64,000 nt of DNA from an uncultured Acidobacteriota bacterium (GTDB taxonomy: Bacteria; Acidobacteriota; Vicinamibacteria; Fen-336): assembly GCA_963720545.1 (NCBI GenBank), contig OY970399.1, positions 1,856,001 to 1,920,000 on the forward strand, given 5' to 3'. The first letter of the stretch is position 1, and every line of letters starts with the position of its first letter. The translations under genes and the position numbers were made by a program. The notes under the pieces were generated by a model. That model was not told the DNA's origin. It was given only the letters and a program-made list of their open reading frames with translations, and did not search any database. Positions 1 to 64,000 of the stretch are shown one piece after another.

Positions 1-646
1 GCTGGAAGGCGCCGCCCGAGTGATAGTCGTCGCCCAGGAACTGGTCTTGCGGCGGCGCTTGCGGAGAGGAGAAGCGCAGCGCGGGATGGGCATCGATCAT
101 CCCCATCGCCGCCTCCCAGCCCGGCCACGAAACGCCGCGCTCGGAGACGCGGCCATTGTTGTTGGGGACGTTCTTGAGCAGCCACGCGACCGTGTCGTAC
201 ATGTCGGTGCTGGAGTTGGGGCGCTGCGAGCCGGCGAGGTACGGCGCGTGGTGGACGAACTCGCCCTCGGAGCGAAAGCGGCCGCGCGAATCCTGGTAAA
301 CGAAGATGAAGCCCTCGTGGCTGAACTCGACGTACGGCCCCGCCCAGGATCGGAAGGCGTCCGGGCCGTAGGGTGCGACGCCGTAAGCGGTGCGATTGAC
401 GAGGAACGGATACGACTGCGACTGGTCCTTCGGAATGTAGAGGACGGTGAAGAGCCTGATCCCGTCGCGCATCGGGATCATCACTTCGCGCTTGTCGTAG
501 TGCTCCTGTAACCGGTAGCCGCCGGGCGCCGGCACGCCCGGCTCCTGGGCCCGCGCCGTGGCCGCAGCGAACAGGCCCGCGGCGGCGATCAGGAGCGCTC
601 TGGCCGTGACGGCGGACGTCGTATCGCACCTCCTGCCGCCGGTCAC
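1..646 (-). CDS. CocE/NonD-family serine hydrolase (alpha-amino acid ester hydrolase-like), secreted; runs off the window start
   Basis: Not in ORF track; manual translation gives YDKREVMIPMRDGIRLFTVLYIP...FIFVYQDSRGRFRSEG...DMYDTVAWLLKNVPNNNGRV..GVSWPG...HPALR..SPQAP, with a signal-like N-terminus. Start codon (GTG 646) uncertain. Confidence 0.85.
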   Translation of the reverse strand, partial: MTGGRRCDTTSAVTARALLIAAAGLFAAATARAQEPGVPAPGGYRLQEHYDKREVMIPMRDGIRLFTVLYIPKDQSQSYPFLVNRTAYGVAPYGPDAFRSWAGPYVEFSHEGFIFVYQDSRGRFRSEGEFVHHAPYLAGSQRPNSSTDMYDTVAWLLKNVPNNNGRVSERGVSWPGWEAAMGMIDAHPALRFSSPQAPPQDQFLGDDYHSGGAFQ

Positions 647-649
647 CGC

Positions 650-680
650 GTTTCGCGATGCGAGACGGCGTCTCACATGC
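650..680. promoter_or_regulatory. Putative operator (imperfect GTCTCA-N5-YGAGAC palindrome plus adjacent half site)
   Basis: GTTTCG-CGATG-CGAGAC (650-666), 3 nt, then GTCTCA (670-675) in the divergent intergenic gap; same motif recurs at 10037 and 10146-10171. Confidence 0.55.
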
Positions 681-694
681 TATGTTCTGCGCCA

Positions 695-1498
695 ATGGAG
701 CGTCAATCGAAAGCTGCGTTTCGCGACGATCTCCTGGCCGGGCGCCGCGCCTTCATCACCGGCGGCGGCACCGGCATCTGCCGCGGCATTGCGCTCGCGT
801 TCGCCGCCCACGGCGCCGACGTCGCGATCGTCAGCCGCAGCGCCGAGCATCTCGAACCGACGGCGCGCGAGCTCGCAGCGCTGGGCGTGCGCGCGTTCCA
901 CCAGGCGACCGACGTGCGCGTCCCCGAATCGGTGGCGGCGGCGATCGACGGCGCGGTCGCTGCCTTCGGCGGCCTCGACATCGTCGTGAACGGCGCCGCC
1001 GGCAACTTCGTCGCGCGCGCCGAGGACCTGTCGCCGAACGGCTTCGGCACCGTCGTCGACATCGACCTCAAGGGCAGCTTCAACGTCGCGAAGGCGGCGC
1101 TCCCCCACCTGCGCAAGGCCGGCGGCGCCCTCCTCAACATCAGCGCCACGCTCCACTATCTCGGCACCGCTTCGCAGGTGCACGTCTCGGCGGCCAAGGC
1201 CGGCGTCGACTCGCTGACCCGCACGCTCGCGGTCGAATGGGGGCCCTACGGCATTCGCGTCAACGGCATCGCACCAGGTGCCATCGAAGGCACCGAGGGC
1301 GTGAAGCGCCTGCTGGCGGGTGACAAGCACGAGGCGGCGGTGCGCCGCAACCCGCTGCGCCGACTGGGCCAGCTCGACGACATTGCGCACGCCGCGCTCT
1401 ATTTGTGCTCCGACGCCGCGTCGTTCGTCACCGGCGCGACCCTGGTCGTGGACGGCGGGCAGTGGCTCGCGAACTACCGGATCAGCGGCGAGCCATGA
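695..1498 (+). CDS. SDR oxidoreductase, 2,4-dienoyl-CoA reductase-like
   Basis: ITGGGTGI, VNGAAGNF, LSPNGFGTVVDIDL, NISATL, HVSAAKAGVD, GIRVNGIAPG, VVDGG. Confidence 0.85.
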   Translation: MERQSKAAFRDDLLAGRRAFITGGGTGICRGIALAFAAHGADVAIVSRSAEHLEPTARELAALGVRAFHQATDVRVPESVAAAIDGAVAAFGGLDIVVNGAAGNFVARAEDLSPNGFGTVVDIDLKGSFNVAKAALPHLRKAGGALLNISATLHYLGTASQVHVSAAKAGVDSLTRTLAVEWGPYGIRVNGIAPGAIEGTEGVKRLLAGDKHEAAVRRNPLRRLGQLDDIAHAALYLCSDAASFVTGATLVVDGGQWLANYRISGEP

Positions 1499-2613
1499 AA
1501 TTCCGGCGCATGGCGATCGAGAAGGAATCTCCCGAGGAAGCCGGCTACGACACCATCGACTGCAACCTCTCCGAAAGCTCGGTGAGCGACGCGCTGCTGC
1601 GCGACCTCGACATCCGCATCGCCGACCTGGCCCTTCCTTATGTAGAGCACCGCGGCGACCGCCGGCTGCGCGAGGCGATCGCGGCGGCACATCCCGGCAT
1701 CGGCGCGGACGACGTGCTGGTGACGCCCGGCGCGGCGGCCGCGCTGTTCATCATCCACGCGGTGCTGCTCGAGAAGGGCGACCACCTGGTGGTGGAGCAT
1801 CCCAACTACGGCACCAACCTCGAGACGCCGCGCGCCTTCGGCTGCGAGGTCGAGACGCTGCCGCTCGCCTTCGAGTCCGGCTTCCAGCCCGACCTCGACT
1901 TCGCGCGCCGGGCAGTGGGCGCGCGCACGCGCCTGCTGAGCGTCACCAACCCGCACAACCCCACCGGGGTGCTGAAGCCGGCCGCGGCGATCACCGCGCT
2001 CATCGACATCGCCCGCGGCCGCAACACCCGGTTGCTGGTGGACGAAACCTACCGCGACGTCTCCGCGGTTGCCAAGCCGCCGCTCGCCGCGCAGCTCGAT
2101 CCGTGCGCGCTGTCGGTGTCGTCGATGTCGAAGGCGTATGGCCTGCCGGGCATCCGTATCGGCTGGATCATCAGCAAGGACCGGGCGCTCATGGAAGAAC
2201 TGCTCGCGGCCAAGGAACAAATCGTCATCTGCAACTCGGCGGTGGACGAGGAGATTGCGCTCCAGTACCTGCGCAAGGCGGACACCTTCCTGCCGCGCAT
2301 CCGTGCGTCGGTCGCGCAGAACGCAGCGCTCCTCGAGGGTTGGATGACGCGGCAGGCGGACACCATGGAGTGGGTGGCGCCGCAGGCGGCGGTCGTGGCC
2401 TTTCCGCGCTTCCGCAACTCGGTCGCGATCGACACCGAGCGGTTCTACCGCCTGCTGCGCGACGACTACCGCACCGCGGTCGGTCCTGGCCATTGGTTCG
2501 AGGTGAGCGACCACCACATGCGCCTCGGCTTCGGCTATCCCACCGCCGACCAGATGCGCCGCGGCCTCGACAACCTCGCCGCCGCCGCGCGCCGCGCCCA
2601 GACCGCGGCGTGA
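1495..2613 (+). CDS. PLP-dependent aminotransferase class I/II-fold enzyme
   Basis: NPHNPTG, VDETY, SMSKAYGLPGIRIGW; ATGA overlap with upstream stop. Confidence 0.88.
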   Translation: MKFRRMAIEKESPEEAGYDTIDCNLSESSVSDALLRDLDIRIADLALPYVEHRGDRRLREAIAAAHPGIGADDVLVTPGAAAALFIIHAVLLEKGDHLVVEHPNYGTNLETPRAFGCEVETLPLAFESGFQPDLDFARRAVGARTRLLSVTNPHNPTGVLKPAAAITALIDIARGRNTRLLVDETYRDVSAVAKPPLAAQLDPCALSVSSMSKAYGLPGIRIGWIISKDRALMEELLAAKEQIVICNSAVDEEIALQYLRKADTFLPRIRASVAQNAALLEGWMTRQADTMEWVAPQAAVVAFPRFRNSVAIDTERFYRLLRDDYRTAVGPGHWFEVSDHHMRLGFGYPTADQMRRGLDNLAAAARRAQTAA

Positions 2614-3866
2614 CGGACGATCTCGAAGTGCGCTCGGTGCTTCACGAGCGCCTGCAGAAGAGCCGCGTCAGTCAGCAGGAGTTTCTCGCAGCACTCGTGC
2701 GCCAGCCGTCCGACAACCCGCCGGGCGACTGCGCGCCGATCGCGGAACGCGCGGCTGCGCTGCTCGCAACCCTCGGCCTCGAGGTCGAAAGCCACGCGGT
2801 GCCGCAGCCGCAAGTCGCGGGCGCCGGCATGGTCTCCTGCACCAACCTGATCGTCCGCAAGCGCTTCGGTCCGGGTCCGACGATTGCCTGCAACGCGCAC
2901 GGCGACGTGGTTCCACCCGGCGGCGGCTGGTCATTCGACCCGTACGGTGCCCAGGAAGCGGCCGGCTTCCTGTACGGCCGCGGCGTGGCGGTTTCGAAGT
3001 CGGATTTCGCGACCTACACGTACGCGCTGCTGGCGCTCGCGGGCGCCGCAGCCGCGACCCATACCGAGCTGCGCGGCGCGATCGAGCTGCACTTCACGTT
3101 CGACGAGGAAACCGGCGGCACGCTCGGCCCGCAATGGCTGCTCGCGCAGGGACTGACGAAGCCCGACTACGTCCTGTCCGCCGGCTTCGCTCATGGCATC
3201 GTCACGGCGCACAACGGCTGCCTGCACCTCGAAGTGGTGCTCACGGGAAAGTCGGCGCACGCCGCGCGTCCGGAGAATGGGCACGATGCGCTCGAGGCGG
3301 CGGCGGCGGTGCTGAGCGACCTCTACGCGCATCGCCAGGCGCTGCAGGCAACCCGCTCGAAAGTCGCCGGCATCGGCGCGCCGAGCCTCGTCGTCGGCCG
3401 TATCGAAGGCGGCACGAACACCAACGTGGTTCCCGACCGGGTCGCGTTCCGCCTCGACCGCCGCATCCTTCCCGAAGAGGATCCGGCCGCCGTGGAGCAA
3501 CCGCTCACCGCGTTCATCCAGGCTTCGGCGGCACGCTGGCCGGGCATCACCGCTACCATCCGGCAGGTTCTCCTGGCCGCGCCGTTCAAGGCGCAGCCCG
3601 GCCAAAATCGCCTCGTGACTTCCCTGCAGCGCAACGCGCGGACGGTGATGGGCATCGACGTGCGCCCCCACGGCGTGCCGCTCTATACAGATGCGCGCCA
3701 CTACGCCGCAGCCGGCATTCCGACCGTCCTCTACGGCGCCGGCCCGGCCACCCTCGAGGAAGCCCGCGGCCACGCCGCCGATGAGCGCCTGGCCCTCACC
3801 GACTTGTGGTCCGCCACCGAAGTGGTGGCCCTGACCTTCCTCGACCTGCTGACCGCCACCGACTAG
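2610..3866 (+). CDS. M20 family metallo-deacylase (ArgE/DapE-like)
   Basis: NAHGDVVP, YGRG, FDEE, GKSAHAA, GGTNTNVVP, YTDAR, HAADE; GTGA overlap. C-terminal part of ORF 1320..3866. Confidence 0.88.
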   Translation: MTDDLEVRSVLHERLQKSRVSQQEFLAALVRQPSDNPPGDCAPIAERAAALLATLGLEVESHAVPQPQVAGAGMVSCTNLIVRKRFGPGPTIACNAHGDVVPPGGGWSFDPYGAQEAAGFLYGRGVAVSKSDFATYTYALLALAGAAAATHTELRGAIELHFTFDEETGGTLGPQWLLAQGLTKPDYVLSAGFAHGIVTAHNGCLHLEVVLTGKSAHAARPENGHDALEAAAAVLSDLYAHRQALQATRSKVAGIGAPSLVVGRIEGGTNTNVVPDRVAFRLDRRILPEEDPAAVEQPLTAFIQASAARWPGITATIRQVLLAAPFKAQPGQNRLVTSLQRNARTVMGIDVRPHGVPLYTDARHYAAAGIPTVLYGAGPATLEEARGHAADERLALTDLWSATEVVALTFLDLLTATD

Positions 3867-3961
3867 CGCGGCGCAGCCACCGTTTTGCCGAGGGCGTTCA
3901 TCGCTTGCGCGGCGCCCGAGGGACTCTCGTTGGAACCTACTCCGGACACAGTAGCCCCGCG

Positions 3962-6546
3962 TCAGTGATCGTGGGGCGCGTCGCGTAAGTGAGTGTGGAA
4001 AATACCCGCCTCGTGCATGCGGTTGTGGAATTCGCGGCGGATGCTGGTGAGGCGCAGCCGGAGACGCTTGTGGGTGGCGGCGTCGGCGCGCGAGGCTATC
4101 GTGTCGAGGTAGGCGATGGCGCCCTCGATCTGGTCGAGGATGGTGGCGGCGTCGGCGGCTGAGCCGTGGGCGGAACCGGCGACGTCGACCATCACCGGCG
4201 ACGAGTGCGCGGCGATGATGTGCGCGCCGCCCGGCAGCGTCGCACGCACCAGCAGCGCCAGCCAGCTGCTGCGCTCGACGCGCACGTTCCATTCGCCCTC
4301 GCTGTCGCCGTCGAGCGTGCGCTTCTCCACGATCTCGCCATTCCTCACGAGCTCCACGCTGGCGAGCTTGGTCACCACGCTGGCGGCGCGCCACGCCACC
4401 GTGAGAGTGCCTCCGGACCTCGTGAGCGCGAGGCGTTCGCCCATGGCCGTGCCTTCGACTGTGAACTCGAGGAGCGCGCCGCTCGAGGCGAACGTGCGAC
4501 CTGGCGGATCGCTTCGCGCCAGCCCGCGACCGTGAACGGTTCGCCCGCACCGAGGTTCGCGTAGGTGCGCAGTGCGCCGATGGGGGTGTCGCCCGCCATC
4601 TTGTCGGTGCCGCCGACGATCGCCGCGGCGTAGCCGCAGTTGAGGTAGCGGTACCAGTCGACGAGCGAGTACGGGTCGATCGGCATGGCCGGATTGAACG
4701 CGCACATCTCGACCCCGTCCACCAGGCCGCCGACGAGGGCGGCGGCGTTCTCGAGGCGCGGGTGCGGAAAGTGCGGCAGGACCACGATGCCGTTCTGCGC
4801 GCGCGCCTGCGCCGCGAACCCGGTCAGCGTGTTCTCCACCGGCGTACCGAGCGCCGACTCGATCGGGCCGGCGGTCGAGAGTGGCGTCACCATCGGCCCT
4901 TCATAGGTGAGCAGCGAGATGTGGCCAAGCACCCGCTGGCGGTTCTCGGTGCCGACCCACAGGTGGTAGTCGGCATCGGCGGCCGTCGCTTCGTAGCGAT
5001 GCAGGGTCTTGCCGTCGAAATCGCCGACGTTCGTTTTCAGCTCGCCCCACTGCGCCGCCAGCAGGTTCACGAGGTGCACGTCCTCGGCCGCGCCCTCGAG
5101 GAGGCCCGTGGTCGGCGAGACGAAATGCACGTGCGTATCGGACGTGTACCAGCCGCGCTCGTGCCAGCGCAGCGCCCGGCCCACCTCGACCTCGATCCGC
5201 TCGGTGCCGGGGCCGATGTCGAAGGACTGGCGCACCGGCCTGAACTCGAAGCCTTTGCTCGCCTCGACGAACACTTGCCCCCACGGCAGCTTCGCCGTGG
5301 CCTCCCCGGGAATGTAGGCGGCGAGGTGGCCGTTGTTGTAGTGGGTGGTGTCTGGCGCGTGGTCCTGGAACCAGTACGGGTTCGGCTCGCGGTTCCACGC
5401 TTCCGGCGCAAAGTACTGACCGTCGGCGCTGTGCATGTGCAGTTTCGCCGCTACGGGTCGGCGGCTCACGGCCTCGACGACGCGCACCAGCACGCGCTGC
5501 GTCGGTGCCGGCAGCGATTCGATCACCGCGTCCGCCGGCTCACCGGGCAGGTCGGCGAGGGCGAACGACTCGCCGGCGAGCTGCAGGCGCGCCTGCGGAT
5601 GCGCGGCGAACTCCACGATCGCGTGCTCGGGGTCCATCGCCGGCGGCTCGAGCGCGGTGGATTCCGCCCAGGCCGCGTCGGGATAGACCCGCGGGCGGAA
5701 CACGCGAATCACACGCCCGAGGTCGAGGTCGATCGGGTCGGCGCCCTCGGGAACGTAGTCGTTGCCGAAGCGCGTGCGCCGGTAGAGCGACAGGGGATCG
5801 ACACCCTTGCCGAGGCGGATGCGTAGCCGCCGCCGCGGCTGCCAGCGCAGCGGATGCTCCTCGACGTCGCCGACGCTCAGGCCGAAGAAGTAGAGCGTGC
5901 CGTTCACGGGCTCGGCTCGAAACCCGGTGAGCGCGGCTTGCGGCCGCGGGTTCGCAACAGCCCACAGCCAGTTGAGCCATTGCGGCGCCGGCTCGTCCCA
6001 GCTCTCGATCGTCACTTGCGTCTGCTGCGTCCCCCACTCCCAGGCGCGCGCGCTGTCGTTCTCGAGCCGGCCGAGGACCCGCGGCTTGCGGTGCGACACG
6101 CACGCGACGCCGGGATCGCCAAAGGTGCGCATCCACATCCCGACCTCGAGGCGGCGGCGGACAGGGAGGCGAACTTCGCCGCCATCCTCGTAGATGAGTA
6201 CGTAGTCGGCGGCGTGCTCCGCCAGCCGCCCGGCACCCCGCGGATGCTGCTCGATGCCGTCCGTGCCCAGGTCGCGCACCGGCACCTCGGACGCGTGCTG
6301 GAACACGAGCCAGCGGCCGCGCATCGCTTCACCGCCGAAGGTCACGTGCTGCTCGGCGATTCGCCACGGCACCTGCGGCAGCTGGAACGGTATGCCCCAC
6401 GCGACGCAATCGCCCTGCGGGGCATTGCCGAACGCACGCCGCGCCGCCGCATCCAGGCTTTGCGGGTCGAGGGCGGCTGCGCCTGTCGCCGACCACGGCG
6501 CGGCGCGAAACAGCGGCGAGGCCGGTCCGTCCACCCAGGCCGGCAT
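3962..6546 (-). CDS. CehA/McbA-family (PHP-like) metallohydrolase, interrupted by a single frameshift near 4500
   Basis: DTHVHF, ENRQRVLGH, PHFP, GGTDK; frame switches at WREAIRQ|GRTFASSG (ORFs 4372..7068 and 3962..4705); His-rich C-terminus. Confidence 0.7.
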
Positions 6547-8008
6547 CAGGCCTTGCGGTTCCAGTGCGTGAAGACCGGCAGGCCGATGGCGACGATGGCA
6601 AAGCCGGGCCAGGTGGTCGTCGGCTTGTAAATCAGCAGGACCGCGAGCAGGGTCACGGCCCCGGTGATGTAGAGCGCGGGCACCAGCGGGTAGCCGAAGG
6701 CGCGGTAGGGACGTTCGGCCTGCGGGCGCAGCCGGCGCAGCCGGAAGACGGCGGCGATCGTGAGCACGTAGAAGAACAGCTCGGCCGAGATGACGTAGTC
6801 GAGCAGGTTGCCGTAGAGGTTGCCGTAGGCGCCCGTCTCGGGGTTGACGGTGCGCGGCAGCACCAGTGCACTCGTCCATGTGCCTTGCAGCACCAGGGCG
6901 AAGCCTGGCACCCGCGCCTGGTTGAGGAACGACGCACGCTTGAAGAACAGGCCGTCGCGCGACATCGCGAACGCGGCGCGCGCGCCGGTGAGGATCAGGC
7001 CGTTGGCGCAGCCGAAGGTCGAGACCATGATCGCGACCGCCATGAGGCCGCCGCCGAGCCCCGGCCATACCGACTCGAGCGTCAGCGAGGCCACCCTGTC
7101 AGCGGGCGCCGCCTGGATCGCGGCGAGCGGCAGCGTGACGAGGTAGGCGAGGTTCGCGAGCAGGTACAAGGCGATGACGAGACCGGTGCCGACGGCGAGC
7201 GACAACGGAATGTCGCGGCGCGGGTTTTTTACCTCGCCGGCGGTGAAGGTGACGTAGTTCCATGCGTTCGCTGCGAACAGGCAGCCGATCTGCGCCAGGC
7301 ACACCGCGACGAACAGGCCGAAGGCGGTGTCGAGCGAGCCGCCGGCGGAAGCGACAGCGCCGCGCGGCGTCCACAAGTCGTTGAAGTTCGCCGCCACCGC
7401 GGCATGGTTCCAGCCGAGGAGCAGTCCGACGACGATCAGCGCCGCCAGCGCCGCGGTCTTCGCCGAGGTGAAGACGTTCTGGATCAGCCTGCCCCACGAG
7501 AGGCCGCGGGTGTTGCTCCACGTGAGCAGCGCGATTACGGCGATCGCGAGCGCCTGGGTTGTGGAGAGCGAGAGCGCATAGCCCCGCGTCAGGTGGACCG
7601 GGGCGATCAGGTACTGCGAGTCGGAGATGCGCGGGAAGAAGACGCCGGTGTAGCGCGCGAAGCCGACCGACACCGCGGCGATGCCGCCGGCCTGCATGAC
7701 GAGGAAGAACGTCCAGCCGTAGAGGAAACCCCAGAGCGGCGACCAGGCTTCGCGCAGGTACACGTACTGGCCGCCGGCCTTCGGCATCATGCCGGCGAGC
7801 TCGCCGTAAGCGAGCGACGCCGCCATCGTCAAGGCGCCGGTGATGAGCCAGGATGCCAGCAGCCAGCCGGGGCTGCCGAGGATGCGCGCGGTTTCGGCGG
7901 ACATCAGGAAGATGCCGGAGCCGATCATCGACCCGACCACCACCATCGTGGCGTCGAAGGCACCGAGCCGGCGCTTGAGTCCGCCTTCCCCGGCGCAGCC
8001 TCGCTCAA
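6546..8008 (-). CDS. APC-family amino acid permease (5' end probably frameshifted)
   Basis: LKRRLG..DATMVVVGSMIGSGIF, YGELAGMMPKAGGQYVYL, AGEVKNPRRDIP, ERPYRAFGYP; many TM segments. Confidence 0.88.
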
Positions 8009-9991
8009 TTGCCGGCCGGCTTGTCGCCGAAGAGCTTCTCGGCGAACCAGTCGATGTTGTGCGGCATTGCCGCCGGAACGCGCGCGGCTCGCCAGTACGT
8101 GGCCAAAACCCTTGTAGAGGATGAGCCGTGTGTCGACGCCGTGATCGCGATGCGCGCGTTAGAACTCGTGCGCGTTCGGCGATCGGCACCCGTCGGTCGA
8201 GGATGCGGTGCTGGATCAGCGTCGGGGTGCTGCGCCTTCTAGACGTAGGTGATCGGCGAGGCCTTGCGGAGATCTAGGTTCGTCCACGGCGTCGCCTTCA
8301 GGTAGCGGCGCGTGAACAGCTCGATGTCCGTGTTCGAGTAGTAGGTCGTCCAGTCGGTGACGCCGGCGCCAACCGACACCGCCTTGAGGCGGTCGCGTAA
8401 GCGGTGGCGAGGAACGCGGAGATGTAGCCGCCATGGCTCCAAGCCCATCGCGGCCGACCCGATCGCGCATCCGCCATGCCCTGCTGCCACCAGCGAATCG
8501 ACGCCCGACATCACATCCCACGCGTCGCCGATGCCGAGGTTGCGGATGTTGAGCTTGCGGAACTTCTCGCCGTAGCCGCTGCCGCCGCGGTAGTTCGGCT
8601 CCAGCACCAGCGCGCCGCGGTTCACGAACACGTCGATCGGATAGGGGTCGGTCGTCTGGCTGTAGGGGACGGGCCGCGGACGCCGGTCGGGCCGCCGTGG
8701 AACACCAGCAGCAGCGGATAGTGTTGCCGCCGGCGGAAGTCGGCCGGCTTGTGCAGCACGCCCTCGATGGGCGTGCCGTCCTTGCTCTTCCACGAGACGA
8801 TCTCCCGTGTCGTCTTCGGCCAGGCCGCGACCTGCGTGCCGAAATCGCTGAGCTTCGGGGGCGCCTCGCTTGCGGCGCCGACGGCAGCGGCATAGACCTC
8901 CGGAAAGCTGCGTGCGTCGGCGCCTAGGTAGGCGACGCCGCATCTGGCAATTGCTAAGGCTGTACGAGAAGCCGGGCGATCCAGCGTGCGGCAGCAGCCG
9001 TGTCGCCACGGCGGGGGCGGGATCGAGACGGTAGAGATACGCGGAGACAGTGGGCAGCGTCAGAAGTAGATGCCTTCGCGGCCCCAGCGCAGGAGGATCG
9101 GGCTCTCGTCGACCTCGTTCTTCAGTGCGGTGACGGCGCCGCCCTCCACGGACACGGTCGCGATGCGGGTGGTCGTGTAGAAGTAGGCATCCGGGTCTTC
9201 GCTGGTGGTGACGAACGCGACGCGCTTGCCGTCCGGCGAGAACACCGGCCGTTCGTCGACCCCGCGGCGCACCACCAGCGGCCGGGTCGCGCCGCCGGCC
9301 ACCGGCACCAGCGAGATGTCCGACTCGAAGTTCTGGTCGAGGCTGAGGTTCTTGCGGTGGTCGAATGCGATGAGCGTGCCATCCGGCGAAAAGGCGAAGC
9401 GCACGACGGAGAAGGCGCCTTCGGTCAGGCGCCGCGACGCGAGCGTCGCGACCTCCACGAGGTGCAGGTGCGTCTTGCGCAGGTCCTCACCGACCACCTC
9501 GAATTCGCCCGCGCGCTCGAGCCGCGCCTCGAGCGCCTGGTCCTTCGCGTCGAGCGCCGTGTACGCGATGCTGCGGCCGTCCGGCGACCATTGGTAGTCG
9601 ACGATGCCGTCGGCGGCGGTCGTCAGCACGCGCGCCTCGCCCCCGCGCAGGTCCACAACGTAAACCTGGCGCTTGCCGGTTCGGTCGGAGACGAAGGCGA
9701 CCTGCTGCGAGTCGGGCGAGAACGCCGGCTGTTCGCTCGATTTCTCGCCGCGCGTCAGCTGCCGGGCTGCCCCGCCGGCGGCGGGTGCGAGCCACACCTG
9801 GCTGCGGTACTCGTCGGCCTGGAAATCGGGCTCGCGCGCCACCCAGGCGACGAGCCGGCCGTCAGGCGACATCGCGACCCCCGCCGGACGGCGCAGTGCG
9901 GCCAGGTCGTCGACGGTGGGCGCCGCTGCGGCGGCCGCGGGCGATGCTGGCGCCAGGGCCAGCGCAGCCGCGAGCAGGACGTGCCGCTCAT
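8005..9991 (-). pseudogene. S9-family peptidase (acylaminoacyl/dipeptidyl peptidase with beta-propeller), multiply frameshifted; pseudogene or assembly error
   Basis: SPDG propeller repeats (9060-9872), PNYRGGSGYG, GWSHGGY readable after removing one base near 8441, ASPITYV, LILYKGFGH, NIDWF before stop at 8005-8007. Confidence 0.8.
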
Positions 9992-10036
9992 GGGAACCTC
10001 GAGTTTAGGCGGGCACCTGCGCCGCGGCCGCGCCTT

Positions 10037-10171
10037 GTCTCATAGTGTGAGACGAGGTCTTGGAGATTGCCATGGGCGGCCGCCACTGTCGACGCCAGGC
10101 AAGATGGTCCTTGACATCAAGGCAAACCGGGTAATACTCCTGTTTCGAGACGCCGTCTCATATGGCGAGAT
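10037..10171. promoter_or_regulatory. Divergent promoter region with two operator-like palindromes and a TTGACA -35 element
   Basis: GTCTCA-TAGTG-TGAGAC (10037-10053), TTGACA (10111-10116) followed by TAATACT, CGAGAC-gcc-GTCTCA-TATGG-CGAGAT (10146-10171). Confidence 0.65.
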
Positions 10172-10210
10172 TTGGCCCCCCTTCGAGCAAAGGACCACAG
10201 GGGTAAGAGC

Positions 10211-11593
10211 ATGGCAACCAGGACCAGGCTGGGAGCGGATGGCGGTGCCGAGCAGCCGCAGGGAGAGAGCTGCGTCGAGTACCGCGGCGCCGGCGCGCGC
10301 TCGCGCGCCCTCTACGAACGGGCGCTGCGGGTGATGCCGGGCGGCAACACCCGCCATTCCGTGGTGATGGCCCCCTACCCGGTTTACATCGCCAGCGGCC
10401 GCGGCTGCCGCGTGCTGGACGTGGAAGGCCAGGAGCGCATCGACTTCCTCAACAACTACACCTCGCTGATCCACGGCCACGCCGACCCGGAAACGACGCG
10501 CGCCGCGCAGGAGCGCATGGCCCTCGGCACGGCGTTCGCCGGCCCCACGGCGCTCGACGTGGAACTGGCCGAACTGCTGGCCGAGCGGCTGCCAAGCGTG
10601 GAACTGCTGCGTTTCTGCAACTCCGGCAGCGAGGCGATCCAGCTGGCGCTCAAGGCGGCGCGCGCCTTCACCGGCCGCTCGCGGTTCGCGAAGATCGAAG
10701 GCGCCTATCACGGCATGTATGACCAGGTGCAGGTGAGCGAGACGCCGCAGCCGGAGGATTGGGGGGCCGACGACCGGCCGACGAGCGTCGCCGCACCCGG
10801 CGCCGCCGCGAGCGCCGCAGCCGAGGTGCTGGTGCTGCCGTGGAACGACCTCGCCGCGTGCACCCGGCTCATCGAGGAGAACGCCGCTTCACTCGCGGCG
10901 CTGCTGGTGGACGCGCTGCCGCTCGGCATCGGCCTGGTGGCACCGGTGCCCGGCTTCCTCGAGGGCCTGCGCGCATTGAGCCGGCGCCACGGCATCCTGT
11001 TCATCGCCGACGAGGTGATGGGCTTCCGCCTCGGCTATCACGGCAGCTTCGACAGCGCCGGGATCCGCGCCGACCTCACCTGCCTCGGCAAGATCATCGG
11101 CGGCGGCTTTCCGGTGGGCGCCGTCGGCGGGCGCGCCGACGTGATGAGCGTCTTCGACCATCGCCAGCCGGGAGGCGTGGGCCATGGCGGCACCTTCAAC
11201 GGCAACCCGGTGACGATGGCGGCGGGCCTCGCGACGATGCACAAGATGACGCCCGACGCGTTCATGCGCCTGAACGGCATGGGCGACCTGCTGCGCGAGA
11301 AGACGCGTGCCCGCCTCGGCGCGCGCGGCATCGCCAACCAGGTGCTCGGCCGCGGCTCGCTGTTCTGCGTGCGGCTCGCCAGCGAAGAGCTGCGCGACTG
11401 GCGCAGCGTCAGCAATCACGTGCGCGCCGAACCGCTCTACCGCGAGGTGTGCCACGGCATGCTCGGCCGCGGCATCCTGATGTCGCAGCGCGGCATCGTC
11501 GGCTGCCTGTCGACGCCGATGGGCGAAGCCGAGCTCGACGCCTTCGTCGACGCGCTCGACGCAACCCTGCAGGCCGCGGGGCGCGGCGCGTGA
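10211..11593 (+). CDS. Class III PLP aminotransferase (GSA-aminomutase/beta-amino-acid transaminase-like)
   Basis: MPGGNTR, DFLNNYTSLIHGH, FCNSGSEA, GAYHG, FIADEVMGFR, DLTCLGKIIGGGFPVG, GGTFNGNP. Confidence 0.9.
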   Translation: MATRTRLGADGGAEQPQGESCVEYRGAGARSRALYERALRVMPGGNTRHSVVMAPYPVYIASGRGCRVLDVEGQERIDFLNNYTSLIHGHADPETTRAAQERMALGTAFAGPTALDVELAELLAERLPSVELLRFCNSGSEAIQLALKAARAFTGRSRFAKIEGAYHGMYDQVQVSETPQPEDWGADDRPTSVAAPGAAASAAAEVLVLPWNDLAACTRLIEENAASLAALLVDALPLGIGLVAPVPGFLEGLRALSRRHGILFIADEVMGFRLGYHGSFDSAGIRADLTCLGKIIGGGFPVGAVGGRADVMSVFDHRQPGGVGHGGTFNGNPVTMAAGLATMHKMTPDAFMRLNGMGDLLREKTRARLGARGIANQVLGRGSLFCVRLASEELRDWRSVSNHVRAEPLYREVCHGMLGRGILMSQRGIVGCLSTPMGEAELDAFVDALDATLQAAGRGA

Positions 11594-12996
11594 GCGGCGC
11601 GGCCGCAGCGGCCGGTCCCAGGGAGCTGCGCGGCCGCATCGGACTCGCGAGCGCGGTGTTTGCGCTCGTCGGCTACATCATCGGCGGCTCGATCTTCATC
11701 ATGCCGGGGGCGCTCTCGGCCGAGATCGGGCCGGCGCTGTTCGTCTCCTACCTGCTGGCGGCGGGCCTGACGCTCTTCATCTGCTTCGCCTCTGCGGCCA
11801 TCGGCAGCGCCTTCCCGATGAGCGGCGGCACCTACGTCGCCGTCAGCACCACGGTCTCGCCCTTCTGGGGCGCCATGGTCGTGTGGATGGGCGTGCTGAT
11901 CATCTTCACCAGCCCGCCGGCGCTCGCCTACGGCCTCGTCGACTACCTGAGCGCCTACATCCCGGTGCTCGGCGAGCACCGCTTCCTGGGCGCCATCTCT
12001 TCGGTGGTGCTGTTCACCATCGTCAACCTGTGCGGCATCCGCACCGCGGTGTGGGCGCAAGTGGTGATGGTGGTCGTCTTCATGGTGGTGCTGCTCGGCG
12101 TCGGCATCGGCGGACTCGCGCACAGCAGCGTTGCCAACTTCACGCCGCTGTTCCCGCTCGGCGCGTGGCTGGTGGTGAAGACCGCCATCCCCGCCTTCTA
12201 TTCGTTCAGTGGCTTCAGCGCCATCGTCACCTTCGGCGGCGAGATCGAGAATCCGCGGCGCAACATCCCGCGGGTGCTGCTCATCAGCTTCCCCATCATC
12301 GTCGTCACTTACCTGCTGGTGGCGCTGGCGGTGCCCGGCGTCGTGCCGTGGCGCGAGCTCAGCCACGGCAACTCCACCCTGAGCGCGGTGGCGAGCCGCT
12401 TCCTGCCGCCGTGGATCAGCACCGTGGTGGCCGCCGCCGCGGTCTGCGCCATCGCCACCACCATCAACGGCATGCTGCTTTCGAAGAGCCGCGACTTGTT
12501 CTCGCTCTCGATCGACCGGGTGCTGCCGAAGGCGTTCTCGTCGATCGGGCCGTTCGGCGAGCCGCGGGTGGCGCTGATCTTCATGTGCGCCGTCGCCATC
12601 AGCGGCATTGCGCTGCGCCGCTCATTCACCGAGTACGCGAGCATGGCGGTGCTGTGCGTGATGGTGGTGCACGTGCTGCAGGGCATCGTCATCCTGGTGC
12701 TGCCGCGGCGGTTGCCCCGCCACCATGCCGCGGCCGGCTACAAGCTGAACGAGGGCGGGCGCCTCTTCTGGGGCATCGGGCTCGTGGTGCTCGCCACCGT
12801 CTTCATCGCCGCCGGCCTGTTGGGTGACTACTACGGCGGCGTCATCTATCTCGCCGCCTGCGCGCTGGGCGCCGCCGGCTACTTCGTGCGCCGCGCCGCA
12901 CTGCGCCGGCGCGGGCTGAGCATCGAGGCCCTGCTTCTCGAACACGCGTCGAGCGTGGTGCCGCAGCCGGCCGCCGGCGCCAGCGCGAGCCGCTGA
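11590..12996 (+). CDS. APC-family amino acid/amine permease
   Basis: GYIIGGSIF, FPMSGGTY, FSGF, GGEIENPRRNIP; about 12 hydrophobic segments; GTGA overlap. Confidence 0.88.
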   Translation: MSGAAAAAGPRELRGRIGLASAVFALVGYIIGGSIFIMPGALSAEIGPALFVSYLLAAGLTLFICFASAAIGSAFPMSGGTYVAVSTTVSPFWGAMVVWMGVLIIFTSPPALAYGLVDYLSAYIPVLGEHRFLGAISSVVLFTIVNLCGIRTAVWAQVVMVVVFMVVLLGVGIGGLAHSSVANFTPLFPLGAWLVVKTAIPAFYSFSGFSAIVTFGGEIENPRRNIPRVLLISFPIIVVTYLLVALAVPGVVPWRELSHGNSTLSAVASRFLPPWISTVVAAAAVCAIATTINGMLLSKSRDLFSLSIDRVLPKAFSSIGPFGEPRVALIFMCAVAISGIALRRSFTEYASMAVLCVMVVHVLQGIVILVLPRRLPRHHAAAGYKLNEGGRLFWGIGLVVLATVFIAAGLLGDYYGGVIYLAACALGAAGYFVRRAALRRRGLSIEALLLEHASSVVPQPAAGASASR

Positions 12997-13001
12997 CGCC
13001 C

Positions 13002-14204
13002 ATGCAGCACGACACCCCGGCCGTGCTCGACGGCGTGCGCGTCCTCGATGTCGGCCGCTATCTGGCCGGGCCCTACTGCGCGAGCCTGCTCGCCAAGTTC
13101 GGCGCCGAGGTGGTGCGCGTCGAGCCGGTTGCGGGCGGCGACGACCGCCAGCTGGTGCCGCTTGGCCACGGCCTTGCCGGCGCTCTCTTCCTGCAGGCGA
13201 ACCAGGGCAAGCGCGGCATGACGCTCGAACTCGGCACCGAAGCAGGCCGTGCGATCCTGCGGCGCCTGGTCGAGCGCAGCGACGTGGTGGTCGCGAACTT
13301 GCCGCCCGCAGCACTGCGCAAGCTGGGCCTCGACTATCAGAGCCTGCGCGCGTGGCGCCAGGACATCATCCTCACACGGGTGACGGCGTACGGCGGCAGC
13401 GGCCCGCTCGCGGAGCAGGTGGGCTTCGACGGCGTGGCGCAGGCGATGTCGGGCGCGGCGCACCTCGGCGGCTTTCCCGGCGCACCGATGAAGGCGTACG
13501 TCCCGTTCGTCGACTACGGCACGGCGCTCGCCGCCGCGTGCGCCACGCTCGCCGCGCTGATGGCGCGCGCACGCACCGGCGAGGGCCAGGAAGTGGACGC
13601 GTCGCTGCTGCGCACCGCGGTGTGCTTCGCCAACGCGCCGCTCGCCGAGGAAGCGATGCTTGCCTCCGGGCGCAACGGCACCGGCAACCGCGGTCAGCTC
13701 TACGGGCCGGCCGACATCTTCGCCACGCGCGACGGCTTCGTGCTGGTGCAGGTGATCGGCGACGGCGCGTTCGCCCGCTGGGCGCGCCTCGTCGGCGAAC
13801 CGGGCCTGGCCGCCGATGCGCGCCTTGCCAACGACCAGGCGCGCGGGCAGGAGGCGGCTCTGCTCGGCGAGGTCATGGGCCGCTGGTGTGCAGCGCGCAC
13901 GAGCGCAGACGCGCTCCGCGAGCTGGCGGCGGCGCGCGTCCCCGCGGGCGAGGTGTTGTCGCCAAAGCGCTGCCTCGAGAGCGAACAGGTGGCGGCCGCC
14001 GGCGCGCTGCGCGAGGTGTCCTACCCCGGCCTGCCGCGCGTGGCGCGCATCGCCGCCTATCCTTTCGAGATGGCGCAAGGCGCGCTCGCCCAGGGCGACG
14101 AGCGGCGGCCGCCGGTCCTTGGCGAGCACACCGACGAGATCCTCGGCGAGCTCGGCTACGATCGCGCGGCGATCGGCGTGCTGCACCAGCAGGGCGTCGT
14201 CTGA
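13002..14204 (+). CDS. Family III CoA-transferase (CaiB/BaiF)
   Basis: LDGVRVLD, AGPYC, GAEVVRVE, NQGKRG, DVVVAN, FVDYGTA, PVLGEHT. Confidence 0.92.
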   Translation: MQHDTPAVLDGVRVLDVGRYLAGPYCASLLAKFGAEVVRVEPVAGGDDRQLVPLGHGLAGALFLQANQGKRGMTLELGTEAGRAILRRLVERSDVVVANLPPAALRKLGLDYQSLRAWRQDIILTRVTAYGGSGPLAEQVGFDGVAQAMSGAAHLGGFPGAPMKAYVPFVDYGTALAAACATLAALMARARTGEGQEVDASLLRTAVCFANAPLAEEAMLASGRNGTGNRGQLYGPADIFATRDGFVLVQVIGDGAFARWARLVGEPGLAADARLANDQARGQEAALLGEVMGRWCAARTSADALRELAAARVPAGEVLSPKRCLESEQVAAAGALREVSYPGLPRVARIAAYPFEMAQGALAQGDERRPPVLGEHTDEILGELGYDRAAIGVLHQQGVV

Positions 14205-14225
14205 GCCCAGGAGAGAGCGAAACGG

Positions 14226-16316
14226 ATGGCGGTCGAATTCGAGCAGTCGGGCAGCGTCGCGATCTTCGTGCTCGACAATCCGCCGGTCAACGCCTTGTCG
14301 GCGGCGGTGCGCACCGAGCTGACGGCGCTCTTCGAGAGCACTCTTGCGCGCCCTGACATCAAGGCCATCGTGCTGGCCGCGAAGGGCCGCCACTTCAGCG
14401 CCGGCGCCGACCTGCGCGAATTCGGGGCGCCGCCCCGGCCCGACGCGCCGCAGCTGCCGCACCTCATCGAACGCCTCGAGCAGTCGCCGCTGCCGGTGGT
14501 CGCGGCACTCAGTGGCACGGTCGCGGGCGGTGCCACCGAACTCGCGCTCGGCTGCCACTACCGCGTCGCCGCGAACGACCTCGCCATGAGCCTGCCCGAG
14601 GTGACCCTCGGCTTCATCCCCGGCGCCGGCGGCACCCAGCGGCTGCCGCGCCTCGCCGGGCTGTCGCTGGCGCTCGACCTCATCCTCAGCGGCCGTGCCA
14701 TCGGCGCGAGCGAAGCGGCTGGCGCCGGCATCGTCGACCTGGTGGCGGGCCGCGACGAGCTGCGGGCGCGTGCCATCGCCTTTGCGCGCAACGCCGCTGC
14801 TCAGCCGACGCGGCCCACCGGCGCGCGCCCGGCGCCGGTGGCGGACGCCGCGATGCTGGCGCAGGCCGCGGAGAAACTGCGGCGCGAGGCGCGCGGCCGG
14901 CGCGCGCCGCAGGCGGCGCTCGAGTGCATCGTGGCGACGCTCGCGATGCCGTTCGCGGCCGGGCTCGCCCACGAGCGCGAGGTGTTCAAGGAGCTGCTCG
15001 GCGGGCCGGAGTCGCGGGCGCTGCGCCACGTGTTCTTCGCCGAGCGCGACGCGCCGAAGGTCGCGGGCATCGATCCGCGCGCACCGGTGCGGCCGATTCG
15101 CACCGCGGGCGTCGTCGGCTTCGGCACCATGGGCAGCGGCATCGCCATGGCTTTCGCCAACGCCGGCATCCCGGTGCGGGTGCTGGAGGCGAACGACGCG
15201 GCCCTGCAGCGCGGTCTCGCGACCGTGCGCTCGGCCTACGACGCCGCCCACGCCAAGGGCCGCATCTCCGCGGCCGAGCGCGATGCGCGGCGCGACCTGG
15301 TGAGCGGAGTCGCCGAGTATGCCGCGTTCGCCGACGCCGACCTGGTGGTGGAAGCGGTGTTCGAGGAGATGGACGTCAAGCACACGGTGTTCCGCGACCT
15401 CGATGCGGTGTGCCGCACGGACGCGATCCTCGCGACCAACACCTCGAGCCTCGACGTCAACGCGATCGCTGCCGCCACCGCCCATCCCGGCCGGGTCCTC
15501 GGCCTGCACTTTTTCAGCCCGGCGCAGGTGATGCGCCTCGTCGAAGTGGTGCGCCCCGCGGCGGTGGACATCGAGGTGCTCGCCACGGCTATGGCGCTCG
15601 TGAAGCACCTCGGCAAGCTGGGCGTCGCCGTGGGCGTGTGCGACAGCTTCGCCGCCAACCGCTCCCTCTACGCGTATCGCCGCCAGTCCGACTTCCTGGT
15701 CGAGGAGGGCGCCTCGCCGCTGCAGGTGGACAGCGCGCTGCGCGCCTTCGGCATGCCGATGGGCCCCTTCCAGACCGGCGACATGGTGGGGCTCGACGTC
15801 AGCTGGCGCATCCGCAGGCGCCAGGCCGCGACCCGCGACCCTTCGTTGCGCTACTCGCCGATCGCGGACCGGCTCTGCGAGCTCGGCCGCTTCGGGCAGA
15901 AGACGGGAGCCGGCTGGTATCGCTATGAGAAAGGCAGCCGCGAACCGCTGCCCGACCCGCAGGTGGACGCGCTCATCGCCGCGATCAGCAACGAGCTCGG
16001 CATCGCGCGCCGCGCGGTGAGCGACGCTGAGATCGTGGAGCGCTCGTTCTTCGCCCTCGTCAACGAGTGCGCGCGCATCCTCGAGGAGGGCCTGGTGGCG
16101 CGGCCGGGCGACCTCGACGTCATCTGGATCCACGGCTACGGCTTCCCGCGCCACCGCGGCGGGCCGATGCACTGGGCGGACGGCATCGGGCTCGCGCGCA
16201 TCCTGGCCGCGGTCGAGGCCATGAACCGCGAACAGGGCGACCTGGTGAAGCCGTCGGCGCTGTTGCGCGACCTGGCGCGCACCGGACGCTCCTTCGCCGA
16301 CATCGGAGGCAAGTAA
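14226..16316 (+). CDS. Bifunctional enoyl-CoA hydratase / 3-hydroxyacyl-CoA dehydrogenase (FadB/PimF-like)
   Basis: NPPVNAL, FSAGADL, PEVTLGFIPGAGGTQRLPRL; GFGTMGSGI, EAVFE, NTSSL, HFFSPA, GPF..DMVGLD. Confidence 0.95.
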   Translation: MAVEFEQSGSVAIFVLDNPPVNALSAAVRTELTALFESTLARPDIKAIVLAAKGRHFSAGADLREFGAPPRPDAPQLPHLIERLEQSPLPVVAALSGTVAGGATELALGCHYRVAANDLAMSLPEVTLGFIPGAGGTQRLPRLAGLSLALDLILSGRAIGASEAAGAGIVDLVAGRDELRARAIAFARNAAAQPTRPTGARPAPVADAAMLAQAAEKLRREARGRRAPQAALECIVATLAMPFAAGLAHEREVFKELLGGPESRALRHVFFAERDAPKVAGIDPRAPVRPIRTAGVVGFGTMGSGIAMAFANAGIPVRVLEANDAALQRGLATVRSAYDAAHAKGRISAAERDARRDLVSGVAEYAAFADADLVVEAVFEEMDVKHTVFRDLDAVCRTDAILATNTSSLDVNAIAAATAHPGRVLGLHFFSPAQVMRLVEVVRPAAVDIEVLATAMALVKHLGKLGVAVGVCDSFAANRSLYAYRRQSDFLVEEGASPLQVDSALRAFGMPMGPFQTGDMVGLDVSWRIRRRQAATRDPSLRYSPIADRLCELGRFGQKTGAGWYRYEKGSREPLPDPQVDALIAAISNELGIARRAVSDAEIVERSFFALVNECARILEEGLVARPGDLDVIWIHGYGFPRHRGGPMHWADGIGLARILAAVEAMNREQGDLVKPSALLRDLARTGRSFADIGGK

Positions 16317-17498
16317 TTGCGCGAAGCCGCGATCGTCTCGACCGCACGCACCCCCATCGGCAAGGCAACCCGCGGAGCGTTCAACATGACGCACGGCGCC
16401 ACGCTCGGCGGGCACGTCATCAAGGCGGCCGTGGAGCGGGCCGGCGTCGATCCTGCCGAGATCGAGGACGTGGTGATGGGCTGCGCCCTGCCCGAAGGCG
16501 CCACGGGCAAGAACATCGGCCGCATGGCGGCGATGCGCGCGGGCCTGCCGGTGTCGGTCTCGGGCATGACCGTCAACCGCTTCTGCTCGTCGGGCCTGCA
16601 GGCGATTGCGATCGCCGCGCAGCGCATCGTCGTCGACCGCGCGCCGGCGATGGTCGCCGGCGGCCTCGAGTCGATCAGCCTGGTGCAGGGCGTGCGCAAC
16701 AAGGACCACGACCACGAAGAGTGGCTCATGGAGCGGATGCCGGCGTTGTGGATGCCGATGATCGAGACGGCCGACATCGTCGCCGAACGCTACGGGATCA
16801 GCCGCGAGGCGCAGGACGAGTACGCGGTGGAGAGCCAGCGGCGCACCGCCGCTGCGCAGCAGGCGGGGCGCTTCGACGACGAGATCGTGCCGCTCACCAC
16901 CACCATGCAGGTGACCGACAAGGAGAGCGGCGCCGCCAGCTTCGAGGAGGTCACGCTGCGCGCCGACGAAGGCAACCGGCCCGACACCTCCATGGCGGGG
17001 CTCGCGAAGCTGGCGCCAGTGCGCGGAGCGGGAAAGTTCATCACCGCGGGCAACGCGAGCCAGCTTTCGGACGGCGCCTCGGCGTGCGTGCTGATGGAGA
17101 AGATGCTCGCGGAGCAACGCGGGCTCCGGCCGCTCGGCATCTTCCGCGGCCTGGCGGTCGCTGGCCTCGCGCCGGACGAAATGGGCATCGGGCCGGTCTA
17201 CGCCGTGCCGCGGCTGCTGGAGCGGTTCCAGCTCACGCTCGACGACATCGGACTCTTCGAGTTGAACGAGGCGTTCGCGGTACAGGTCGTCTACTGCCGC
17301 GACCGGCTCGGCATTCCCGCGGAGAAGCTGAACGTGAACGGCGGCGCCATCGCCGTCGGCCATCCCTACGGCATGAGTGGCGCGCGCCTCGCCGGCCACG
17401 CGCTCCTCGAGGGGCGCCGGCGCAAGGTGCGCTATGTCGTCGTGACGATGTGCGTCGGCGGCGGCATGGGAGCGGCCGGCCTCTTCGAGGTCTGTTGA
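16317..17498 (+). CDS. Acetyl-CoA C-acyltransferase (thiolase)
   Basis: [52 protein letters not shown] start abutting upstream TAA. Confidence 0.95.
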
Positions 17499-17502
17499 CC
17501 GC

Positions 17503-18375
17503 ATGCCCGTGCCCTCTTCCGCGGTCGGCATGCTCTTCGGTCCGGTCACGAACGAAGTGACCGCGCGCATGACGCTCGCGTACGCCGCCGCCGTGGGCGA
17601 ATTCGGCCCGCGCACCTTCGACGACGCCGGGGCGGTGCCGCTGATGGCGCCGCCGGCGTTTTGCGTGCGGCTCGAGTGGGCTGGCATCCTCGACGAGCGC
17701 GCCCGGCAGTTGTCGCTCGCTCCCGAAGAAGCGCGCCAGGCGGTGCACGTTGTGCAGGACTCGTTCTTTCACCGCCCGATCTGGCCGGGCGACATCCTCA
17801 CGACCCGCGGCCGGATCGTTGCGGTGCGCGCCACGCGCGCCGGCGCCCTCGTCACGACCCTGATCGAAACCACGGATGCCCGCAACGGCGCTCCGGTGGC
17901 GGCCTCGTGGCACGGCTCGATCTACCGCGACGTCGCGGTGAGCGGCGGCGACCGTATCGCTCTCGAGGCGCCCGGTTTTCCGCCGCCGGTTGAAGCGCTC
18001 ACCCGAGCCGCCACCGTGGCGATCCCGGTGGACCGCGCCGCCGCGCACGTCTACACGGAGTGCGCGGCCATCTGGAACCCGATCCACTCGCAGCAAAGCG
18101 CCGCGCGCGCTGCCGGGCTGCCCGGCATCATCCTGCACGGCACGGCGACCTGGGCCATGGCGGGCCGCGAACTGGTGCGCGCCTATGCCGACGGCGATCC
18201 GTCGCGCCTGCGCCGCCTGCGCGCCCGCTTCCGCGCGCCGGTGGTGCCGGGCACGACCCTCACGCTGGCGCACGGCGCCGCGCGTCCCGGCGACGTGCAC
18301 TTCACCGTGGCCACTGCGAACGCCGATGGCGCGCTCGCCCTCACCGACGGCTATGCCCACTTCGCCGTGAGCTAG
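17503..18375 (+). CDS. Double hot-dog MaoC-like (R)-enoyl-CoA hydratase family protein
   Basis: N-terminal MaoC-like half plus WNPIH..AARAAGLPGIILHG and RFRAPVVPG. Confidence 0.78.
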   Translation: MPVPSSAVGMLFGPVTNEVTARMTLAYAAAVGEFGPRTFDDAGAVPLMAPPAFCVRLEWAGILDERARQLSLAPEEARQAVHVVQDSFFHRPIWPGDILTTRGRIVAVRATRAGALVTTLIETTDARNGAPVAASWHGSIYRDVAVSGGDRIALEAPGFPPPVEALTRAATVAIPVDRAAAHVYTECAAIWNPIHSQQSAARAAGLPGIILHGTATWAMAGRELVRAYADGDPSRLRRLRARFRAPVVPGTTLTLAHGAARPGDVHFTVATANADGALALTDGYAHFAVS

Positions 18376-18387
18376 GAAGAGAGCACA

Positions 18388-19980
18388 ATGCCCGCCCCCA
18401 CCGCGCTCCCGGTCCCGCTCCTGCATCCCTTCGTCGGCCTCGACGTGCCCTGGCTGCTGCGCGAGCGCGCCCGCACCCACGGCGAGCGTCCCTACCTCGT
18501 CTGGGAGCCGTTCGCGGGCGAGGGCCTCACCCTGACCTACGCGCAGTTCCACGCCCGCGTCGAGCGCTTCGCCGCCGGTCTCCTGGCGCGCGGCATCGGC
18601 AAGGGCGATTTTTTCCTCATCCACCTCGGCAACTGCGCCGAGTTCCTGGTCGCGTGGCACGCGTGCTCGCGGATCGGCGCCGTGGTCGTCACCACCAACA
18701 CCCGCTCCTCCGCCGAAGAGCTTGCGTACTACGCCGCCGACTGCGGCGCCGTCGCGGCGCTCACGCAGCCGGCCTTCGTCGACCTCGTCGCCCGCTGCGC
18801 GCCGGCCTTGCGCTTCATCGCGGCAACCGAAAAGGACCAGGGCGCCGAACCCGCCCCGTTCACCACACCGGACGTCGTGCCGTTCGCGGCGATCGACGGC
18901 GATGCGGCGGCGCTGCCGCAGGGCGCGCACGATCCGCTGCAGTTCAACAGCGTGCAGTACACCTCGGGCACCACCGCGCGGCCGAAGGGCGTCGTGTGGA
19001 CGCACGCGAACGTGCTGTGGGGCGCGCGCATGACCGCGAGCCTGCTGCGCCTGACTCCACAGGACGTTGGCCTCGTGTTCTTTCCGCTGTTCCACACCAA
19101 TGCGCTCCTTTATTCCTCGCTCGGCAGCCTCTGGGCCGGCGGCTCGATCGTGGTGATGCCGCGCTACTCGGCGAGCCGCTTCTGGGAGCGGGCGCTGCGG
19201 CATCGCTGCACCTGGGCTTGCAGCTCGCCGTTCATGCTGAAGACGCTCGCGAAGCATCCGGTGCCGGAGCGGCACTTCTTCCGCTTCTGGGGCTCGGGCA
19301 CCACCGACCCGCCGCTTTGCAACGACTTGTTCCGCGTCCAGGGCCTCGGTTGGTTCGGCATGACCGAGACCATCAGCTTCCCGCTCATCGGCCACCTCGA
19401 CCTGCCGAATCGCCCGCTCGGCATGGGCGCGCCGGCGCCCGGCTACGAAGTGGCGGTGCGGCGCGACGACGGCAGCCCGGTGGCGAACGGCGAGACCGGC
19501 GGATTGTGGGTCCGCGGGGTTCCCGGACTGTCGCTGTTCCACGAGTACCTCAACAATCCGCAGGCGACGGCGGCGGCATTCGACGCCGAGGGCTGGATGG
19601 ACACCGGCGACCTGGCGACGCCGTTCGCCGATGGCCACCTGCGCTTCGAGGGCCGCGGCAAGGACATGCTGCGCGTTGGCGCCGAGAACGTGGCGGCGGC
19701 GGAGATCGAGCGCGTGATCGCGAAAGTCGCCGGCGTCTTCGAGGTGGCGGTGGTGGCGAAGCCGCACGAGTTCCTGAGCGAGGTGCCCGCCGCGTTCGTG
19801 ATACCGTCCGGCGACACCGCCGGGCTGGCCGAGCGCATCCTGCAGGCGTGCCGGGAACAGCTCGCCGACTTCAAGGTGCCACACGAAGTGCTCTGCGTGG
19901 CGGAGTTCCCGCGCTCAACGCTCAACAAGGTGTCGAAGAAGGACCTGCGCGCGCTGCTGACCGCGCGGCCGGCAAGATGA
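18388..19980 (+). CDS. Acyl-CoA ligase (CaiC/crotonobetaine-carnitine CoA ligase-like)
   Basis: YTSGTTARPKG, PLFHTNA, FGMTET, GWMDTGD, GRGKDML, FKVP. Confidence 0.9.
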   Translation: MPAPTALPVPLLHPFVGLDVPWLLRERARTHGERPYLVWEPFAGEGLTLTYAQFHARVERFAAGLLARGIGKGDFFLIHLGNCAEFLVAWHACSRIGAVVVTTNTRSSAEELAYYAADCGAVAALTQPAFVDLVARCAPALRFIAATEKDQGAEPAPFTTPDVVPFAAIDGDAAALPQGAHDPLQFNSVQYTSGTTARPKGVVWTHANVLWGARMTASLLRLTPQDVGLVFFPLFHTNALLYSSLGSLWAGGSIVVMPRYSASRFWERALRHRCTWACSSPFMLKTLAKHPVPERHFFRFWGSGTTDPPLCNDLFRVQGLGWFGMTETISFPLIGHLDLPNRPLGMGAPAPGYEVAVRRDDGSPVANGETGGLWVRGVPGLSLFHEYLNNPQATAAAFDAEGWMDTGDLATPFADGHLRFEGRGKDMLRVGAENVAAAEIERVIAKVAGVFEVAVVAKPHEFLSEVPAAFVIPSGDTAGLAERILQACREQLADFKVPHEVLCVAEFPRSTLNKVSKKDLRALLTARPAR

Positions 19981-19999
19981 CAACCAAAGGGGCAACGCA

Positions 20000-21127
20000 A
20001 TGAAGGTCGAAGTCTTCGAGATGGAGCGCTTCCAGTCGATCTGGGAGAACAAGGTCAAGCACAACCTCTCCGAGAGCGGGGTCCATCCCATGACGCTCGC
20101 CGAGCTGCTCGATCCCGACGAGCAGCAGGCACTGATGCGCCAGCCGCTCGTCTACGTGCAGACGAACGGCACGCCGGCACTGCGCGAGGCGCTCGCGAAC
20201 CTCTATCAAGGCGCCGGCGCCGACAACATCGTGGTGGCGAACGGCACCGCGGAAGCCAACTACATCAGCGTCTGGAGCCTGGTGGAGCCCGGCGACGAAG
20301 TGGTGATGATGGTGCCGAACTACATGCAGATCTGGGGCATCGTCCGCGGCCAGGGCGCCACGGTCGTGGAATGGAAGCTGCGCGAGGAGCGCGGCTGGGC
20401 ACCCGACGTCGACGAGCTGGCGAGCCTCGTCACCCCGAAGACGAAACTGATCGCCGTCTGCAACCCCAACAACCCGACCGGCTCCATCCTCAGCCACGAA
20501 GCGATGAAGGCGATCTGCGGCATCGCGGAGAGGAACGGCTCGTGGGTGATCGCCGACGAGGTGTACCGCGGCGCCGAGCTCGACTCGCGCGAGAGCCGCA
20601 GCTTCTGGGGGCTCTATGACCGCTTGCTGGTGGCGTGCGGGCTCAGCAAGGCCTACGGGCTGCCGGGGCTGCGCATCGGCTGGGTGGCGGGACCGAGTGA
20701 AATGGTCGCGAAGCTGTGGGAGCGCAAGGACTATCTCTCGATCGCGCCGGGGTCCTTGTCCGACTACTTGGCGAGGAAGGCAGTACGCCCCGACGTGCGG
20801 CCGAGGATCCTGGCGCGCACCCGCGGCATCGTCAACGCCAACCTGCCGATCCTCGAGGAATGGATCCGCCGCCATGCGCACGGCTTCAAGCTGACCTCGC
20901 CGCTGGCCGGCGCCATCGCCTATCCGCGCTACACGTGGCCGATCAATTCCACGAAGCTGATGGAGCGGCTGCGCGACGAGCAGAGCGTGCTGGTCGTCCC
21001 CGGCGACCAGTTCGGGATGGACGGCTACTTGCGCATTGGCCTCGGCAACGAGCCGGCCGACCTGCTGGCCGGGCTCGAAAAGATCGACCTGGTGCTCGCT
21101 TCGCTCGGCCAGGCGCCGGCGCAGTGA
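20000..21127 (+). CDS. PLP-dependent aminotransferase class I/II-fold enzyme
   Basis: NLSESG, NPNNPTG, ADEVY, LSKAYGLPGLRIGW. Confidence 0.9.
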   Translation: MKVEVFEMERFQSIWENKVKHNLSESGVHPMTLAELLDPDEQQALMRQPLVYVQTNGTPALREALANLYQGAGADNIVVANGTAEANYISVWSLVEPGDEVVMMVPNYMQIWGIVRGQGATVVEWKLREERGWAPDVDELASLVTPKTKLIAVCNPNNPTGSILSHEAMKAICGIAERNGSWVIADEVYRGAELDSRESRSFWGLYDRLLVACGLSKAYGLPGLRIGWVAGPSEMVAKLWERKDYLSIAPGSLSDYLARKAVRPDVRPRILARTRGIVNANLPILEEWIRRHAHGFKLTSPLAGAIAYPRYTWPINSTKLMERLRDEQSVLVVPGDQFGMDGYLRIGLGNEPADLLAGLEKIDLVLASLGQAPAQ

Positions 21128-22635
21128 ACCGGCGCGCCGCAGCCGCGGTCCTGGTCGCGGCCGCGTGCACCCTCGGCACGGCACCGCCGAGCGCCCCAGG
21201 CGCCGGCGTGGTGTACGACGTGGTGCTTGCCGGCGGCCGGGTGCTCGATCCGGCGTCCGGGCTCGACGCGGTGCGCGATGTCGGCATCGCCGCCGGCCGC
21301 ATCGCCGCGGTCAGCAAGGCGCGGCTGCGCGGCCGCGAGCGCATCGACTGCACCGGGCGCGTGGTGGCGCCTGGTTTCATCGACCTGCACTCGCACGCGC
21401 TCGATGCGGAAGGCAACAAGCGCCAGGCGGCGGACGGCGTCACCACGGCGCTCGAGCTCGAGGAGGGTGTGTTCCCCGTTGCCGAGTGGTATGCGTCGCG
21501 CACGGGCCGGTCGCTTCTCAACTACGGCGCCACGGCCGGCCACATCCCGGCGCGGATCGCGGCGTTCACGGGCGTCACCACCGGCGCCGAGCAGCGGCGC
21601 ATCCGGCTCGACTCCGCGGCGCAGCCGCCCTGGGCGCGCAGCGCCGCCGATGCGCGGACGCTCATGCGACTCGAGCAGATCCTGCAGAACGGCCTCGACG
21701 ACGGCGGCCTGGGAATCGGCGTCGAGATCGCCGAGTCGCCCGGCGCGACCCGCGAGGAGGTGTTTCGAGTCTTCGGCATCGCCGCGCGGCATCACGTGCC
21801 GATGTACGCGCACCTGCGCGGCTTCGGCCTAGCCGAGGAAGGCGGGGCGCTCGAGTCGGTGCAGGAGATGCTGGCCGACGCGGCCGCGACCGGCGCGCCG
21901 CTGCACTTCGTGCACCTTGGCAGCAGTTCGCTGAAGCAGGCGCCGCTGGTCGTGGAAATGCTCGCGGCGGCGCGCGCCCGCGGCATGGACGTGAGCGGCG
22001 AGGTCTACCCCTACACCGCGGCTTCCACCTTCATCCAGGTTTCCATGTTCGACCCCGGCTGGCAGGAGCGGCTCGGCATCGGCTTTGGCGACTTGCAATG
22101 GACTGCCACCGGCGAGCGCCTCACCGAGGAGACGTTCGCGCGGCGCCGCGCCGAGGGCGGTTTCGTGATCATCCACATGATTCCCGAGGCGACCGTCGAG
22201 TTCCTGCTCGCGCAGCCCGACGTCATGGTGGCAAGCGATGCGCTGCCGATCGTCAACGGCCGCGGCCATCCGCGCGCGAGCGGCACCTTCGCCCGCGTCC
22301 TCGGCCGGTACGTGCGCGAGAAGAAGCTGCTCTCGCTCATGGACGCGGTGCGGCGCATGAGCTACCTGCCCGCCGAGCGGGTGCGCGGCGCTGCGCCCCA
22401 GATGGCGCGCAAGGGCCGCATCGCAGCCGGGGCCGACGCCGATATCGTGGTGTTCGACGCCGCGAGCGTCATCGACCGCGCCACCTTCGAGAATCCCGGC
22501 CTGCCATCGGCGGGCATCGACCACGTGTTGGTGAACGGCACGTTCGTGCTGCGCGGCGGCCAGCCGGTCGCCGGCGTCTTTCCCGGGCGCCCGGTTCGTG
22601 GCGTCTCATTGCCGTTGAACAAGGAGAAGCGATGA
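21124..22635 (+). CDS. Secreted amidohydrolase, N-acyl-D-amino-acid deacylase-like
   Basis: APGFIDLHSH, YPYTA, ASDA, HPRASGTFARVLG, ADADIVVFD; signal-like N-terminus. Confidence 0.85.
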   Translation: MNRRAAAAVLVAAACTLGTAPPSAPGAGVVYDVVLAGGRVLDPASGLDAVRDVGIAAGRIAAVSKARLRGRERIDCTGRVVAPGFIDLHSHALDAEGNKRQAADGVTTALELEEGVFPVAEWYASRTGRSLLNYGATAGHIPARIAAFTGVTTGAEQRRIRLDSAAQPPWARSAADARTLMRLEQILQNGLDDGGLGIGVEIAESPGATREEVFRVFGIAARHHVPMYAHLRGFGLAEEGGALESVQEMLADAAATGAPLHFVHLGSSSLKQAPLVVEMLAAARARGMDVSGEVYPYTAASTFIQVSMFDPGWQERLGIGFGDLQWTATGERLTEETFARRRAEGGFVIIHMIPEATVEFLLAQPDVMVASDALPIVNGRGHPRASGTFARVLGRYVREKKLLSLMDAVRRMSYLPAERVRGAAPQMARKGRIAAGADADIVVFDAASVIDRATFENPGLPSAGIDHVLVNGTFVLRGGQPVAGVFPGRPVRGVSLPLNKEKR

Positions 22636-23522
22636 AGCGTGCCTTCGCCGCATTGTTGTTCGTGCTGTTGCCCGCCGCCTCATTCGCACAGCAGTCGGCG
22701 CCGCCTGCCGCACCCGTCATCGGACCGGCGCACGGCACGCTGCTCATCATCGGCGGCGGCAACAACGACATGGAGCTGCGCAAGCGCTTCGTGGCGCTCG
22801 CCGGCGGCCCGGAAGCGAACATCGTCGTGATCCCGACGGCGCAGGAGGGCAACGACCCCAACTACTGGGCCGAGGACCTGCTCGACCTGCAGAACGCCGG
22901 CGCGCGCCACCTGAAGGTGCTGCACACGCGCGACCGCAAGGTGGCGGATTCCGAGGAGTTCACGGCACCGCTGCGCGAGGCGAGCGGCGTCTTCTTCGTC
23001 GGCGGCCGCCAATGGCGGCTGGCCGATGCCTACCTCAACACCCGCGTGCAAAAAGAGCTCGGCTCGGTGCTGGAGCGCGGCGGCATCCTCGCCGGCACCT
23101 CGGCCGGCGCCACCATCATGGGCTCCTACCTGGTGCGCGGCGACACCTCGGGCAACACCGTCATCATCGGCGACCACACCGAGGGCATGGGCTTCCTCAA
23201 GAACGTCGCGATCGACCAGCACCTGCTGAAGCGCAACCGCCAGTTCGACATGGTGCAGGTGATCGAGAAGCATCCGGAACTGCTCGGCATCGGCATCGAC
23301 GAGGACACGGCGATCCTGGTGCGCCGCGATTCCTTCCAGGTGCTCGGCGCCAGCTACGTCGTGATCTACGACTACAACCGCAAGCTCGATTCCGGCGGGC
23401 CTTTCTACTTGCTCACGGCCGGCGACCGCTTCAACCTCAAGACGCGCGAGGCGGAGCGGCCGGAGCCGAAGGGCTCGCCGATCGAGCGGGTCATCAAGGA
23501 ACCTTGGAAGAAGCAGGGGTGA
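22632..23522 (+). CDS. Secreted cyanophycinase-like serine peptidase (S51)
   Basis: LLIIGGG, VVIPTA, GGRQWRL, GTSAGA nucleophile, IDQH, GIGIDEDTA; signal peptide MKRAFAALLFVLLPAASFA. Confidence 0.88.
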   Translation: MKRAFAALLFVLLPAASFAQQSAPPAAPVIGPAHGTLLIIGGGNNDMELRKRFVALAGGPEANIVVIPTAQEGNDPNYWAEDLLDLQNAGARHLKVLHTRDRKVADSEEFTAPLREASGVFFVGGRQWRLADAYLNTRVQKELGSVLERGGILAGTSAGATIMGSYLVRGDTSGNTVIIGDHTEGMGFLKNVAIDQHLLKRNRQFDMVQVIEKHPELLGIGIDEDTAILVRRDSFQVLGASYVVIYDYNRKLDSGGPFYLLTAGDRFNLKTREAERPEPKGSPIERVIKEPWKKQG

Positions 23523-23536
23523 ACGCCGTGAAAACA

Positions 23537-25204
23537 ATGAAGACGAAGAGCCTTGCGCTCCTGTTCGGCGCCGCGCTGTTGTGCGCGGCATCTCCCCAGG
23601 CGCGCGCGCTCGACGACGCCATCGCACCGAAAGTGCGCACCGACATCGACGAGCTGTTCCAGCGCTGGGACACGACCGCACTGCCCGGCTGCACGCTCGG
23701 CATTTCGCAGGACGGCCGCCAGGTGCTGAGCCGCGCCTTCGGCATGGCCGACCTCGAGCACGGCATAGCGAATCGCCCCGACACCATCATCGAGGCGGGC
23801 TCGGTGTCGAAGCAGTTCACCGCGGCCGCGGTGCTGCTGCTGGCGCAGCAGGGCAAGCTCTCGCTCGACGACGCGGTGCGCAAGTACATTCCGGAAGTGC
23901 CCGACTACGGCACGCCCATCACCATCCGGCAGCTGCTCTCGCACACCTCCGGGCTGCGCGACTGGGGCAGTGTCTCCGGCATCGCCGGTTGGCCGCGCAC
24001 CACGCGCACCTATACCCACGCCCACGTGCTCGACATCATCAGCCGGCAGAAGTCGCTCAACTACCCACCGGGCACCGCGTACTCGTACACCAACAGCGGC
24101 TATAACCTGCTCGCGGTGCTGGTGTCGCGGGTGAGCGGCAAGAGCTTCGCCGACTTCACGCGCGAGTCGCTGTTCGAGCCGCTCGGCATGACCCGCACTT
24201 CATGGCGCGACGACTACACGCGCATCGTCCCCGACCGCGCCATCGGCTACACCGTCGACGGCAGCATGGTGTCGCTCAACATGCCGTTCGAGAACGTCCA
24301 CGGCAACGGCGGCCTGCTCACCACGGTGGGCGACCTGCTGCGATGGAACCAGAACGCGGTGAGCGACACGGTCGGCGGCGCGGCGCTCACCGAAACGCAG
24401 CGGCAGAAGAGCCGGCTCAAGGACGGCAGCGAAATCAGCTACGCCTCGGGCATCGTGATCACGCAGTGGCACGGCGTCCCCGAGGTGAGCCACAGCGGCG
24501 GCACCGCGGGCTATCGCGCCTGGCTTGCGCAGTATCCGGCGCAGAAGGTGTCGGTGGCGGTCCTGTGCAATGCCGGCGACGCGCCGGCGTGGACGCTCGG
24601 CCGGCAGGTGGCCGACCTGGTGCTGGGCCTCAACGCCGACCTGCCGCCCGCTGCCGAGGTTTCTGCGGCCGACCTCGAGGCGGTCGCCGGCCTGTACCGC
24701 AACCGCAACACCCACATGGTCGCGACCGTCACGCTCAGCGACGGCGCCCTCCACGTCGACGGCGGCCCGGCCCTCGTGCCGCTGTCACGCGACGCATTTC
24801 GCACGCAGAGCGGCGGCACCCGCTTCGAGGTCGAGCGCAGCGCTGCGGGCGCCATCGCCGGCTTGCGCGCGGTCTCCTCGGGCGAGGGCACCGGCTACGA
24901 ACGCGTGGCGAGGGTCGAGCCGACGGCCGCGCGGCTCGCGGCGTATGTCGGCGAATACACGAGCGACGAGGCCGAGGTGAGCCTGCGCGTTGTCGTCGAA
25001 GGGGGCAAGCTCATGGTGCTGCGCCGTCCCGACACCAAGCTGCCTTTGACCGCAAACTATGACGACGGCTTCGACAGCGACCTCGGCCAGATTCGCTTCC
25101 TGCGCGACGCGCGCGGACGCGTCAACGAGCTGAGCGTCAGCGAGGACCGCGTCTGGGACCTGCGCTTCACGAAGCAGGCGGCGGCAGCGGTGATGAAGAA
25201 GTGA
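23537..25204 (+). CDS. Secreted serine hydrolase, beta-lactamase class C / D-aminopeptidase-like with C-terminal beta domains
   Basis: GSVSKQF (SxxK), LLSHTSG, YSYTNSGY (YxN), HSGG; signal peptide. Confidence 0.88.
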   Translation: MKTKSLALLFGAALLCAASPQARALDDAIAPKVRTDIDELFQRWDTTALPGCTLGISQDGRQVLSRAFGMADLEHGIANRPDTIIEAGSVSKQFTAAAVLLLAQQGKLSLDDAVRKYIPEVPDYGTPITIRQLLSHTSGLRDWGSVSGIAGWPRTTRTYTHAHVLDIISRQKSLNYPPGTAYSYTNSGYNLLAVLVSRVSGKSFADFTRESLFEPLGMTRTSWRDDYTRIVPDRAIGYTVDGSMVSLNMPFENVHGNGGLLTTVGDLLRWNQNAVSDTVGGAALTETQRQKSRLKDGSEISYASGIVITQWHGVPEVSHSGGTAGYRAWLAQYPAQKVSVAVLCNAGDAPAWTLGRQVADLVLGLNADLPPAAEVSAADLEAVAGLYRNRNTHMVATVTLSDGALHVDGGPALVPLSRDAFRTQSGGTRFEVERSAAGAIAGLRAVSSGEGTGYERVARVEPTAARLAAYVGEYTSDEAEVSLRVVVEGGKLMVLRRPDTKLPLTANYDDGFDSDLGQIRFLRDARGRVNELSVSEDRVWDLRFTKQAAAAVMKK

Positions 25205-26781
25205 AGCGCGCTGGCATCTTCGCACTGGCGGCGTTCCTCGGCGCTTTCGGCGCGAGCGCTGCCGTCGCCGACGACCAGTTCGACGTGCTCATCCGCAACG
25301 GGCGCGTCGTCGACGGCACCGGCGCCGCATGGTTCCGCGCCGATGTCGGCATCAAGGCCGGGCGCATCGCCGCGGTTGCGCCGCGGCTTGCGGGCACAGC
25401 GAAGCAAACTTTCGATGCGAAGGACCAGGTGGTGGCGCCGGGCTTCATCGACATCCACACGCACGCTCGCCGCCGCATCTTCGAGCTGCCGACGGCCGAC
25501 AATTACGTCCGCCAGGGAGTGACGACGCTCATCGAGGGACCCGATGGCAGCTCGGCGCTGCCGATAGGCGCCTTCCTCGACAAGGTGGCGGCGCTGCCTC
25601 CCGGCGTCAACTTCGGGACCTTCTTCGGCCAGGGTACGGTGCGCGCGGCCGTCCTCGGCGACGTCGACCGCAGGCCGACGCCCGCCGAAATGGACAAGAT
25701 GCGCGAGCTGGCGCGCACCGCCATGCGCGAAGGCGCCCTCGGCATGAGCAGCGGCCTCTTTTACGTGCCGGGCGCCTTCACCCCCACCGAAGAGGTCACG
25801 GAACTCGCCAAGATCGCCGGCGAATTCGGCGGCATCTACATCTCGCACATGCGCGACGAAGCCAGCAGGATCGTCGACAGCGTCAAGGAAACGATCGCGA
25901 TCGGCGAGAACGGCGGGCTGCCGAGCCAGATCACCCACCACAAGATCATCGGCAAGGCGGGCGCCGATCGCAGCAAGGAGACGCTCGCGCTCGTGGCCGC
26001 GGCCCGCGCACGCGGTGTGGACGTGACGATCGACCAGTACCCGTACACGGCGTCGAGCACCGGCATCTCCTCGGCGCTCTTCCCGCAGTGGGCGATGGAA
26101 GGTACCGACGCCCAGATCCTGGCGCGGTTGAAGGACCCCGCGGCCCGCGCCAGGATACGCGCCACGGTGATCGACAAGATCACGAACGAGCGCGGCGGCG
26201 GCGATCCCGCCAACATCCGCATCGCAGCATCCGCGATCCCCGGCATCGTCGGCAAGGACCTCGCCGCCATCACCAGGGAGCGCGGCAAGGAGCCGAGCGT
26301 CGACAATGCCGCCGACGTGGTGCTCGACATCGTCGCGCACGGCGATGCCTCGGGCATCTTCCACGCGATCCCGGAAGCCGACGTGGTGCGCATCCTGGCC
26401 TCGCCGTTCACCATGATCGGCTCCGACGGCGAGATCCCGGAGTTCGGCAAGGGCGCGCCGCACCCGCGCAGTTACGGCACGTTTGCGCGCGTCCTCGGCA
26501 CCTACGTCCGCGAGCAGCACGTCATCGGCCTCGAGGAGGCGGTGCGCAAGATGACCTCGTTCCCCGCCGCCCGCATGCGCCTCGCCGACCGCGGCATCCT
26601 CCGCCCCGGGATGCGGGCCGACGTCGCCGTCTTCGACCCCGCGACGGTGCGCGACACCGCGACCTTCGAAAAGCCGCACTCCTACGCCGAAGGGTTTTCG
26701 CTGGTCCTTGTCAACGGCGTTGCGGTGCTCGCGGACGGCAAGGTCACAGGGGCTCGCCCGGGAATGGTCCTCCGCCGGTAA
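25201..26781 (+). CDS. Secreted N-acyl-D-amino-acid deacylase (D-aminoacylase family)
   Basis: APGFIDIHTH, QGVTT, SHMRDE, HHK, DQYPY, GSDG, HPRSYGTF; signal peptide. Confidence 0.9.
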   Translation: MKRAGIFALAAFLGAFGASAAVADDQFDVLIRNGRVVDGTGAAWFRADVGIKAGRIAAVAPRLAGTAKQTFDAKDQVVAPGFIDIHTHARRRIFELPTADNYVRQGVTTLIEGPDGSSALPIGAFLDKVAALPPGVNFGTFFGQGTVRAAVLGDVDRRPTPAEMDKMRELARTAMREGALGMSSGLFYVPGAFTPTEEVTELAKIAGEFGGIYISHMRDEASRIVDSVKETIAIGENGGLPSQITHHKIIGKAGADRSKETLALVAAARARGVDVTIDQYPYTASSTGISSALFPQWAMEGTDAQILARLKDPAARARIRATVIDKITNERGGGDPANIRIAASAIPGIVGKDLAAITRERGKEPSVDNAADVVLDIVAHGDASGIFHAIPEADVVRILASPFTMIGSDGEIPEFGKGAPHPRSYGTFARVLGTYVREQHVIGLEEAVRKMTSFPAARMRLADRGILRPGMRADVAVFDPATVRDTATFEKPHSYAEGFSLVLVNGVAVLADGKVTGARPGMVLRR

Positions 26782-26801
26782 GCTCTGGCGGGGGTTTCAC
26801 C

Positions 26802-28502
26802 TTGCCAACGATCCGTTTCGGCGCTGCCACTGCCATTGCAGCCACGCTCGCGATGCCGGCGGCGCTTCTCGCCGCCGCGCAGCCGGTGCGCCAGAAAGAG
26901 TCGATGGTGGTGTCGGCGAACCAGCTTGCCTCGAACGCGGGTGCGTTGATGCTGGCCGCGGGCGGCACGGCCGTGGACGCGGCGGTTGCCACCGCGTTCG
27001 CGCTCGCCGTCACTCACCCGACCGCGGGCAACATCGGCGGCGGTGGTTTCCTCCTCTATCGGCCAGCGAAGGGTGAGCCCGTTGCATACGACTTCCGCGA
27101 AGTCGGGCCGTCGGGCTCGAACCCGACGATGTTCCTGAAGAACGGCAAGTACGACGAGCAGGCGCACCACGAGAGCCATCTCGCGGTCGGCGTGCCGGGC
27201 ACGGTCGCCGGCCTGCACATGGCCTGGAAGGAGCAGGGCCGGCTGCCGTGGAAGGACCTGCTGCAGCCCGCGATCACGCTCGCCCGCGACGGCTTCACCG
27301 TGACCGACGGCCTGGCGCGGTCGCTGAAGTACGTGCTGCCGGAGATGAAGAAGTATCCGGCGTCGGTTGCGCAGTTCTCGAAGGCCGGCGTGCCCTACGA
27401 GATGGGCGAGACGCTGCGCCAGCCCGACCTCGCGAAAACACTCACGCTCATCGCCGCGAAGGGCCCGGCCGGCTTCTACGAGGGTGAGACGGCGCGGCTC
27501 ATCGCGGCGGAGATGGCGGCGCACGGCGGGCTCATCACCACGGCGGACCTCAAGGCGTACCAGGCGAAGAAGCGCGTGCCGGTGCGCGGCACCTACCGCG
27601 GCTACGACATCATCGGCATGCCGCCGATCAGCTCCGGCGGCACGGCGCTCATCGAGATGCTCAACATCCTCGAGGGCCATGATCTCGCCGCGCAGGGCTT
27701 CGGCTCCGCGGCCAACGTCCACGTGATCGTCGAATCGATGCGGCGGGCGTTCGCCGATCGCGCCCGCTACCTGGGCGACCCCGACTTCGACGTCAACAAG
27801 GCGATGCCGATCGACCGTCTGCTGTCCAAGGACTACGCGAAGGGCCGCGGCGCCTCGATCGTCGCGGGCAGGGCTTCGGTGTCGGCGCCGTCGAGCTTCG
27901 CCTGGCCCGGAGAAAGCAACGAGACGACGCACTTCTCGGTGGTGGACAAGGAGCGCAACGCCGTCGCCATGACCTACACGCTCGAGGACAACTACGGCGT
28001 CAAGATCGTGGTGCCCGGCGGCGGCTTCCTCCTCAACAACGAGATGGGCGACTTCAACGCCGGCCCGGGGCTCACCGACAAGGACGGCCTGATCGGCACC
28101 GAGCCCAACCTGGCGCAGCCGCGCAAGCGCATGCTGTCGAGCATGACGCCGACGATCGTCGCCCGCGACGGCAAGCTGGTCATGGCGCTCGGCAGCCCGG
28201 GCGGACGCACCATCATCAACACGGTGTTGTTGTGCGTCCTCAACGTCATCGACTTCGGCATGAACATCCAGGAGGCGATCGACGCGCCGCGCTTCCACCA
28301 CCAGTGGCTGCCCGACCGCATCTCGTACGAGAAGCACGGCCTCTCGCCCGACACGCTCGCGCTGCTGCGCTCGTTCGGCCATGCGCTCAAGGAGAACGAA
28401 GGGCAGGGCGTCGCCGAAGGCATCTTCTACAACGCCAAGGACGACCTGCTCGAAGGCGGGTTCGACCGGCGCACGCTCGACGGCGGCGTCGCGGGGCGGT
28501 AA
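26802..28502 (+). CDS. ggt: Gamma-glutamyltransferase
   Basis: GGTAVDAAVA, GNIGGGGF, DFRE, GVPGTVAG, ETTHFSVVD (autocleavage Thr), LNNEMGDF, RMLSSMTP, GSPGGRTI; start approximate (TTG 26802). Confidence 0.95.
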   Translation: MPTIRFGAATAIAATLAMPAALLAAAQPVRQKESMVVSANQLASNAGALMLAAGGTAVDAAVATAFALAVTHPTAGNIGGGGFLLYRPAKGEPVAYDFREVGPSGSNPTMFLKNGKYDEQAHHESHLAVGVPGTVAGLHMAWKEQGRLPWKDLLQPAITLARDGFTVTDGLARSLKYVLPEMKKYPASVAQFSKAGVPYEMGETLRQPDLAKTLTLIAAKGPAGFYEGETARLIAAEMAAHGGLITTADLKAYQAKKRVPVRGTYRGYDIIGMPPISSGGTALIEMLNILEGHDLAAQGFGSAANVHVIVESMRRAFADRARYLGDPDFDVNKAMPIDRLLSKDYAKGRGASIVAGRASVSAPSSFAWPGESNETTHFSVVDKERNAVAMTYTLEDNYGVKIVVPGGGFLLNNEMGDFNAGPGLTDKDGLIGTEPNLAQPRKRMLSSMTPTIVARDGKLVMALGSPGGRTIINTVLLCVLNVIDFGMNIQEAIDAPRFHHQWLPDRISYEKHGLSPDTLALLRSFGHALKENEGQGVAEGIFYNAKDDLLEGGFDRRTLDGGVAGR

Positions 28503-28523
28503 TCGGGCAGAGTTCGTGCGACC

Positions 28524-29600
28524 ATGCCGGCAATGGCACCGGCGATCGCCGCTTGCGTCGCGCTCCTGCTCGCTGCCGCGCCCGCGTCTGCGTTCACGAT
28601 CGACGTGCCGAGCAAGAAGACGCGGGGCGACACGCGCCGCAACCCGCTGCGCGTCGAGTTCGCGGCCGGCGAGACGACCGCCGTCGTGAGGGGCGAAGTC
28701 CAGGGCGACGGCAGCACCTACTACGCCCTGCACGCGAACGAAGGCCGCCAGCTGAGCGTTGCCCTCACCGCCGACGACCCGTCGCTGGTGCTCGACGTCT
28801 ATGACGACGCCTCGCTGGAGTTGCCGAGCGGCAAGCACCAGACCGCGCAGCAGCCGCGCGACGTCCGCCAGTGGTCGGGAACCCTGGACAAGCCGGCGGA
28901 GTACATCATCCAGGTGCACCTCAGCGGCGAGCGCGCCGGACGCAAGGCGGGCTACTCGCTGCGCATTTCCCTCACCGGCCGCGACGAGCACGCGAAGCTC
29001 GCCGGCGAGGCCCGGACCGTCGCCTACTCGTGCGTCAAGGGCAAAGAGCTGAGCGTGCAGTTCGTGCCGGGCGCGGCGCCGATGGCGAACGTGGCGTTCG
29101 AGGGCAAGACGTTCGCGCTGCCGCTGGTCCCTGGTGCCAGCGGCAGCCAGTACGCGCAGGACACCACCATTTTCTGGGCGAAGGACGACGAGGCGACGTT
29201 CGAGTCGCCGGACTGGAACGGCACATGCCTGGTCAAGGTAGCCGCGGGCAGCGCCGACCTCACGACCAGCGACTGGGACCTCGACGGGCTGTCGCACCAG
29301 CGCAAGACGCTGCCGGTGCCGCACAACGCAAAGGTGAACGCCACGTTCAGGGACGGCACGCTCAGCGGCACGGGAGGCTGCAACCGCTACTCCGCGAGCT
29401 ACACCGTGACCGGCGGCGCCATCGAGATCGGACCGGTGCGCTCGACACGCACGCTGTGCAACGACATCGACTTCGAGACGGCGTTCTTCGAGGCGCTCGG
29501 CAAGGTGGACAAGTTCTCCGTGGGCAAGAGCGGCCTGCTGCTTTCCGGCCCGGAGACGACGCTGCGATTCGTCGCGCGGGCCAGGGCGCAGAAGAAGTAG
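28524..29600 (+). CDS. Secreted multidomain protein: beta-sandwich (PPC-like) + MliC/PliC-like + META domain
   Basis: Signal peptide; YSC...ASGSQY...FWAKDDEA...C (MliC-like); GTGGCNRYSASY...IGPVRSTRTLC...E..FFEAL (META/HslJ-like). Confidence 0.7.
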   Translation: MPAMAPAIAACVALLLAAAPASAFTIDVPSKKTRGDTRRNPLRVEFAAGETTAVVRGEVQGDGSTYYALHANEGRQLSVALTADDPSLVLDVYDDASLELPSGKHQTAQQPRDVRQWSGTLDKPAEYIIQVHLSGERAGRKAGYSLRISLTGRDEHAKLAGEARTVAYSCVKGKELSVQFVPGAAPMANVAFEGKTFALPLVPGASGSQYAQDTTIFWAKDDEATFESPDWNGTCLVKVAAGSADLTTSDWDLDGLSHQRKTLPVPHNAKVNATFRDGTLSGTGGCNRYSASYTVTGGAIEIGPVRSTRTLCNDIDFETAFFEALGKVDKFSVGKSGLLLSGPETTLRFVARARAQKK

Positions 29601-29614
29601 CGCGCCTTGACGCC

Positions 29615-30481
29615 ATGACGATGACCGCGTTGCTGCTGGCGGCAGCAATCGAAGCGTCGGGGCCGCTGCAGGGCGCGCAGTACGAGGTCGCCCGGCTGGC
29701 CGAAGCCGCGAACGGCGAGATCTCGGTGGCGGCCGTGTCGCTCGATGGCAACGCCTCGCTCTCGATCGACGCCGACAAGGTGTACCACGCAGCCAGCACC
29801 ATGAAGGTGCCGGTGATGATCGAGCTGTTCCGCCAGGCGCAGTCGCGGCAGCTGAGCCTCGACGACGCCGTGATGGTGCGCAACCAGTTTCGCAGCATCG
29901 TCGACGGCAGCCCCTACGCTCTCGATCCAGGCGACGATTCGGACGACGCGACCTACCTCAAGGTCGGCACGCGCGTATCGCTGCGCGAGCTGTGCGAGTC
30001 GATGATCACGCTCAGCAGCAACCTCGCGACCAACGTGCTCATCGAGCGACTGGGAATCGGCAGCATCCGTGACGGCGTCGAGCGCCTTGATGCCGGCGGC
30101 ATGCAGGTGGTGCGCGGCCTCGAAGACGGCAAGGCGTTCGCCGCCGGCAGGGTCAACTCGACGAGCGCTCGCGGCCTGGCGCAGCTGCTGCTGGCGCTCG
30201 GCCGGCACCGGGCGGTGAGCGAGGCGGCGGACACCGAGATGCTCGCGATGCTCGCGCGCCAGCGCTGGAACGACGCGATTCCAGCGGGCCTGCCGGCGGG
30301 CACGCCGGTCGCACACAAGACCGGCTGGATCACGCGCATCCACCACGATGCTGCGATCGTCTACGGCATGCGGCCGTTCGTGCTGGTGATCCTGACCCGC
30401 GGCATCGACGATGACCGCAAGAGCGCGGCGCTCATGGCCGAAGTCGCGAAAGTCGTCTACCAGCGCCTCGAAGCGCCGTAA
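29615..30481 (+). CDS. Class A beta-lactamase-related serine hydrolase
   Basis: AASTMK, MITLSSN, VAHKTG, HHDAAIV. Confidence 0.85.
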   Translation: MTMTALLLAAAIEASGPLQGAQYEVARLAEAANGEISVAAVSLDGNASLSIDADKVYHAASTMKVPVMIELFRQAQSRQLSLDDAVMVRNQFRSIVDGSPYALDPGDDSDDATYLKVGTRVSLRELCESMITLSSNLATNVLIERLGIGSIRDGVERLDAGGMQVVRGLEDGKAFAAGRVNSTSARGLAQLLLALGRHRAVSEAADTEMLAMLARQRWNDAIPAGLPAGTPVAHKTGWITRIHHDAAIVYGMRPFVLVILTRGIDDDRKSAALMAEVAKVVYQRLEAP

Positions 30482-30511
30482 CATGGGCGCGCCGCCCCCT
30501 GAAGAGCACGA

Positions 30512-31720
30512 ATGAGCGACTTCCACCAGTTCGGTCCGGTCACGGCGCTGCCGCGCCTCGTCAGCCGCCCCATCGAGGACCTCGAGGCGCGCGTCAAAGT
30601 CTACAGCGGCCGCTATCCGGTGGCGCTCGTCATCCCGATCATTCCCGAGGAGATGGATCGCCCCGCGCTCGCGCGCATCGTCGACGAGCTGTCGCGGGTC
30701 ACGTACCTCGACACACTCCTGGTGTCGCTCAACAAAGCGAGCGCCGACGACTGCCGGCGCGCCGTCGAGTTCTTCAAGCCGTACTCCGGCCGCTCGGTCA
30801 TCCTGTGGAACGAGTCGCCGGCGGTCCAGGACGTCGTCGACCACATGAGCAGCGCCGGGCTCTACACCGGCGAGCCCGGCAAGGGCCGCGCCTGCTGGCT
30901 CGCGATGGGCTTCATCCTCGCGGAGGAGCGCGTCGAGTACATCGCCTTCCAGGACGGCGACGTGGTGAACTTCTCGCGCGAGATGCTCGCCCGCCTGGTG
31001 CTGCCGGCGCTCGACCCCACCATCGACTTCGACTTCGTGAAGGGCTACTACGCGCGCATTTCCGACCGGCTGAACGGCCGGGTGACGCGCCTGATGCTGG
31101 CGCCGCTCCTGACCGCGTTCACGCGCCTCATCGGCGACGATCCCTACATCCGCTACCTGTCGGCGTTTCGTTACGCGCTCTCGGGCGAGTTCGTGGTCAA
31201 GGTCGACCTGGCCGAGCGCATGCGGCTGCCCTGCGACTGGGGCCTCGAGATCGTCACGCTGTTCGAGGCGCTGCGCCACCGGGCTCCGGTGCGCGTCTGC
31301 CAGGTGGAGCTGGCCGAGAGCTACGACCACAAGCACCAGGGCGTGTCCGCGGACGATCCTTCGACCGGGCTCAACCGCATGGCCCGGGACATCGTCAAGC
31401 ACCTGCTGCGCACGCTCGCGGCCGCCGGCGTCAACCTGCACGACGGCCTGCTGCGCAGCCTGCTCGCCGCCTACCAGCGCGAGGCCGAGGATGCTGTGGG
31501 CGACAGCTATGCCGTGGCCCTCATCAACGGCCTGCGCTTCGACCGCCACGAGGAAGAGCAGTCGGTGCAGGTGTTCGTCCAGTCGCTGCGCTCGTCGATC
31601 GAGGAGTTCCTGGCCGATCCGCTGGGCGCGCCGCTCGTCCCCAACTGGGCGCGGGTCTGGGCGGGCATCCCGGATGCCGGCAACCGGCTGCTGGCTGCAG
31701 TAAAGCGCGACGCCATTTAG
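30512..31720 (+). CDS. gpgS: Glucosyl-3-phosphoglycerate synthase-like glycosyltransferase
   Basis: MSDFHQ, GKGR, DxD (DGD), KGYYAR, GRVTRL, FRYALSGEF, DWGLE, YDHKHQ, PNW: pattern of cyanobacterial/archaeal-type GpgS. Confidence 0.75.
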   Translation: MSDFHQFGPVTALPRLVSRPIEDLEARVKVYSGRYPVALVIPIIPEEMDRPALARIVDELSRVTYLDTLLVSLNKASADDCRRAVEFFKPYSGRSVILWNESPAVQDVVDHMSSAGLYTGEPGKGRACWLAMGFILAEERVEYIAFQDGDVVNFSREMLARLVLPALDPTIDFDFVKGYYARISDRLNGRVTRLMLAPLLTAFTRLIGDDPYIRYLSAFRYALSGEFVVKVDLAERMRLPCDWGLEIVTLFEALRHRAPVRVCQVELAESYDHKHQGVSADDPSTGLNRMARDIVKHLLRTLAAAGVNLHDGLLRSLLAAYQREAEDAVGDSYAVALINGLRFDRHEEEQSVQVFVQSLRSSIEEFLADPLGAPLVPNWARVWAGIPDAGNRLLAAVKRDAI

Positions 31721-31732
31721 ACTCCTGGGGAC

Positions 31733-32566
31733 GTGGCCGTCACCCTCGATTTCAAGGACCATCGCCGTGAGCTCGACCGCAACGCCTACGTCTACGCGGT
31801 GGTGTCGCGGCGCGCCCGGGGCCTGTCGATCGGCGTCAACCTCAATCCCGACAAGGTGTGCAACTTCGACTGCCCCTACTGCCAGGTGGACCGCACCGTC
31901 CCGGGAAGCGACGCGCCCATCGACCTCGACCGGCTCGATGCCGAATTGGACGCGCTGCTTGGCCGGGCCGCGACACCGTCTTTCTGGAGCGAGCCGCCGT
32001 TCGACAGCGTCGCTCCCAGCCTGCGGCGGGTGGCGGACATCGCTTTCTCCGGCGATGGCGAGCCGACCACTGCGCCGGAGTTCCCCGAAGCCGCGCGCCG
32101 CGTGCGCGCCATCCGCGACCGCAATTCGCTGGCGGTGCCGATGCGCCTCATCACCAACGCGACCATGTTCGACCGGCCGCGGGTGCGCGCGGCGCTGGGA
32201 TCGTTCGACGAGCTGTGGTGCAAGCTCGACGCCGGCACCGAGGAATACTTCCGCTTCGTCGACGGCACGCGGCTGCCCTTCGTCCAGGTGCTGCGCAACC
32301 TCACGGCGGTCGCGCAGGAGCGGCCGATCGTGGTGCAGAGCATGTTCCTGGCCAGCCATGGCGCGGGGCCCGACGACGCCGAGATCGCAGCGTATGCCGG
32401 CCGGCTCGCGGACATCGCCGCCTGCGGGACGATCGACCACGTCCAGATCTACACTGTCGCCCGCCGGCCGGCCGATGCTGCGATGACGCCCCTGTCGCGC
32501 GATAGGCTGGAGGCGATTGCCGCCGCCGTGCGCGCACGGGGCCTGAAAGCCGAGGTCTATGACTGA
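31733..32566 (+). CDS. Radical SAM protein of unknown function (TYW1/COG0731-like)
   Basis: SRR..GLSIGVNL, CNFDCPYC, FSGDGEPT, LITNAT, KLDAG. Confidence 0.88.
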   Translation: MAVTLDFKDHRRELDRNAYVYAVVSRRARGLSIGVNLNPDKVCNFDCPYCQVDRTVPGSDAPIDLDRLDAELDALLGRAATPSFWSEPPFDSVAPSLRRVADIAFSGDGEPTTAPEFPEAARRVRAIRDRNSLAVPMRLITNATMFDRPRVRAALGSFDELWCKLDAGTEEYFRFVDGTRLPFVQVLRNLTAVAQERPIVVQSMFLASHGAGPDDAEIAAYAGRLADIAACGTIDHVQIYTVARRPADAAMTPLSRDRLEAIAAAVRARGLKAEVYD

Positions 32567-33575
32567 GATGATGCCGAAGATGCTCCAGACACTGGGTACG
32601 GCGCTGGCGGGCGCCGCCCTCCTGGCCGTCGCGGCGGCCCGTCCCGCGCACGCCGATGCCCTCGACGCCGCCCTGCAGGCGCAGCTGCAGGCGATCGCCG
32701 CGCAAAGCGGCGGCACCCTGGGCGTGTACGCGCACGACCTGCGCAGCGGCCGCACCGCGTCCCTCAACGGCAGCGCGCGCTTCCAGCTGGCGAGCACCTA
32801 CAAGATCCCCATCGCCCTCGCGATCCTCGACGCCGTCGACCGCGGCCGCCTGCGCCTCGACCAGCAGGTCGAGATCCGCGAGGCCGACCTGGCCCCCGGC
32901 GTCAGTGCGATCGTCGAGGAGTGGAACCCCGGCGAGAAGCGCACCATCGAGTCGCTGCTGCGCTCGATGCTGGTGGAGAGCGACAACACCGCGAGCGACG
33001 TGCTGATGACGGCGGCCGGTGGTGCCGCGCAGGTGACGGGGCGGCTGCGCGCGCTCGGCATCGCCGACTTCGACGTCAACCGCCGCGAGAGCGAGATCGG
33101 CACCGACTTCCACGGCGTGGCGTTCGGCGCCGACCATGACCTCGGCAAGTTCGCCGATGCGGTGCGCGACGCGCCGCGCGACGTGCGTGTGGCGAGCGCC
33201 GAGCGCTTCATGAAGGACCAGCGCGACACCGCGACGCCGTTGGCGATGGGCGCGCTGCTCGAGAAGATTGCCGCCGGCAAGGCCGCAAGCGCCGACAGCA
33301 CGGCGCGCCTGCGCGCGCTGCTGCGCGAGTCGCGCAGCCCGGCGCCGCGGCTCACCGGCGGGCTGCCCGAAGGCACGTCGCTCGAGCATAAGACCGGCAC
33401 CTGCGCGGACGCGTTCGACTTCAACTGCACCAACGACGTCGGCATCGTCAACCCGCCGCCGGGTGATGCCATCGTCATCGCAGTGTTCCTCAAGAACTCG
33501 ACGAAGGAGTACGCCGAACGCAATCGCACCCTCGCCGAGGTGACGCGCGCCGTCTACGAGGCGTGGACCCGCTAG
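32559..33575 (+). CDS. Class A beta-lactamase
   Basis: Signal peptide, FQLASTYK (SxxK), SDN, RRE (putative Glu166 equivalent), DTATP, HKTGT, NDVG. Confidence 0.82.
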   Translation: MTEMMPKMLQTLGTALAGAALLAVAAARPAHADALDAALQAQLQAIAAQSGGTLGVYAHDLRSGRTASLNGSARFQLASTYKIPIALAILDAVDRGRLRLDQQVEIREADLAPGVSAIVEEWNPGEKRTIESLLRSMLVESDNTASDVLMTAAGGAAQVTGRLRALGIADFDVNRRESEIGTDFHGVAFGADHDLGKFADAVRDAPRDVRVASAERFMKDQRDTATPLAMGALLEKIAAGKAASADSTARLRALLRESRSPAPRLTGGLPEGTSLEHKTGTCADAFDFNCTNDVGIVNPPPGDAIVIAVFLKNSTKEYAERNRTLAEVTRAVYEAWTR

Positions 33576-35980
33576 TGCGCGCAGCCCGGACGACCGGCGC
33601 AGTCCTGCTTTTCTCCTGGTCGCTGCTCGGGGCTGCCGCCGGCGCACAGGACAAGCCGCGGCGCTTCGACGGCTTCATTCCGCTGCAGTGGGATGCGAAA
33701 AAGGGCCAGCTGCTCCTCGAAGTGAAGGACCGCGCCGAGTTCCTCTACGGCGTCGGCCTGGCCGGCGGAGCCGGCATCCTCGAAGCGAGCCTCGACCGCG
33801 GCCAGCTGGGCAACCTCGGCCTGTGCCGCTTCGAGCGCATCGGCCCGCGCGTGCTGCTGCGCCAGCTGCAGACCGACCATCGCAGCGGCACCAGCGACGC
33901 GGAGCGCACTCGCGTGGTCACCGAATCGTTCCCCTCGTCGGTGCTGGCCTCGCTCGCTATCGTCGCGGAGAACGGCGACACGCTGGTGGTGGACGCGACC
34001 GACCTGGTGCTGCGCGACACCTTCATCGCGAACACGCTGCGGCAGGCCGACCAGGGCGACTGGCGCGCCGACCCGCAGCGCTCGGCCCTCGAGCTCGACC
34101 GCACCGGCGCCTTTCCGCGCAATACCGAGGTGGAAGCCACCGTGACGGTGAGCGCCGACAAGCCGACGCCGGCGGTGGCGCGGGTGCTGCCCGACGGGCA
34201 CACGATGAGCCTGCGGGTGCACCACACGTTCCTGGCACTGCCGGAGCCGGGCTACAAGCCGCGCTTTCTCGACCCGCGCGTCGGCTTCATCCCGGTTGGC
34301 TACAAGGACCACACCGCGCCGTTCACCGAAGCCATCGAGCGCTACGCGGTCATGCGCTGGCGCCTCGAGAAGAAGAACCCGCAGGAAGCGGTCTCCGAAC
34401 CGGTCGCGCCCATCGTCTACTACCTCGACCGCGGCATGCCCGAACCGGAGCGCAGCGCGATTCGCGACGCGGCACTCTGGTGGAACCACGCCTTCGAGAA
34501 GGCCGGCTTCCGCAACGCCCTCGTCATCAAGGACTTGCCCGAAGGTGCCACGTTCCTCGACGCGCGCTACTCCGGCATCGAGTGGATCAACCGCGCCGAG
34601 CGCGCCTGGTCGATCGGCGACGGCCAGGTCGACCCACGCACTGGCGAGATCGTGCACGCGGTCGCGCGCATCGATTCGCATCGCCGCCGCACCACCTCGC
34701 GCCTGTGGCAGAACCTGCGCCGCCCGACAGCCGGCCTTGCCTGCACCGCGGCCGACGCTCCCGATTTCGCCGAACTCCTGGCGGGTGCCGCCGACCCTTC
34801 GGTCGGTGAAGAGGAGCTGGTGCTGGCGCGCCTGCGCTATCTCTCGGCGCACGAAGTGGGCCACACGCTCGGGCTGATGCACAACTTCGCCGGCACCACC
34901 TTCGGCTGGGGCTCGGTGATGGACTACCTTGCGGCGCACGTCGAGCCGCGTGCCGACGGCACCCTCGACCTCTCGGACGCGTACCCGAAGGACATTGGCT
35001 CGTACGACACCCTGATGATCGAGTGGGGCTACACGCCGAACGAAGACCCGAAGGCGCTCGACGGCATCGTGCGCGCGGCCTACGGCGCCGGCGATTTGTA
35101 CCCGCTCGAAAGCGACCCGCGCTGGGCCGAGTACGACTGGGGCAAGGACCCGGTGGCCTGGCTGCGGACCACACAGGCCGCGCGCAAGATCATCCTCGAA
35201 CGCTTCGGGCCCGAACAGCTGAAGGACGGCGCGCCGCTCTACGACCTGCAGGCGCGCCTCTCGCTCGCCTACACGTACCACCGCTTCGGCATCCAGGCGG
35301 CGCAACAGTTCATAGGCGGCCAGTTCCAGACGAACGCGCTCAAGGGCGACGGCCAGGTGCCGGCTGCGTGGGTCCCCGCCGCGAAGCAGCGCGAAGCGCT
35401 CGACCTGCTGATGAGCGCGTTGTCGCCTGCCAACCTCGCGATTCCCGAACGCATCACCGCGGCACTCGTGGCCGAGCCATCTGGCACGGCGCCGACGCGC
35501 GAGCTTTTCACCTCGGAAGCCGGCGACACCTTCAGCCCACTGTCGGCGGCACGCGCGCTCGCCGGCCTGGTCGTCGATCCGCTGCTCGATCCGCGGCGCG
35601 CGGCGCGGCTGACGCTGGCGCCGGCAGGCGGACTGACGCTCGACGAACTGCTCGGGAGGCTCGTCGACACTTCGTTCGCCGCGGGGGTTACCGGTGATGC
35701 CGCCCTGCGCCACGTCGTTCAGCGGCGCGTCGCCGACGGCATCATGAACCTGGCGGCCGCCGCCGATGCCGCGCCTGAAGTGCGCGCCACCGCGACGCAG
35801 CGGTTGCAGGCGCTTGCGACACGGCTCGGCGCACCCGACGCACGGCGCAATGCGATGGCAGCGCTCATCGCCCGTGACGTCACCGACTTCCTCGCGCACC
35901 CCGAACTGCGCACGCCACGGCCGCCGCAGGTCGTCGCACCTCCCGGCCGGCCCATCGGGTTGCCCGAGACCGAGCGTTGA
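33563..35980 (+). CDS. Secreted zinc metalloprotease, metzincin type (DUF5117/DUF4953/EcxA-like)
   Basis: DPRVGF, WNHAFEKAGF, DPRTGEI, HEVGHTLGLMHNF, Met-turn SVMDY, C-terminal PPGRPIG. Start approximate. Confidence 0.88.
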   Translation: MDPLVRAARTTGAVLLFSWSLLGAAAGAQDKPRRFDGFIPLQWDAKKGQLLLEVKDRAEFLYGVGLAGGAGILEASLDRGQLGNLGLCRFERIGPRVLLRQLQTDHRSGTSDAERTRVVTESFPSSVLASLAIVAENGDTLVVDATDLVLRDTFIANTLRQADQGDWRADPQRSALELDRTGAFPRNTEVEATVTVSADKPTPAVARVLPDGHTMSLRVHHTFLALPEPGYKPRFLDPRVGFIPVGYKDHTAPFTEAIERYAVMRWRLEKKNPQEAVSEPVAPIVYYLDRGMPEPERSAIRDAALWWNHAFEKAGFRNALVIKDLPEGATFLDARYSGIEWINRAERAWSIGDGQVDPRTGEIVHAVARIDSHRRRTTSRLWQNLRRPTAGLACTAADAPDFAELLAGAADPSVGEEELVLARLRYLSAHEVGHTLGLMHNFAGTTFGWGSVMDYLAAHVEPRADGTLDLSDAYPKDIGSYDTLMIEWGYTPNEDPKALDGIVRAAYGAGDLYPLESDPRWAEYDWGKDPVAWLRTTQAARKIILERFGPEQLKDGAPLYDLQARLSLAYTYHRFGIQAAQQFIGGQFQTNALKGDGQVPAAWVPAAKQREALDLLMSALSPANLAIPERITAALVAEPSGTAPTRELFTSEAGDTFSPLSAARALAGLVVDPLLDPRRAARLTLAPAGGLTLDELLGRLVDTSFAAGVTGDAALRHVVQRRVADGIMNLAAAADAAPEVRATATQRLQALATRLGAPDARRNAMAALIARDVTDFLAHPELRTPRPPQVVAPPGRPIGLPETER

Positions 35981-36789
35981 TCCGCAAGGTCGCGTGGGGT
36001 GCGTGCGCCCTGGTGGTGTTGTGCGCGGCGGCAGCGCCGCTGCGTGCGGATGACCTCGAGCTGCTGCCGCAGTTCGACCTGCACCTCGAGTTCGGCCGCT
36101 ACGCGCCCACCGAGACCGATTTCGTCTTCGACTCGTGGCTGGGGGGCAAGGCGACACTGGTGCGGCACGGCGCGACCTCGATCTTCATGACCGGCGACGT
36201 CGAGACTGTCCTGGGCCGCGAGTTCCGCGTGTTCGACGCCAACCAGGCGAACTACGTCCTCGAGGGCGGCGTCACCCGCGACTTCGGACTGTGGAGCCTG
36301 AGCGGCGTGTTCCACCACGTCTCGCGGCACGTCATCGACCGGCCGAAGCGCCAGTCGGTCGACTGGAACCTCATCGGCGTGCGCGCCGAGCGCCGCTTCC
36401 TGTATGACGCCGCCGCCGGCGGCGGCGCCGCAACCGAGCGCGGCCGCATCGAGCTGGGCGCCGCGCACCAGATCAAGCACACCTTCGTCCTCTACAACTG
36501 GGAGTTGCGCGCGGCGGCCGAGTACGACCTGGTGCCCGCGGGCGGCGGCGCCCTCTACGCTCGCGCCACGCTGCGCGCGATCAGCGAGGAAAAGACCGTC
36601 GACCGCACGCGCGGCGGCTTCCTGGACGCGCTTGCCGAGGGCGGCTGGCGCATTCGGCGCGGCCGCAACCTGCTGCACTTCTACGCCGCCTACGAACACC
36701 GCAACGACGTCTACCTCATGAGCCCCTCGTCCAAGGACCGCGCGCTCTTCGGCTTCCGCGTCGGCCGCTCCAACAACCCCGGCTGGTGA
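35977..36789 (+). CDS. Hypothetical exported protein, probable outer-membrane beta-barrel
   Basis: Signal peptide; alternating hydrophobic/aromatic strands; HHVSRH motif; TTGA overlap. Confidence 0.6.
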   Translation: MIRKVAWGACALVVLCAAAAPLRADDLELLPQFDLHLEFGRYAPTETDFVFDSWLGGKATLVRHGATSIFMTGDVETVLGREFRVFDANQANYVLEGGVTRDFGLWSLSGVFHHVSRHVIDRPKRQSVDWNLIGVRAERRFLYDAAAGGGAATERGRIELGAAHQIKHTFVLYNWELRAAAEYDLVPAGGGALYARATLRAISEEKTVDRTRGGFLDALAEGGWRIRRGRNLLHFYAAYEHRNDVYLMSPSSKDRALFGFRVGRSNNPGW

Positions 36790-36810
36790 GTTGAGGTAGG
36801 CTTCCCCCAA

Positions 36811-37015
36811 TCGAGGTGCCCCGCGGTCGCGGGGGTAAAAGGGAAGCAGGTCGGAAACCTGCGCGGTCCCGCCACTGTAGCCGGTGAGCCGCTCTTCGTA
36901 ACGCATCGATCGATGCGAGCCACTCCGCAAACGAGTCGTCGCGGGGGAAGGCTGAGAAGGCTGGCGATGACCCGGGAGCCAGGAAACCTGCCTCGAGCAA
37001 CAGTCCGAGGAGACA
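36811..37015 (+). promoter_or_regulatory. Cobalamin riboswitch
   Basis: AGGTGC...TAAAAGGGAAGCAGGT..AAACCTGC..CCCGCCACTGTA...GAGCCACT...GGGAAGG...GAGCCAGGAAACCTGCC (B12 box 36976-36992), directly upstream of a BtuB-like gene; SD in a small hairpin loop (gtc-CGAGGA-gac). Confidence 0.95.
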
Positions 37016-37021
37016 TTTCCA

Positions 37022-39223
37022 ATGCGCCCATTCGCGAGCTTCATTCTCGTCGCCGCCACACTTCTGTCCGTTTCGCCGCCGGCTTCGGCCGGCACGCTCA
37101 CCGGCTCCGCAAGAGCCACGGACGGCACCGCCCTGCCGCGCTTCGACCTGCGGCTCATCGGTCCCGGGGGCGGCGAGCGCCCGCTGGTCACTGGCCTCGG
37201 CGGCGCCTTCGACGCGGGCGTGGTGCCCGCGGGCGAGTATCGCATCGCGCCGGCGACGCCCGGGTTCACGACTGTTACGCCGGCATCGTTCCAGGTGGGC
37301 GCGGGCACAGACCCCGTGCGCATCGAGGTGGTGCTTGGCCCGAGCGGCATTGCCGAGCGGGTGGTGGTCGCCGCGACCCGCGGCGACGCAGTGGCTTCGA
37401 CGCTCGGCGTCGCGGTCACCATCATCGATGGCGGCGACATCGAGGCGCGCCATCCGCAGACGCTCCTGCATCTCTTGACCGATGCGCCGGGCGTGGCCGT
37501 CGCGGCGACCGGGCCGCCCGGCCGCCAGGCCTCCGCCTTCGTCCGCGGCGGCGAGAGCAACTTCACGCGCGTGATGGTGGACGGCGTGGTGGTGAACGCG
37601 CCCGGCGGCGCCTACGACTTCGGCGACCTGCTGGCGATGGACGTGTCGCGCATCGAGGTGGTGCGCGGTGCCGGGAGCAGCCTCTACGGCAGCGACGCGC
37701 TCGCCGGCGTCGTCAACATCGTGACCCGCGAGCCAGGGCCGCGCAGCCTCTTTGCCGAGGGCGAAGGTGGCAACTTCGGCTTCTGGCAGGGGCGCGGCGG
37801 TGCCTCAGGACGCAGCGGCCAGTTCGACTGGCGCGGCAACCTCGCCCATCTCGAGACAGACAACGAAGGGCCGAACGGCAAGTTCGACGAAACCGCGGGC
37901 AGCGGTTCGTTCGCGGTGCGGGCCACGGAGAAAACGACGCTGCGCGGCATCCTGCGCGCGTCACACAGCCGCACCGGCACCCCGGGCCAGACGCTCTACG
38001 GCCGCCCCGACCTCGACGCGTTCGCGAAACGCAACGACTTTTCCGCGGGGCTCACGTTCGAGACGCGCCGCGAGCAGGTCATCCACACGCTGCGCGCCGG
38101 CATTGCGGATACCGACCTGTTGTCCGTGAACCCGCTCGATTCCGGTCCGTACACGCCGACCTTCGGCGACCTGCGGGCACCATTCGAGTTCGTCGACTTC
38201 GTGAACGCGGCCGGCGCGCAGAACGACACGCGCCGCGCGACCCTCGGCTACCAGGCCGAAGTCCAGGCCGGCGCCGCCCACCTGCTGACGCTCGGCGCGG
38301 AAGCGGAGCGCGAGACGGGCGCCGTCGGCACCAAGGGGTCCGCGTCGGTGGTGACGCCGAAGCGCAGCAATTTTGGTTTCTACGCGCAGGACCGCGTGGC
38401 GATCGGCGGCCGCGGGTTCGTGACGCTCGGCGCGCGCGTCGAGCGCAACGACAGCTACGGCACGCGCGTCGTGCCGCGCGGTGCCGTCGCGTGGCGCCTC
38501 AGCAGCGGCGAGCACGCGACGACACTGCACGCGAGCGGCGGCGCCGGCATCAACGAGCCGAACTTCACACAGACCTTCGGCTCGGCGTTCTCGCTGCCCA
38601 ACCCCGACCTGAAGCCGGAGCGCAGCCGCACCTTCGACCTCGGCGTCGAGAGCTGGCTGTCGCCGCGGGTGCGGCTCGACGTGACCGGCTTCCACCACAC
38701 CTACCGCGACCAGATCGCGTTCGAGATCGTGGACTTCGTCACCTTCGACGGCGCCTACTTCAACCTCGGACAGACACGTGCCCAGGGCATCGAGACGGCG
38801 CTCGACGTCTCGGCCGCTCCCGGCCTCACGTTCCGCGGCGCCTACACCTGGCTCGACGGCGAGATCATCGACCCGGCACAAAACTTCGACGCGGTTTACG
38901 AAAAGGGACGCGAGCTGCTACGCAGGCCGAAGCACCAGGGATCGTTCGCCGCGCGCTACGCCGCCGGCCGCTTCGACGTCGGCGCCAACGTTGTGGTCGT
39001 CGGCGAGCGCACCGACAGCGACTTCTCGAGCCTCGGGCTCGAGCAGAACGCGGGCTACACGCGCGTCGATGCGCGCGCCAGCGTGCTGGTGCGCGGCGCC
39101 CTGCACGCGTACGTGGTGCTCGAGAACGCATTCGACCGCGAGTACCAGGAAGCGCTTGGCTATCCGGCGCTCGGCCGCTCGATCCGCTTCGGCCTCGGCC
39201 TGCGCGCGAGCGGCACCCGGTGA
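37022..39223 (+). CDS. btuB: TonB-dependent cobalamin receptor
   Basis: Signal peptide, N-terminal extension, FVRGG, RIEVVRGAGSSLYGSDALAGVVNI, NPDLKPERS, LLRRP, ENAFDREY; under a B12 riboswitch. Confidence 0.9.
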   Translation: MRPFASFILVAATLLSVSPPASAGTLTGSARATDGTALPRFDLRLIGPGGGERPLVTGLGGAFDAGVVPAGEYRIAPATPGFTTVTPASFQVGAGTDPVRIEVVLGPSGIAERVVVAATRGDAVASTLGVAVTIIDGGDIEARHPQTLLHLLTDAPGVAVAATGPPGRQASAFVRGGESNFTRVMVDGVVVNAPGGAYDFGDLLAMDVSRIEVVRGAGSSLYGSDALAGVVNIVTREPGPRSLFAEGEGGNFGFWQGRGGASGRSGQFDWRGNLAHLETDNEGPNGKFDETAGSGSFAVRATEKTTLRGILRASHSRTGTPGQTLYGRPDLDAFAKRNDFSAGLTFETRREQVIHTLRAGIADTDLLSVNPLDSGPYTPTFGDLRAPFEFVDFVNAAGAQNDTRRATLGYQAEVQAGAAHLLTLGAEAERETGAVGTKGSASVVTPKRSNFGFYAQDRVAIGGRGFVTLGARVERNDSYGTRVVPRGAVAWRLSSGEHATTLHASGGAGINEPNFTQTFGSAFSLPNPDLKPERSRTFDLGVESWLSPRVRLDVTGFHHTYRDQIAFEIVDFVTFDGAYFNLGQTRAQGIETALDVSAAPGLTFRGAYTWLDGEIIDPAQNFDAVYEKGRELLRRPKHQGSFAARYAAGRFDVGANVVVVGERTDSDFSSLGLEQNAGYTRVDARASVLVRGALHAYVVLENAFDREYQEALGYPALGRSIRFGLGLRASGTR

Positions 39224-40188
39224 CACAGGGGCAGGCCGAGCCCCGGGCCCGGCTGCGTGCGGCGGGCTTCCTCGCCTTGCTGGGCGGGGCGGTGCTCTGC
39301 TTCTTCCTCCTCCGCTATGCCGGCGCGCCGAAGGGCGAACCGGTGCTGCCGCCGTCCCCCGCCGGCGTTCCGCAGCGCGTGGCGTCGCTCAACCTCGCCG
39401 CCGACGAAGTGCTCGCCGAGATCCTGCCGTCCGAGCGCCTCGTCGGCGTGACCCGCTTCGTCGACGAGCCGGGCACGTCGAACATCGTCGGCCGCGTGCC
39501 GCCGCAGATCTTTCGCTTCCCCAAGGCCGACATGGAGGCGCTCATCGCCCGCCAGGCCGACCTGGTCGTGATCTCCGAATACACCGACGCCGACTTTCGC
39601 GCGCTGCTGTTGCGCTCGGGCATGCAGGTGCACGCGATGCGCGGGCTCGACACCTTCGACGGCGTGCGCCGCGCCATCCTCGACCTCGGCAGCGCGGTGG
39701 GTGAAGCCGGCAGCGCTGCCCGCGTGGTCCAGGAATTCGACGGGCGCCGCGCCGCGCTGCGCGCGAAGCTCGCCGGGCTGACGCAGCCGCGCGTTCTCTA
39801 CTGGTCCGGCGGCATGACCGCCGGTGGGAAGACGGCGATCGGTTCGCTGATCGAGGAAGCGGGCGGCATCAACGTCGGCGCGGAGCTGAAGGTCAAGGGC
39901 ATCCTGCCGATCGGCGGCGAACGCGCCTACGCCGCCGACCCCGACGTGTTCCTGGCCGGCGACTTCGGCCAGGGCGCCGACGAGCTGCGCCAGCATCCGC
40001 TGCTGCGCAACGCGCGCGCCGTGCGCGAGGGGCGCATCGTGCAACTGCCGAACCAGCTGCTCGTCACGCTCAGCCAGCATCTCGCCGAGTCGGCCTGGCA
40101 GCTCGCCGCGCTGCTGCACCCGGGCCTCATCGCCGTGCCCGCGCCCAGCCAGAGTCCAAACGACGTGCCCCACGCCGCACGGCCGTGA
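39220..40188 (+). CDS. btuF: Cobalamin ABC transporter substrate-binding protein
   Basis: N-terminal TM anchor, PQRVASLNLAADE, DPDV, AVREGRI; GTGA overlap. Confidence 0.8.
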   Translation: MTQGQAEPRARLRAAGFLALLGGAVLCFFLLRYAGAPKGEPVLPPSPAGVPQRVASLNLAADEVLAEILPSERLVGVTRFVDEPGTSNIVGRVPPQIFRFPKADMEALIARQADLVVISEYTDADFRALLLRSGMQVHAMRGLDTFDGVRRAILDLGSAVGEAGSAARVVQEFDGRRAALRAKLAGLTQPRVLYWSGGMTAGGKTAIGSLIEEAGGINVGAELKVKGILPIGGERAYAADPDVFLAGDFGQGADELRQHPLLRNARAVREGRIVQLPNQLLVTLSQHLAESAWQLAALLHPGLIAVPAPSQSPNDVPHAARP

Positions 40189-41195
40189 GCCCGCCACGCA
40201 CGGGCGTCCTCGGCGTGCTCGCCGCAGCGCTTCTGCTGGCGGCGGTCGCAGGCATCTGTCTCGGCAGCGTGCCCCTGTCGCTGCGCGAAGTGGCGACGGA
40301 ACTGGGGCGGCGCCTCTCGGGAGGCGCCGCCGCCGGTGCGCCGGTCGAAAACATCGTCTGGGCGGTGCGCCTGCCGCGCGTCCTGCTCGCCGCCGTCGTC
40401 GGCGGCGGCCTGGCGGTGGTTGGCGCGACCCTGCAGTCGGTATTTCGCAACCCGCTCGCCGACGCCGGACTCCTCGGAGTCGGCGCCGGTGCTGCGCTCG
40501 GCGGCGTCATCGCTGTCTACACCGGCTGGGCCGCAACCACCTTCTTCGCGCTGCCCGCGGCCGCGTTTGCTGGCGCCCTCCTTGCCTCCCTCGTCATCTA
40601 CGGCGTCGCGCACCTGAGCGGCCGGCCGTCGCTCTACGAGCTGCTGCTCACCGGCCTGTCGGTCTCGGCTCTCGCCAGCGCCGGGCTGTCGATCCTGCTC
40701 GTCGCGACCGAGGAATTCCGCGTGAAGACGGTGCTCTTCTGGCTCGCCGGCGGCCTGGAGGGCCGCAGCTGGCCGCACCTCTGGGCGAGCGGTTCGCTGG
40801 TGCTCGCCGGCGTCCTGGGCCTGTTCCTGTTCTCTCGCGTCCTCGATGCGCTTTCGCTCGGCGACGACGAGGCGGCCTCGCTCGGCATCGGGCTGCACGG
40901 CACGCGCATGGCGCTCCTGGCGCTCGCTTCGCTCGTGGCGGGCGCCGCGACCGCGATCTCCGGCTCGGTGCCGTTCGTCGGCCTGGTGGCGCCGCACGCG
41001 CTGCGCCGCCTCGTGGGGCCGCGAGCGAGCCTGCTGCTGCCCGCGTCGTTCCTCGGCGGCGGAACGCTCGTGGTGCTCGCCGACCTCTGCTCGCGGGTCG
41101 CGGGACGCGGCATCGACCTGCCGCTTGGCTCGCTCACCGCGATCGTCGGCGCGCCCTACCTGCTGCTGGCGTTGCGCGCCAATCGGGGCCGCTGA
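40185..41195 (+). CDS. btuC: FecCD/BtuC-family ABC permease
   Basis: VRLPRVLLA, QSVFRNPLAD, LGDDEAASLG, FVGLVAPH, GAPY. Confidence 0.9.
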   Translation: MSPPRTGVLGVLAAALLLAAVAGICLGSVPLSLREVATELGRRLSGGAAAGAPVENIVWAVRLPRVLLAAVVGGGLAVVGATLQSVFRNPLADAGLLGVGAGAALGGVIAVYTGWAATTFFALPAAAFAGALLASLVIYGVAHLSGRPSLYELLLTGLSVSALASAGLSILLVATEEFRVKTVLFWLAGGLEGRSWPHLWASGSLVLAGVLGLFLFSRVLDALSLGDDEAASLGIGLHGTRMALLALASLVAGAATAISGSVPFVGLVAPHALRRLVGPRASLLLPASFLGGGTLVVLADLCSRVAGRGIDLPLGSLTAIVGAPYLLLALRANRGR

Positions 41196-41983
41196 TGGCG
41201 ACCACCCGCGTTCCCCGGCTGCGCGCGCAGGATGTCGCGGCGCACCGTGGCAGCCGGCAGGTGCTGCACGGCGTCTCGCTCGCGGTCGGCGCCGGCGAAG
41301 CCGTTGCGCTCATCGGACCGAACGCGGCCGGCAAGTCCACGCTGCTGCGGGTACTCGCCGGACTGATGCGGCCGAGCGCCGGCAGCGTGTTCCTCGACGA
41401 GCGGCCGCTGGCGACACTTGCGCGCGACGCGATGGCACGCACCATGGCGCTCGTGTCTCCCGACCAGGAAGGCTTTGGCGCGTTGACCGTGCGCGACCGT
41501 GTGGCCCTGGGCCGCTATCCGTATCTCGGCCCGCTGCGGCCCCCGGCGCTGGCGGATCTGCAGGCCGTCGAGCGTGCCCTGGCGCTCGCCGGCATTGCGC
41601 ACCTCGCCGAGCGCCGCCTGGCGACGCTCTCCGCCGGCGAGAAGCAGCTCTCGGCGCTGGCGCGGGCGCTGGCGCAGGAGCCGCGCGTGCTGCTGCTCGA
41701 CGAACCGGCGGCACATCTCGACGTCGGCCACGCGCTGCAGCTGTTCGCGGTCCTCGACCAGATCCGCGCCGGCGGTGTCGCGGTGCTCGCCGTGATCCAC
41801 GACCTGGCACGGGCCGCCGCCTGGGCCGAACGCGCGCTGCTGCTCGTCGACGGCACGCTTGCCGGCAGCGGCACGCCGCGCGAGGTGCTGACGAGCGAAG
41901 CGTGCGCGCGCGCCTTCGGCGTGGCCGTGCGCCTCGAGGAGGGAGCGTCGGGCGCACACTATCGGTTCGAGCTGCGGCAGTGA
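41195..41983 (+). CDS. btuD: ABC transporter ATPase (BtuD/FecE-like)
   Basis: GPNAAGKST, LSAGE, LLLDEP, IHDL. Confidence 0.9.
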   Translation: MATTRVPRLRAQDVAAHRGSRQVLHGVSLAVGAGEAVALIGPNAAGKSTLLRVLAGLMRPSAGSVFLDERPLATLARDAMARTMALVSPDQEGFGALTVRDRVALGRYPYLGPLRPPALADLQAVERALALAGIAHLAERRLATLSAGEKQLSALARALAQEPRVLLLDEPAAHLDVGHALQLFAVLDQIRAGGVAVLAVIHDLARAAAWAERALLLVDGTLAGSGTPREVLTSEACARAFGVAVRLEEGASGAHYRFELRQ

Positions 41984-42915
41984 ACTCCAAAGAGGCTGCG
42001 ACACCGTACCTGCGCATCGCGACGCTCCTGCCGGCCGCCACCGAGATCGTCTGCGCGCTGGGCCTGCGCGACAACCTCGTGGGCCGTTCGCACGAATGCG
42101 ATTTCCCGGCGGACGTCCTCGACCTGCCGGTGCTGACGAAGGCGCGGGTCGATTCGTCGCTGCCGAGTGCTCGGCTCGATGCCGAGGTGAAGCGCATCCT
42201 GGCCGCGCGGCTGCCGCTCTACGATGTCGATGCGGCGCAGCTCGACTCGCTGCAGCCCGACATCATCGTGACGCAGGAAGCGTGCGAGGTTTGCGCCGTC
42301 TCGTACGACCAGGTGGTTGCTGCCACCACGGGTTTCAACCGGCCGCCGCGGATCGTGTCGCTCGGTCCGGGCAGCCTTGCTGACGTGCTCGCCGACATTC
42401 GCGGCGTGGCGGCAGCGTGCGGCGTGGCCGCGAACGGGACGGCGCTCGTCAACGACTTGATCGCCCGGCTGGCGCTCGCCGGCGCCGGCCCGCACACCAC
42501 GCATGCGCCGCGCACCCGGCCGCGTGTGGCGGTGGTCGAATGGCTCGAGCCGCCGATGCTCGCCGGACACTGGACCCACGACGTGATCGCTGCCGCGGGC
42601 GCCCTGCCGCTCGGCCCCGGGCCCGGACAGCCATCGGCCTACGCGAGCTGGGAGGAAATCGCGGCGCTCGCTCCGGATGCGGTGGTAGTGGCGCCCTGCG
42701 GGTTCGACCTGGAGCGCACCTGCCGCGAGGCGGCGCCCCTTGAAAAGCGGCTTCTGGCCCTGGCGCCGCGGGTCCTGCTGCTCGATGGAAACGCGCTCAT
42801 CAATCGTCCCGGACCGCGCCTGGTGGACGCCGCCGAGCTGATTGGTGATTGGCTTCACACTGGACACAACTCACATAGCCAAAGTGTTCAGCTGGCGTAC
42901 AATCCGCCGCGGTAG
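41980..42915 (+). CDS. Second BtuF/TroA-like helical-backbone binding protein, no evident signal peptide
   Basis: RIATLLPAATEIVCALG, VGRSHECDFP, PDIIVTQ..CEVCA, EWLEP...GHW, PCGF, NRPGPRL. Confidence 0.8.
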   Translation: MNSKEAATPYLRIATLLPAATEIVCALGLRDNLVGRSHECDFPADVLDLPVLTKARVDSSLPSARLDAEVKRILAARLPLYDVDAAQLDSLQPDIIVTQEACEVCAVSYDQVVAATTGFNRPPRIVSLGPGSLADVLADIRGVAAACGVAANGTALVNDLIARLALAGAGPHTTHAPRTRPRVAVVEWLEPPMLAGHWTHDVIAAAGALPLGPGPGQPSAYASWEEIAALAPDAVVVAPCGFDLERTCREAAPLEKRLLALAPRVLLLDGNALINRPGPRLVDAAELIGDWLHTGHNSHSQSVQLAYNPPR

Positions 42916-42925
42916 ACGACAACGT

Positions 42926-44164
42926 ATGCCCTACTTCGAACTAGACACGCTGCTCGCGACGATGCTCGACGCGGCGCCGCACATCTCCGACCTCAACTTG
43001 TCGGTGGGACGTGCGCCGCAGGTCGAGGTGGACGGAGAACTGCGCGCGGTGCCCTTCGGCGCCATCGAGCGGCTGCTGCCCTACCACACGGAAGTGGTCG
43101 CGATGCGCCTCCTGCAGGGCAAGCGCGAGGCGGCCGAAAAGCTGCTGCGCACCGGCTCCACCGACATTTCGTACAGCCTCATGGGGCGCACCCGCTTCCG
43201 GGTCAACATCTTTTCCCAGCGCGGCAGCTACTCGATCGTGCTGCGCGTCATCCCCAGCCGCATCCTCACCGTCGAGGAGCTCGGGCTGCCGACGCAGATC
43301 AACAACATCGCCAAGGAGCGCAACGGCATCGTCCTGGTGACCGGGCCGACCGGCTCGGGCAAGTCCACGAGCCTCGCGGCGGTCATCAACCGCATCAACC
43401 TCGACCAGGCCGTGCACATCGTCACCATCGAGGACCCGATCGAGTACCTGCATCCGCACCAGCGTGCGACCATCAACCAGCGCGAGGTCGGCGGCGACAC
43501 CCAGACCTTCGCGCTGGCGCTGCGCGCCGCCCTGCGCCAGGCGCCGAAGGTCATCCTGGTCGGCGAGATGCGCGACGTCGAGACCATCCAGATAGCGCTC
43601 GAGGCTTCGGAGACGGGCCACCTGGTGCTGTCGACGCTGCACACCATCGACGCCGCCAAGACCATCGACCGCATCGTCGGCGTCTTCCCCAAGAGCGAGG
43701 AGCGACAGATCCGCACGCGCTTCGCGCAGGCGTTCAAGTGGGTGGTGAGCCAGAAGCTGCTGCCGAAGAAGGGCGGCGGACGCATGGCGATCTGCGAGAT
43801 CCTGCGCGCCACCTCACGCACCCGCGAATACGTGCAGGAGGGCGAGCGCGAGGGCAAGAGCCTGATCGACGCGATGGAAGACGGGCACCTGGACGGCATG
43901 CAGACCTTCGACCACGAGATCGAGCGCCTCATCACCGCGGGCGTCATCGACAAGGAACTGGGCCTCACCTACGCGACCAACCGCACCAACCTGCAGCTGC
44001 TGCTCGAGACCGGCGGCTCGGACATCGGACCGACGATCGCCGCCAAGCCGAAGGAGCCGGTGCGGCGCACGCCGCCGCCGCCGCCGCCGGTGCGGGCCGC
44101 GAAGGGCGCGCCTGCCGCCGCCGAGAGCGACGAGCAGAGCTTCGAAGACCTCATCGAGCGCTAG
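42926..44164 (+). CDS. pilT: PilT/PilU-family type IV pilus retraction ATPase
   Basis: SDL, RFRVNIF, VTGPTGSGKST, TIEDPIE, ALRQAP.VILVGEMRD, TGHLVLSTLHT, GMQTFD. Confidence 0.9.
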   Translation: MPYFELDTLLATMLDAAPHISDLNLSVGRAPQVEVDGELRAVPFGAIERLLPYHTEVVAMRLLQGKREAAEKLLRTGSTDISYSLMGRTRFRVNIFSQRGSYSIVLRVIPSRILTVEELGLPTQINNIAKERNGIVLVTGPTGSGKSTSLAAVINRINLDQAVHIVTIEDPIEYLHPHQRATINQREVGGDTQTFALALRAALRQAPKVILVGEMRDVETIQIALEASETGHLVLSTLHTIDAAKTIDRIVGVFPKSEERQIRTRFAQAFKWVVSQKLLPKKGGGRMAICEILRATSRTREYVQEGEREGKSLIDAMEDGHLDGMQTFDHEIERLITAGVIDKELGLTYATNRTNLQLLLETGGSDIGPTIAAKPKEPVRRTPPPPPPVRAAKGAPAAAESDEQSFEDLIER

Positions 44165-44174
44165 GGCAATCAAC

Positions 44175-44789
44175 ATGCAGGCCACTTGCACCACGTGCGC
44201 GACGCTCCTCGAAGTCGACGACGCCAAGGCGCCGCAGCGCGCCTTCACGGTCACCTGCCCGAAGTGCAAGGGCACGGTCGACTTCCCGTCGCGCGAGGGC
44301 GTCATCCCGGCGGGAGCCGCGCTGCGGCCGAAGCCGAGCGTCGAGATGCCGCCGCTCGCCGGCCGCATGCTGGTGGCGGTTCCCAACCCGCAACTGGTCG
44401 CGGCCATCGACAAGGTCATGACGCGCATGGGGCTCATCGTCGAGACCACCGACGACTGGGAAACCGGCGCGCGCCTCATGGACCAGGGCGTCTACGAGTA
44501 CGCGGTGACGGTGCGCGCCCTGGCCGCCGCCGGCAAGACCGAGACCCTCTACCAGCGCACGCTTCGCATGCCGGCAGAAGTGCGGCGCGGGTTCTTCCTC
44601 ATCCTCGCGGGCGACGGCGAGTTCGCGACCGGCGACGGCACCCAGGCGTTCGCGCTGCTCGCCGACTTCGTCATGAACTCGGCCGACATCGCCACCGTGG
44701 AGCCCACCCTGCGCAGCGCGATCGAGGAACGGCACCGGATGTACCAGGCGATGCGCGACGCCCGCAAGCGCATCGAAACCGTCGGCTGA
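44175..44789 (+). CDS. Zinc-ribbon (MJ0042-type) domain protein with a receiver-like C-terminal domain
   Basis: CTTC-X20-CPKC at the N-terminus; alpha/beta C-terminal region. Confidence 0.7.
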   Translation: MQATCTTCATLLEVDDAKAPQRAFTVTCPKCKGTVDFPSREGVIPAGAALRPKPSVEMPPLAGRMLVAVPNPQLVAAIDKVMTRMGLIVETTDDWETGARLMDQGVYEYAVTVRALAAAGKTETLYQRTLRMPAEVRRGFFLILAGDGEFATGDGTQAFALLADFVMNSADIATVEPTLRSAIEERHRMYQAMRDARKRIETVG

Positions 44790-44794
44790 AGCCA

Positions 44795-44816
44795 CTTCGC
44801 GCCGGCTGGCGCGAAG
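44795..44816. terminator. Stem-loop, possible terminator
   Basis: CTTCGCGCC-GGCT-GGCGCGAAG 5 nt after the stop; no U-tract. Confidence 0.4.
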
Positions 44817-44915
44817 CCGACTCGCGCGAGTCCCCACTCACCCCTGGCGGGGCCTGAATCACCCCCGGCGCGGACCGCGAGCGCCTTTGATATGTTCGAA
44901 GGACCTGGAGGCTCC

Positions 44916-46331
44916 ATGCGTTCGCGAACCCTGATGCTCGCCGCCGCCTTGTCCGGCCTGGCCATTGGTCAAGGCTCCGTCGCCCAGGCGGCGGCGCTGC
45001 CCGGCACGGTGCTGGACGTGGCCGCCAACCCCGTGAAGCAACGCGTGTACGCGGCCGTGCAGCTGGCAGGCGGCGGCTACGCAGTCGCGGTGTTGAACGC
45101 CAACACCGGCGCCCTGCTGCCGGCGATACCGGTTGCCGACAGCCTCCGCGGGCTCGCTGTGAACCAGGCAACGAATCGCATCTATACCCGGCATCCAGGC
45201 CAGTTGCAGGTGATCAACGGGCAGCGTGGCACCGTACTGAAGACGGTGACGATTGCGGGCACCACGCGCGCGCTCGCGGTCGATGCCGCGGCCAACCGCG
45301 TCTACGTCGCGGTTGACGACCGCATCGCGGTCGTCAACGGCCAGAACAACACGGTGATCGGCTCGATCGACAGCCACGGGCCCGTCCAGGCGCTGGCGGT
45401 CGATGCGTTGCACGGGCGCATCTTTGTCCTGCGCACCGCGGGCGGCGTGTCGGAGTTCGCGGCGTTCGACCTGGCGTCTGGCGCGGAGCTCGGCGCGCTC
45501 CCCTTCGGCACCGATGCGCTCGACGGACTCGCCGTCAACCCCCAGCGCCAGCGCGCCTACCTGGCCCACGGCGACTCCGTGACGGTCGTCGACACCGCCG
45601 CTCTCGCTTCGCTCGGGCCGCTCGCGAGCCTCGGTTCGGCGACGGGCAAGCTGGTGGCCGACCCGGCGCGCTCGCGCGTCTACGTGCGCACCGCCGACGG
45701 CTTTGTCAACGAGCTGAACGAGGACACGCTGCAGTTCACGCTGCGGGTGCTGACCAACTCGACGAACAGCGGCCTCGCGCTCGATGCGACCGGCAAGTGG
45801 CTGTACTCCGGAGGCCCCGGCCAGAACCTGGTGGCCACCCGTCTCGACGAGCTGCTCCGCAACGCCTCGCTGGAGTACGAAGTCGCCGGCGCCAACCCGG
45901 GCTGGCCGGCGAACTGGGAGACGTTCGACCTCGTCACCGGCGCCGACACGCTCGTGACCGGCGCCGACATCTGGGACGGTGCTGCGGCCCTGCACCTGAC
46001 CGGAGCCGCGGGGGTCGCGAAGGTGCTGCGCCAGATCACGCCGATGAGCGGCGCCACCGGCACCGTGCTGCGCTTCGAGGCGAGCAGCAAGACCACCGGC
46101 TCCTCCGCCACCGGCAGCTACTACAAGGTGTTCCATCGCATCCGCCACCTCGACGGCTCGGTGCGCAACGTGTGGCTGCGCTTCACCCCCGGCACCCACG
46201 GCTGGGAAACGCAGAGCGCGCGCATCACGATGAAGAAGCCCTTCGACCGCATCACCACCACGATCGAATTCGTGGACCAGGCGGGCGAAGCCTGGTTCGA
46301 TGGCCTGCACGCCTGGGTCGACCAGCCGTAG
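44916..46331 (+). CDS. Secreted YncE-like beta-propeller protein with a C-terminal carbohydrate-binding-like domain
   Basis: Signal peptide; repeats LAVN/LAVD...RVYV; LLRNASLE...GTHGWE...AWFDG jelly-roll-like C-terminus; SD GGAGG. Confidence 0.7.
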   Translation: MRSRTLMLAAALSGLAIGQGSVAQAAALPGTVLDVAANPVKQRVYAAVQLAGGGYAVAVLNANTGALLPAIPVADSLRGLAVNQATNRIYTRHPGQLQVINGQRGTVLKTVTIAGTTRALAVDAAANRVYVAVDDRIAVVNGQNNTVIGSIDSHGPVQALAVDALHGRIFVLRTAGGVSEFAAFDLASGAELGALPFGTDALDGLAVNPQRQRAYLAHGDSVTVVDTAALASLGPLASLGSATGKLVADPARSRVYVRTADGFVNELNEDTLQFTLRVLTNSTNSGLALDATGKWLYSGGPGQNLVATRLDELLRNASLEYEVAGANPGWPANWETFDLVTGADTLVTGADIWDGAAALHLTGAAGVAKVLRQITPMSGATGTVLRFEASSKTTGSSATGSYYKVFHRIRHLDGSVRNVWLRFTPGTHGWETQSARITMKKPFDRITTTIEFVDQAGEAWFDGLHAWVDQP

Positions 46332-46401
46332 ATCGAACCGTCCGTCGCAGCGCTTTGCGCGCCGGTCCCGCTGCCACGTCTGAGCGCGCCGCCGGGGAGG
46401 G

Positions 46402-48303
46402 TTAGCTCGCGGCGGCGCGTTCCACAACGTCGAGAAAGCCGGCGCCGAAGCGGTCGGCCTTCGCCTGGCCGATGCCGTGCACCGCGAGCAGGGCACTGAG
46501 GGTGCGCGGCCGAACCGTGGCGATTTCGCGCAAGGTGCGGTCGCTCGCGACCACGTAGGGCGGCACGCTGTCGCGCCGGGCGATGGCGCTGCGGTGCCCG
46601 CGCAGTGCCTCGAAGAGCGCAGCGGCGGTGGCGTCGAGTGCGAACTCATCGTTCACCGCGGAAGACCCGCGCCGTGAACCGGAGCGGTCGCGCCGCCCCG
46701 AAGAACGGCCCGGGCCGACTGCTGTCGCAAGACTCGGCAGCAGCAGGCGCACCGGCCTCTCGCCTTTCATGACCGAACGGCCCGCCTCGGTGAGCAGCAC
46801 CATCGGCCGGTCGCCGCCGGTGAAGTCGACCCAGCCGGCCGTGACGCAGCGGCGCAGCAGCCGCTGCAGCCAGGTGTCGGAATGCTCGCGCAGCGAGCCG
46901 AACGTCGGCGTCTGGTCGAGCCCCTCCCGTGAAAGGCGCGGATCGGCTTCGCCGCGCAGCAGGCGCACCGCCATCTGCAGCCCGAAGCGCCGGTGCAGCC
47001 GCGCAACCGCGGACAGACCCTTGCGCACCACCAGCGACACCTCCTCGCCGGAGCTGCCGCCGCTGTGCAGCGACTCGCACGCGTCGCACTTGCCGCAGCC
47101 ATCGAGCGTCTCGGCTTCGTCGCCGAAGTAGCGCAGGATGGCGTCGTGCCGGCAGCTGCCGCCCTCGACCCAGCGCATCAGCTCGAGGAACAGTCCCCAC
47201 TTGTGCGCGCGGCTGTCTTCGCTGCCGCCATCCATCTCGAGCAAGCGCCGGCGCCGCGGCAGGTCGCCGGGTGAAACCAGCATCAGCCCGAAGGCCGGCG
47301 CGTCGTCGCGGCCGGCGCGGCCGATTTCCTGGTAGTACGCCTCGATGGACCCAGGCGGTGCCAGGTGCACGACCGCGCGCACGTCGGCGCGATCGATGCC
47401 CATGCCGAAGGCGTTGGTTGCCACCATCGCGTCCAACTCGCCCGCCAGAAACGCTGCTTGAGATGAGGCACGCTTCGCCGCTGCGAGCCCGGCGTGGTAG
47501 ACGTCGGCACGCAAGCCGCGCCCGCCGAGGCGCGCCGCCTCTTCTTCCGCCGCGAGGCGCGTGGGCGCGTATACGATGGCGACTCCCTTGCGACTGCCCG
47601 CGGGGCCGAGCGCTTCATCGAGCAGCGCATCGACGTACTGGGATCGCTGCGTGGCTTTTTCCACCTCGACCGCGCGCAGGTGCAGGTTGGGGCGGGCAAA
47701 GCCGTGGACGTGCTGCGGCGTATCGGGCTCGAGGCCAAGCCGGGCCAGGATCTCGTCGCGCACCACCGGTGTGGCGGTGGCGGTGCACGCCAGCACCCGC
47801 GCCGCGGGCAGCGCCGAGACCACCGACGCGATGTCGAGATACTCCGGCCGGAAGTCGTGTCCCCACTCGCTGATGCAGTGCGCTTCGTCGATGACCACGA
47901 GCGGCACGGTGATGCGCTGCAGCATGTCGCGAAACGCCGGGATGACGAGCCGCTCCGGAGCGACATAAACAAGGGAGTACTCCCCGGCCGCCAGGTTTTC
48001 CATGCGGCGGCGGTTCTCGGCTGCATCGAGTGTGGAAGCAAGAAAGGTGGCGCGCACGCCCTTGGCGGTGAGGGCGATGACCTGGTCGTTCATCAGCGCG
48101 ACCAGCGGCGAAACCACGAGCGTGGTGCCGGGAAGGAGCGTCGCCGGCAGCTGGTACGTCAGGCTCTTGCCGCGGCCCGTCGGCGCCACGAGCAGCAGCT
48201 TGCCGCCCGCGAGCAGAGTTTCGATCGCCTCTCGCTGTCCCGGCCGGAAAGCGGCATGCCCGAGCCGTTTCAGCGCCGCGTCGATCGCCTGAGCCGTTTC
48301 CAT
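46402..48303 (-). CDS. recQ: RecQ-family ATP-dependent DNA helicase with HRDC domain
   Basis: FRPGQ, PTGRGKS, DEAHCISEWGHDFRP, TATAT, ATNAFGMGID, QEIGRAGRD, CGKCDAC, VPPYVV. Confidence 0.93.
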   Translation of the reverse strand: METAQAIDAALKRLGHAAFRPGQREAIETLLAGGKLLLVAPTGRGKSLTYQLPATLLPGTTLVVSPLVALMNDQVIALTAKGVRATFLASTLDAAENRRRMENLAAGEYSLVYVAPERLVIPAFRDMLQRITVPLVVIDEAHCISEWGHDFRPEYLDIASVVSALPAARVLACTATATPVVRDEILARLGLEPDTPQHVHGFARPNLHLRAVEVEKATQRSQYVDALLDEALGPAGSRKGVAIVYAPTRLAAEEEAARLGGRGLRADVYHAGLAAAKRASSQAAFLAGELDAMVATNAFGMGIDRADVRAVVHLAPPGSIEAYYQEIGRAGRDDAPAFGLMLVSPGDLPRRRRLLEMDGGSEDSRAHKWGLFLELMRWVEGGSCRHDAILRYFGDEAETLDGCGKCDACESLHSGGSSGEEVSLVVRKGLSAVARLHRRFGLQMAVRLLRGEADPRLSREGLDQTPTFGSLREHSDTWLQRLLRRCVTAGWVDFTGGDRPMVLLTEAGRSVMKGERPVRLLLPSLATAVGPGRSSGRRDRSGSRRGSSAVNDEFALDATAAALFEALRGHRSAIARRDSVPPYVVASDRTLREIATVRPRTLSALLAVHGIGQAKADRFGAGFLDVVERAAAS

Positions 48304-48362
48304 CGCCAGCAAGCTTCCCACATCGCCGTGCCGCAGCAGGACCGAACAAGGCCGTTGTAAGA

Positions 48363-48477
48363 GTGAACTGCGTCCGGACGCAGTCCACCAGTTTTGGGAC
48401 GAGGGGCATCAGGAATGAGAGGTCCCCTCGGCCCAACTAACGACACGAAGGCCTCGGGAAAACGGGCCTTCGGGTGT
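48363..48477. other. Intergenic cluster of three stem-loops between glgP and recQ
   Basis: 18-bp perfect palindrome 48367-48384; TTGGGACGAGGGG/CCCCTCGGCCCAA; ACACGAAGGCC/GGCCTTCGGGTGT. Confidence 0.5.
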
Positions 48478-50600
48478 TATACCTTCGAGGGTTCGCGGGT
48501 CAGATAGGCTTCCTGGACGTAGTCGCGCACCATGCGCTGCGCGCTGAACTGCGGTACCACGGTGGCGATCGAGTTCTTCATGCGCGAGAGCCACTGGCGC
48601 GGCAGGCCGGCGCCGTCGCGATCGAAGTACATCGGCACCACTTCTTCTTCGAGCACCTTGTAAAGGGATGCTGCGTCGTCGCGGTCCTGTGCGTCCGCGT
48701 CGGCATAGTTCGCGTCGCTGCCGATGGTCCAGCCGTTGTCACCCGCGTAGCCCTCCACCCACCAGCCGTCGAGGATGCTGACGTTGACGCCGCCGTTCAC
48801 CGGCGACTTCATCCCCGAAGTGCCGCTCGCTTCCTGCGGACGGCGCGGCGTGTTGAGCCAGACGTCGCTGCCCTGCACCAGCATGCGGCCCATCTCGATG
48901 TCGTAGTCCTCGAGGAACACCACGCGACCGCGGAACTCGCCCTGCGTCAGCAGGAACAGCCGGCGGATGAGGTCCTGGCCGGCGCGGTCGGCGGGATGCG
49001 CCTTGCCGGCGAAGATGATCTGCACCGGACGTTCCTTGCTCATCAGCATCGCGGCCAGCCGCGGCAGGTCGGAGAGCACCAGCACCGCGCGCTTGTAGGT
49101 GGCGAAGCGGCGCGCGAAGCCGATGGTGAGGGCTTGCGGATCGAGCAGCCCCTCGACGAGCCGCAGCTCGTCGGGCGCCATGCCGTGGCGCGCCGACTGG
49201 TTGCGCACCCGCTCACGGAGGAAACGGATGAGCCGCTCCTTCTGCGCGCGGCGCGCGCTCCACAACATTTCGTCGGGAATCTGCCGCGCCCGCTCCCAGT
49301 AGTCGCCGTGCATCAGGTGGCGGTCCCAGTCGGCGCCGAGGTGCTGCGTGTAGAGCGCGCCCATTTCCGGGCCGATCCAGCTCTGGGTGTGGACGCCGTT
49401 CGTGACCGAACCCACCGGCCGCGCCGGGTTGCCGGGAAACAGGTGCCGCCACATGTCGGAAGAGACGTCGCCGTGCAGCCGGCTCACGCCGTTGACGCTC
49501 TTCGAGAGGCGGATGCCGAGCACCGTCAGGTTGAGGTTGCCACCCGGGCTCTCGGCGCCGAGATCGAGAATGGCCTTCGGCTCGGAGCCGACGTCGCGCG
49601 TCCACGGCTCGAGGTATTTCTTCACCAGCTCGCGCTCGAACACTTCGTTCCCTGCCGGCACCGGCGTGTGCGTGGTGAAGACAGTGTTGCGCGCCGTCGC
49701 CTGCAGCGCCTCCGACAGGCTGTCGCCGCGGCCCACCTTCTCGCGCGCGCGCTCCAGGCCGAGGAACGCCACGTGGCCTTCGTTCATGTGCCAGACGTCG
49801 GGGCGAATGCCGAGGGCGCGCAGCGCGCGCACGCCGCCGATGCCGAGCACGATCTCCTGCGTCAACCGCATCTCGCGGCCGCGCACGTACAGGAGGCTGG
49901 TGATGAGGCGGTCGGCCGGGTCGTTGAACGGGATGTCGGTGTCGAGCATCAGCACCGGCACGCGGCCCACCTGCGCCTTCCACACCGCGGCCTGCACCGT
50001 GCGGCCCGGCAGGTCGACGGGCACGGTCAGGACGCCACCCGAGGGCGCCTCCACCGGTTGCACCGGCAGCCGCGCGAAATCGTAGTGCGGATAGAAGTGC
50101 TGCTGCAGGCCGTCGGCGTCGACCGTCTGCCGGAAGTAGCCCGACTGATAGAGGATGCCGACACCGACCAGCGGCACGCCGAGGTCGCTCGCCGCCTTGC
50201 AGTGGTCGCCCGCGAGGACGCCGAGGCCGCCCGAGTAGACGCCGAGCGATTCGTGCAGCCCGAACTCCATCGAAAAGTAGGCGACCGGCCCCGCGAGCTT
50301 GTCCTTGTGCACCTCGAACCACACCGGCGCCGCGTGGTAGTCCCGCCACGACCGGATCACCGCCTCGTAGGTGCGGACGAAGTCGGGATCGCTCCAAAGC
50401 CGCGCCCATTGCTGCGGCTCGACGTTGATGAGCAGCTGCACGGGGTTGTGGTAGCGCTTCCAGTGGTCGGGGTCGATCCAGGAGAAGAGGCGGGTCGCGA
50501 GCGGCGACCAGCTCCACCACAAGTCGTAGGCAAGCTCGCGGAGCGCGTCCAGTGCGGGCGGCAGCTCGATGTCGGCAACTCGCAGTGTCTTGATCTGCAT
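48477..50600 (-). CDS. glgP: Alpha-glucan (glycogen) phosphorylase
   Basis: AYFSMEFG, YSGGLGVLAGD, HMNEGH, FARRFATYKR, AGKAHP, EASGTSGMK; start MQIKTL at 50600. Confidence 0.95.
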   Translation of the reverse strand: MQIKTLRVADIELPPALDALRELAYDLWWSWSPLATRLFSWIDPDHWKRYHNPVQLLINVEPQQWARLWSDPDFVRTYEAVIRSWRDYHAAPVWFEVHKDKLAGPVAYFSMEFGLHESLGVYSGGLGVLAGDHCKAASDLGVPLVGVGILYQSGYFRQTVDADGLQQHFYPHYDFARLPVQPVEAPSGGVLTVPVDLPGRTVQAAVWKAQVGRVPVLMLDTDIPFNDPADRLITSLLYVRGREMRLTQEIVLGIGGVRALRALGIRPDVWHMNEGHVAFLGLERAREKVGRGDSLSEALQATARNTVFTTHTPVPAGNEVFERELVKKYLEPWTRDVGSEPKAILDLGAESPGGNLNLTVLGIRLSKSVNGVSRLHGDVSSDMWRHLFPGNPARPVGSVTNGVHTQSWIGPEMGALYTQHLGADWDRHLMHGDYWERARQIPDEMLWSARRAQKERLIRFLRERVRNQSARHGMAPDELRLVEGLLDPQALTIGFARRFATYKRAVLVLSDLPRLAAMLMSKERPVQIIFAGKAHPADRAGQDLIRRLFLLTQGEFRGRVVFLEDYDIEMGRMLVQGSDVWLNTPRRPQEASGTSGMKSPVNGGVNVSILDGWWVEGYAGDNGWTIGSDANYADADAQDRDDAASLYKVLEEEVVPMYFDRDGAGLPRQWLSRMKNSIATVVPQFSAQRMVRDYVQEAYLTREPSKV

Positions 50601-50646
50601 TCGTCCTTCCAAAGCGCGCAGTTTATCCTGATGGAAGGAAGGATCC

Positions 50647-51774
50647 ATGACGATGAAGCTACGCTTCTTGGTGGCGCTCCCCGTCTTCGCAATCGTTTTA
50701 GTCTTCTGCAAGAAGGGCATGACTGAAACGGCGGCAGCGCCGCCGCCGCCCGTTCCGGCCGCGGCGCCGCAGGTGGCCCTGCCGCCCATCCCGCCGGGCC
50801 TCGGCCCCGAGGAAAAGCGCGACATCGAGGTGTTTCGCCGCGCCGCGCCGTCGGTCGCATTCGTCACCAATATCGGCCTGGTGCGCGACTTCTTTTCGTT
50901 CGAGGTGGACGAGGAGACGCAAGGCCAGGGCTCGGGCTTTGTCTGGGACCGCGAAGGGCACGTCGTCACCAACTACCACGTGGTGCAGGGCGGCCAGCGT
51001 TTCTCGGTGACGCTCGGCGACAAGGAATACCCCGCCGACTATGTGGACGGCTTCGCCGACAAGGACATCGCGGTGCTCAAGGTGAAGGCGCCGGCGGGAA
51101 CCTTCGCTCCCCTCCCCCTTGGCCGCTCGGCAGAACTGCTGGTCGGCCAGCGAGTCCTCGCCGTGGGCAATCCTTTCGGCCTCGACCACACGCTCACCAC
51201 CGGCATCGTGAGTGCTCTGGGTCGCGAGCTGCGCTCGCCGGGCAACCGCATGATCCGCGACGTCATCCAGACGGACGCCGCCATCAACCCCGGCAACTCC
51301 GGCGGGCCGCTGCTCGATTCCTCGGGGCGGGTGATTGGCGTCAACAGCGCCATCTATTCGCCGAGTGGCGCCAGCGCCGGCATCGGCTTCGCCATCCCCA
51401 TCGACACCGTGGCGCGCTACGTCCAGCAGATCGTGCGCACCGGCCACGTCACACAGGTGGGCATCGGCGCCGACTTCCTGTCGGACCGCTACAACCAGGC
51501 GCTCGGCATCGAGGGCGCGGCGCTTTACAACGTGCGCGCGGGCGGGCCGGCGGAGCGTTCGGGACTCAGCGGCGCGCGGCGCACGCGCTCGGGCCGGGTG
51601 GCGCTCGGCGACGTGGTGGTCGCCGTCAACGGCAGGAAGGTGAAGGGGGCCGAGGACGTCCTCTACGCCTTCGAGAACCAGGACCCCGGCAGCAGCGTCA
51701 CGCTGCGGATCGCGCGCGACGGAAAGGAGCGAGACGTCATCGTACGCCTCGCCCAGACCTCGCCCGACAACTAG
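50647..51774 (+). CDS. HtrA/DegP-family serine protease with one PDZ domain
   Basis: GSGF, TNYHVV, DIAVL, GNPFGL, IQTDAAINPGNSGGPL. Confidence 0.93.
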   Translation: MTMKLRFLVALPVFAIVLVFCKKGMTETAAAPPPPVPAAAPQVALPPIPPGLGPEEKRDIEVFRRAAPSVAFVTNIGLVRDFFSFEVDEETQGQGSGFVWDREGHVVTNYHVVQGGQRFSVTLGDKEYPADYVDGFADKDIAVLKVKAPAGTFAPLPLGRSAELLVGQRVLAVGNPFGLDHTLTTGIVSALGRELRSPGNRMIRDVIQTDAAINPGNSGGPLLDSSGRVIGVNSAIYSPSGASAGIGFAIPIDTVARYVQQIVRTGHVTQVGIGADFLSDRYNQALGIEGAALYNVRAGGPAERSGLSGARRTRSGRVALGDVVVAVNGRKVKGAEDVLYAFENQDPGSSVTLRIARDGKERDVIVRLAQTSPDN

Positions 51775-51805
51775 TACGCGGCGCGCGTCGGCGCGGCGCG
51801 GTCAG

Positions 51806-52048
51806 CTAGTAGGCCGCGTAGGAGGAGCCGCTCGCCGCCAGGGCGGCGACCATGCGCTCGCGCGCGTGCGGGATGTTCAGGCGGCGCATCTTCTCGAAAA
51901 GAGTCGTCGGCAGGACGCCAAGCGAATCGGCCGCGCGCCGCTGGTTCCAGCCCGACGCCTGGAGCGCCGTCACGATCAGGTCGCGCTCGTACGCTTCCAC
52001 CCGCGTCTTCAACGTCGGATTCGAACCCGCTCCGCTCTCGATGTTCAT
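51806..52048 (-). CDS. Stand-alone Fis-like helix-turn-helix protein (80 aa)
   Basis: LKTRVEAYERDLIVTALQASGWNQRRAADSLGVLPTTLFEKMRRL; GGAG SD upstream of ATG 52048. Confidence 0.8.
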   Translation of the reverse strand: MNIESGAGSNPTLKTRVEAYERDLIVTALQASGWNQRRAADSLGVLPTTLFEKMRRLNIPHARERMVAALAASGSSYAAY

Positions 52049-52313
52049 TTCAATTTCTCCACTCAAAACTTCGCTTCGAACATAGGAGCCGCCCGGTTCA
52101 AGACCATGAACGGAAGCGAAGGCCGGGATGAAGCGCATATGAGTTGGCAACCTTCGGTGCCACAATGAATTACGGGCACGGATGAGGTGATCGATTTTCT
52201 GCACGCATGCGTCTAATTGAAGAGGAATGCCGCTATCCAATTGATTGGCAGAGGCTTTAACAAAGTTTGAAAACACTGCGCAATTTCGTCTCGATAACAT
52301 CGCGTCGTTCCCT

Positions 52314-54290
52314 GTGACCTCTCCTGTCGAGCGAGGACCTGAGCCGGCGCTGCTCCGCTTCGATCCTTTCGAGCTCGACCTCCGAACCGGCGAGCTGCGC
52401 CGGCAGGGACAGCTCGTCAAGCTCCAGCAGCAGCCGTTCAAGGTGCTCTCGCTGCTCGCGCGCCGCAGCGGCGAGCTGGTCACTCGCGAGGAAATGAAGC
52501 GCGAGATCTGGAGCGAGGAAACCTTCGTCGACTTCGACCAGGGCCTCAACTTCTGCATCAAGCAGGTGCGCATCGCCCTGCGCGACCAGGCCGACACGCC
52601 GCGCTACATCGAGACCCTGCCGCGCCGCGGCTACCGCTTCCTCGCGCACGTGGAGCACCTCGACGGAATGGGTCGGCGCACCGCGCAGGGTGCCATCGAC
52701 ATGTCGACGCCGCCGCCCGGGCCACCGCCGGCACCGGCCGCTCCTCGATCCCGCCGGTTCGGCGCCACTACCGTGCTCCTGGCGGTCGCGGTCCTGGGCG
52801 TGGCGGCCAGCGCCTGGATCTGGACGAGCGCCGCAAACCGCGCCCGCGGCCAGGCGGCCGCCGACGGCCCGGCAGCGGCGGCACGCGGCGCGCAGGGCGC
52901 CGCCGCACGGCGGCTGATGCTCGTGGTGCTGCCGTTCCAGAACCTCAGCGACGATCCGGGGCAGGAATACTTCAGCGACGGACTGACCGACGAGATGATC
53001 ATGCAGCTCGGGCGCATCGACCCGCTGCGCCTCAGCGTGATCGCCCGCGGCTCGTCGATTCAATACAAGAACAAGGCGATAGACGTCGCCGAGCTCGGGC
53101 GGGAGCTGGGTGTCGACTACGTGGTGGAGGGCACGGTGCGGCGCGGCGGCGACCGCGTGCGCATCACGGCCAAGCTGATCCAGGCGAAGGACCGCACGCT
53201 CGTGTGGAGCGAACAATACGAGCAGCACCTGAAGGACATCCTGTCCTTGCAGAGCGAAGTGGCGCGCGCGGTGGCGAAGGGCGTGCAGGTGGCGGTGTCG
53301 CCGTCGGCCGAAACCCGCTTCGCGCGCTGGCATCCGGTCGATCCCGAGGCGTACCAGCTGTACCTGCAGGGGCGCTTCTTCTGGAACCGCCGCGACCGCG
53401 AGGGCCTGACGCGCGCCATCGACTATTTCCAGCGCGCCGTGAAGCGAGCACCCGACGAGGCGCTTCCCTACGTCGGCATCGCCGACGCGTACATCGTGCT
53501 CACCGACCAGGGCGTGGTGGCGGCGACCGAGGCGATGCCGAAGGCGAAAGAGGCGGCGACGCGCGCGCTCACCATCGATCCCGAGCTCGCCGAGGCGCAC
53601 GCTTCGCTGGCGATGATCCGCATGAGCTTCGACTGGGACTGGGTGGCGGCCGAAGCCGGCTTCCGCCGCGCCAACGAGATCAACCCCAACTACGCGACCA
53701 CGCACCACTGGTACGCGCACCTGCTGCGCGCCCGCGGCCGCCACGAAGAGGCGATCGCCGAAGTGCGGCGCGCGCAGTCGCTCGACCCGCTGTCGCTCAT
53801 CATCAACAGCAATGTCGGCTCGGCGCTCTTCTACGCCGGCCGCTTCGCCGAAGCCGAGGCGCAGTGGAAGCGGGTGCTCGAGATGAACGCGCGCTTCGCT
53901 CCGGCCTACTGGTCGCTCGGCCGGCTCAAGCTGCAGCAAGGCGCCCTCGACGAGGCGATCGCGTATCACGAGAAAGCGGTGGACGCCTCGGGCCGCGATC
54001 CCGCGTACTTGTGCAGCCTCGGCCACGCCTATGGCATCGCCGGCCGCCGCGACGACGCGCAGCGCCTGCTGAACGAGGTCCTCGAGATGGCGCGGACCCG
54101 CTACGTCGCGCCCATGGACCTGGCGCTCATCCGCCTCGGCCTCGGACAGCGCCAGGCGACGCTCGACCTCATCGAGCAGGCGGTCAACGAGCACTTCTCC
54201 GGCGTGCGCCAGCTGCGCATCGAGGAGCGCTTCCAGCCCCTCAGCGGCGATCCGCGCTTCGAGGCTCTGTGTCAGCGGGTCGGTATCTAG
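52314..54290 (+). CDS. CadC-like winged-helix regulator with TM, TolB-N-like and TPR domains
   Basis: LRFDPFELD...LQQQP...YIETLPRRGYRF; TM segment; VLPFQNLS..EYFSDGLTDE; TPR repeats. Start uncertain (52245-52314). Confidence 0.88.
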   Translation: MTSPVERGPEPALLRFDPFELDLRTGELRRQGQLVKLQQQPFKVLSLLARRSGELVTREEMKREIWSEETFVDFDQGLNFCIKQVRIALRDQADTPRYIETLPRRGYRFLAHVEHLDGMGRRTAQGAIDMSTPPPGPPPAPAAPRSRRFGATTVLLAVAVLGVAASAWIWTSAANRARGQAAADGPAAAARGAQGAAARRLMLVVLPFQNLSDDPGQEYFSDGLTDEMIMQLGRIDPLRLSVIARGSSIQYKNKAIDVAELGRELGVDYVVEGTVRRGGDRVRITAKLIQAKDRTLVWSEQYEQHLKDILSLQSEVARAVAKGVQVAVSPSAETRFARWHPVDPEAYQLYLQGRFFWNRRDREGLTRAIDYFQRAVKRAPDEALPYVGIADAYIVLTDQGVVAATEAMPKAKEAATRALTIDPELAEAHASLAMIRMSFDWDWVAAEAGFRRANEINPNYATTHHWYAHLLRARGRHEEAIAEVRRAQSLDPLSLIINSNVGSALFYAGRFAEAEAQWKRVLEMNARFAPAYWSLGRLKLQQGALDEAIAYHEKAVDASGRDPAYLCSLGHAYGIAGRRDDAQRLLNEVLEMARTRYVAPMDLALIRLGLGQRQATLDLIEQAVNEHFSGVRQLRIEERFQPLSGDPRFEALCQRVGI

Positions 54291-54975
54291 CCGAGGCCAG
54301 CGTCGTCGTTGCCGGACGCAGGGCCTTGATGAACGTTCCGGAGACGCTGCCGCGCGGACCGACCAGGTCGCGCTGCGTCAAGGTCGCCGCCATCAGGCCC
54401 TTCTTCGCGTGGCCCAATTGCGGCGCCATGACGTGCACCATCTCGTGCGCGATCACCCGGCCCATGGCGGTCGCCACCCCGGCGCCGTTCTCCGCGGCCG
54501 TCGCGAGGCCGAGCGCCGCGACGATCGGATCGAGGTACACCCATACCGCGCGTGCCTCGCCGGGCATCGCGAAGCGGGCATTGACGGCACCCATCACCAG
54601 GTGCTTGCCCGCGGCCGGCACCGACGAGCGCTTCAGGATGATGACGCGCACGTCGTCCGGGCCGGTGGTGAGCGCGGCGCCGCCGCGGCTGTAGTGGTAG
54701 CGGAGTCCCGCGCCTTCGAGGACGGCGCGCGCTTCGCCGAAAGCCCGCTCGTAGGCAAACGTCGCGATCTCGTCGACGTCCACCCAGACGAGGTTGAGCG
54801 GACCATCCAGATCGTTGTGCGCGGCGTAGTTGGCGCCAGCCGCGCGCGCAACCGGCGAGCCCTCGAGGAAATCCGTCGGCGCGCCGTACTTGCTTCCCGC
54901 CTGGGCGGCGTGCGGCATGTTCAGCGCAAGGGCGAGAGCGAGCATCCAGGAAAGTGTGCGTCCGCTGCGTCGCAT
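54241..54975 (-). CDS. Exported protein with a metzincin-like zinc motif
   Basis: Signal peptide; GRVIAHEMVHVMAPQLGHAKKGLM. Confidence 0.65.
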   Translation of the reverse strand: MRRSGRTLSWMLALALALNMPHAAQAGSKYGAPTDFLEGSPVARAAGANYAAHNDLDGPLNLVWVDVDEIATFAYERAFGEARAVLEGAGLRYHYSRGGAALTTGPDDVRVIILKRSSVPAAGKHLVMGAVNARFAMPGEARAVWVYLDPIVAALGLATAAENGAGVATAMGRVIAHEMVHVMAPQLGHAKKGLMAATLTQRDLVGPRGSVSGTFIKALRPATTTLASARYRPADTEPRSADRR

Positions 54976-55076
54976 CCGCGCCTCCCGCCTCGCATCCTCG
55001 AGGCCGTTTTCTCAAGAGACGTCGGCGCGCGAAATAAAGCCATGAGGGGTGGATGAGTTGGCGGTGAGTCCGAGGA

Positions 55077-57044
55077 TCAGTCGAGTTCAGCGAGCCATGC
55101 GGCGGCGCTCGCGTCCGACGGCATGCGCCAGTCGCCCCGCGGCGACAGGCTCACCGTGCCGACTTTCGGCCCGTCGGGCAGCGCGGAGCGCTTGAACTGA
55201 TTGGCGAAGAAGCGTTCGATGAAGACGCGCAGCCACGCCTTGATGGTGGCCGCTTCGTAACGCTCGCCGAACGCCTGGCGTGCAAGGAATTGGAGCTTGC
55301 GCGGGCCGGCGCCCAGGCGTATCAGGCCGTGCAGGAAGAAGTCGTGGAGTTCGTAGGGGCCGATCAGCGACTCGGTGGTTTCGCCGGCCGAGCCGTCGCG
55401 CGCCGGTGGCACCAACTCGGGCGAGATCGGCGTGGCGAGGACGGCGCGCAGCGTGTCGCGCAGCTCGGCTGCTGTCGGCGCCTCGGACGAGTCGGCGACG
55501 AACTGCACCAGCCGCCGCACCAAAGTCTTGGGCACGCCGGCGTTGACGTTGTACATAGAGAGGTGGTCGCCGCCGTAGGTGGCGAAGCCGAGCGCCAACT
55601 CGGAGAGGTCGCCGGTGCCCACCACCAACCCGCCCTCCTTGTTGGCGACATCCATCAGCACCTGGGTGCGCTCGCGCGCCTGCACGTTCTGAAAGGTGGC
55701 GCTCTGCCGATCCTGGTCGCCGAGGCCGATGTCCTTGATGTGCTGCGTGCAGGCCGGGCGGATGTCGATCACGCGCAGGCTCACGCCGCCGGCCGCCGCC
55801 AGCCGCCGCGCCTGCTCGAGCGTGCGCTCGGTGGTGCCGAAGCCCGGCATGGTGATGGCGATGACGCCGTCCTTCGGCAGGCCCAGCGCCGCGAAAGCCT
55901 TGAGCGCCACCAGGAATGCGAGCGTCGAGTCGAGGCCGCCGGAGAGTCCGATCGTCACACGGCGGATTCCGGTGTGCTCGAGACGCTTGGCGAGTCCCGC
56001 CGTCTGCAGCGCCAGCACCTCGCTGCAGTGCTCGACCAGCAGCTCGCCGTCGTCGGGCACGAACGGGTTCTGCTCGATGCGGCGGATGAGCCCGGCCTCG
56101 GCCTGTGAGGGAATGGCAGCCAGCGGAACCTTGCGGTACGGGCTCGCATCGCGCGGGTGCACCGCGTCGGCGTAGCTCGTCTGGCGCGCGCGCTCGATCA
56201 CCAGCCGCTCGACGTCGACATCGGTTGCGACCAGGGCGCCGCCGCGCTTGAAGCGCTCGCCTTCGGCGAGCAGCACGCCGTTCTCCGCAATCAGCAGGTG
56301 GCCGTCGAACACCATGTCGGTGGTGGACTCGTGCACGCCGGCGTTGGCGTAGACGTAGGCAGCGAGCGTGCGCGCCGACTGCTGCTTCACCAGATCGCGG
56401 CGGTACGCCGCCTTGCCGACGAGGTCGTTCGACGCCGACGGGTTGAGGATGACGGTAGCGCCGGCGATCGCGTGGCGGCTCGACGGCGGGATGGGCGCCC
56501 ACAAGTCTTCGCAGATCTCGAGGCCGAGAACCACCGACGGATCGTCGTGCAGCGGGAACAGCAGGTCGGTGCCGAACGGCGCTTCCTGCCCCGCGAGCCG
56601 CACCTCGCGCGACAGCGCATCGCGCGCCGACGAGAACCAGCGCTCTTCGTAGTACTCGCGGTACCCCGGCAGGAACGTCTTCGGCACCACGCCGAGGAGC
56701 TTGCCGGACTGCATCACGGCCGCTGAGTTGAAGAGCCGGCCGTCGAGAGCCACCGGCAGCCCGACGACGATCACCATGGCCGAGCGCTTCGAGCTGTCGA
56801 GCAGGCCCGCGAGCGCGTCCTGCGCCGCGCGCACCAGCGTCGTGCCGAGGAACAGGTCGCCCGCCGTGTAGCCGGTGAGCCCCATCTCGGGACAAACCAG
56901 CACTTGCACGGAGCGCTCCTCGGCTTCGCGCAGGACGGCAAGCGTGGCAGCGGCGTTAGCCCCGGGATCGGCGACGGTGATCCGCGGACAGGCGGCGCCC
57001 ACCCGCAGGAACCCGTAGGGAACGCTCGTCCTTGGGCGGGGCAT
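55077..57044 (-). CDS. nadE: Glutamine-dependent NAD+ synthetase
   Basis: Nitrilase triad PE / VPK / EICED; GLSGGLDS, NVQARER, GTGDLSE, QFKRSALPDGPKV. Confidence 0.96.
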   Translation of the reverse strand: MPRPRTSVPYGFLRVGAACPRITVADPGANAAATLAVLREAEERSVQVLVCPEMGLTGYTAGDLFLGTTLVRAAQDALAGLLDSSKRSAMVIVVGLPVALDGRLFNSAAVMQSGKLLGVVPKTFLPGYREYYEERWFSSARDALSREVRLAGQEAPFGTDLLFPLHDDPSVVLGLEICEDLWAPIPPSSRHAIAGATVILNPSASNDLVGKAAYRRDLVKQQSARTLAAYVYANAGVHESTTDMVFDGHLLIAENGVLLAEGERFKRGGALVATDVDVERLVIERARQTSYADAVHPRDASPYRKVPLAAIPSQAEAGLIRRIEQNPFVPDDGELLVEHCSEVLALQTAGLAKRLEHTGIRRVTIGLSGGLDSTLAFLVALKAFAALGLPKDGVIAITMPGFGTTERTLEQARRLAAAGGVSLRVIDIRPACTQHIKDIGLGDQDRQSATFQNVQARERTQVLMDVANKEGGLVVGTGDLSELALGFATYGGDHLSMYNVNAGVPKTLVRRLVQFVADSSEAPTAAELRDTLRAVLATPISPELVPPARDGSAGETTESLIGPYELHDFFLHGLIRLGAGPRKLQFLARQAFGERYEAATIKAWLRVFIERFFANQFKRSALPDGPKVGTVSLSPRGDWRMPSDASAAAWLAELD

Positions 57045-57102
57045 CGCCCACCAGTTTAAGCGCGCTAGCATGGAGGGGCTAAAAACAGGGGTAGCGAGCG
57101 CC

Positions 57103-57621
57103 ATGGATATCGGCAAACCGGCCGAAAACGAATACGCGAGCTTCTACTCGGGCTACATCGAGCTCGTCCCCGACCCCGACCTGATCGCGGCTTTGGAGCG
57201 CCAGATCGGCGAGATGCGCAAGTGGGCGGGTGCCGTGCCGCGCGACAAGGAGCGCCACCGCTACGCCGAGGACAAGTGGAGCGTGCGCGAGATCCTGGGC
57301 CACATCGGCGACGGCGAGCGCGTCTTCGGCTACCGCGCTATGTGCATTTCGCGCGGCGACACCACCCCGCTGCCGGGCTTCGACGAGAAGGCCTACGTCG
57401 CCGCCTCGCACTTCGACGACGTCCGCATCAGCCAGCTGATCAGCGACTGGGTGCTGTTCCGCGAAGCGAACCTGGCGACACTCCGCACCCTGGACGCCGG
57501 TGAATGGCAGCGCATGGGCACCGCGAGCGACAAGCCCATTTCGGTCCGCGCCCTGGCCACCATCCTCATCGGCCACATCCGCCACCACATGAACGTCCTG
57601 TCCAGTCGCTACGGTCTGTAG
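57103..57621 (+). CDS. DinB-family protein
   Basis: YAEDKWSVREILGH..D.ERVF.YR, LPGFDE, GHIRHH. Confidence 0.88.
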   Translation: MDIGKPAENEYASFYSGYIELVPDPDLIAALERQIGEMRKWAGAVPRDKERHRYAEDKWSVREILGHIGDGERVFGYRAMCISRGDTTPLPGFDEKAYVAASHFDDVRISQLISDWVLFREANLATLRTLDAGEWQRMGTASDKPISVRALATILIGHIRHHMNVLSSRYGL

Positions 57622-57731
57622 CCGTTCCCCGACTGCGACTGCGCTGGCTCTTGCCGTTTTCCCGAAGCGCGGCGGCGCATGCGCCTGGGGAACGGAAACC
57701 GAACGCTGACGCAAAGCGCCTGGGGAACGGA
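57622..57731. repeat. Short intergenic direct/inverted repeat element
   Basis: GCGCCTGGGGAACGGA at 57681-57696 and 57716-57731; inverted core CCGTTCCCC at 57622-57630 and a degenerate copy near 57654-57670. Confidence 0.55.
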
Positions 57732-57740
57732 CAAAACGGA

Positions 57741-57782
57741 AATCGACGGATTGGACGGGGACAGCCAGCCAATCCGTCGATT
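57741..57782. terminator. 14-bp inverted repeat between convergent genes
   Basis: AATCGACGGATTGG ... CCAATCCGTCGATT. Confidence 0.55.
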
Positions 57783-59130
57783 ACTTCTTAGCAGCCTTCT
57801 TTGGCAATGGGTTGAGCATGTAGTCGACGGTGAGGTTGGACAGCAGGCGGACGCCTACTGGCAACGCTTTTTCGTCGGCGTAGAAGAGCGGCGAGTGGTT
57901 GGAGGCGGCCTTGTCCGGGTCGCCCGGCGGGGCGACGCCGAGGGCCACGAACAGGCCCGGCACCTTTTCGGCGAAGTACGAGAAGTCTTCGGCTCCGGTG
58001 ATGGCCTGGCCCACGGCGCTGTGGTCGGGGCCGGTGACGCGGGCGATGGTGGGAACCATCTTCTCGGTGAGGGCCGGGTCGTTGACGGTGACGGGATAGC
58101 CGAGCGTCACGGTGACGTCGGCGGTGGCGCCGGCGCTTTCGGCGATCGACTTCGCGGTGCGCTTCAGCCGCTCGTGGATGTCGGTGCGGACCGCGGCGTC
58201 GAAGGTGCGGAGGGTACCTTCGAGGTAGACGTCGTCCGGGATGATGTTGTTGCGCACGCCGCCCTTGATGATGCCGACCGTCACGATCGAAGGCGTCAAG
58301 GTCACGTCGAGCTGGCGGCTCGCGATCGTCTGCAGGCCCAGCACTATCTGTGAAGCGACCACGATCGGGTCGACGCCCTTCCATGGGGCGGCGCCGTGGG
58401 TCTGGCGGCCCTTCACCAGGATCTTGAAGCTGTCGGCGCTCGCCAGGAAGCCGTTCGGCCGGTAGCGCACTTCGCCCACCGGCAGCGGGAACACGTGCAG
58501 GCCGAAGATCGCATCGGGCACCGGGTTCTCGAGGACGCCCTCCTTGATCATGAGCGCAGCACCGCCTTCCTCGCCATCCGGCGGGCCCTCTTCCGCGGGC
58601 TGGAAGATGAACTTCACGGTGCCGGGCAGCGTCGCCTTCATGCCGGCGAGCACCTCGGCGGTGCCCATCAGGATCGCCACGTGGTTGTCGTGGCCGCAGG
58701 CGTGCATCACGCCCACTTCGGCGCCGTTGTACGTCGTCTTCACCTTCGACGCGAACGGCACGTCCACACGCTCGGTCACCGGCAGCGCATCCATGTCGGC
58801 GCGCAGCGCCACCACGGGGCCTGGCTTGCCGCCCTTGAGCACGCCGACGACGCCGGTCACGCCGACGCCCGTCTTCACTTCGAGCCCCAGTTTCGTCAAG
58901 TGATCGGCCACCAGCTTGGCGGTGCGCGTCTCGCGGTTGCCGAGCTCGGGATGCTCGTGGATGTCGCGGCGCCACGCGACCACCTGCGGTTCGACCGCGG
59001 CGGTGCGCTTGTCGATGTCGGCGTGCATCGCAGCGCCCGCGTCGGGCTTCGCCGCGGCAGCGCCCGCCTGAGTTCCGAACGCTGCGAAGAGCATGAAGAT
59101 GCCGGCGGCCGCGGCCATGTGGATTTTCAT
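57781..59130 (-). CDS. Secreted M20D amidohydrolase / carboxypeptidase
   Basis: HEHPELG, LRADMDALP, MHACGHD, FQPAEEG, AEDFS, NHSP; signal peptide. Confidence 0.92.
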   Translation of the reverse strand: MKIHMAAAAGIFMLFAAFGTQAGAAAAKPDAGAAMHADIDKRTAAVEPQVVAWRRDIHEHPELGNRETRTAKLVADHLTKLGLEVKTGVGVTGVVGVLKGGKPGPVVALRADMDALPVTERVDVPFASKVKTTYNGAEVGVMHACGHDNHVAILMGTAEVLAGMKATLPGTVKFIFQPAEEGPPDGEEGGAALMIKEGVLENPVPDAIFGLHVFPLPVGEVRYRPNGFLASADSFKILVKGRQTHGAAPWKGVDPIVVASQIVLGLQTIASRQLDVTLTPSIVTVGIIKGGVRNNIIPDDVYLEGTLRTFDAAVRTDIHERLKRTAKSIAESAGATADVTVTLGYPVTVNDPALTEKMVPTIARVTGPDHSAVGQAITGAEDFSYFAEKVPGLFVALGVAPPGDPDKAASNHSPLFYADEKALPVGVRLLSNLTVDYMLNPLPKKAAKK

Positions 59131-59160
59131 GGCCGCGACGCTAGCACGCGTGCGCTCCGC

Positions 59161-61332
59161 CTAGAAGCGCACGCCGTAAACGACGCGGAACGACCGGCCC
59201 ATCTCCGGCGCCAGCTCCTTCAGGTATGAAAGATGGTTCCGATAGAGCTCGTCGCCCGCGTTGTCGAGCCGCACGGTGAGGGTATGGGCGGTCGTGCCGC
59301 TGGTGAGCGTGTAGGAGCCGTGGAAGTTCACGACCGTGTAGCCGGCGGTCGGCAGCTCTTCCCCGTAGACGCGGTCCTGGCGTGCGGCGGCGCGGACCTC
59401 GCCCTCGAGGTGCAGCCCCTTCCTTTCGTAGCGCAAGCCGGCCCAGCCGCGGTACGGCGGGATGCGCGGCAGCGCGTCGTCCGTGCTGCGCAACTCGCCG
59501 TGCACGCCGTCGCCGCCAAGTTCCAGCCACAGAGAACCGGTCACAGCCGCGTCCACGTGGGCTTCGAACCCTTGCAGCCGGGCATCGGCCGCGGTGAAGC
59601 GAATCACCGGCAGCTCGTCCTCGATTTCACCGGACTGCAACGGGAAGATGTAGTCGTCGATGTCGTTGCGAAACACCGTGAGTTCGCCGCTGAAACGCGC
59701 TCGGCGCCAGCGCAGGGACAGGTCCGCGCCTCGGCCCACTTCGGTGCCGAGACCGGGATCGCCGATTTCGAACGCGTTGTTGCCCGGGTGCGCACCGACG
59801 TTGTAGAGCTCCTCGAGGCTCGGGTTGCGGGCCGCGCGCGCCAGGCTGAGCGCCAGGGTGACGTCCTCGCGCAGGTACGCAAGGGCCCCGAACGAGCCCG
59901 ATGCGTTGGTGAAGCGCCGCGCCACCACGTTGTCGCGGTCCGGCACGAACGAGGCATCGGGATCGAAGCTGGTGTGGTCGAGGCGCGCGCCGAGCTGCAG
60001 CGTCACATGGCCGAACGGGCGTTCCTCGTAGAAGTACGCAGCTGCCGAGTGCTGCGTCGTCGGCGGCGCCAGCGCCTCCTCCCCGATCGACTCATAGTCG
60101 CGCGTCGCTCCCTGGAAGCCGATCGTGCCCTTGATGCCGGTCGAGCCGAGCGGCGCGTGGTTGAGCGCCACGTTGCCCTCCCAATACTTGTTGAAGAACT
60201 GCGTGCCAACGTCCTCGCCTTCGAACTCGGTGTGCGAGTAGTTGCGGTAGCCCAGCTCCACCTTCACGCCCTCGATGAAAGAGCCGTCGAAGCGGCGCTC
60301 GCCGCGCAGGTCGGCGCGATGGCGACGCGGGTTGAGAGTGATGTTGCCCGACTCGACGTACGGGATGCCGTAGGTGGTGCGGTTGAAGTTGTACGCGGCG
60401 CCGACGAAGCCCTTGTCGTCGGCATAGCCCACCGAGCTGCCGAGCGACACCATGTCGCTCTGGCTGTTGGGCACCTGGCCGATCGGCGTGTCGTAGTCAC
60501 GGGTGCGCCGCGCGCTGCCGCCGCCGCGCAGCGACCAGCCGTTGCGGCCAAATACGGCCGTGCCGCTGCCGCCGGCTTCGCCGTTGCTGCTGCCACCGTC
60601 GAGGTTCAGGTAGCCGTGGGTGCCAGAAATCGGCGCGCGCGGGATCTCGTCGGAGATGACGTTGATGACGCCGCCGATGGCGCTGGCGCCATAGAGCAGC
60701 GTCGCCGGGCCGCGCACCACTTCGATGCGGTTGGCGGCGGCAGGATCGAGGGTGACGCCGTGATCGCCGGACTGGAACGAGAGGTCGCCGGTGCGCACGC
60801 CGTTCTCCAGGATCAACACCCGGTCGCCGTCGAGGCCACGGATCACCGGGCGGGCATTGCCCGCGCCGAAGGAGCGCACGTTGACGCCCGGTTCGGAACC
60901 GAGCGTCGCGCCCAGGGTGGCGCCGAGGCGCTGCTGCAGCTCTTCGCCGCCGAGCACGGCCGCGGGCTGGAAGCTCTCGAAGGTGTCGCGGGCGGTCGGG
61001 CTGACGGTGATCGATTCGGTGACGTGCACCGCCTGCGCCAGCGTGAAGTCGAAGGACGCCGCGAGGTCGGTGCCGACGACGGCCTCGCGCCGCACGGTGG
61101 CGAAGCCGCTGAGCGCCGCGACCAGGTGGTAGCGGCCCGGCGCAATGCCGGCGATGCGGCAGGTGCCGCTGGAGTCGGTGACGCACTCCTTCTTGAGGGC
61201 GGGATCGTCACCGAGGGTGACGGTGGCACCGGCGAGCGGCAGGTCGTCGGCGTCGCGGACCGAGAACGAGGCGTCCGCGGCGGGCAGGAGCGATGCGGCG
61301 AGAAGCAACGACTGGATGGACGAATACAGCAT
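59161..61332 (-). CDS. TonB-dependent receptor, ZnuD-like metal receptor
   Basis: RPVIRGLDGDRV, SGDHGV, IEVVRGPATLLYG..AIGGVINV, YSHTE, ELY..GAH, YRNHLS, C-terminal F. Confidence 0.85.
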   Translation of the reverse strand: MLYSSIQSLLLAASLLPAADASFSVRDADDLPLAGATVTLGDDPALKKECVTDSSGTCRIAGIAPGRYHLVAALSGFATVRREAVVGTDLAASFDFTLAQAVHVTESITVSPTARDTFESFQPAAVLGGEELQQRLGATLGATLGSEPGVNVRSFGAGNARPVIRGLDGDRVLILENGVRTGDLSFQSGDHGVTLDPAAANRIEVVRGPATLLYGASAIGGVINVISDEIPRAPISGTHGYLNLDGGSSNGEAGGSGTAVFGRNGWSLRGGGSARRTRDYDTPIGQVPNSQSDMVSLGSSVGYADDKGFVGAAYNFNRTTYGIPYVESGNITLNPRRHRADLRGERRFDGSFIEGVKVELGYRNYSHTEFEGEDVGTQFFNKYWEGNVALNHAPLGSTGIKGTIGFQGATRDYESIGEEALAPPTTQHSAAAYFYEERPFGHVTLQLGARLDHTSFDPDASFVPDRDNVVARRFTNASGSFGALAYLREDVTLALSLARAARNPSLEELYNVGAHPGNNAFEIGDPGLGTEVGRGADLSLRWRRARFSGELTVFRNDIDDYIFPLQSGEIEDELPVIRFTAADARLQGFEAHVDAAVTGSLWLELGGDGVHGELRSTDDALPRIPPYRGWAGLRYERKGLHLEGEVRAAARQDRVYGEELPTAGYTVVNFHGSYTLTSGTTAHTLTVRLDNAGDELYRNHLSYLKELAPEMGRSFRVVYGVRF

Positions 61333-61337
61333 GGCAA

Positions 61338-61408
61338 CGGACCTCCGGAAAAAAGCCAGAAACGATGAAACGGCGGGACGGGTGGCGTTTCAGGCTGCGG
61401 GAGGTCCG
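61338..61408 (-). promoter_or_regulatory. Predicted anti-SD/SD pairing that sequesters the receptor ribosome-binding site
   Basis: On the minus strand CGGACCTCC (61400-61408, within the R-G-P-P codons) is the exact reverse complement of GGAGGTCCG (61338-61346, SD 9 nt before ATG 61332). Confidence 0.65.
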
Positions 61409-61677
61409 CGGTTCGGCACGGCGGCGCGCGCCGGCGTGCGGGGCGCCGCGGGTTGCGCAAAGGTGACGGCTTCAAATGTGGCTGGTGCGACGACCGCGGG
61501 TGCGGCTGCGACCACGGGTCCGGCGACTACCGACGCCGAGCGGCACGCGAGGCAATGCAGCTCGACGACGCAGCCGTCGTCGGTATGGAAGAAGGACTGG
61601 TCGGCAAGGTTCGTCGCGAAGCCCAGGAGCGCCAGCAGGGCGACGGCGGCGAAACGAACCTTGCGCGACCGCGGCAT
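61390..61677 (-). CDS. Putative metal-sensing leader/arrest peptide (DUF2946/CruR-like architecture)
   Basis: 95 aa: signal/TM N-terminus, H31-x4-C36-x4-H41-C42-x2-C45, Ala/Pro/Val linker, RGPP at residues 90-93; directly upstream of a TonB-dependent receptor. Confidence 0.75.
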   Translation of the reverse strand: MPRSRKVRFAAVALLALLGFATNLADQSFFHTDDGCVVELHCLACRSASVVAGPVVAAAPAVVAPATFEAVTFAQPAAPRTPARAAVPNRGPPAA

Positions 61678-61681
61678 CTGC

Positions 61682-62530
61682 CTAGGCCGTCGTGCCGCGC
61701 CGGATGAGCGGACGGACGAGCGCCATGAGGATGAGGATGAGGCCGAAGGTGCAGACCATGGTGGCGCCGGTCGGCAGATCGAGCTGCACCGACAGGTACA
61801 TGCCGAGCGCCGAGACCACGAAGCCCATGGTCCAGCCGATGGCTAGGCGCTTGCCGATGCCGTCGGCGTACAGCATGGCTGCGACCGACGGCACGATGAG
61901 GTAGCAGAACACCAGCAACACGCCGGCGATCGAGACCGAAGACGTCACGACGAAGCCGAAGGACGCGTAGAACAGGAAATCCCAGAAGCGCACCGACCGC
62001 CCGTTGACCTCGTTCGTGTCGCGCCCGTGGTTCATCGAGATGGCGAGGAACTGGCGGCGGAAGATGTAGTGGAAGAGTCCCACGGCGCCGTAGAGGATGG
62101 CGGTCTTTTCCACCTCCGGCCACGAGACCGCGAGGATGTTGCCCACCAGCATGTCCTTCAGGTGCTCGGCTTCGGACGTGGCGTGGCTCATGGCGAGGAT
62201 CGACGCCGCCGAAGCGACCGCGTACGAGATGCCGATGATCGCCTCCTGCGGGATGCGCGCGCGCGTGGCGCGGATGGTCGAGAAGATGGCGGCGCCGATG
62301 AAGGTGAACGCGAGGCTCACCCAGTAGACCTTCGGGCCATGGGGATCGCCGCCCGAGAACGGCATCAGGATGGCGACCGAGGCGCCGAGCGCGGCGATCT
62401 GCGCCAGCGACAGGTCGACGAAGATGACGCCGCGCTCCACCACGTGCACGCCGAGGTACGCGTGGATGCCGGTGAGGATGAGGCTCGCCGCGAACGGCGC
62501 CGCCAGGAACGACAGGATGGTCATGTCCAA
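61682..62530 (-). CDS. Metal ABC transporter permease (ZnuB/MntB family)
   Basis: GVHVVERGVIFVDLSLAQ, EAIIGI, GNIL, GVLLVFCYLIVP, DLPTGA. Confidence 0.88.
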   Translation of the reverse strand: MDMTILSFLAAPFAASLILTGIHAYLGVHVVERGVIFVDLSLAQIAALGASVAILMPFSGGDPHGPKVYWVSLAFTFIGAAIFSTIRATRARIPQEAIIGISYAVASAASILAMSHATSEAEHLKDMLVGNILAVSWPEVEKTAILYGAVGLFHYIFRRQFLAISMNHGRDTNEVNGRSVRFWDFLFYASFGFVVTSSVSIAGVLLVFCYLIVPSVAAMLYADGIGKRLAIGWTMGFVVSALGMYLSVQLDLPTGATMVCTFGLILILMALVRPLIRRGTTA

Positions 62531-62534
62531 GGGG

Positions 62535-63443
62535 TTACTTAGCTCCCGCGAAGGCGGCCACGAGCTTGGCCGTGATGGCGTCGAACAGCTTGATGTAGTC
62601 GGTGATCTCCTTCTCGGCGCCGACCGACGGCGGCAGCACCACCACGGCCGCGCCGGTCTCGCGCGCCACCGAGTTCGGTGTCTTGAGGTCGAAGTACGGC
62701 TCCACCACCAGCACCTTGACGTTGTCGCGCTTCATCTGCGCGATCAGGTCGATCGTGTGGCTGGGAGAGGGCGGGATGCCGGGCCGCGGCTCGACGTAGC
62801 CGACCACGTTCAGGCCGAAACGGTCGCAGAGGTTCGGCCACGAGCGGTGATACGTGACGATCTTCGCGCCCTTGAGCGGCGCCATCACGGTGTTCCAGCG
62901 CGTCTCGGCGGCCGCCAGCCGCTTGTCGAAGTCGGCGTAGCGGGCGGCGAAGTAGCCGCTGTCGGCGGGGCTGATCGCCGCGAGCTTCGCCTGGATCGCC
63001 TGCGCCATGTGGCGACCGTTGCCCGGGTCGAGCCAGTAGTGCGGGTTGCCGGCAGGATGCACGTCGCCCATGGCGCGGGTCAGCTGTCCTGTGGGAATCT
63101 CGAGGATGCGCACGTTCAGCGAAGCGTCCAGGTAACCGTTGGCTCCCGGCTGCACCTTGGCATTGCGGCTCTGGTTGATGAGCGGCGGCAGCCAGCCGAT
63201 CTCCATCTCGCGGCCCACCGCCACCAGCAGGTCGGCGGCGTGCAGCTTGAGGATGAAGCTCGGCTTGGCTTCGACGAAATGCGGATCCTGGTAGCCGCGG
63301 GCGAGCGCATCGACTTCCACCTTGTCGCCGCCCACCTCGCGGGTGAGCGCCGCGAGATCTTCGGTGGTGGCGACGACCTTGATCGCTGCCTGGGCGGGAA
63401 GCGCCCCGAGCAACGTTGCGAGTAAAGCTGCGGCGAATCGCAT
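62535..63443 (-). CDS. Metal ABC transporter substrate-binding protein (ZnuA/TroA family)
   Basis: Signal peptide, VVATT, QDPHF, GDVHPAGNPHYWLDP, YH, EPRPGIPPS. Confidence 0.9.
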   Translation of the reverse strand: MRFAAALLATLLGALPAQAAIKVVATTEDLAALTREVGGDKVEVDALARGYQDPHFVEAKPSFILKLHAADLLVAVGREMEIGWLPPLINQSRNAKVQPGANGYLDASLNVRILEIPTGQLTRAMGDVHPAGNPHYWLDPGNGRHMAQAIQAKLAAISPADSGYFAARYADFDKRLAAAETRWNTVMAPLKGAKIVTYHRSWPNLCDRFGLNVVGYVEPRPGIPPSPSHTIDLIAQMKRDNVKVLVVEPYFDLKTPNSVARETGAAVVVLPPSVGAEKEITDYIKLFDAITAKLVAAFAGAK

Positions 63444-63452
63444 TGCGTCTCC

Positions 63453-64000
63453 TTAGAAAGGATGAGCGCCGTGGGCGCCGATCGAAAAGAGGAACTGGAA
63501 GAGGAACTCGTTGGCCGTGTTGCCTTCGGCGTAATTGGTGCGGCGCAGCTGGCCGCGGACCTGGCTGAATTCGCTCGGCCAGTAGGTGAGCAGCAGCGAG
63601 CCGCCCTTGTCCTTGAGGTCGCCGTTGCCCGCGCGGCCGGAATAGTCCCAGCGCGCACCGGCGAACCAGCGGCGAGCGAACTGGTACTCGCCGTAGACGT
63701 AGGTGCCGAAGGCGCGCTCGGTGGAGAGCGGATCGCGCAGGCGGCTCCACACCAGCTCGCTGCGGCCGATGACGCGCTTGTAGATCGCGCGCCGCAGCGG
63801 TCGGTAGCGAAGGGTGACGTCGGCGCCGAACAGTCGCGTGGTGCTGTCGGCGCCGCCCTGGTTGTGGCCGTAGGCGAACGAGCCGCCGAGGTCGAGATTC
63901 GTCGATTCGCTGAGGTCGCGGTAGGCGCGCAGCTTGCCGACATAGGTGAGGTCGCCGCGCGTTGGCGCCGCGAAAACCTCGGAGTTGCCGGAGTAGACCT
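63453..64000 (-). CDS. Outer-membrane porin-like protein (C-terminal part only)
   Basis: Frame open to the window edge; amphipathic beta strands; ends FQFLFSIGAHGAHPF. Confidence 0.7.
   Translation of the reverse strand, partial: VYSGNSEVFAAPTRGDLTYVGKLRAYRDLSESTNLDLGGSFAYGHNQGGADSTTRLFGADVTLRYRPLRRAIYKRVIGRSELVWSRLRDPLSTERAFGTYVYGEYQFARRWFAGARWDYSGRAGNGDLKDKGGSLLLTYWPSEFSQVRGQLRRTNYAEGNTANEFLFQFLFSIGAHGAHPF

Follow-up and report, generated by a model that had tools for sequence, protein, structure and literature searches.

CruR (Bp2923) is a DUF2946 (PF11162) protein of Bordetella pertussis (PMC9426467, PMC12992588). Possessing an export signal and a CxxC motif that lies some 45 residues ahead of an RAPP-type motif at the C-terminus, it is encoded upstream of a TonB-dependent metal importer. 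As set out in PMC9426467, the stalled state is ON and metal presumably releases the stall. Arrest of CruR has been demonstrated, and toeprinting placed the Pro codons in the P and A sites (PMC12992588). The CruR paper also states that no zinc or copper riboswitch has been described (PMC9426467).

CutF of Rhodobacter capsulatus is an exported sensor that acts as a nascent chain, and its stall melts a stem-loop that hides the next gene's Shine-Dalgarno (SD) sequence (PMC9973294, 10.1101/2025.02.05.636593). It carries a CxxxC motif and a PPP motif and is EF-P dependent. Copper promotes the stall, and a detoxifying oxidase is induced. Not every RAPP-like motif stalls, and the CutF motif is weak alone (PMC9973294).

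ApdA/ApdP and SecM are small exported proteins with an RAPP or RGPP core near the C-terminus. As presented in PMC12992588, they monitor protein export, precede sec genes and have no conserved metal cluster at a fixed distance. Caulobacter CC2720, also a DUF2946 protein, is found at the head of the zinc-related operon czrCBA-zntA, an efflux operon that is Zur-activated at its promoter (PMC4176598).

RAPP/RGPP upstream ORFs are found before TonB receptors across Gram-negative bacteria (Fujiwara et al., PMC12992588). The Fig. 4 source data of that work include at least one member of the leader family described here and at least nine leaders before 'zinc-regulated' receptors. Its main text does not contain the word 'zinc', and the mechanism, metal and hairpin of the listed leaders are neither discussed nor tested there. 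No zinc-sensing arrest leader was found described or tested in the openly accessible literature, with the qualification that Fig. S6 of PMC9973294 (29 clusters) or the supplements of PMC12992588 may include the motif. No post-transcriptional zinc sensor in bacteria was found in the literature searched. A preliminary description of the present locus named no characterised case in this context; this holds for characterisation, and leaders of this kind were already in print in the bulk list of PMC12992588.

The leader ORF and its operon

The window is a 64,000-nucleotide stretch of DNA from an uncultured Acidobacteriota bacterium (GCA_963720545.1, OY970399.1:1856001-1920000), and its features described here are on the minus strand. 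The leader is a 95-aa ORF (61390-61677) with an ATG start and a TGA stop, identified by ORF calling and family conservation, and is a candidate metal-sensing arrest peptide. Residues 1-25 (61603-61677) comprise a basic n-region and a hydrophobic segment, consistent with a Sec signal or signal anchor. The Kyte-Doolittle 11-mer maximum of this N-terminus is 2.64, and 12-mer hydrophobicity is at least 2.0 in 40/40 family members with the identical cluster. This export signal or transmembrane feature was judged by hydrophobicity alone, with signal cleavage left unassigned. A putative metal site, H31-x4-C36-x4-H41-C42-x2-C45 (61543-61587), is followed by a 44-residue spacer (residues 46-89, between C45 and R90; 61411-61542), of which 30 residues are Ala, Pro or Val. 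The candidate arrest motif RGPP occupies residues 90-93 (61399-61410), two residues before the TGA, and its codons (61400-61409) double as an anti-SD strand. Apart from the anti-SD strand, each of these elements had been named in the preliminary description and was found as described.

An AlphaFold model of the leader contains a helix at residues 3-27 and is unfolded past residue 50, and pLDDT is low over the spacer. With a pLDDT of 62.7 and a pTM of 0.28, the model was too weak for a fold search or for metal geometry. A PDB sequence search with the leader family profile returned no match.

The operon is ordered as paralogous leader, HGAHPF protein, ZnuA-type binding protein, permease, leader and receptor. 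The paralogue is an RGPP leader at the operon head, just outside the window (C1:1920903-1921184). It precedes a 445-aa outer-membrane-type protein that ends in HGAHPF and has no Pfam or NCBIfam match (C1:1919453-1920790), the 3' part of which lies in the window (63453-64000). The binding protein (62535-63443) was assigned by PF01297 and structural relatives, and the ABC-3 metal permease (61682-62530) by Pfam. The leader starts 4 nt past the permease stop (61682), and its end is separated from the receptor ATG (61332) by 57 nt. The receptor is a ZnuD-like TonB-dependent receptor of 723 aa with Pfam plug and barrel domains (59161-61332) and is the presumed controlled gene. Translation of the leader is probably coupled to that of the permease, an assumption made because hardly any SD precedes the leader. 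From this coupling, the receptor would lie behind both leaders.

A sigma70-like promoter candidate (TTGACA) was read by eye ahead of the head paralogue. The promoter scan itself gave no calls, including none at the leader behind the permease. Terminator matches were at chance level, with none between leader and receptor, and neither the operon nor three porin loci that lack a leader gave a credible Rfam match. An M20 peptidase gene behind the receptor was left out of the system, as it was not found in the loci of 18 relatives.

Conservation of the leader family

The genome has two hits to CxxC-(43-45)-R[AG]PP-stop taken as a bare pattern, the reversed genome has one, and the shuffles have 1, 0 and 1; in so GC-rich a genome, with 0-1 hits per control, this pattern alone is not beyond chance. 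The five-ligand cluster also occurs twice, in the leader and the paralogue, and is absent from all four controls. The reality of the ORF is settled by sequence conservation, not by pattern rarity. In an alignment of 13 leaders with 26-45% identity, H31, C36, H41, C42, C45, R90, P92 and P93 are invariant, and the family consensus of the cluster is HTDDGCxxExHCxxC.

The family profile matched 340 proteins among 8000 scored candidates, one of them named as Vicinamibacteria. Within the best 120 of these 340 homologues, 117 have the full Cys/His cluster and 115 have both cluster and terminal motif (82 RAPP, 33 RGPP). The spacer is 44 residues in 63 and 45 in 52 of these 115, although the profile search may favour like lengths, and its sequence is unconserved. 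Among 88 distinct leaders taken from all fetched loci, with spacers of 36-52 allowed, 82 have a spacer of 43-45. The ORF, cluster, R[AG]PP motif and spacing that had been predicted to persist in relatives are thus conserved. By cluster, these 88 comprise 40 exact forms, 17 with an x6 variant (all before an HGAHPF protein) and 31 with looser His/Cys forms.

Genome searches with the leader profile gave matches within the class in at least 56 of 401 genomes and within the phylum in at least 6 of 401, both lower bounds because only 12 candidates were scored per genome and known porin-type leaders were missed. By these sequence matches, the family is concentrated in Vicinamibacteria-related Acidobacteriota. 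No relatives were found among viral contigs.

A ZnuD-like receptor is present in 22 other genomes, and an R[AG]PP leader precedes it in 19 (16 directly, 3 across split contigs). The remaining three include one leader ending in APKNSPP and two receptors with no leader. None of 7 weakly related receptors has a leader ahead. In 30 HGAHPF (porin-ZnuA-permease) loci, the leader is whole in 23 and cut in 2; another 2 loci break off earlier, and 3 lack a leader.

The mid-operon position stressed in the preliminary description is real in this genome and is not a general trait: among the loci examined, 1 of 88 leaders lies directly behind a permease, and it is this one. Elsewhere, leader and receptor usually form one unit with its own promoter-like site. 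A TAnnnT hexamer lies within 25 nt of the leader start in 63 of 87 upstream regions, a raw and uncontrolled count, which suggests short-leader transcripts. Internal serial leaders occur in more distant members (L134, L135), where the genes that follow are CobN and a B12/heme-type receptor.

Comparison with CruR and CutF

The leader shares with CruR the export signal, a Cys motif at a set distance from the C-terminal RAPP-type motif and a place upstream of a TonB-dependent importer, and its spacer of 44 matches CruR's 45 within one residue (PMC9426467). Unlike CruR, it has the H-x4-C-x4-HC-x2-C ligands and zinc-type downstream genes, and it scores under the PF11162 cut-off. The CruR gap of 162 nt with Rho termination is replaced here by 57 nt and an anti-SD helix. 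CruR is first in its operon, whereas this leader is internal and a second copy, the paralogue, heads the operon. The remaining features common to CruR and CutF were all found: export signal, Cys/His motif, RAPP-like motif at 45 +/- 2 residues and a metal gene downstream on the same strand. An output of the CutF type, a stem-loop that masks the SD of the next gene and that the stalled ribosome can reach, is predicted by folding and by comparison of loci. Unlike in CutF (PMC9973294), the predicted anti-SD is formed here by the arrest codons themselves. The sign should also be opposite to that of CutF, because RGPP here precedes an uptake gene.

The preliminary description proposed a DUF2946 search, and here the leader ORF gave no match to PF11162 (gathering cut-off 23.7 bits); the paralogue scored 11.9 bits. 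Close family members match DUF2946 weakly in 3 of 13 cases (best E 0.19). Of 30 wider members, 11 reach E<=1 and a single one exceeds the cut-off, and one Atlas cluster with 54% DUF2946 scores 0.94. As judged from these profiles, the leader is a distant relative of DUF2946, not a formal member. The idea of a CruR/CutF switch with an expanded His2Cys3 set is supported, in that every comparative prediction drawn from it held. What is new is probably the ligand set, the probable zinc and the union of CruR sign with CutF output; the design itself is known.

The probable metal

Five ligands alone leave the metal unfixed, and the neighbouring genes are the guide. The binding protein is the only PF01297 gene found in the genome, which is 94.8% complete in one contig. 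Its closest structures are ZnuA proteins, with three His aligned and the fourth-position Asp absent. Three His with no fourth Asp is taken here as the zinc-type pattern. Of the Zn/Mn-type operon first proposed, the zinc half stands, with the three-His binding protein and ZnuD-like receptor; the manganese half is rejected on this ligand pattern.

The receptor scores best with ZnuD (NF038289) out of 30 NCBIfam families and is called ZnuD-like only, because its 255 bits fall under the cut-off of 950. In the PDB, ZnuD is also its best match (E 8e-47), with OprC at E 7e-15. The only Fur-family gene of the genome scores 97 bits as Fur and 53 as Zur, and no Zur-type regulator was found in the genome, a typing by HMM scores below cut-off. 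In 5 relatives, each of 10 Fur-family genes scores best as Fur or PerR, never as Zur. There was no NikR_C match in the genome and no DtxR match above cut-off. No Zur/Fur-like box was seen in 87 leader upstream regions with the box patterns used. Receptor, binding protein and regulator context, as read from sequence, favour zinc without proving it, and zinc is probably the main metal.

A switch of the same arrest-and-unmask kind could instead respond to Cu, Ni or Co, or to several soft metals. Copper is the metal of both tested prototypes, His/Cys sets do not specify a metal and the receptor is under the ZnuD cut-off. Leaders that share the layout but are more distant stand ahead of CobN genes and of B12- or siderophore-type receptors. 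Nonetheless, another cognate metal is rather unlikely when the binding protein is nearest to three-His ZnuA structures, the receptor resembles ZnuD far more than OprC, the operon has no recognised gene for a copper chaperone or oxidase and no Zur-type regulator was found for these genes.

A predicted hairpin between the putative arrest codons and the receptor Shine-Dalgarno

The 57-nt intergenic region (61333-61389) closes a predicted hairpin. In this hairpin, the RGPP codons (61400-61409) form a 10-bp helix with the receptor SD strand (61337-61346), which contains GGAGG at 61342-61346. The minimum free energy is -30.4 kcal/mol (z -2.71), and equal stability was reached in 2 of 200 shuffles. 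Over 30 receptor loci, the mean SD helix is 6.07 bp with the own leader, 4.99 with a swapped leader and 3.1-3.7 with upstream windows (permutation p<1e-4), values that overstate significance because the genomes are kin. Pairing partners shift with the codons, for example GGACCTCC/GGAGGTCC for RGPP and GCTCCTC/GAGGAGC for RAPP. The helices were compared by script because the intergenic regions, as aligned by MAFFT, could not serve for covariation.

Before the RNA tests, 19 of the 88 leaders were set aside, some by eye (3 lacked a downstream start; in 16 the start was uncertain or the gap exceeded 145 nt). CCT encodes the first Pro in 24 of 69 leaders, compared with 8% of the Pro codons of downstream genes, and CCC or CCT encodes the second in 58 of 69, compared with a background of 46%. 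Tested against synonymous shuffles, the duplex at this locus had p=0.07, and no more than 12 of the 69 loci reached p<=0.05. A modelled stall changes the cost of opening the ribosome-binding site (RBS) by -3.1 kcal/mol on average, compared with -0.3 for a sham stall, and at this locus lowers it from 15.3 to 8.7 kcal/mol. The SD is still only 19-28% unpaired after the modelled stall, because it re-pairs with upstream mRNA. It pairs with the predicted stall footprint (P>0.5) in 16/20 ZnuD-like, 9/33 porin-type and 9/16 other loci. In these models, the folding signal is moderate overall and weak for the porin type. Unmasking of the SD by the stall is a likely output.

The stall might act mainly through Rho-dependent termination, with the hairpin secondary. 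CruR sets the precedent, SD pairing is weak in porin-type loci, and C outnumbers G in the leader's 3' half (per 40 nt, 17-21 C and 8-14 G, a mild excess in an uncontrolled count). Set against this, the intergenic region is 57 nt rather than CruR's 162, receptor loci retain both the SD helix and the codon bias, and termination and unmasking can coexist. Rho as the main route is improbable.

Proposed mechanism

The leader is very probably a regulatory arrest leader. As with tested RAPP/RGPP peptides, the ribosome would stall at RGPP with P92 and P93 in the P and A sites. The stalled ribosome would cover the codons that pair with the receptor SD, and the receptor would be made. When zinc is sufficient, it would be bound by the His2Cys3 cluster of the nascent chain, and its binding or the folding it induces would pull the chain and release the stall. 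Termination would follow two codons on, the hairpin would close and the receptor would be switched off. Release of the stall by metal is quite likely, because the controlled gene is an importer, as in CruR. The paralogue may be the same switch at the operon head, and since it would act alike there, the receptor is probably behind two gates. As a whole, a CruR/CutF-type cis-acting arrest peptide from which zinc releases the stall, controlling translation of the ZnuD-like receptor, is the reading to which we lean slightly.

Counted from the peptidyl-transferase centre with P92 in the P site, the ligands lie 47-61 residues away. At tethers of ~20-30 residues, a small zinc finger folds inside the tunnel and pulls on SecM, and in vitro, zinc-driven folding can release an arrest peptide (PMC4571824). 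To reach the periplasmic end of SecYEG, a chain needs about 50 extended residues (10.1101/2021.02.06.430026). As the ligand distance is well beyond 20-30 and near ~50, periplasmic sensing fits at least as well as sensing at the tunnel mouth. The site just outside the exit tunnel, favoured in the preliminary description, is one possible geometry, and the periplasmic end of SecYEG fits the same distances. CruR, with the same spacing, is functional with no signal peptide (PMC9426467), so the preference for the periplasmic side is only faint.

An export or redox monitor of the SecM/ApdP kind would be released by Sec pulling or a CxxC disulfide, not by metal. All family members have an export signal, disulfide-driven release has been proposed for CutF, and RGPP/RAPP peptides, discovered in the role of Sec monitors, show enrichment ahead of DsbA/thioredoxin genes too. 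There is little chance that this is the function here, given two invariant His, an odd number of Cys and downstream genes for metal uptake, not Sec or Dsb. If the ORF encoded a small metal-binding protein, secreted or anchored, that regulates nothing and has an incidental RGPP, this would account for its export signal, metal ligands and place inside a transport operon in this genome, but is very unlikely, as length-only spacer conservation and an invariant R and PP near the stop are unexpected for a mature protein, the Pro codons are skewed and pair with the SD, and the model is unfolded past residue 50.

Implications

An arrest leader that senses zinc would have limited power to surprise, because the design is known and members are in a published bulk list. 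The working examples of such leaders found in the literature sense copper only, and a zinc version, if true, would extend ribosome-arrest sensing to a second metal. The leader family is directly testable and a possible zinc reporter, because it is compact, has hundreds of natural variants and makes a sharp hairpin prediction. It could also show whether the 44-45-residue spacer measures the tunnel mouth or the crossing of the translocon. The broadest picture is tentative: across the lineage, zinc uptake might be controlled with no Zur, by one His2Cys3 leader per uptake unit, read in the periplasm at the SecY exit and signalling along the ribosome tunnel to an arrest-codon hairpin, with two leaders in series here; this would amount to post-transcriptional zinc sensing. 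If true, such a leader would explain how zinc uptake is controlled in genomes with no recognisable Zur.

Operon Head and Gene Content

A paralogous RGPP leader is the first gene of the operon and lies just past the end of the window, at C1:1920903-1921184 of the source genome G000 (L031:8904-9185). It shares 38% identity with the window leader. A TTGACA-type promoter candidate precedes it, the 5' leader is very short, and pairing with the Shine-Dalgarno site is weaker than in the window copy (P 0.56). An ABC ATPase gene is absent from the HGAHPF protein-ZnuA-permease operon, both in the window (61682-64000) and in the relatives' loci viewed (L115, L120, L123, and L129). The gene for an M20 peptidase (57781-59130, minus strand) starts 30 nt behind the ZnuD-like receptor gene and may be co-transcribed with it; no such gene was seen behind the receptor in relatives.

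Leaders in Related Loci

At three loci (L142, L113, and L112), leaders are paired divergently around a common short promoter region, with one heading the porin-ZnuA operon and the other heading a receptor gene. Two genomes of one genus (L051 and L052) have no leader before the HGAHPF gene. At ~400 nt upstream of this gene, they have in common a long, partly conserved 5' region, for which no Rfam match was found.

The closest receptor homologue (60%; L032:2636-5481) also lacks a leader and is located after a LytS/LytTR-type two-component pair, and its control may therefore be swapped. Upstream of another close homologue (57%) is an ORF with a His/Cys stretch (L034:5790-6200, minus strand). This ORF ends in LLAPKNSPP rather than RxPP, and the ending is a candidate for a different arrest motif.

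Distant Leaders

Several distant leaders carry CxxCH, the c-type heme attachment motif, in place of HCxxC (L041:7145-7435, L132:9318-9602, L134:439-717, L136:1610-1882, and L139:1620-1895). The L139 leader sits upstream of a siderophore-type receptor. At L134 (leaders at about 439, 1876, and 9634) and L135, three leaders occur in series within a single gene cluster. The genes behind them encode an NHL/SGL beta-propeller, CobN/Mg-chelatase, and a B12/heme-type receptor, and these serial leaders are possibly a cobalt version with several gates.

Follow-up and report, generated by a model that had tools for sequence, protein, structure and literature searches.

A small open reading frame that precedes a zinc-type TonB-dependent receptor gene is, judged from its sequence, predicted folds and analogy with known systems, fairly probably a CruR/DUF2946-like arrest peptide, which would gate receptor translation by SecM-like unmasking of the Shine-Dalgarno (SD) sequence and be released by metal. 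The codons of its predicted arrest motif, RGPP, are complementary over 9 nt to the receptor SD. This match is real, lies well above chance and has a family-level signal behind it. Arrest, ligand and direction of control are suggested by the likeness to CruR and by the importer and gene context; the gene context also indicates that the metal is probably zinc. The window, the whole 64,000-nt stretch of DNA analysed, holds the following features.

61390..61677, minus strand: leader ORF, 95 aa, no Pfam or NCBIfam match; candidate arrest peptide
61399..61410, minus strand: RGPP codons CGC GGA CCT CCC (Arg90-Gly-Pro-Pro), from the sequence
61392-61390, minus strand: stop of the leader, closing the tail GCA GCC TGA that follows RGPP, from the sequence
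61400..61409, minus strand: 5' arm (anti-SD) of a 10-bp helix, from predicted fold and complementarity
61347..61398, minus strand: loop region (tail codons, stop, spacer), from predicted fold
61337..61346, minus strand: 3' arm, SD GGAGG (61346-61342) plus UCCGU, from sequence and predicted fold
59161..61332, minus strand: TonB-dependent receptor, 723 aa, ZnuD-like (Pfam plug and barrel); proposed regulated gene
61682..62530, minus strand: ZnuB/AztB-like ABC-3 permease (Pfam, NCBIfam), directly upstream of the leader
62535..63443, minus strand: ZnuA/AztC-like metal-binding protein (Pfam, NCBIfam)
63453..64000, minus strand: 3' part of the gene for a 445-aa secreted protein without Pfam match, continuing to G000:C1:1920790
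57781..59130, minus strand: M20 amidohydrolase (Pfam), 30 nt behind the receptor

The leader, its paralogue and the gene cluster

The leader starts 4 nt past the stop of the znuB-like gene and is separated from the receptor by 57 nt; the receptor ATG is at 61332 and its GGAGG sits 9 nt 5' of the start. ZnuD (4rdr) is the only PDB match of the receptor at E ≤ 1e-15 (E 7.9e-47), and the top NCBIfam model is ZnuD (NF038289) with 255 bits, far under the cut-off of 950. The nearest three named relatives of the receptor carry the label Vicinamibacteria, phylum Acidobacteriota. The M20 amidohydrolase gene is possibly co-transcribed with the receptor. No ABC ATPase gene adjoins the ZnuA/ZnuB-like pair (61682-63443) in the cluster. 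The 445-aa secreted protein, encoded before the ZnuA-like gene, ends in HGAHPF and is possibly a metal porin. The genome (4.1 Mb) has one Fur-family match (2347956), and two full rho matches plus a third, partial one (G000:C1:2933402, 785932 and 1833367), both full genes scoring above the TIGR00767 cut-off. A scan of 58900-64000 for sigma-70-like promoters found none, and a terminator scan at the leader-receptor junction gave none that was convincing (3 found, 2.4 expected). An Rfam scan of both leader loci returned a single chance-level match (E 0.55), thus pointing to no known riboswitch.

The peptide runs from a basic, hydrophobic N-terminus through HTDDGC..HCxxC (C42, C45) and a further 44 residues to RGPP (90-93), two alanines and the stop. 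Its N-terminus is signal-like, with a basic N-region and a hydrophobic helix that AlphaFold places at residues 2-24 (pLDDT 90-96 over the first 20 residues); the model of the whole leader is of low confidence (pTM 0.28). In an alignment of 16 leaders H and C are invariant, and within the CxxC, here C42-L-A-C45, the first Cys is invariant and the second is present in at least 90%. The CxxC-to-RxPP spacing of 44 recurs in 104 of 146 loci, with 43-45 in 136. Searches against Pfam and NCBIfam gave no match for the leader, and PF11162 was found neither in it nor elsewhere in the genome; three of 16 leader relatives touch PF11162 weakly (best E 0.015). ESM Atlas neighbours were found at 0.96 (unnamed) and 0.94 (DUF2946 on 54% of members). 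The CxxC, the terminal motif and the spacing, which falls within 1-2 residues of the 45 expected for this family, are shared with CruR, but the Pfam cut-off is missed; the leader is therefore described here as CruR-like and not as a formal member of PF11162.

A paralogous RGPP leader (48% identity, E 1e-10) lies ∼0.9-1.2 kb past the window end at G000:C1:1920903-1921184 (minus strand; L032/L043), at the head of the cluster before the 445-aa secreted protein, and one operon holds two predicted arrest leaders. The paralogue encodes its RGPP in common codons (CGC GGC CCG CCC), with small predicted SD masking, and served as an internal control. Just 5' of it lies a sequence judged by eye to be promoter-like, TTGACA-17 nt-TACCTT.

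The helix at the receptor Shine-Dalgarno sequence

The sequence-only reading had claimed a perfect 9-nt pairing of the RGPP codons with the receptor SD, and this is borne out: CGGACCTCC (61408-61400) is the exact reverse complement of GGAGGTCCG (61346-61338) on the minus strand, GGAGGTCCG contains the SD, and one G-U pair lengthens the match to a 10-bp helix. The folding check proposed with that claim also came out in its favour. The helix is present in both the MFE and the centroid structure of a 111-nt segment, and its pair probabilities are 0.94-1.0 across four folding contexts (111-421 nt), the exceptions being the outer two pairs in one of these contexts (0.16 and 0.84). Taken as a whole, the 111-nt segment is no more stable than its shuffles (z −1.35; 23/200). 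A perfect complement of at least 9 nt that covers the SD and lies no more than 110 nt upstream occurs in 4 of the 342 genes of the genome with a GGAGG SD, the present gene included.

Part of the spacer is itself paired in the closed fold, its partners being the tail codons and the stop (AGCC/GGCU and UGAAAC/GUUUCA). The pyrimidine richness noted for this spacer holds (74% over the 43 nt between stop and SD; 17 C, 15 U, 7 G, 4 A), and a U-rich stretch lies directly 5' of the SD. Rut sites are usually ∼70-80 nt long; at 43 nt and partly paired, the spacer is unlikely to be a stand-alone rut site.

GGA and CCT were correctly described as uncommon. Across 1682 long ORFs of the genome, GGA accounts for 5.1% of the codons for Gly and CCT for 4.8% of those for Pro, and GGA-CCT is used for 0.84% of 3216 Gly-Pro pairs. 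When all 384 synonymous codings of RGPP were ranked by closure of the ribosome binding site (RBS), the native one was 58th, or in the top 2% when usage-weighted. RxPP ORFs across the genome were, among the matches listed, mostly shadow frames.

Toeprints of ApdA, ApdP and CruR, as given in the main text of PMC12992588, place Pro3 and Pro4 of RAPP-type motifs in the P and A sites during arrest. By analogy, the ribosome is predicted to stall here when CCT (61404-61402) occupies the P site and CCC the A site, and would thus sit on the 5' arm. The predicted cost of opening the receptor RBS, computed over −16..+4 of the start, is 14.2 kcal/mol for the free RNA and 14.4 kcal/mol with a ribosome parked upstream, and falls to 7.1 kcal/mol when the RGPP footprint is masked. 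For the RBS controlled by the paralogue, the corresponding values are 9.6, 9.2 and 7.3 kcal/mol. For ordinary genes (n = 51) the opening cost has its median at 10.6 and its lower quartile at 9.1; since 10 of these 51 attain 14.2, the closed cost is not exceptional. Among 146 homologous loci, the predicted saving from masking exceeds 2 kcal/mol in 79 (31 of 52 clusters), stays under 1 kcal/mol in 51 and is at least 7.2 in 21. The stall-and-unmask logic proposed from the sequence is supported by the lower masked cost and by the pairing of homologues with their cognate SD inside the footprint, described below.

Pairing and codon choice in homologous leaders

A total of 183 homologous loci in 87 clusters, from Acidobacteriota, Gemmatimonadota and metagenomes, were compared in four sets. 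For set Q, a profile of 16 leaders matched 118 of 401 genomes of the class, and 163 loci gave 143 leaders with R[AGS]PP (7 matches were without the motif). Dropping long tails, missing downstream genes and one duplicate left 138 leaders, and 112 leaders with a clear SD and a gap of 30-230 nt fall into 33 clusters at 35% identity. Set T comprised 80 loci chosen by their receptor, 47 with a leader; 34 new ones passed the filter, 31 of which (20 clusters) are unlinked to Q. Set GM came from 29 receptor loci in the phylum of G675 (labelled Gemmatimonadota), 20 having RxPP leaders and 9 passing the filter. Set MG, a stand-in for a Pseudomonadota genome set, was drawn from metagenomes with the pattern CxxC-45 codon-RxPP-xx-TGA, third positions free; of 119 matches, an open frame was present in 53 and a downstream gene in 40, and 28 (26 clusters) passed the filter, some of them probably false. 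A script chose the start codons in the sets, so that some are bound to be incorrect, and clustering leaves kin partly non-independent. Searching 301 genomes of the phylum for PF11162 gave 29 weak loci, which were kept out of all statistics.

A TonB plug was found in 19 of 31 scanned cluster-representative downstream genes, and 7 of the 31 scanned leader-controlled genes have no Pfam match. In some Vicinamibacterales-related genomes there are 2-4 leaders of this type, and two of them often lie within 1.5 kb of sequence (L093, L102, L107, L127, L139, L140 and others). A receptor orthologue in G014 (L004) is preceded by a different His/Cys-rich leader in place of the RGPP leader; it ends in LAPKNSPP and has CCT CCG ahead of a GGAGGAG SD. 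A very close orthologue in G015 (L002; 60% identity) has no leader, and the gene upstream of it is presumably LytTR-like.

In the covariation test, leader windows were set against the SD regions of their own and of other loci, with one locus per cluster. Set Q (11 windows, 2 partner controls) gave z −2.7 for −3..+15 and z −3.1 for +6..+24, five upstream windows and both controls being flat. The +6..+24 window was picked after inspection of Q; for own versus swapped SD it gave z −2.8 in T (20 clusters), −6.5 in MG (26) and −2.3 in GM (9). The −3..+15 window replicates only in GM (z −2.65; T −0.67, MG −1.38), and two upstream control windows were also low (−21 in T, z −2.4; −57 in GM, z −2.1). 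Over the 87 clusters, SD pairing from +6 to +23, counted from the Arg codon, was 0.16-0.26, compared with 0.07-0.10 for swapped SDs. It declines past +24, and native exceeds swapped in 61 of 87 clusters (p 5e-7). Helices of at least 8 bp fall in the footprint in 19 of 87 clusters, against 6-8 in four other windows. Of 52 clusters, 49% have anti-SD 5-mers in the RxPP codons and the one that follows; synonymous resampling gives 9%, and three upstream windows gave 9-12% (4-9% expected). The 3' edge of the ribosome lies ∼15-17 nt beyond the P site; with Pro1 in the P site, the covered stretch would end near +23, in keeping with the pairing profile.

These results bear unevenly on what had been read from the single sequence. 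That the RGPP codons themselves are the conserved anti-SD is not supported, as the signal peaks at +6 to +23 and −3..+15 is weak in T and MG; as a family rule it was rejected on the negative results for fixed-register covariation and for CCU-SD association. Homologues show cognate-specific pairing within the footprint, but the exact register of the present locus (GGA CCU CC with GGAGG UCC) shows no covariation in 27 clusters with CCU and GAGG (p 0.27). Only a minority of homologues fold as this locus does: among 138 leaders, the main partner of the SD is the motif in 36 and later or intergenic sequence in 41. The present helix is shifted towards the 5' side and unusually perfect for a family in which the anti-SD floats over the Pro-Pro codons, the tail and the stop. 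Taken together, the register, CCU-SD, fold and masking results show that the anti-SD floats in the footprint without being universal, and that something besides pairing may contribute to the CCU bias.

Codon choice at the motif gave a mixed answer to the idea that the codons were selected for pairing. In favour of it, CCT encodes Pro1 in 36% of the 138 leaders, compared with 9% of other leader Pro codons (15% before C) and 7% in downstream genes; by cluster the share is 52% in Q, 38% in T, 44% in GM and 31% in MG (background 5-15%). Against it, CCU at Pro1 shows no association with a GAGG SD (0.60 versus 0.57), and CCA, which cannot pair with GGAGG, is enriched in T and MG (26% and 37% by cluster; Q 5%, GM 11%). 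This CCA enrichment, unexplained by SD pairing, may be a codon effect on arrest. Codon 2 of the motif is enriched for GCA, GCT and GGA in the 138 leaders, GGA making up 28% of Gly (background 12%) and GCT 30% of Ala (5-7%); Pro2 is CCC in 72%. In all sets, Pro1 shuns CCC and moves to CCU and CCA, and Pro2 favours CCC.

The proposed switch and its relation to known systems

In the switch that we propose, scarcity of the metal would let the ribosome arrest on RGPP, covering the 5' arm and the arm formed by tail and stop, and the SD and the U-rich stretch would be open so that receptor is made. When available, the metal (probably zinc) would bind the His/Cys site 44 residues upstream of RGPP, which by then would have just emerged from the exit tunnel; folding or export would then pull on the metal-bound chain, the ribosome would complete the last two codons and leave, the helix would close and initiation on the receptor would stop. 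Once untranslated, the receptor mRNA may in turn be subject to Rho polarity. The U-rich 3' half of the spacer could equally help the small subunit to load.

Rho could instead have the leading role, as in a CruR-type attenuation in which the stalled ribosome keeps Rho off a loading site, release brings termination before the receptor and the SD helix is secondary or incidental. The Rho mechanism is demonstrated for CruR-bfrG, and bfrG too encodes a TonB receptor (PMC9426467). The two rho genes above the TIGR00767 cut-off, the excess of C (44-49%) over G (27-31%) in the 3' half of the leader and the pyrimidine-rich spacer are also what it would call for. However, the C-over-G skew is equally strong at the znuB end and at the receptor start, the intergenic region is much shorter than the 162 nt of CruR, closure of the helix leaves the spacer partly paired, and Rho alone leaves the cognate-specific SD pairing unexplained. 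We therefore consider this attenuation unlikely as the main mechanism, and note that it can act together with SD masking.

Less probable again is that the rare codons are selected for slow decoding at the arrest site or for keeping the region G-poor, the 9-nt match being a by-product of the likeness between Pro-Pro codons (CCN CCN) and the 16S tail. In its favour, Pro1 in T and MG is enriched for both CCA and CCU, GCA, GCT and GGA are all favoured at codon 2, and both the CCU-GAGG association and fixed-register covariation are missing; but the preference of tail and stop codons for their own SD in four sets would then be unexplained, as would the UCCG extension at this locus, a match of this kind being found in 4 of 342 genes. 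Least probable is a SecM-like secretion monitor, in which Sec pulling and not metal frees the arrest and receptor synthesis is tied to export capacity. Its signal-like N-terminus and the same class of stall motif would suit this role, whereas the conserved His and Cys at a fixed distance (44 in 104 of 146 loci) do not, and downstream genes are transport genes (TonB plug in 19 of 31), none of them annotated sec or yidC. Metal-released unmasking of the SD thus remains the reading that we prefer.

In the literature, the leader fits the RAPP/RGPP class whose members precede TonB-receptor and metal genes (Fujiwara et al., EMBO J 2025, PMC12992588), matching the class description in being small and putatively secretory, with RxPP near the C-terminus (here RGPP and two residues before the stop) and a TonB or metal gene behind it. 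According to the main text of that paper, arrest was most stable with RGPP in several of the contexts, CruR arrest at RAPP was shown in vitro (Fig. EV5) and the regulatory mechanism of these leaders is a named open question; the terms Shine-Dalgarno, stem-loop, synonymous and zinc are all absent from it. For ApcA, ApdA and ApdP, no SD-sequestering hairpins were found (PMC7897499).

CruR itself (Bp2923, DUF2946/PF11162), upstream of bfrG in Bordetella pertussis and Rho-dependent in the account of PMC9426467, is likewise a small uORF, its product exported, with a CxxC ∼45 residues before a RAPP-like C-terminal motif, located before a TonB-dependent metal importer, where metal is predicted to free the arrest and shut uptake. 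CruR senses copper at the head of a copper-homeostasis operon and has RAPP in frequent codons and a 162-bp intergenic region, whereas the present leader encodes RGPP with rare codons, is followed by an intergenic region of 57 nt and a predicted SD-masking helix, has no match in Pfam, and lies inside a zinc-type cluster with a second leader at the head. CutF-cutO of Rhodobacter capsulatus is also DUF2946-like, and there stalling melts an SD-shielding stem-loop (bioRxiv 10.1101/2022.11.11.516240; also 10.1101/2025.02.05.636593 and PMC8456105). CutF has a CxxxC, a PPP motif, copper-induced stalling, a detoxifying oxidase as target and a stem-loop described as intergenic (40 bp), in contrast to the CxxC, RGPP and TonB receptor here and to a 5' arm made of the arrest codons. 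This comparison is with the CutF main text, and its supplementary anti-SD figure may bear on how close the two are. A CutF-type SD-shielding stem-loop within reach of the stalled ribosome is present here by prediction and comparison; with an importer as target, metal would be expected to end the stall, where in CutF copper induces it.

SecM-secA, MifM, VemP and uDF_RQH also have a stalled ribosome breaking an SD-sequestering helix, but these substrates monitor Sec or YidC, have no metal site and regulate translocation genes (PMC10987492, PMC7897499). Pfam and downstream-gene scans did not mark the leader as a monitoring substrate of the SecM/MifM kind. In E. coli secM, CAACGCCUC, right behind the RAGP codons, is by eye complementary, with one bulge, to GGGGCGUUUG before secA; the predicted MFE has another fold.

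RxPP leaders before TonB receptors, stall-driven SD unmasking (SecM, CutF) and Rho control (CruR) are already published, the switch logic included, while a literature search of open main texts found no report of arrest-motif codons acting as an anti-SD or of a zinc-sensing RAPP leader. What we would add, tentatively, is that CxxC-RxPP leaders of several phyla share an anti-SD in the Pro-Pro, tail and stop codons under the arrested ribosome, and that it serves here as a protein-based zinc switch, used twice in one operon of a genome that has a single Fur-family gene. RAPP/RGPP leaders are common upstream of metal-uptake genes, and for a sizeable share of them the comparison offers a testable answer, an anti-SD in the arrest site and the next few codons. 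Since mutating the motif alters RNA pairing as well as the peptide, synonymous changes are needed as controls for arrest mutants. Should zinc be the ligand, metal sensing by arrest peptides would reach beyond the copper cases described in the published texts consulted.
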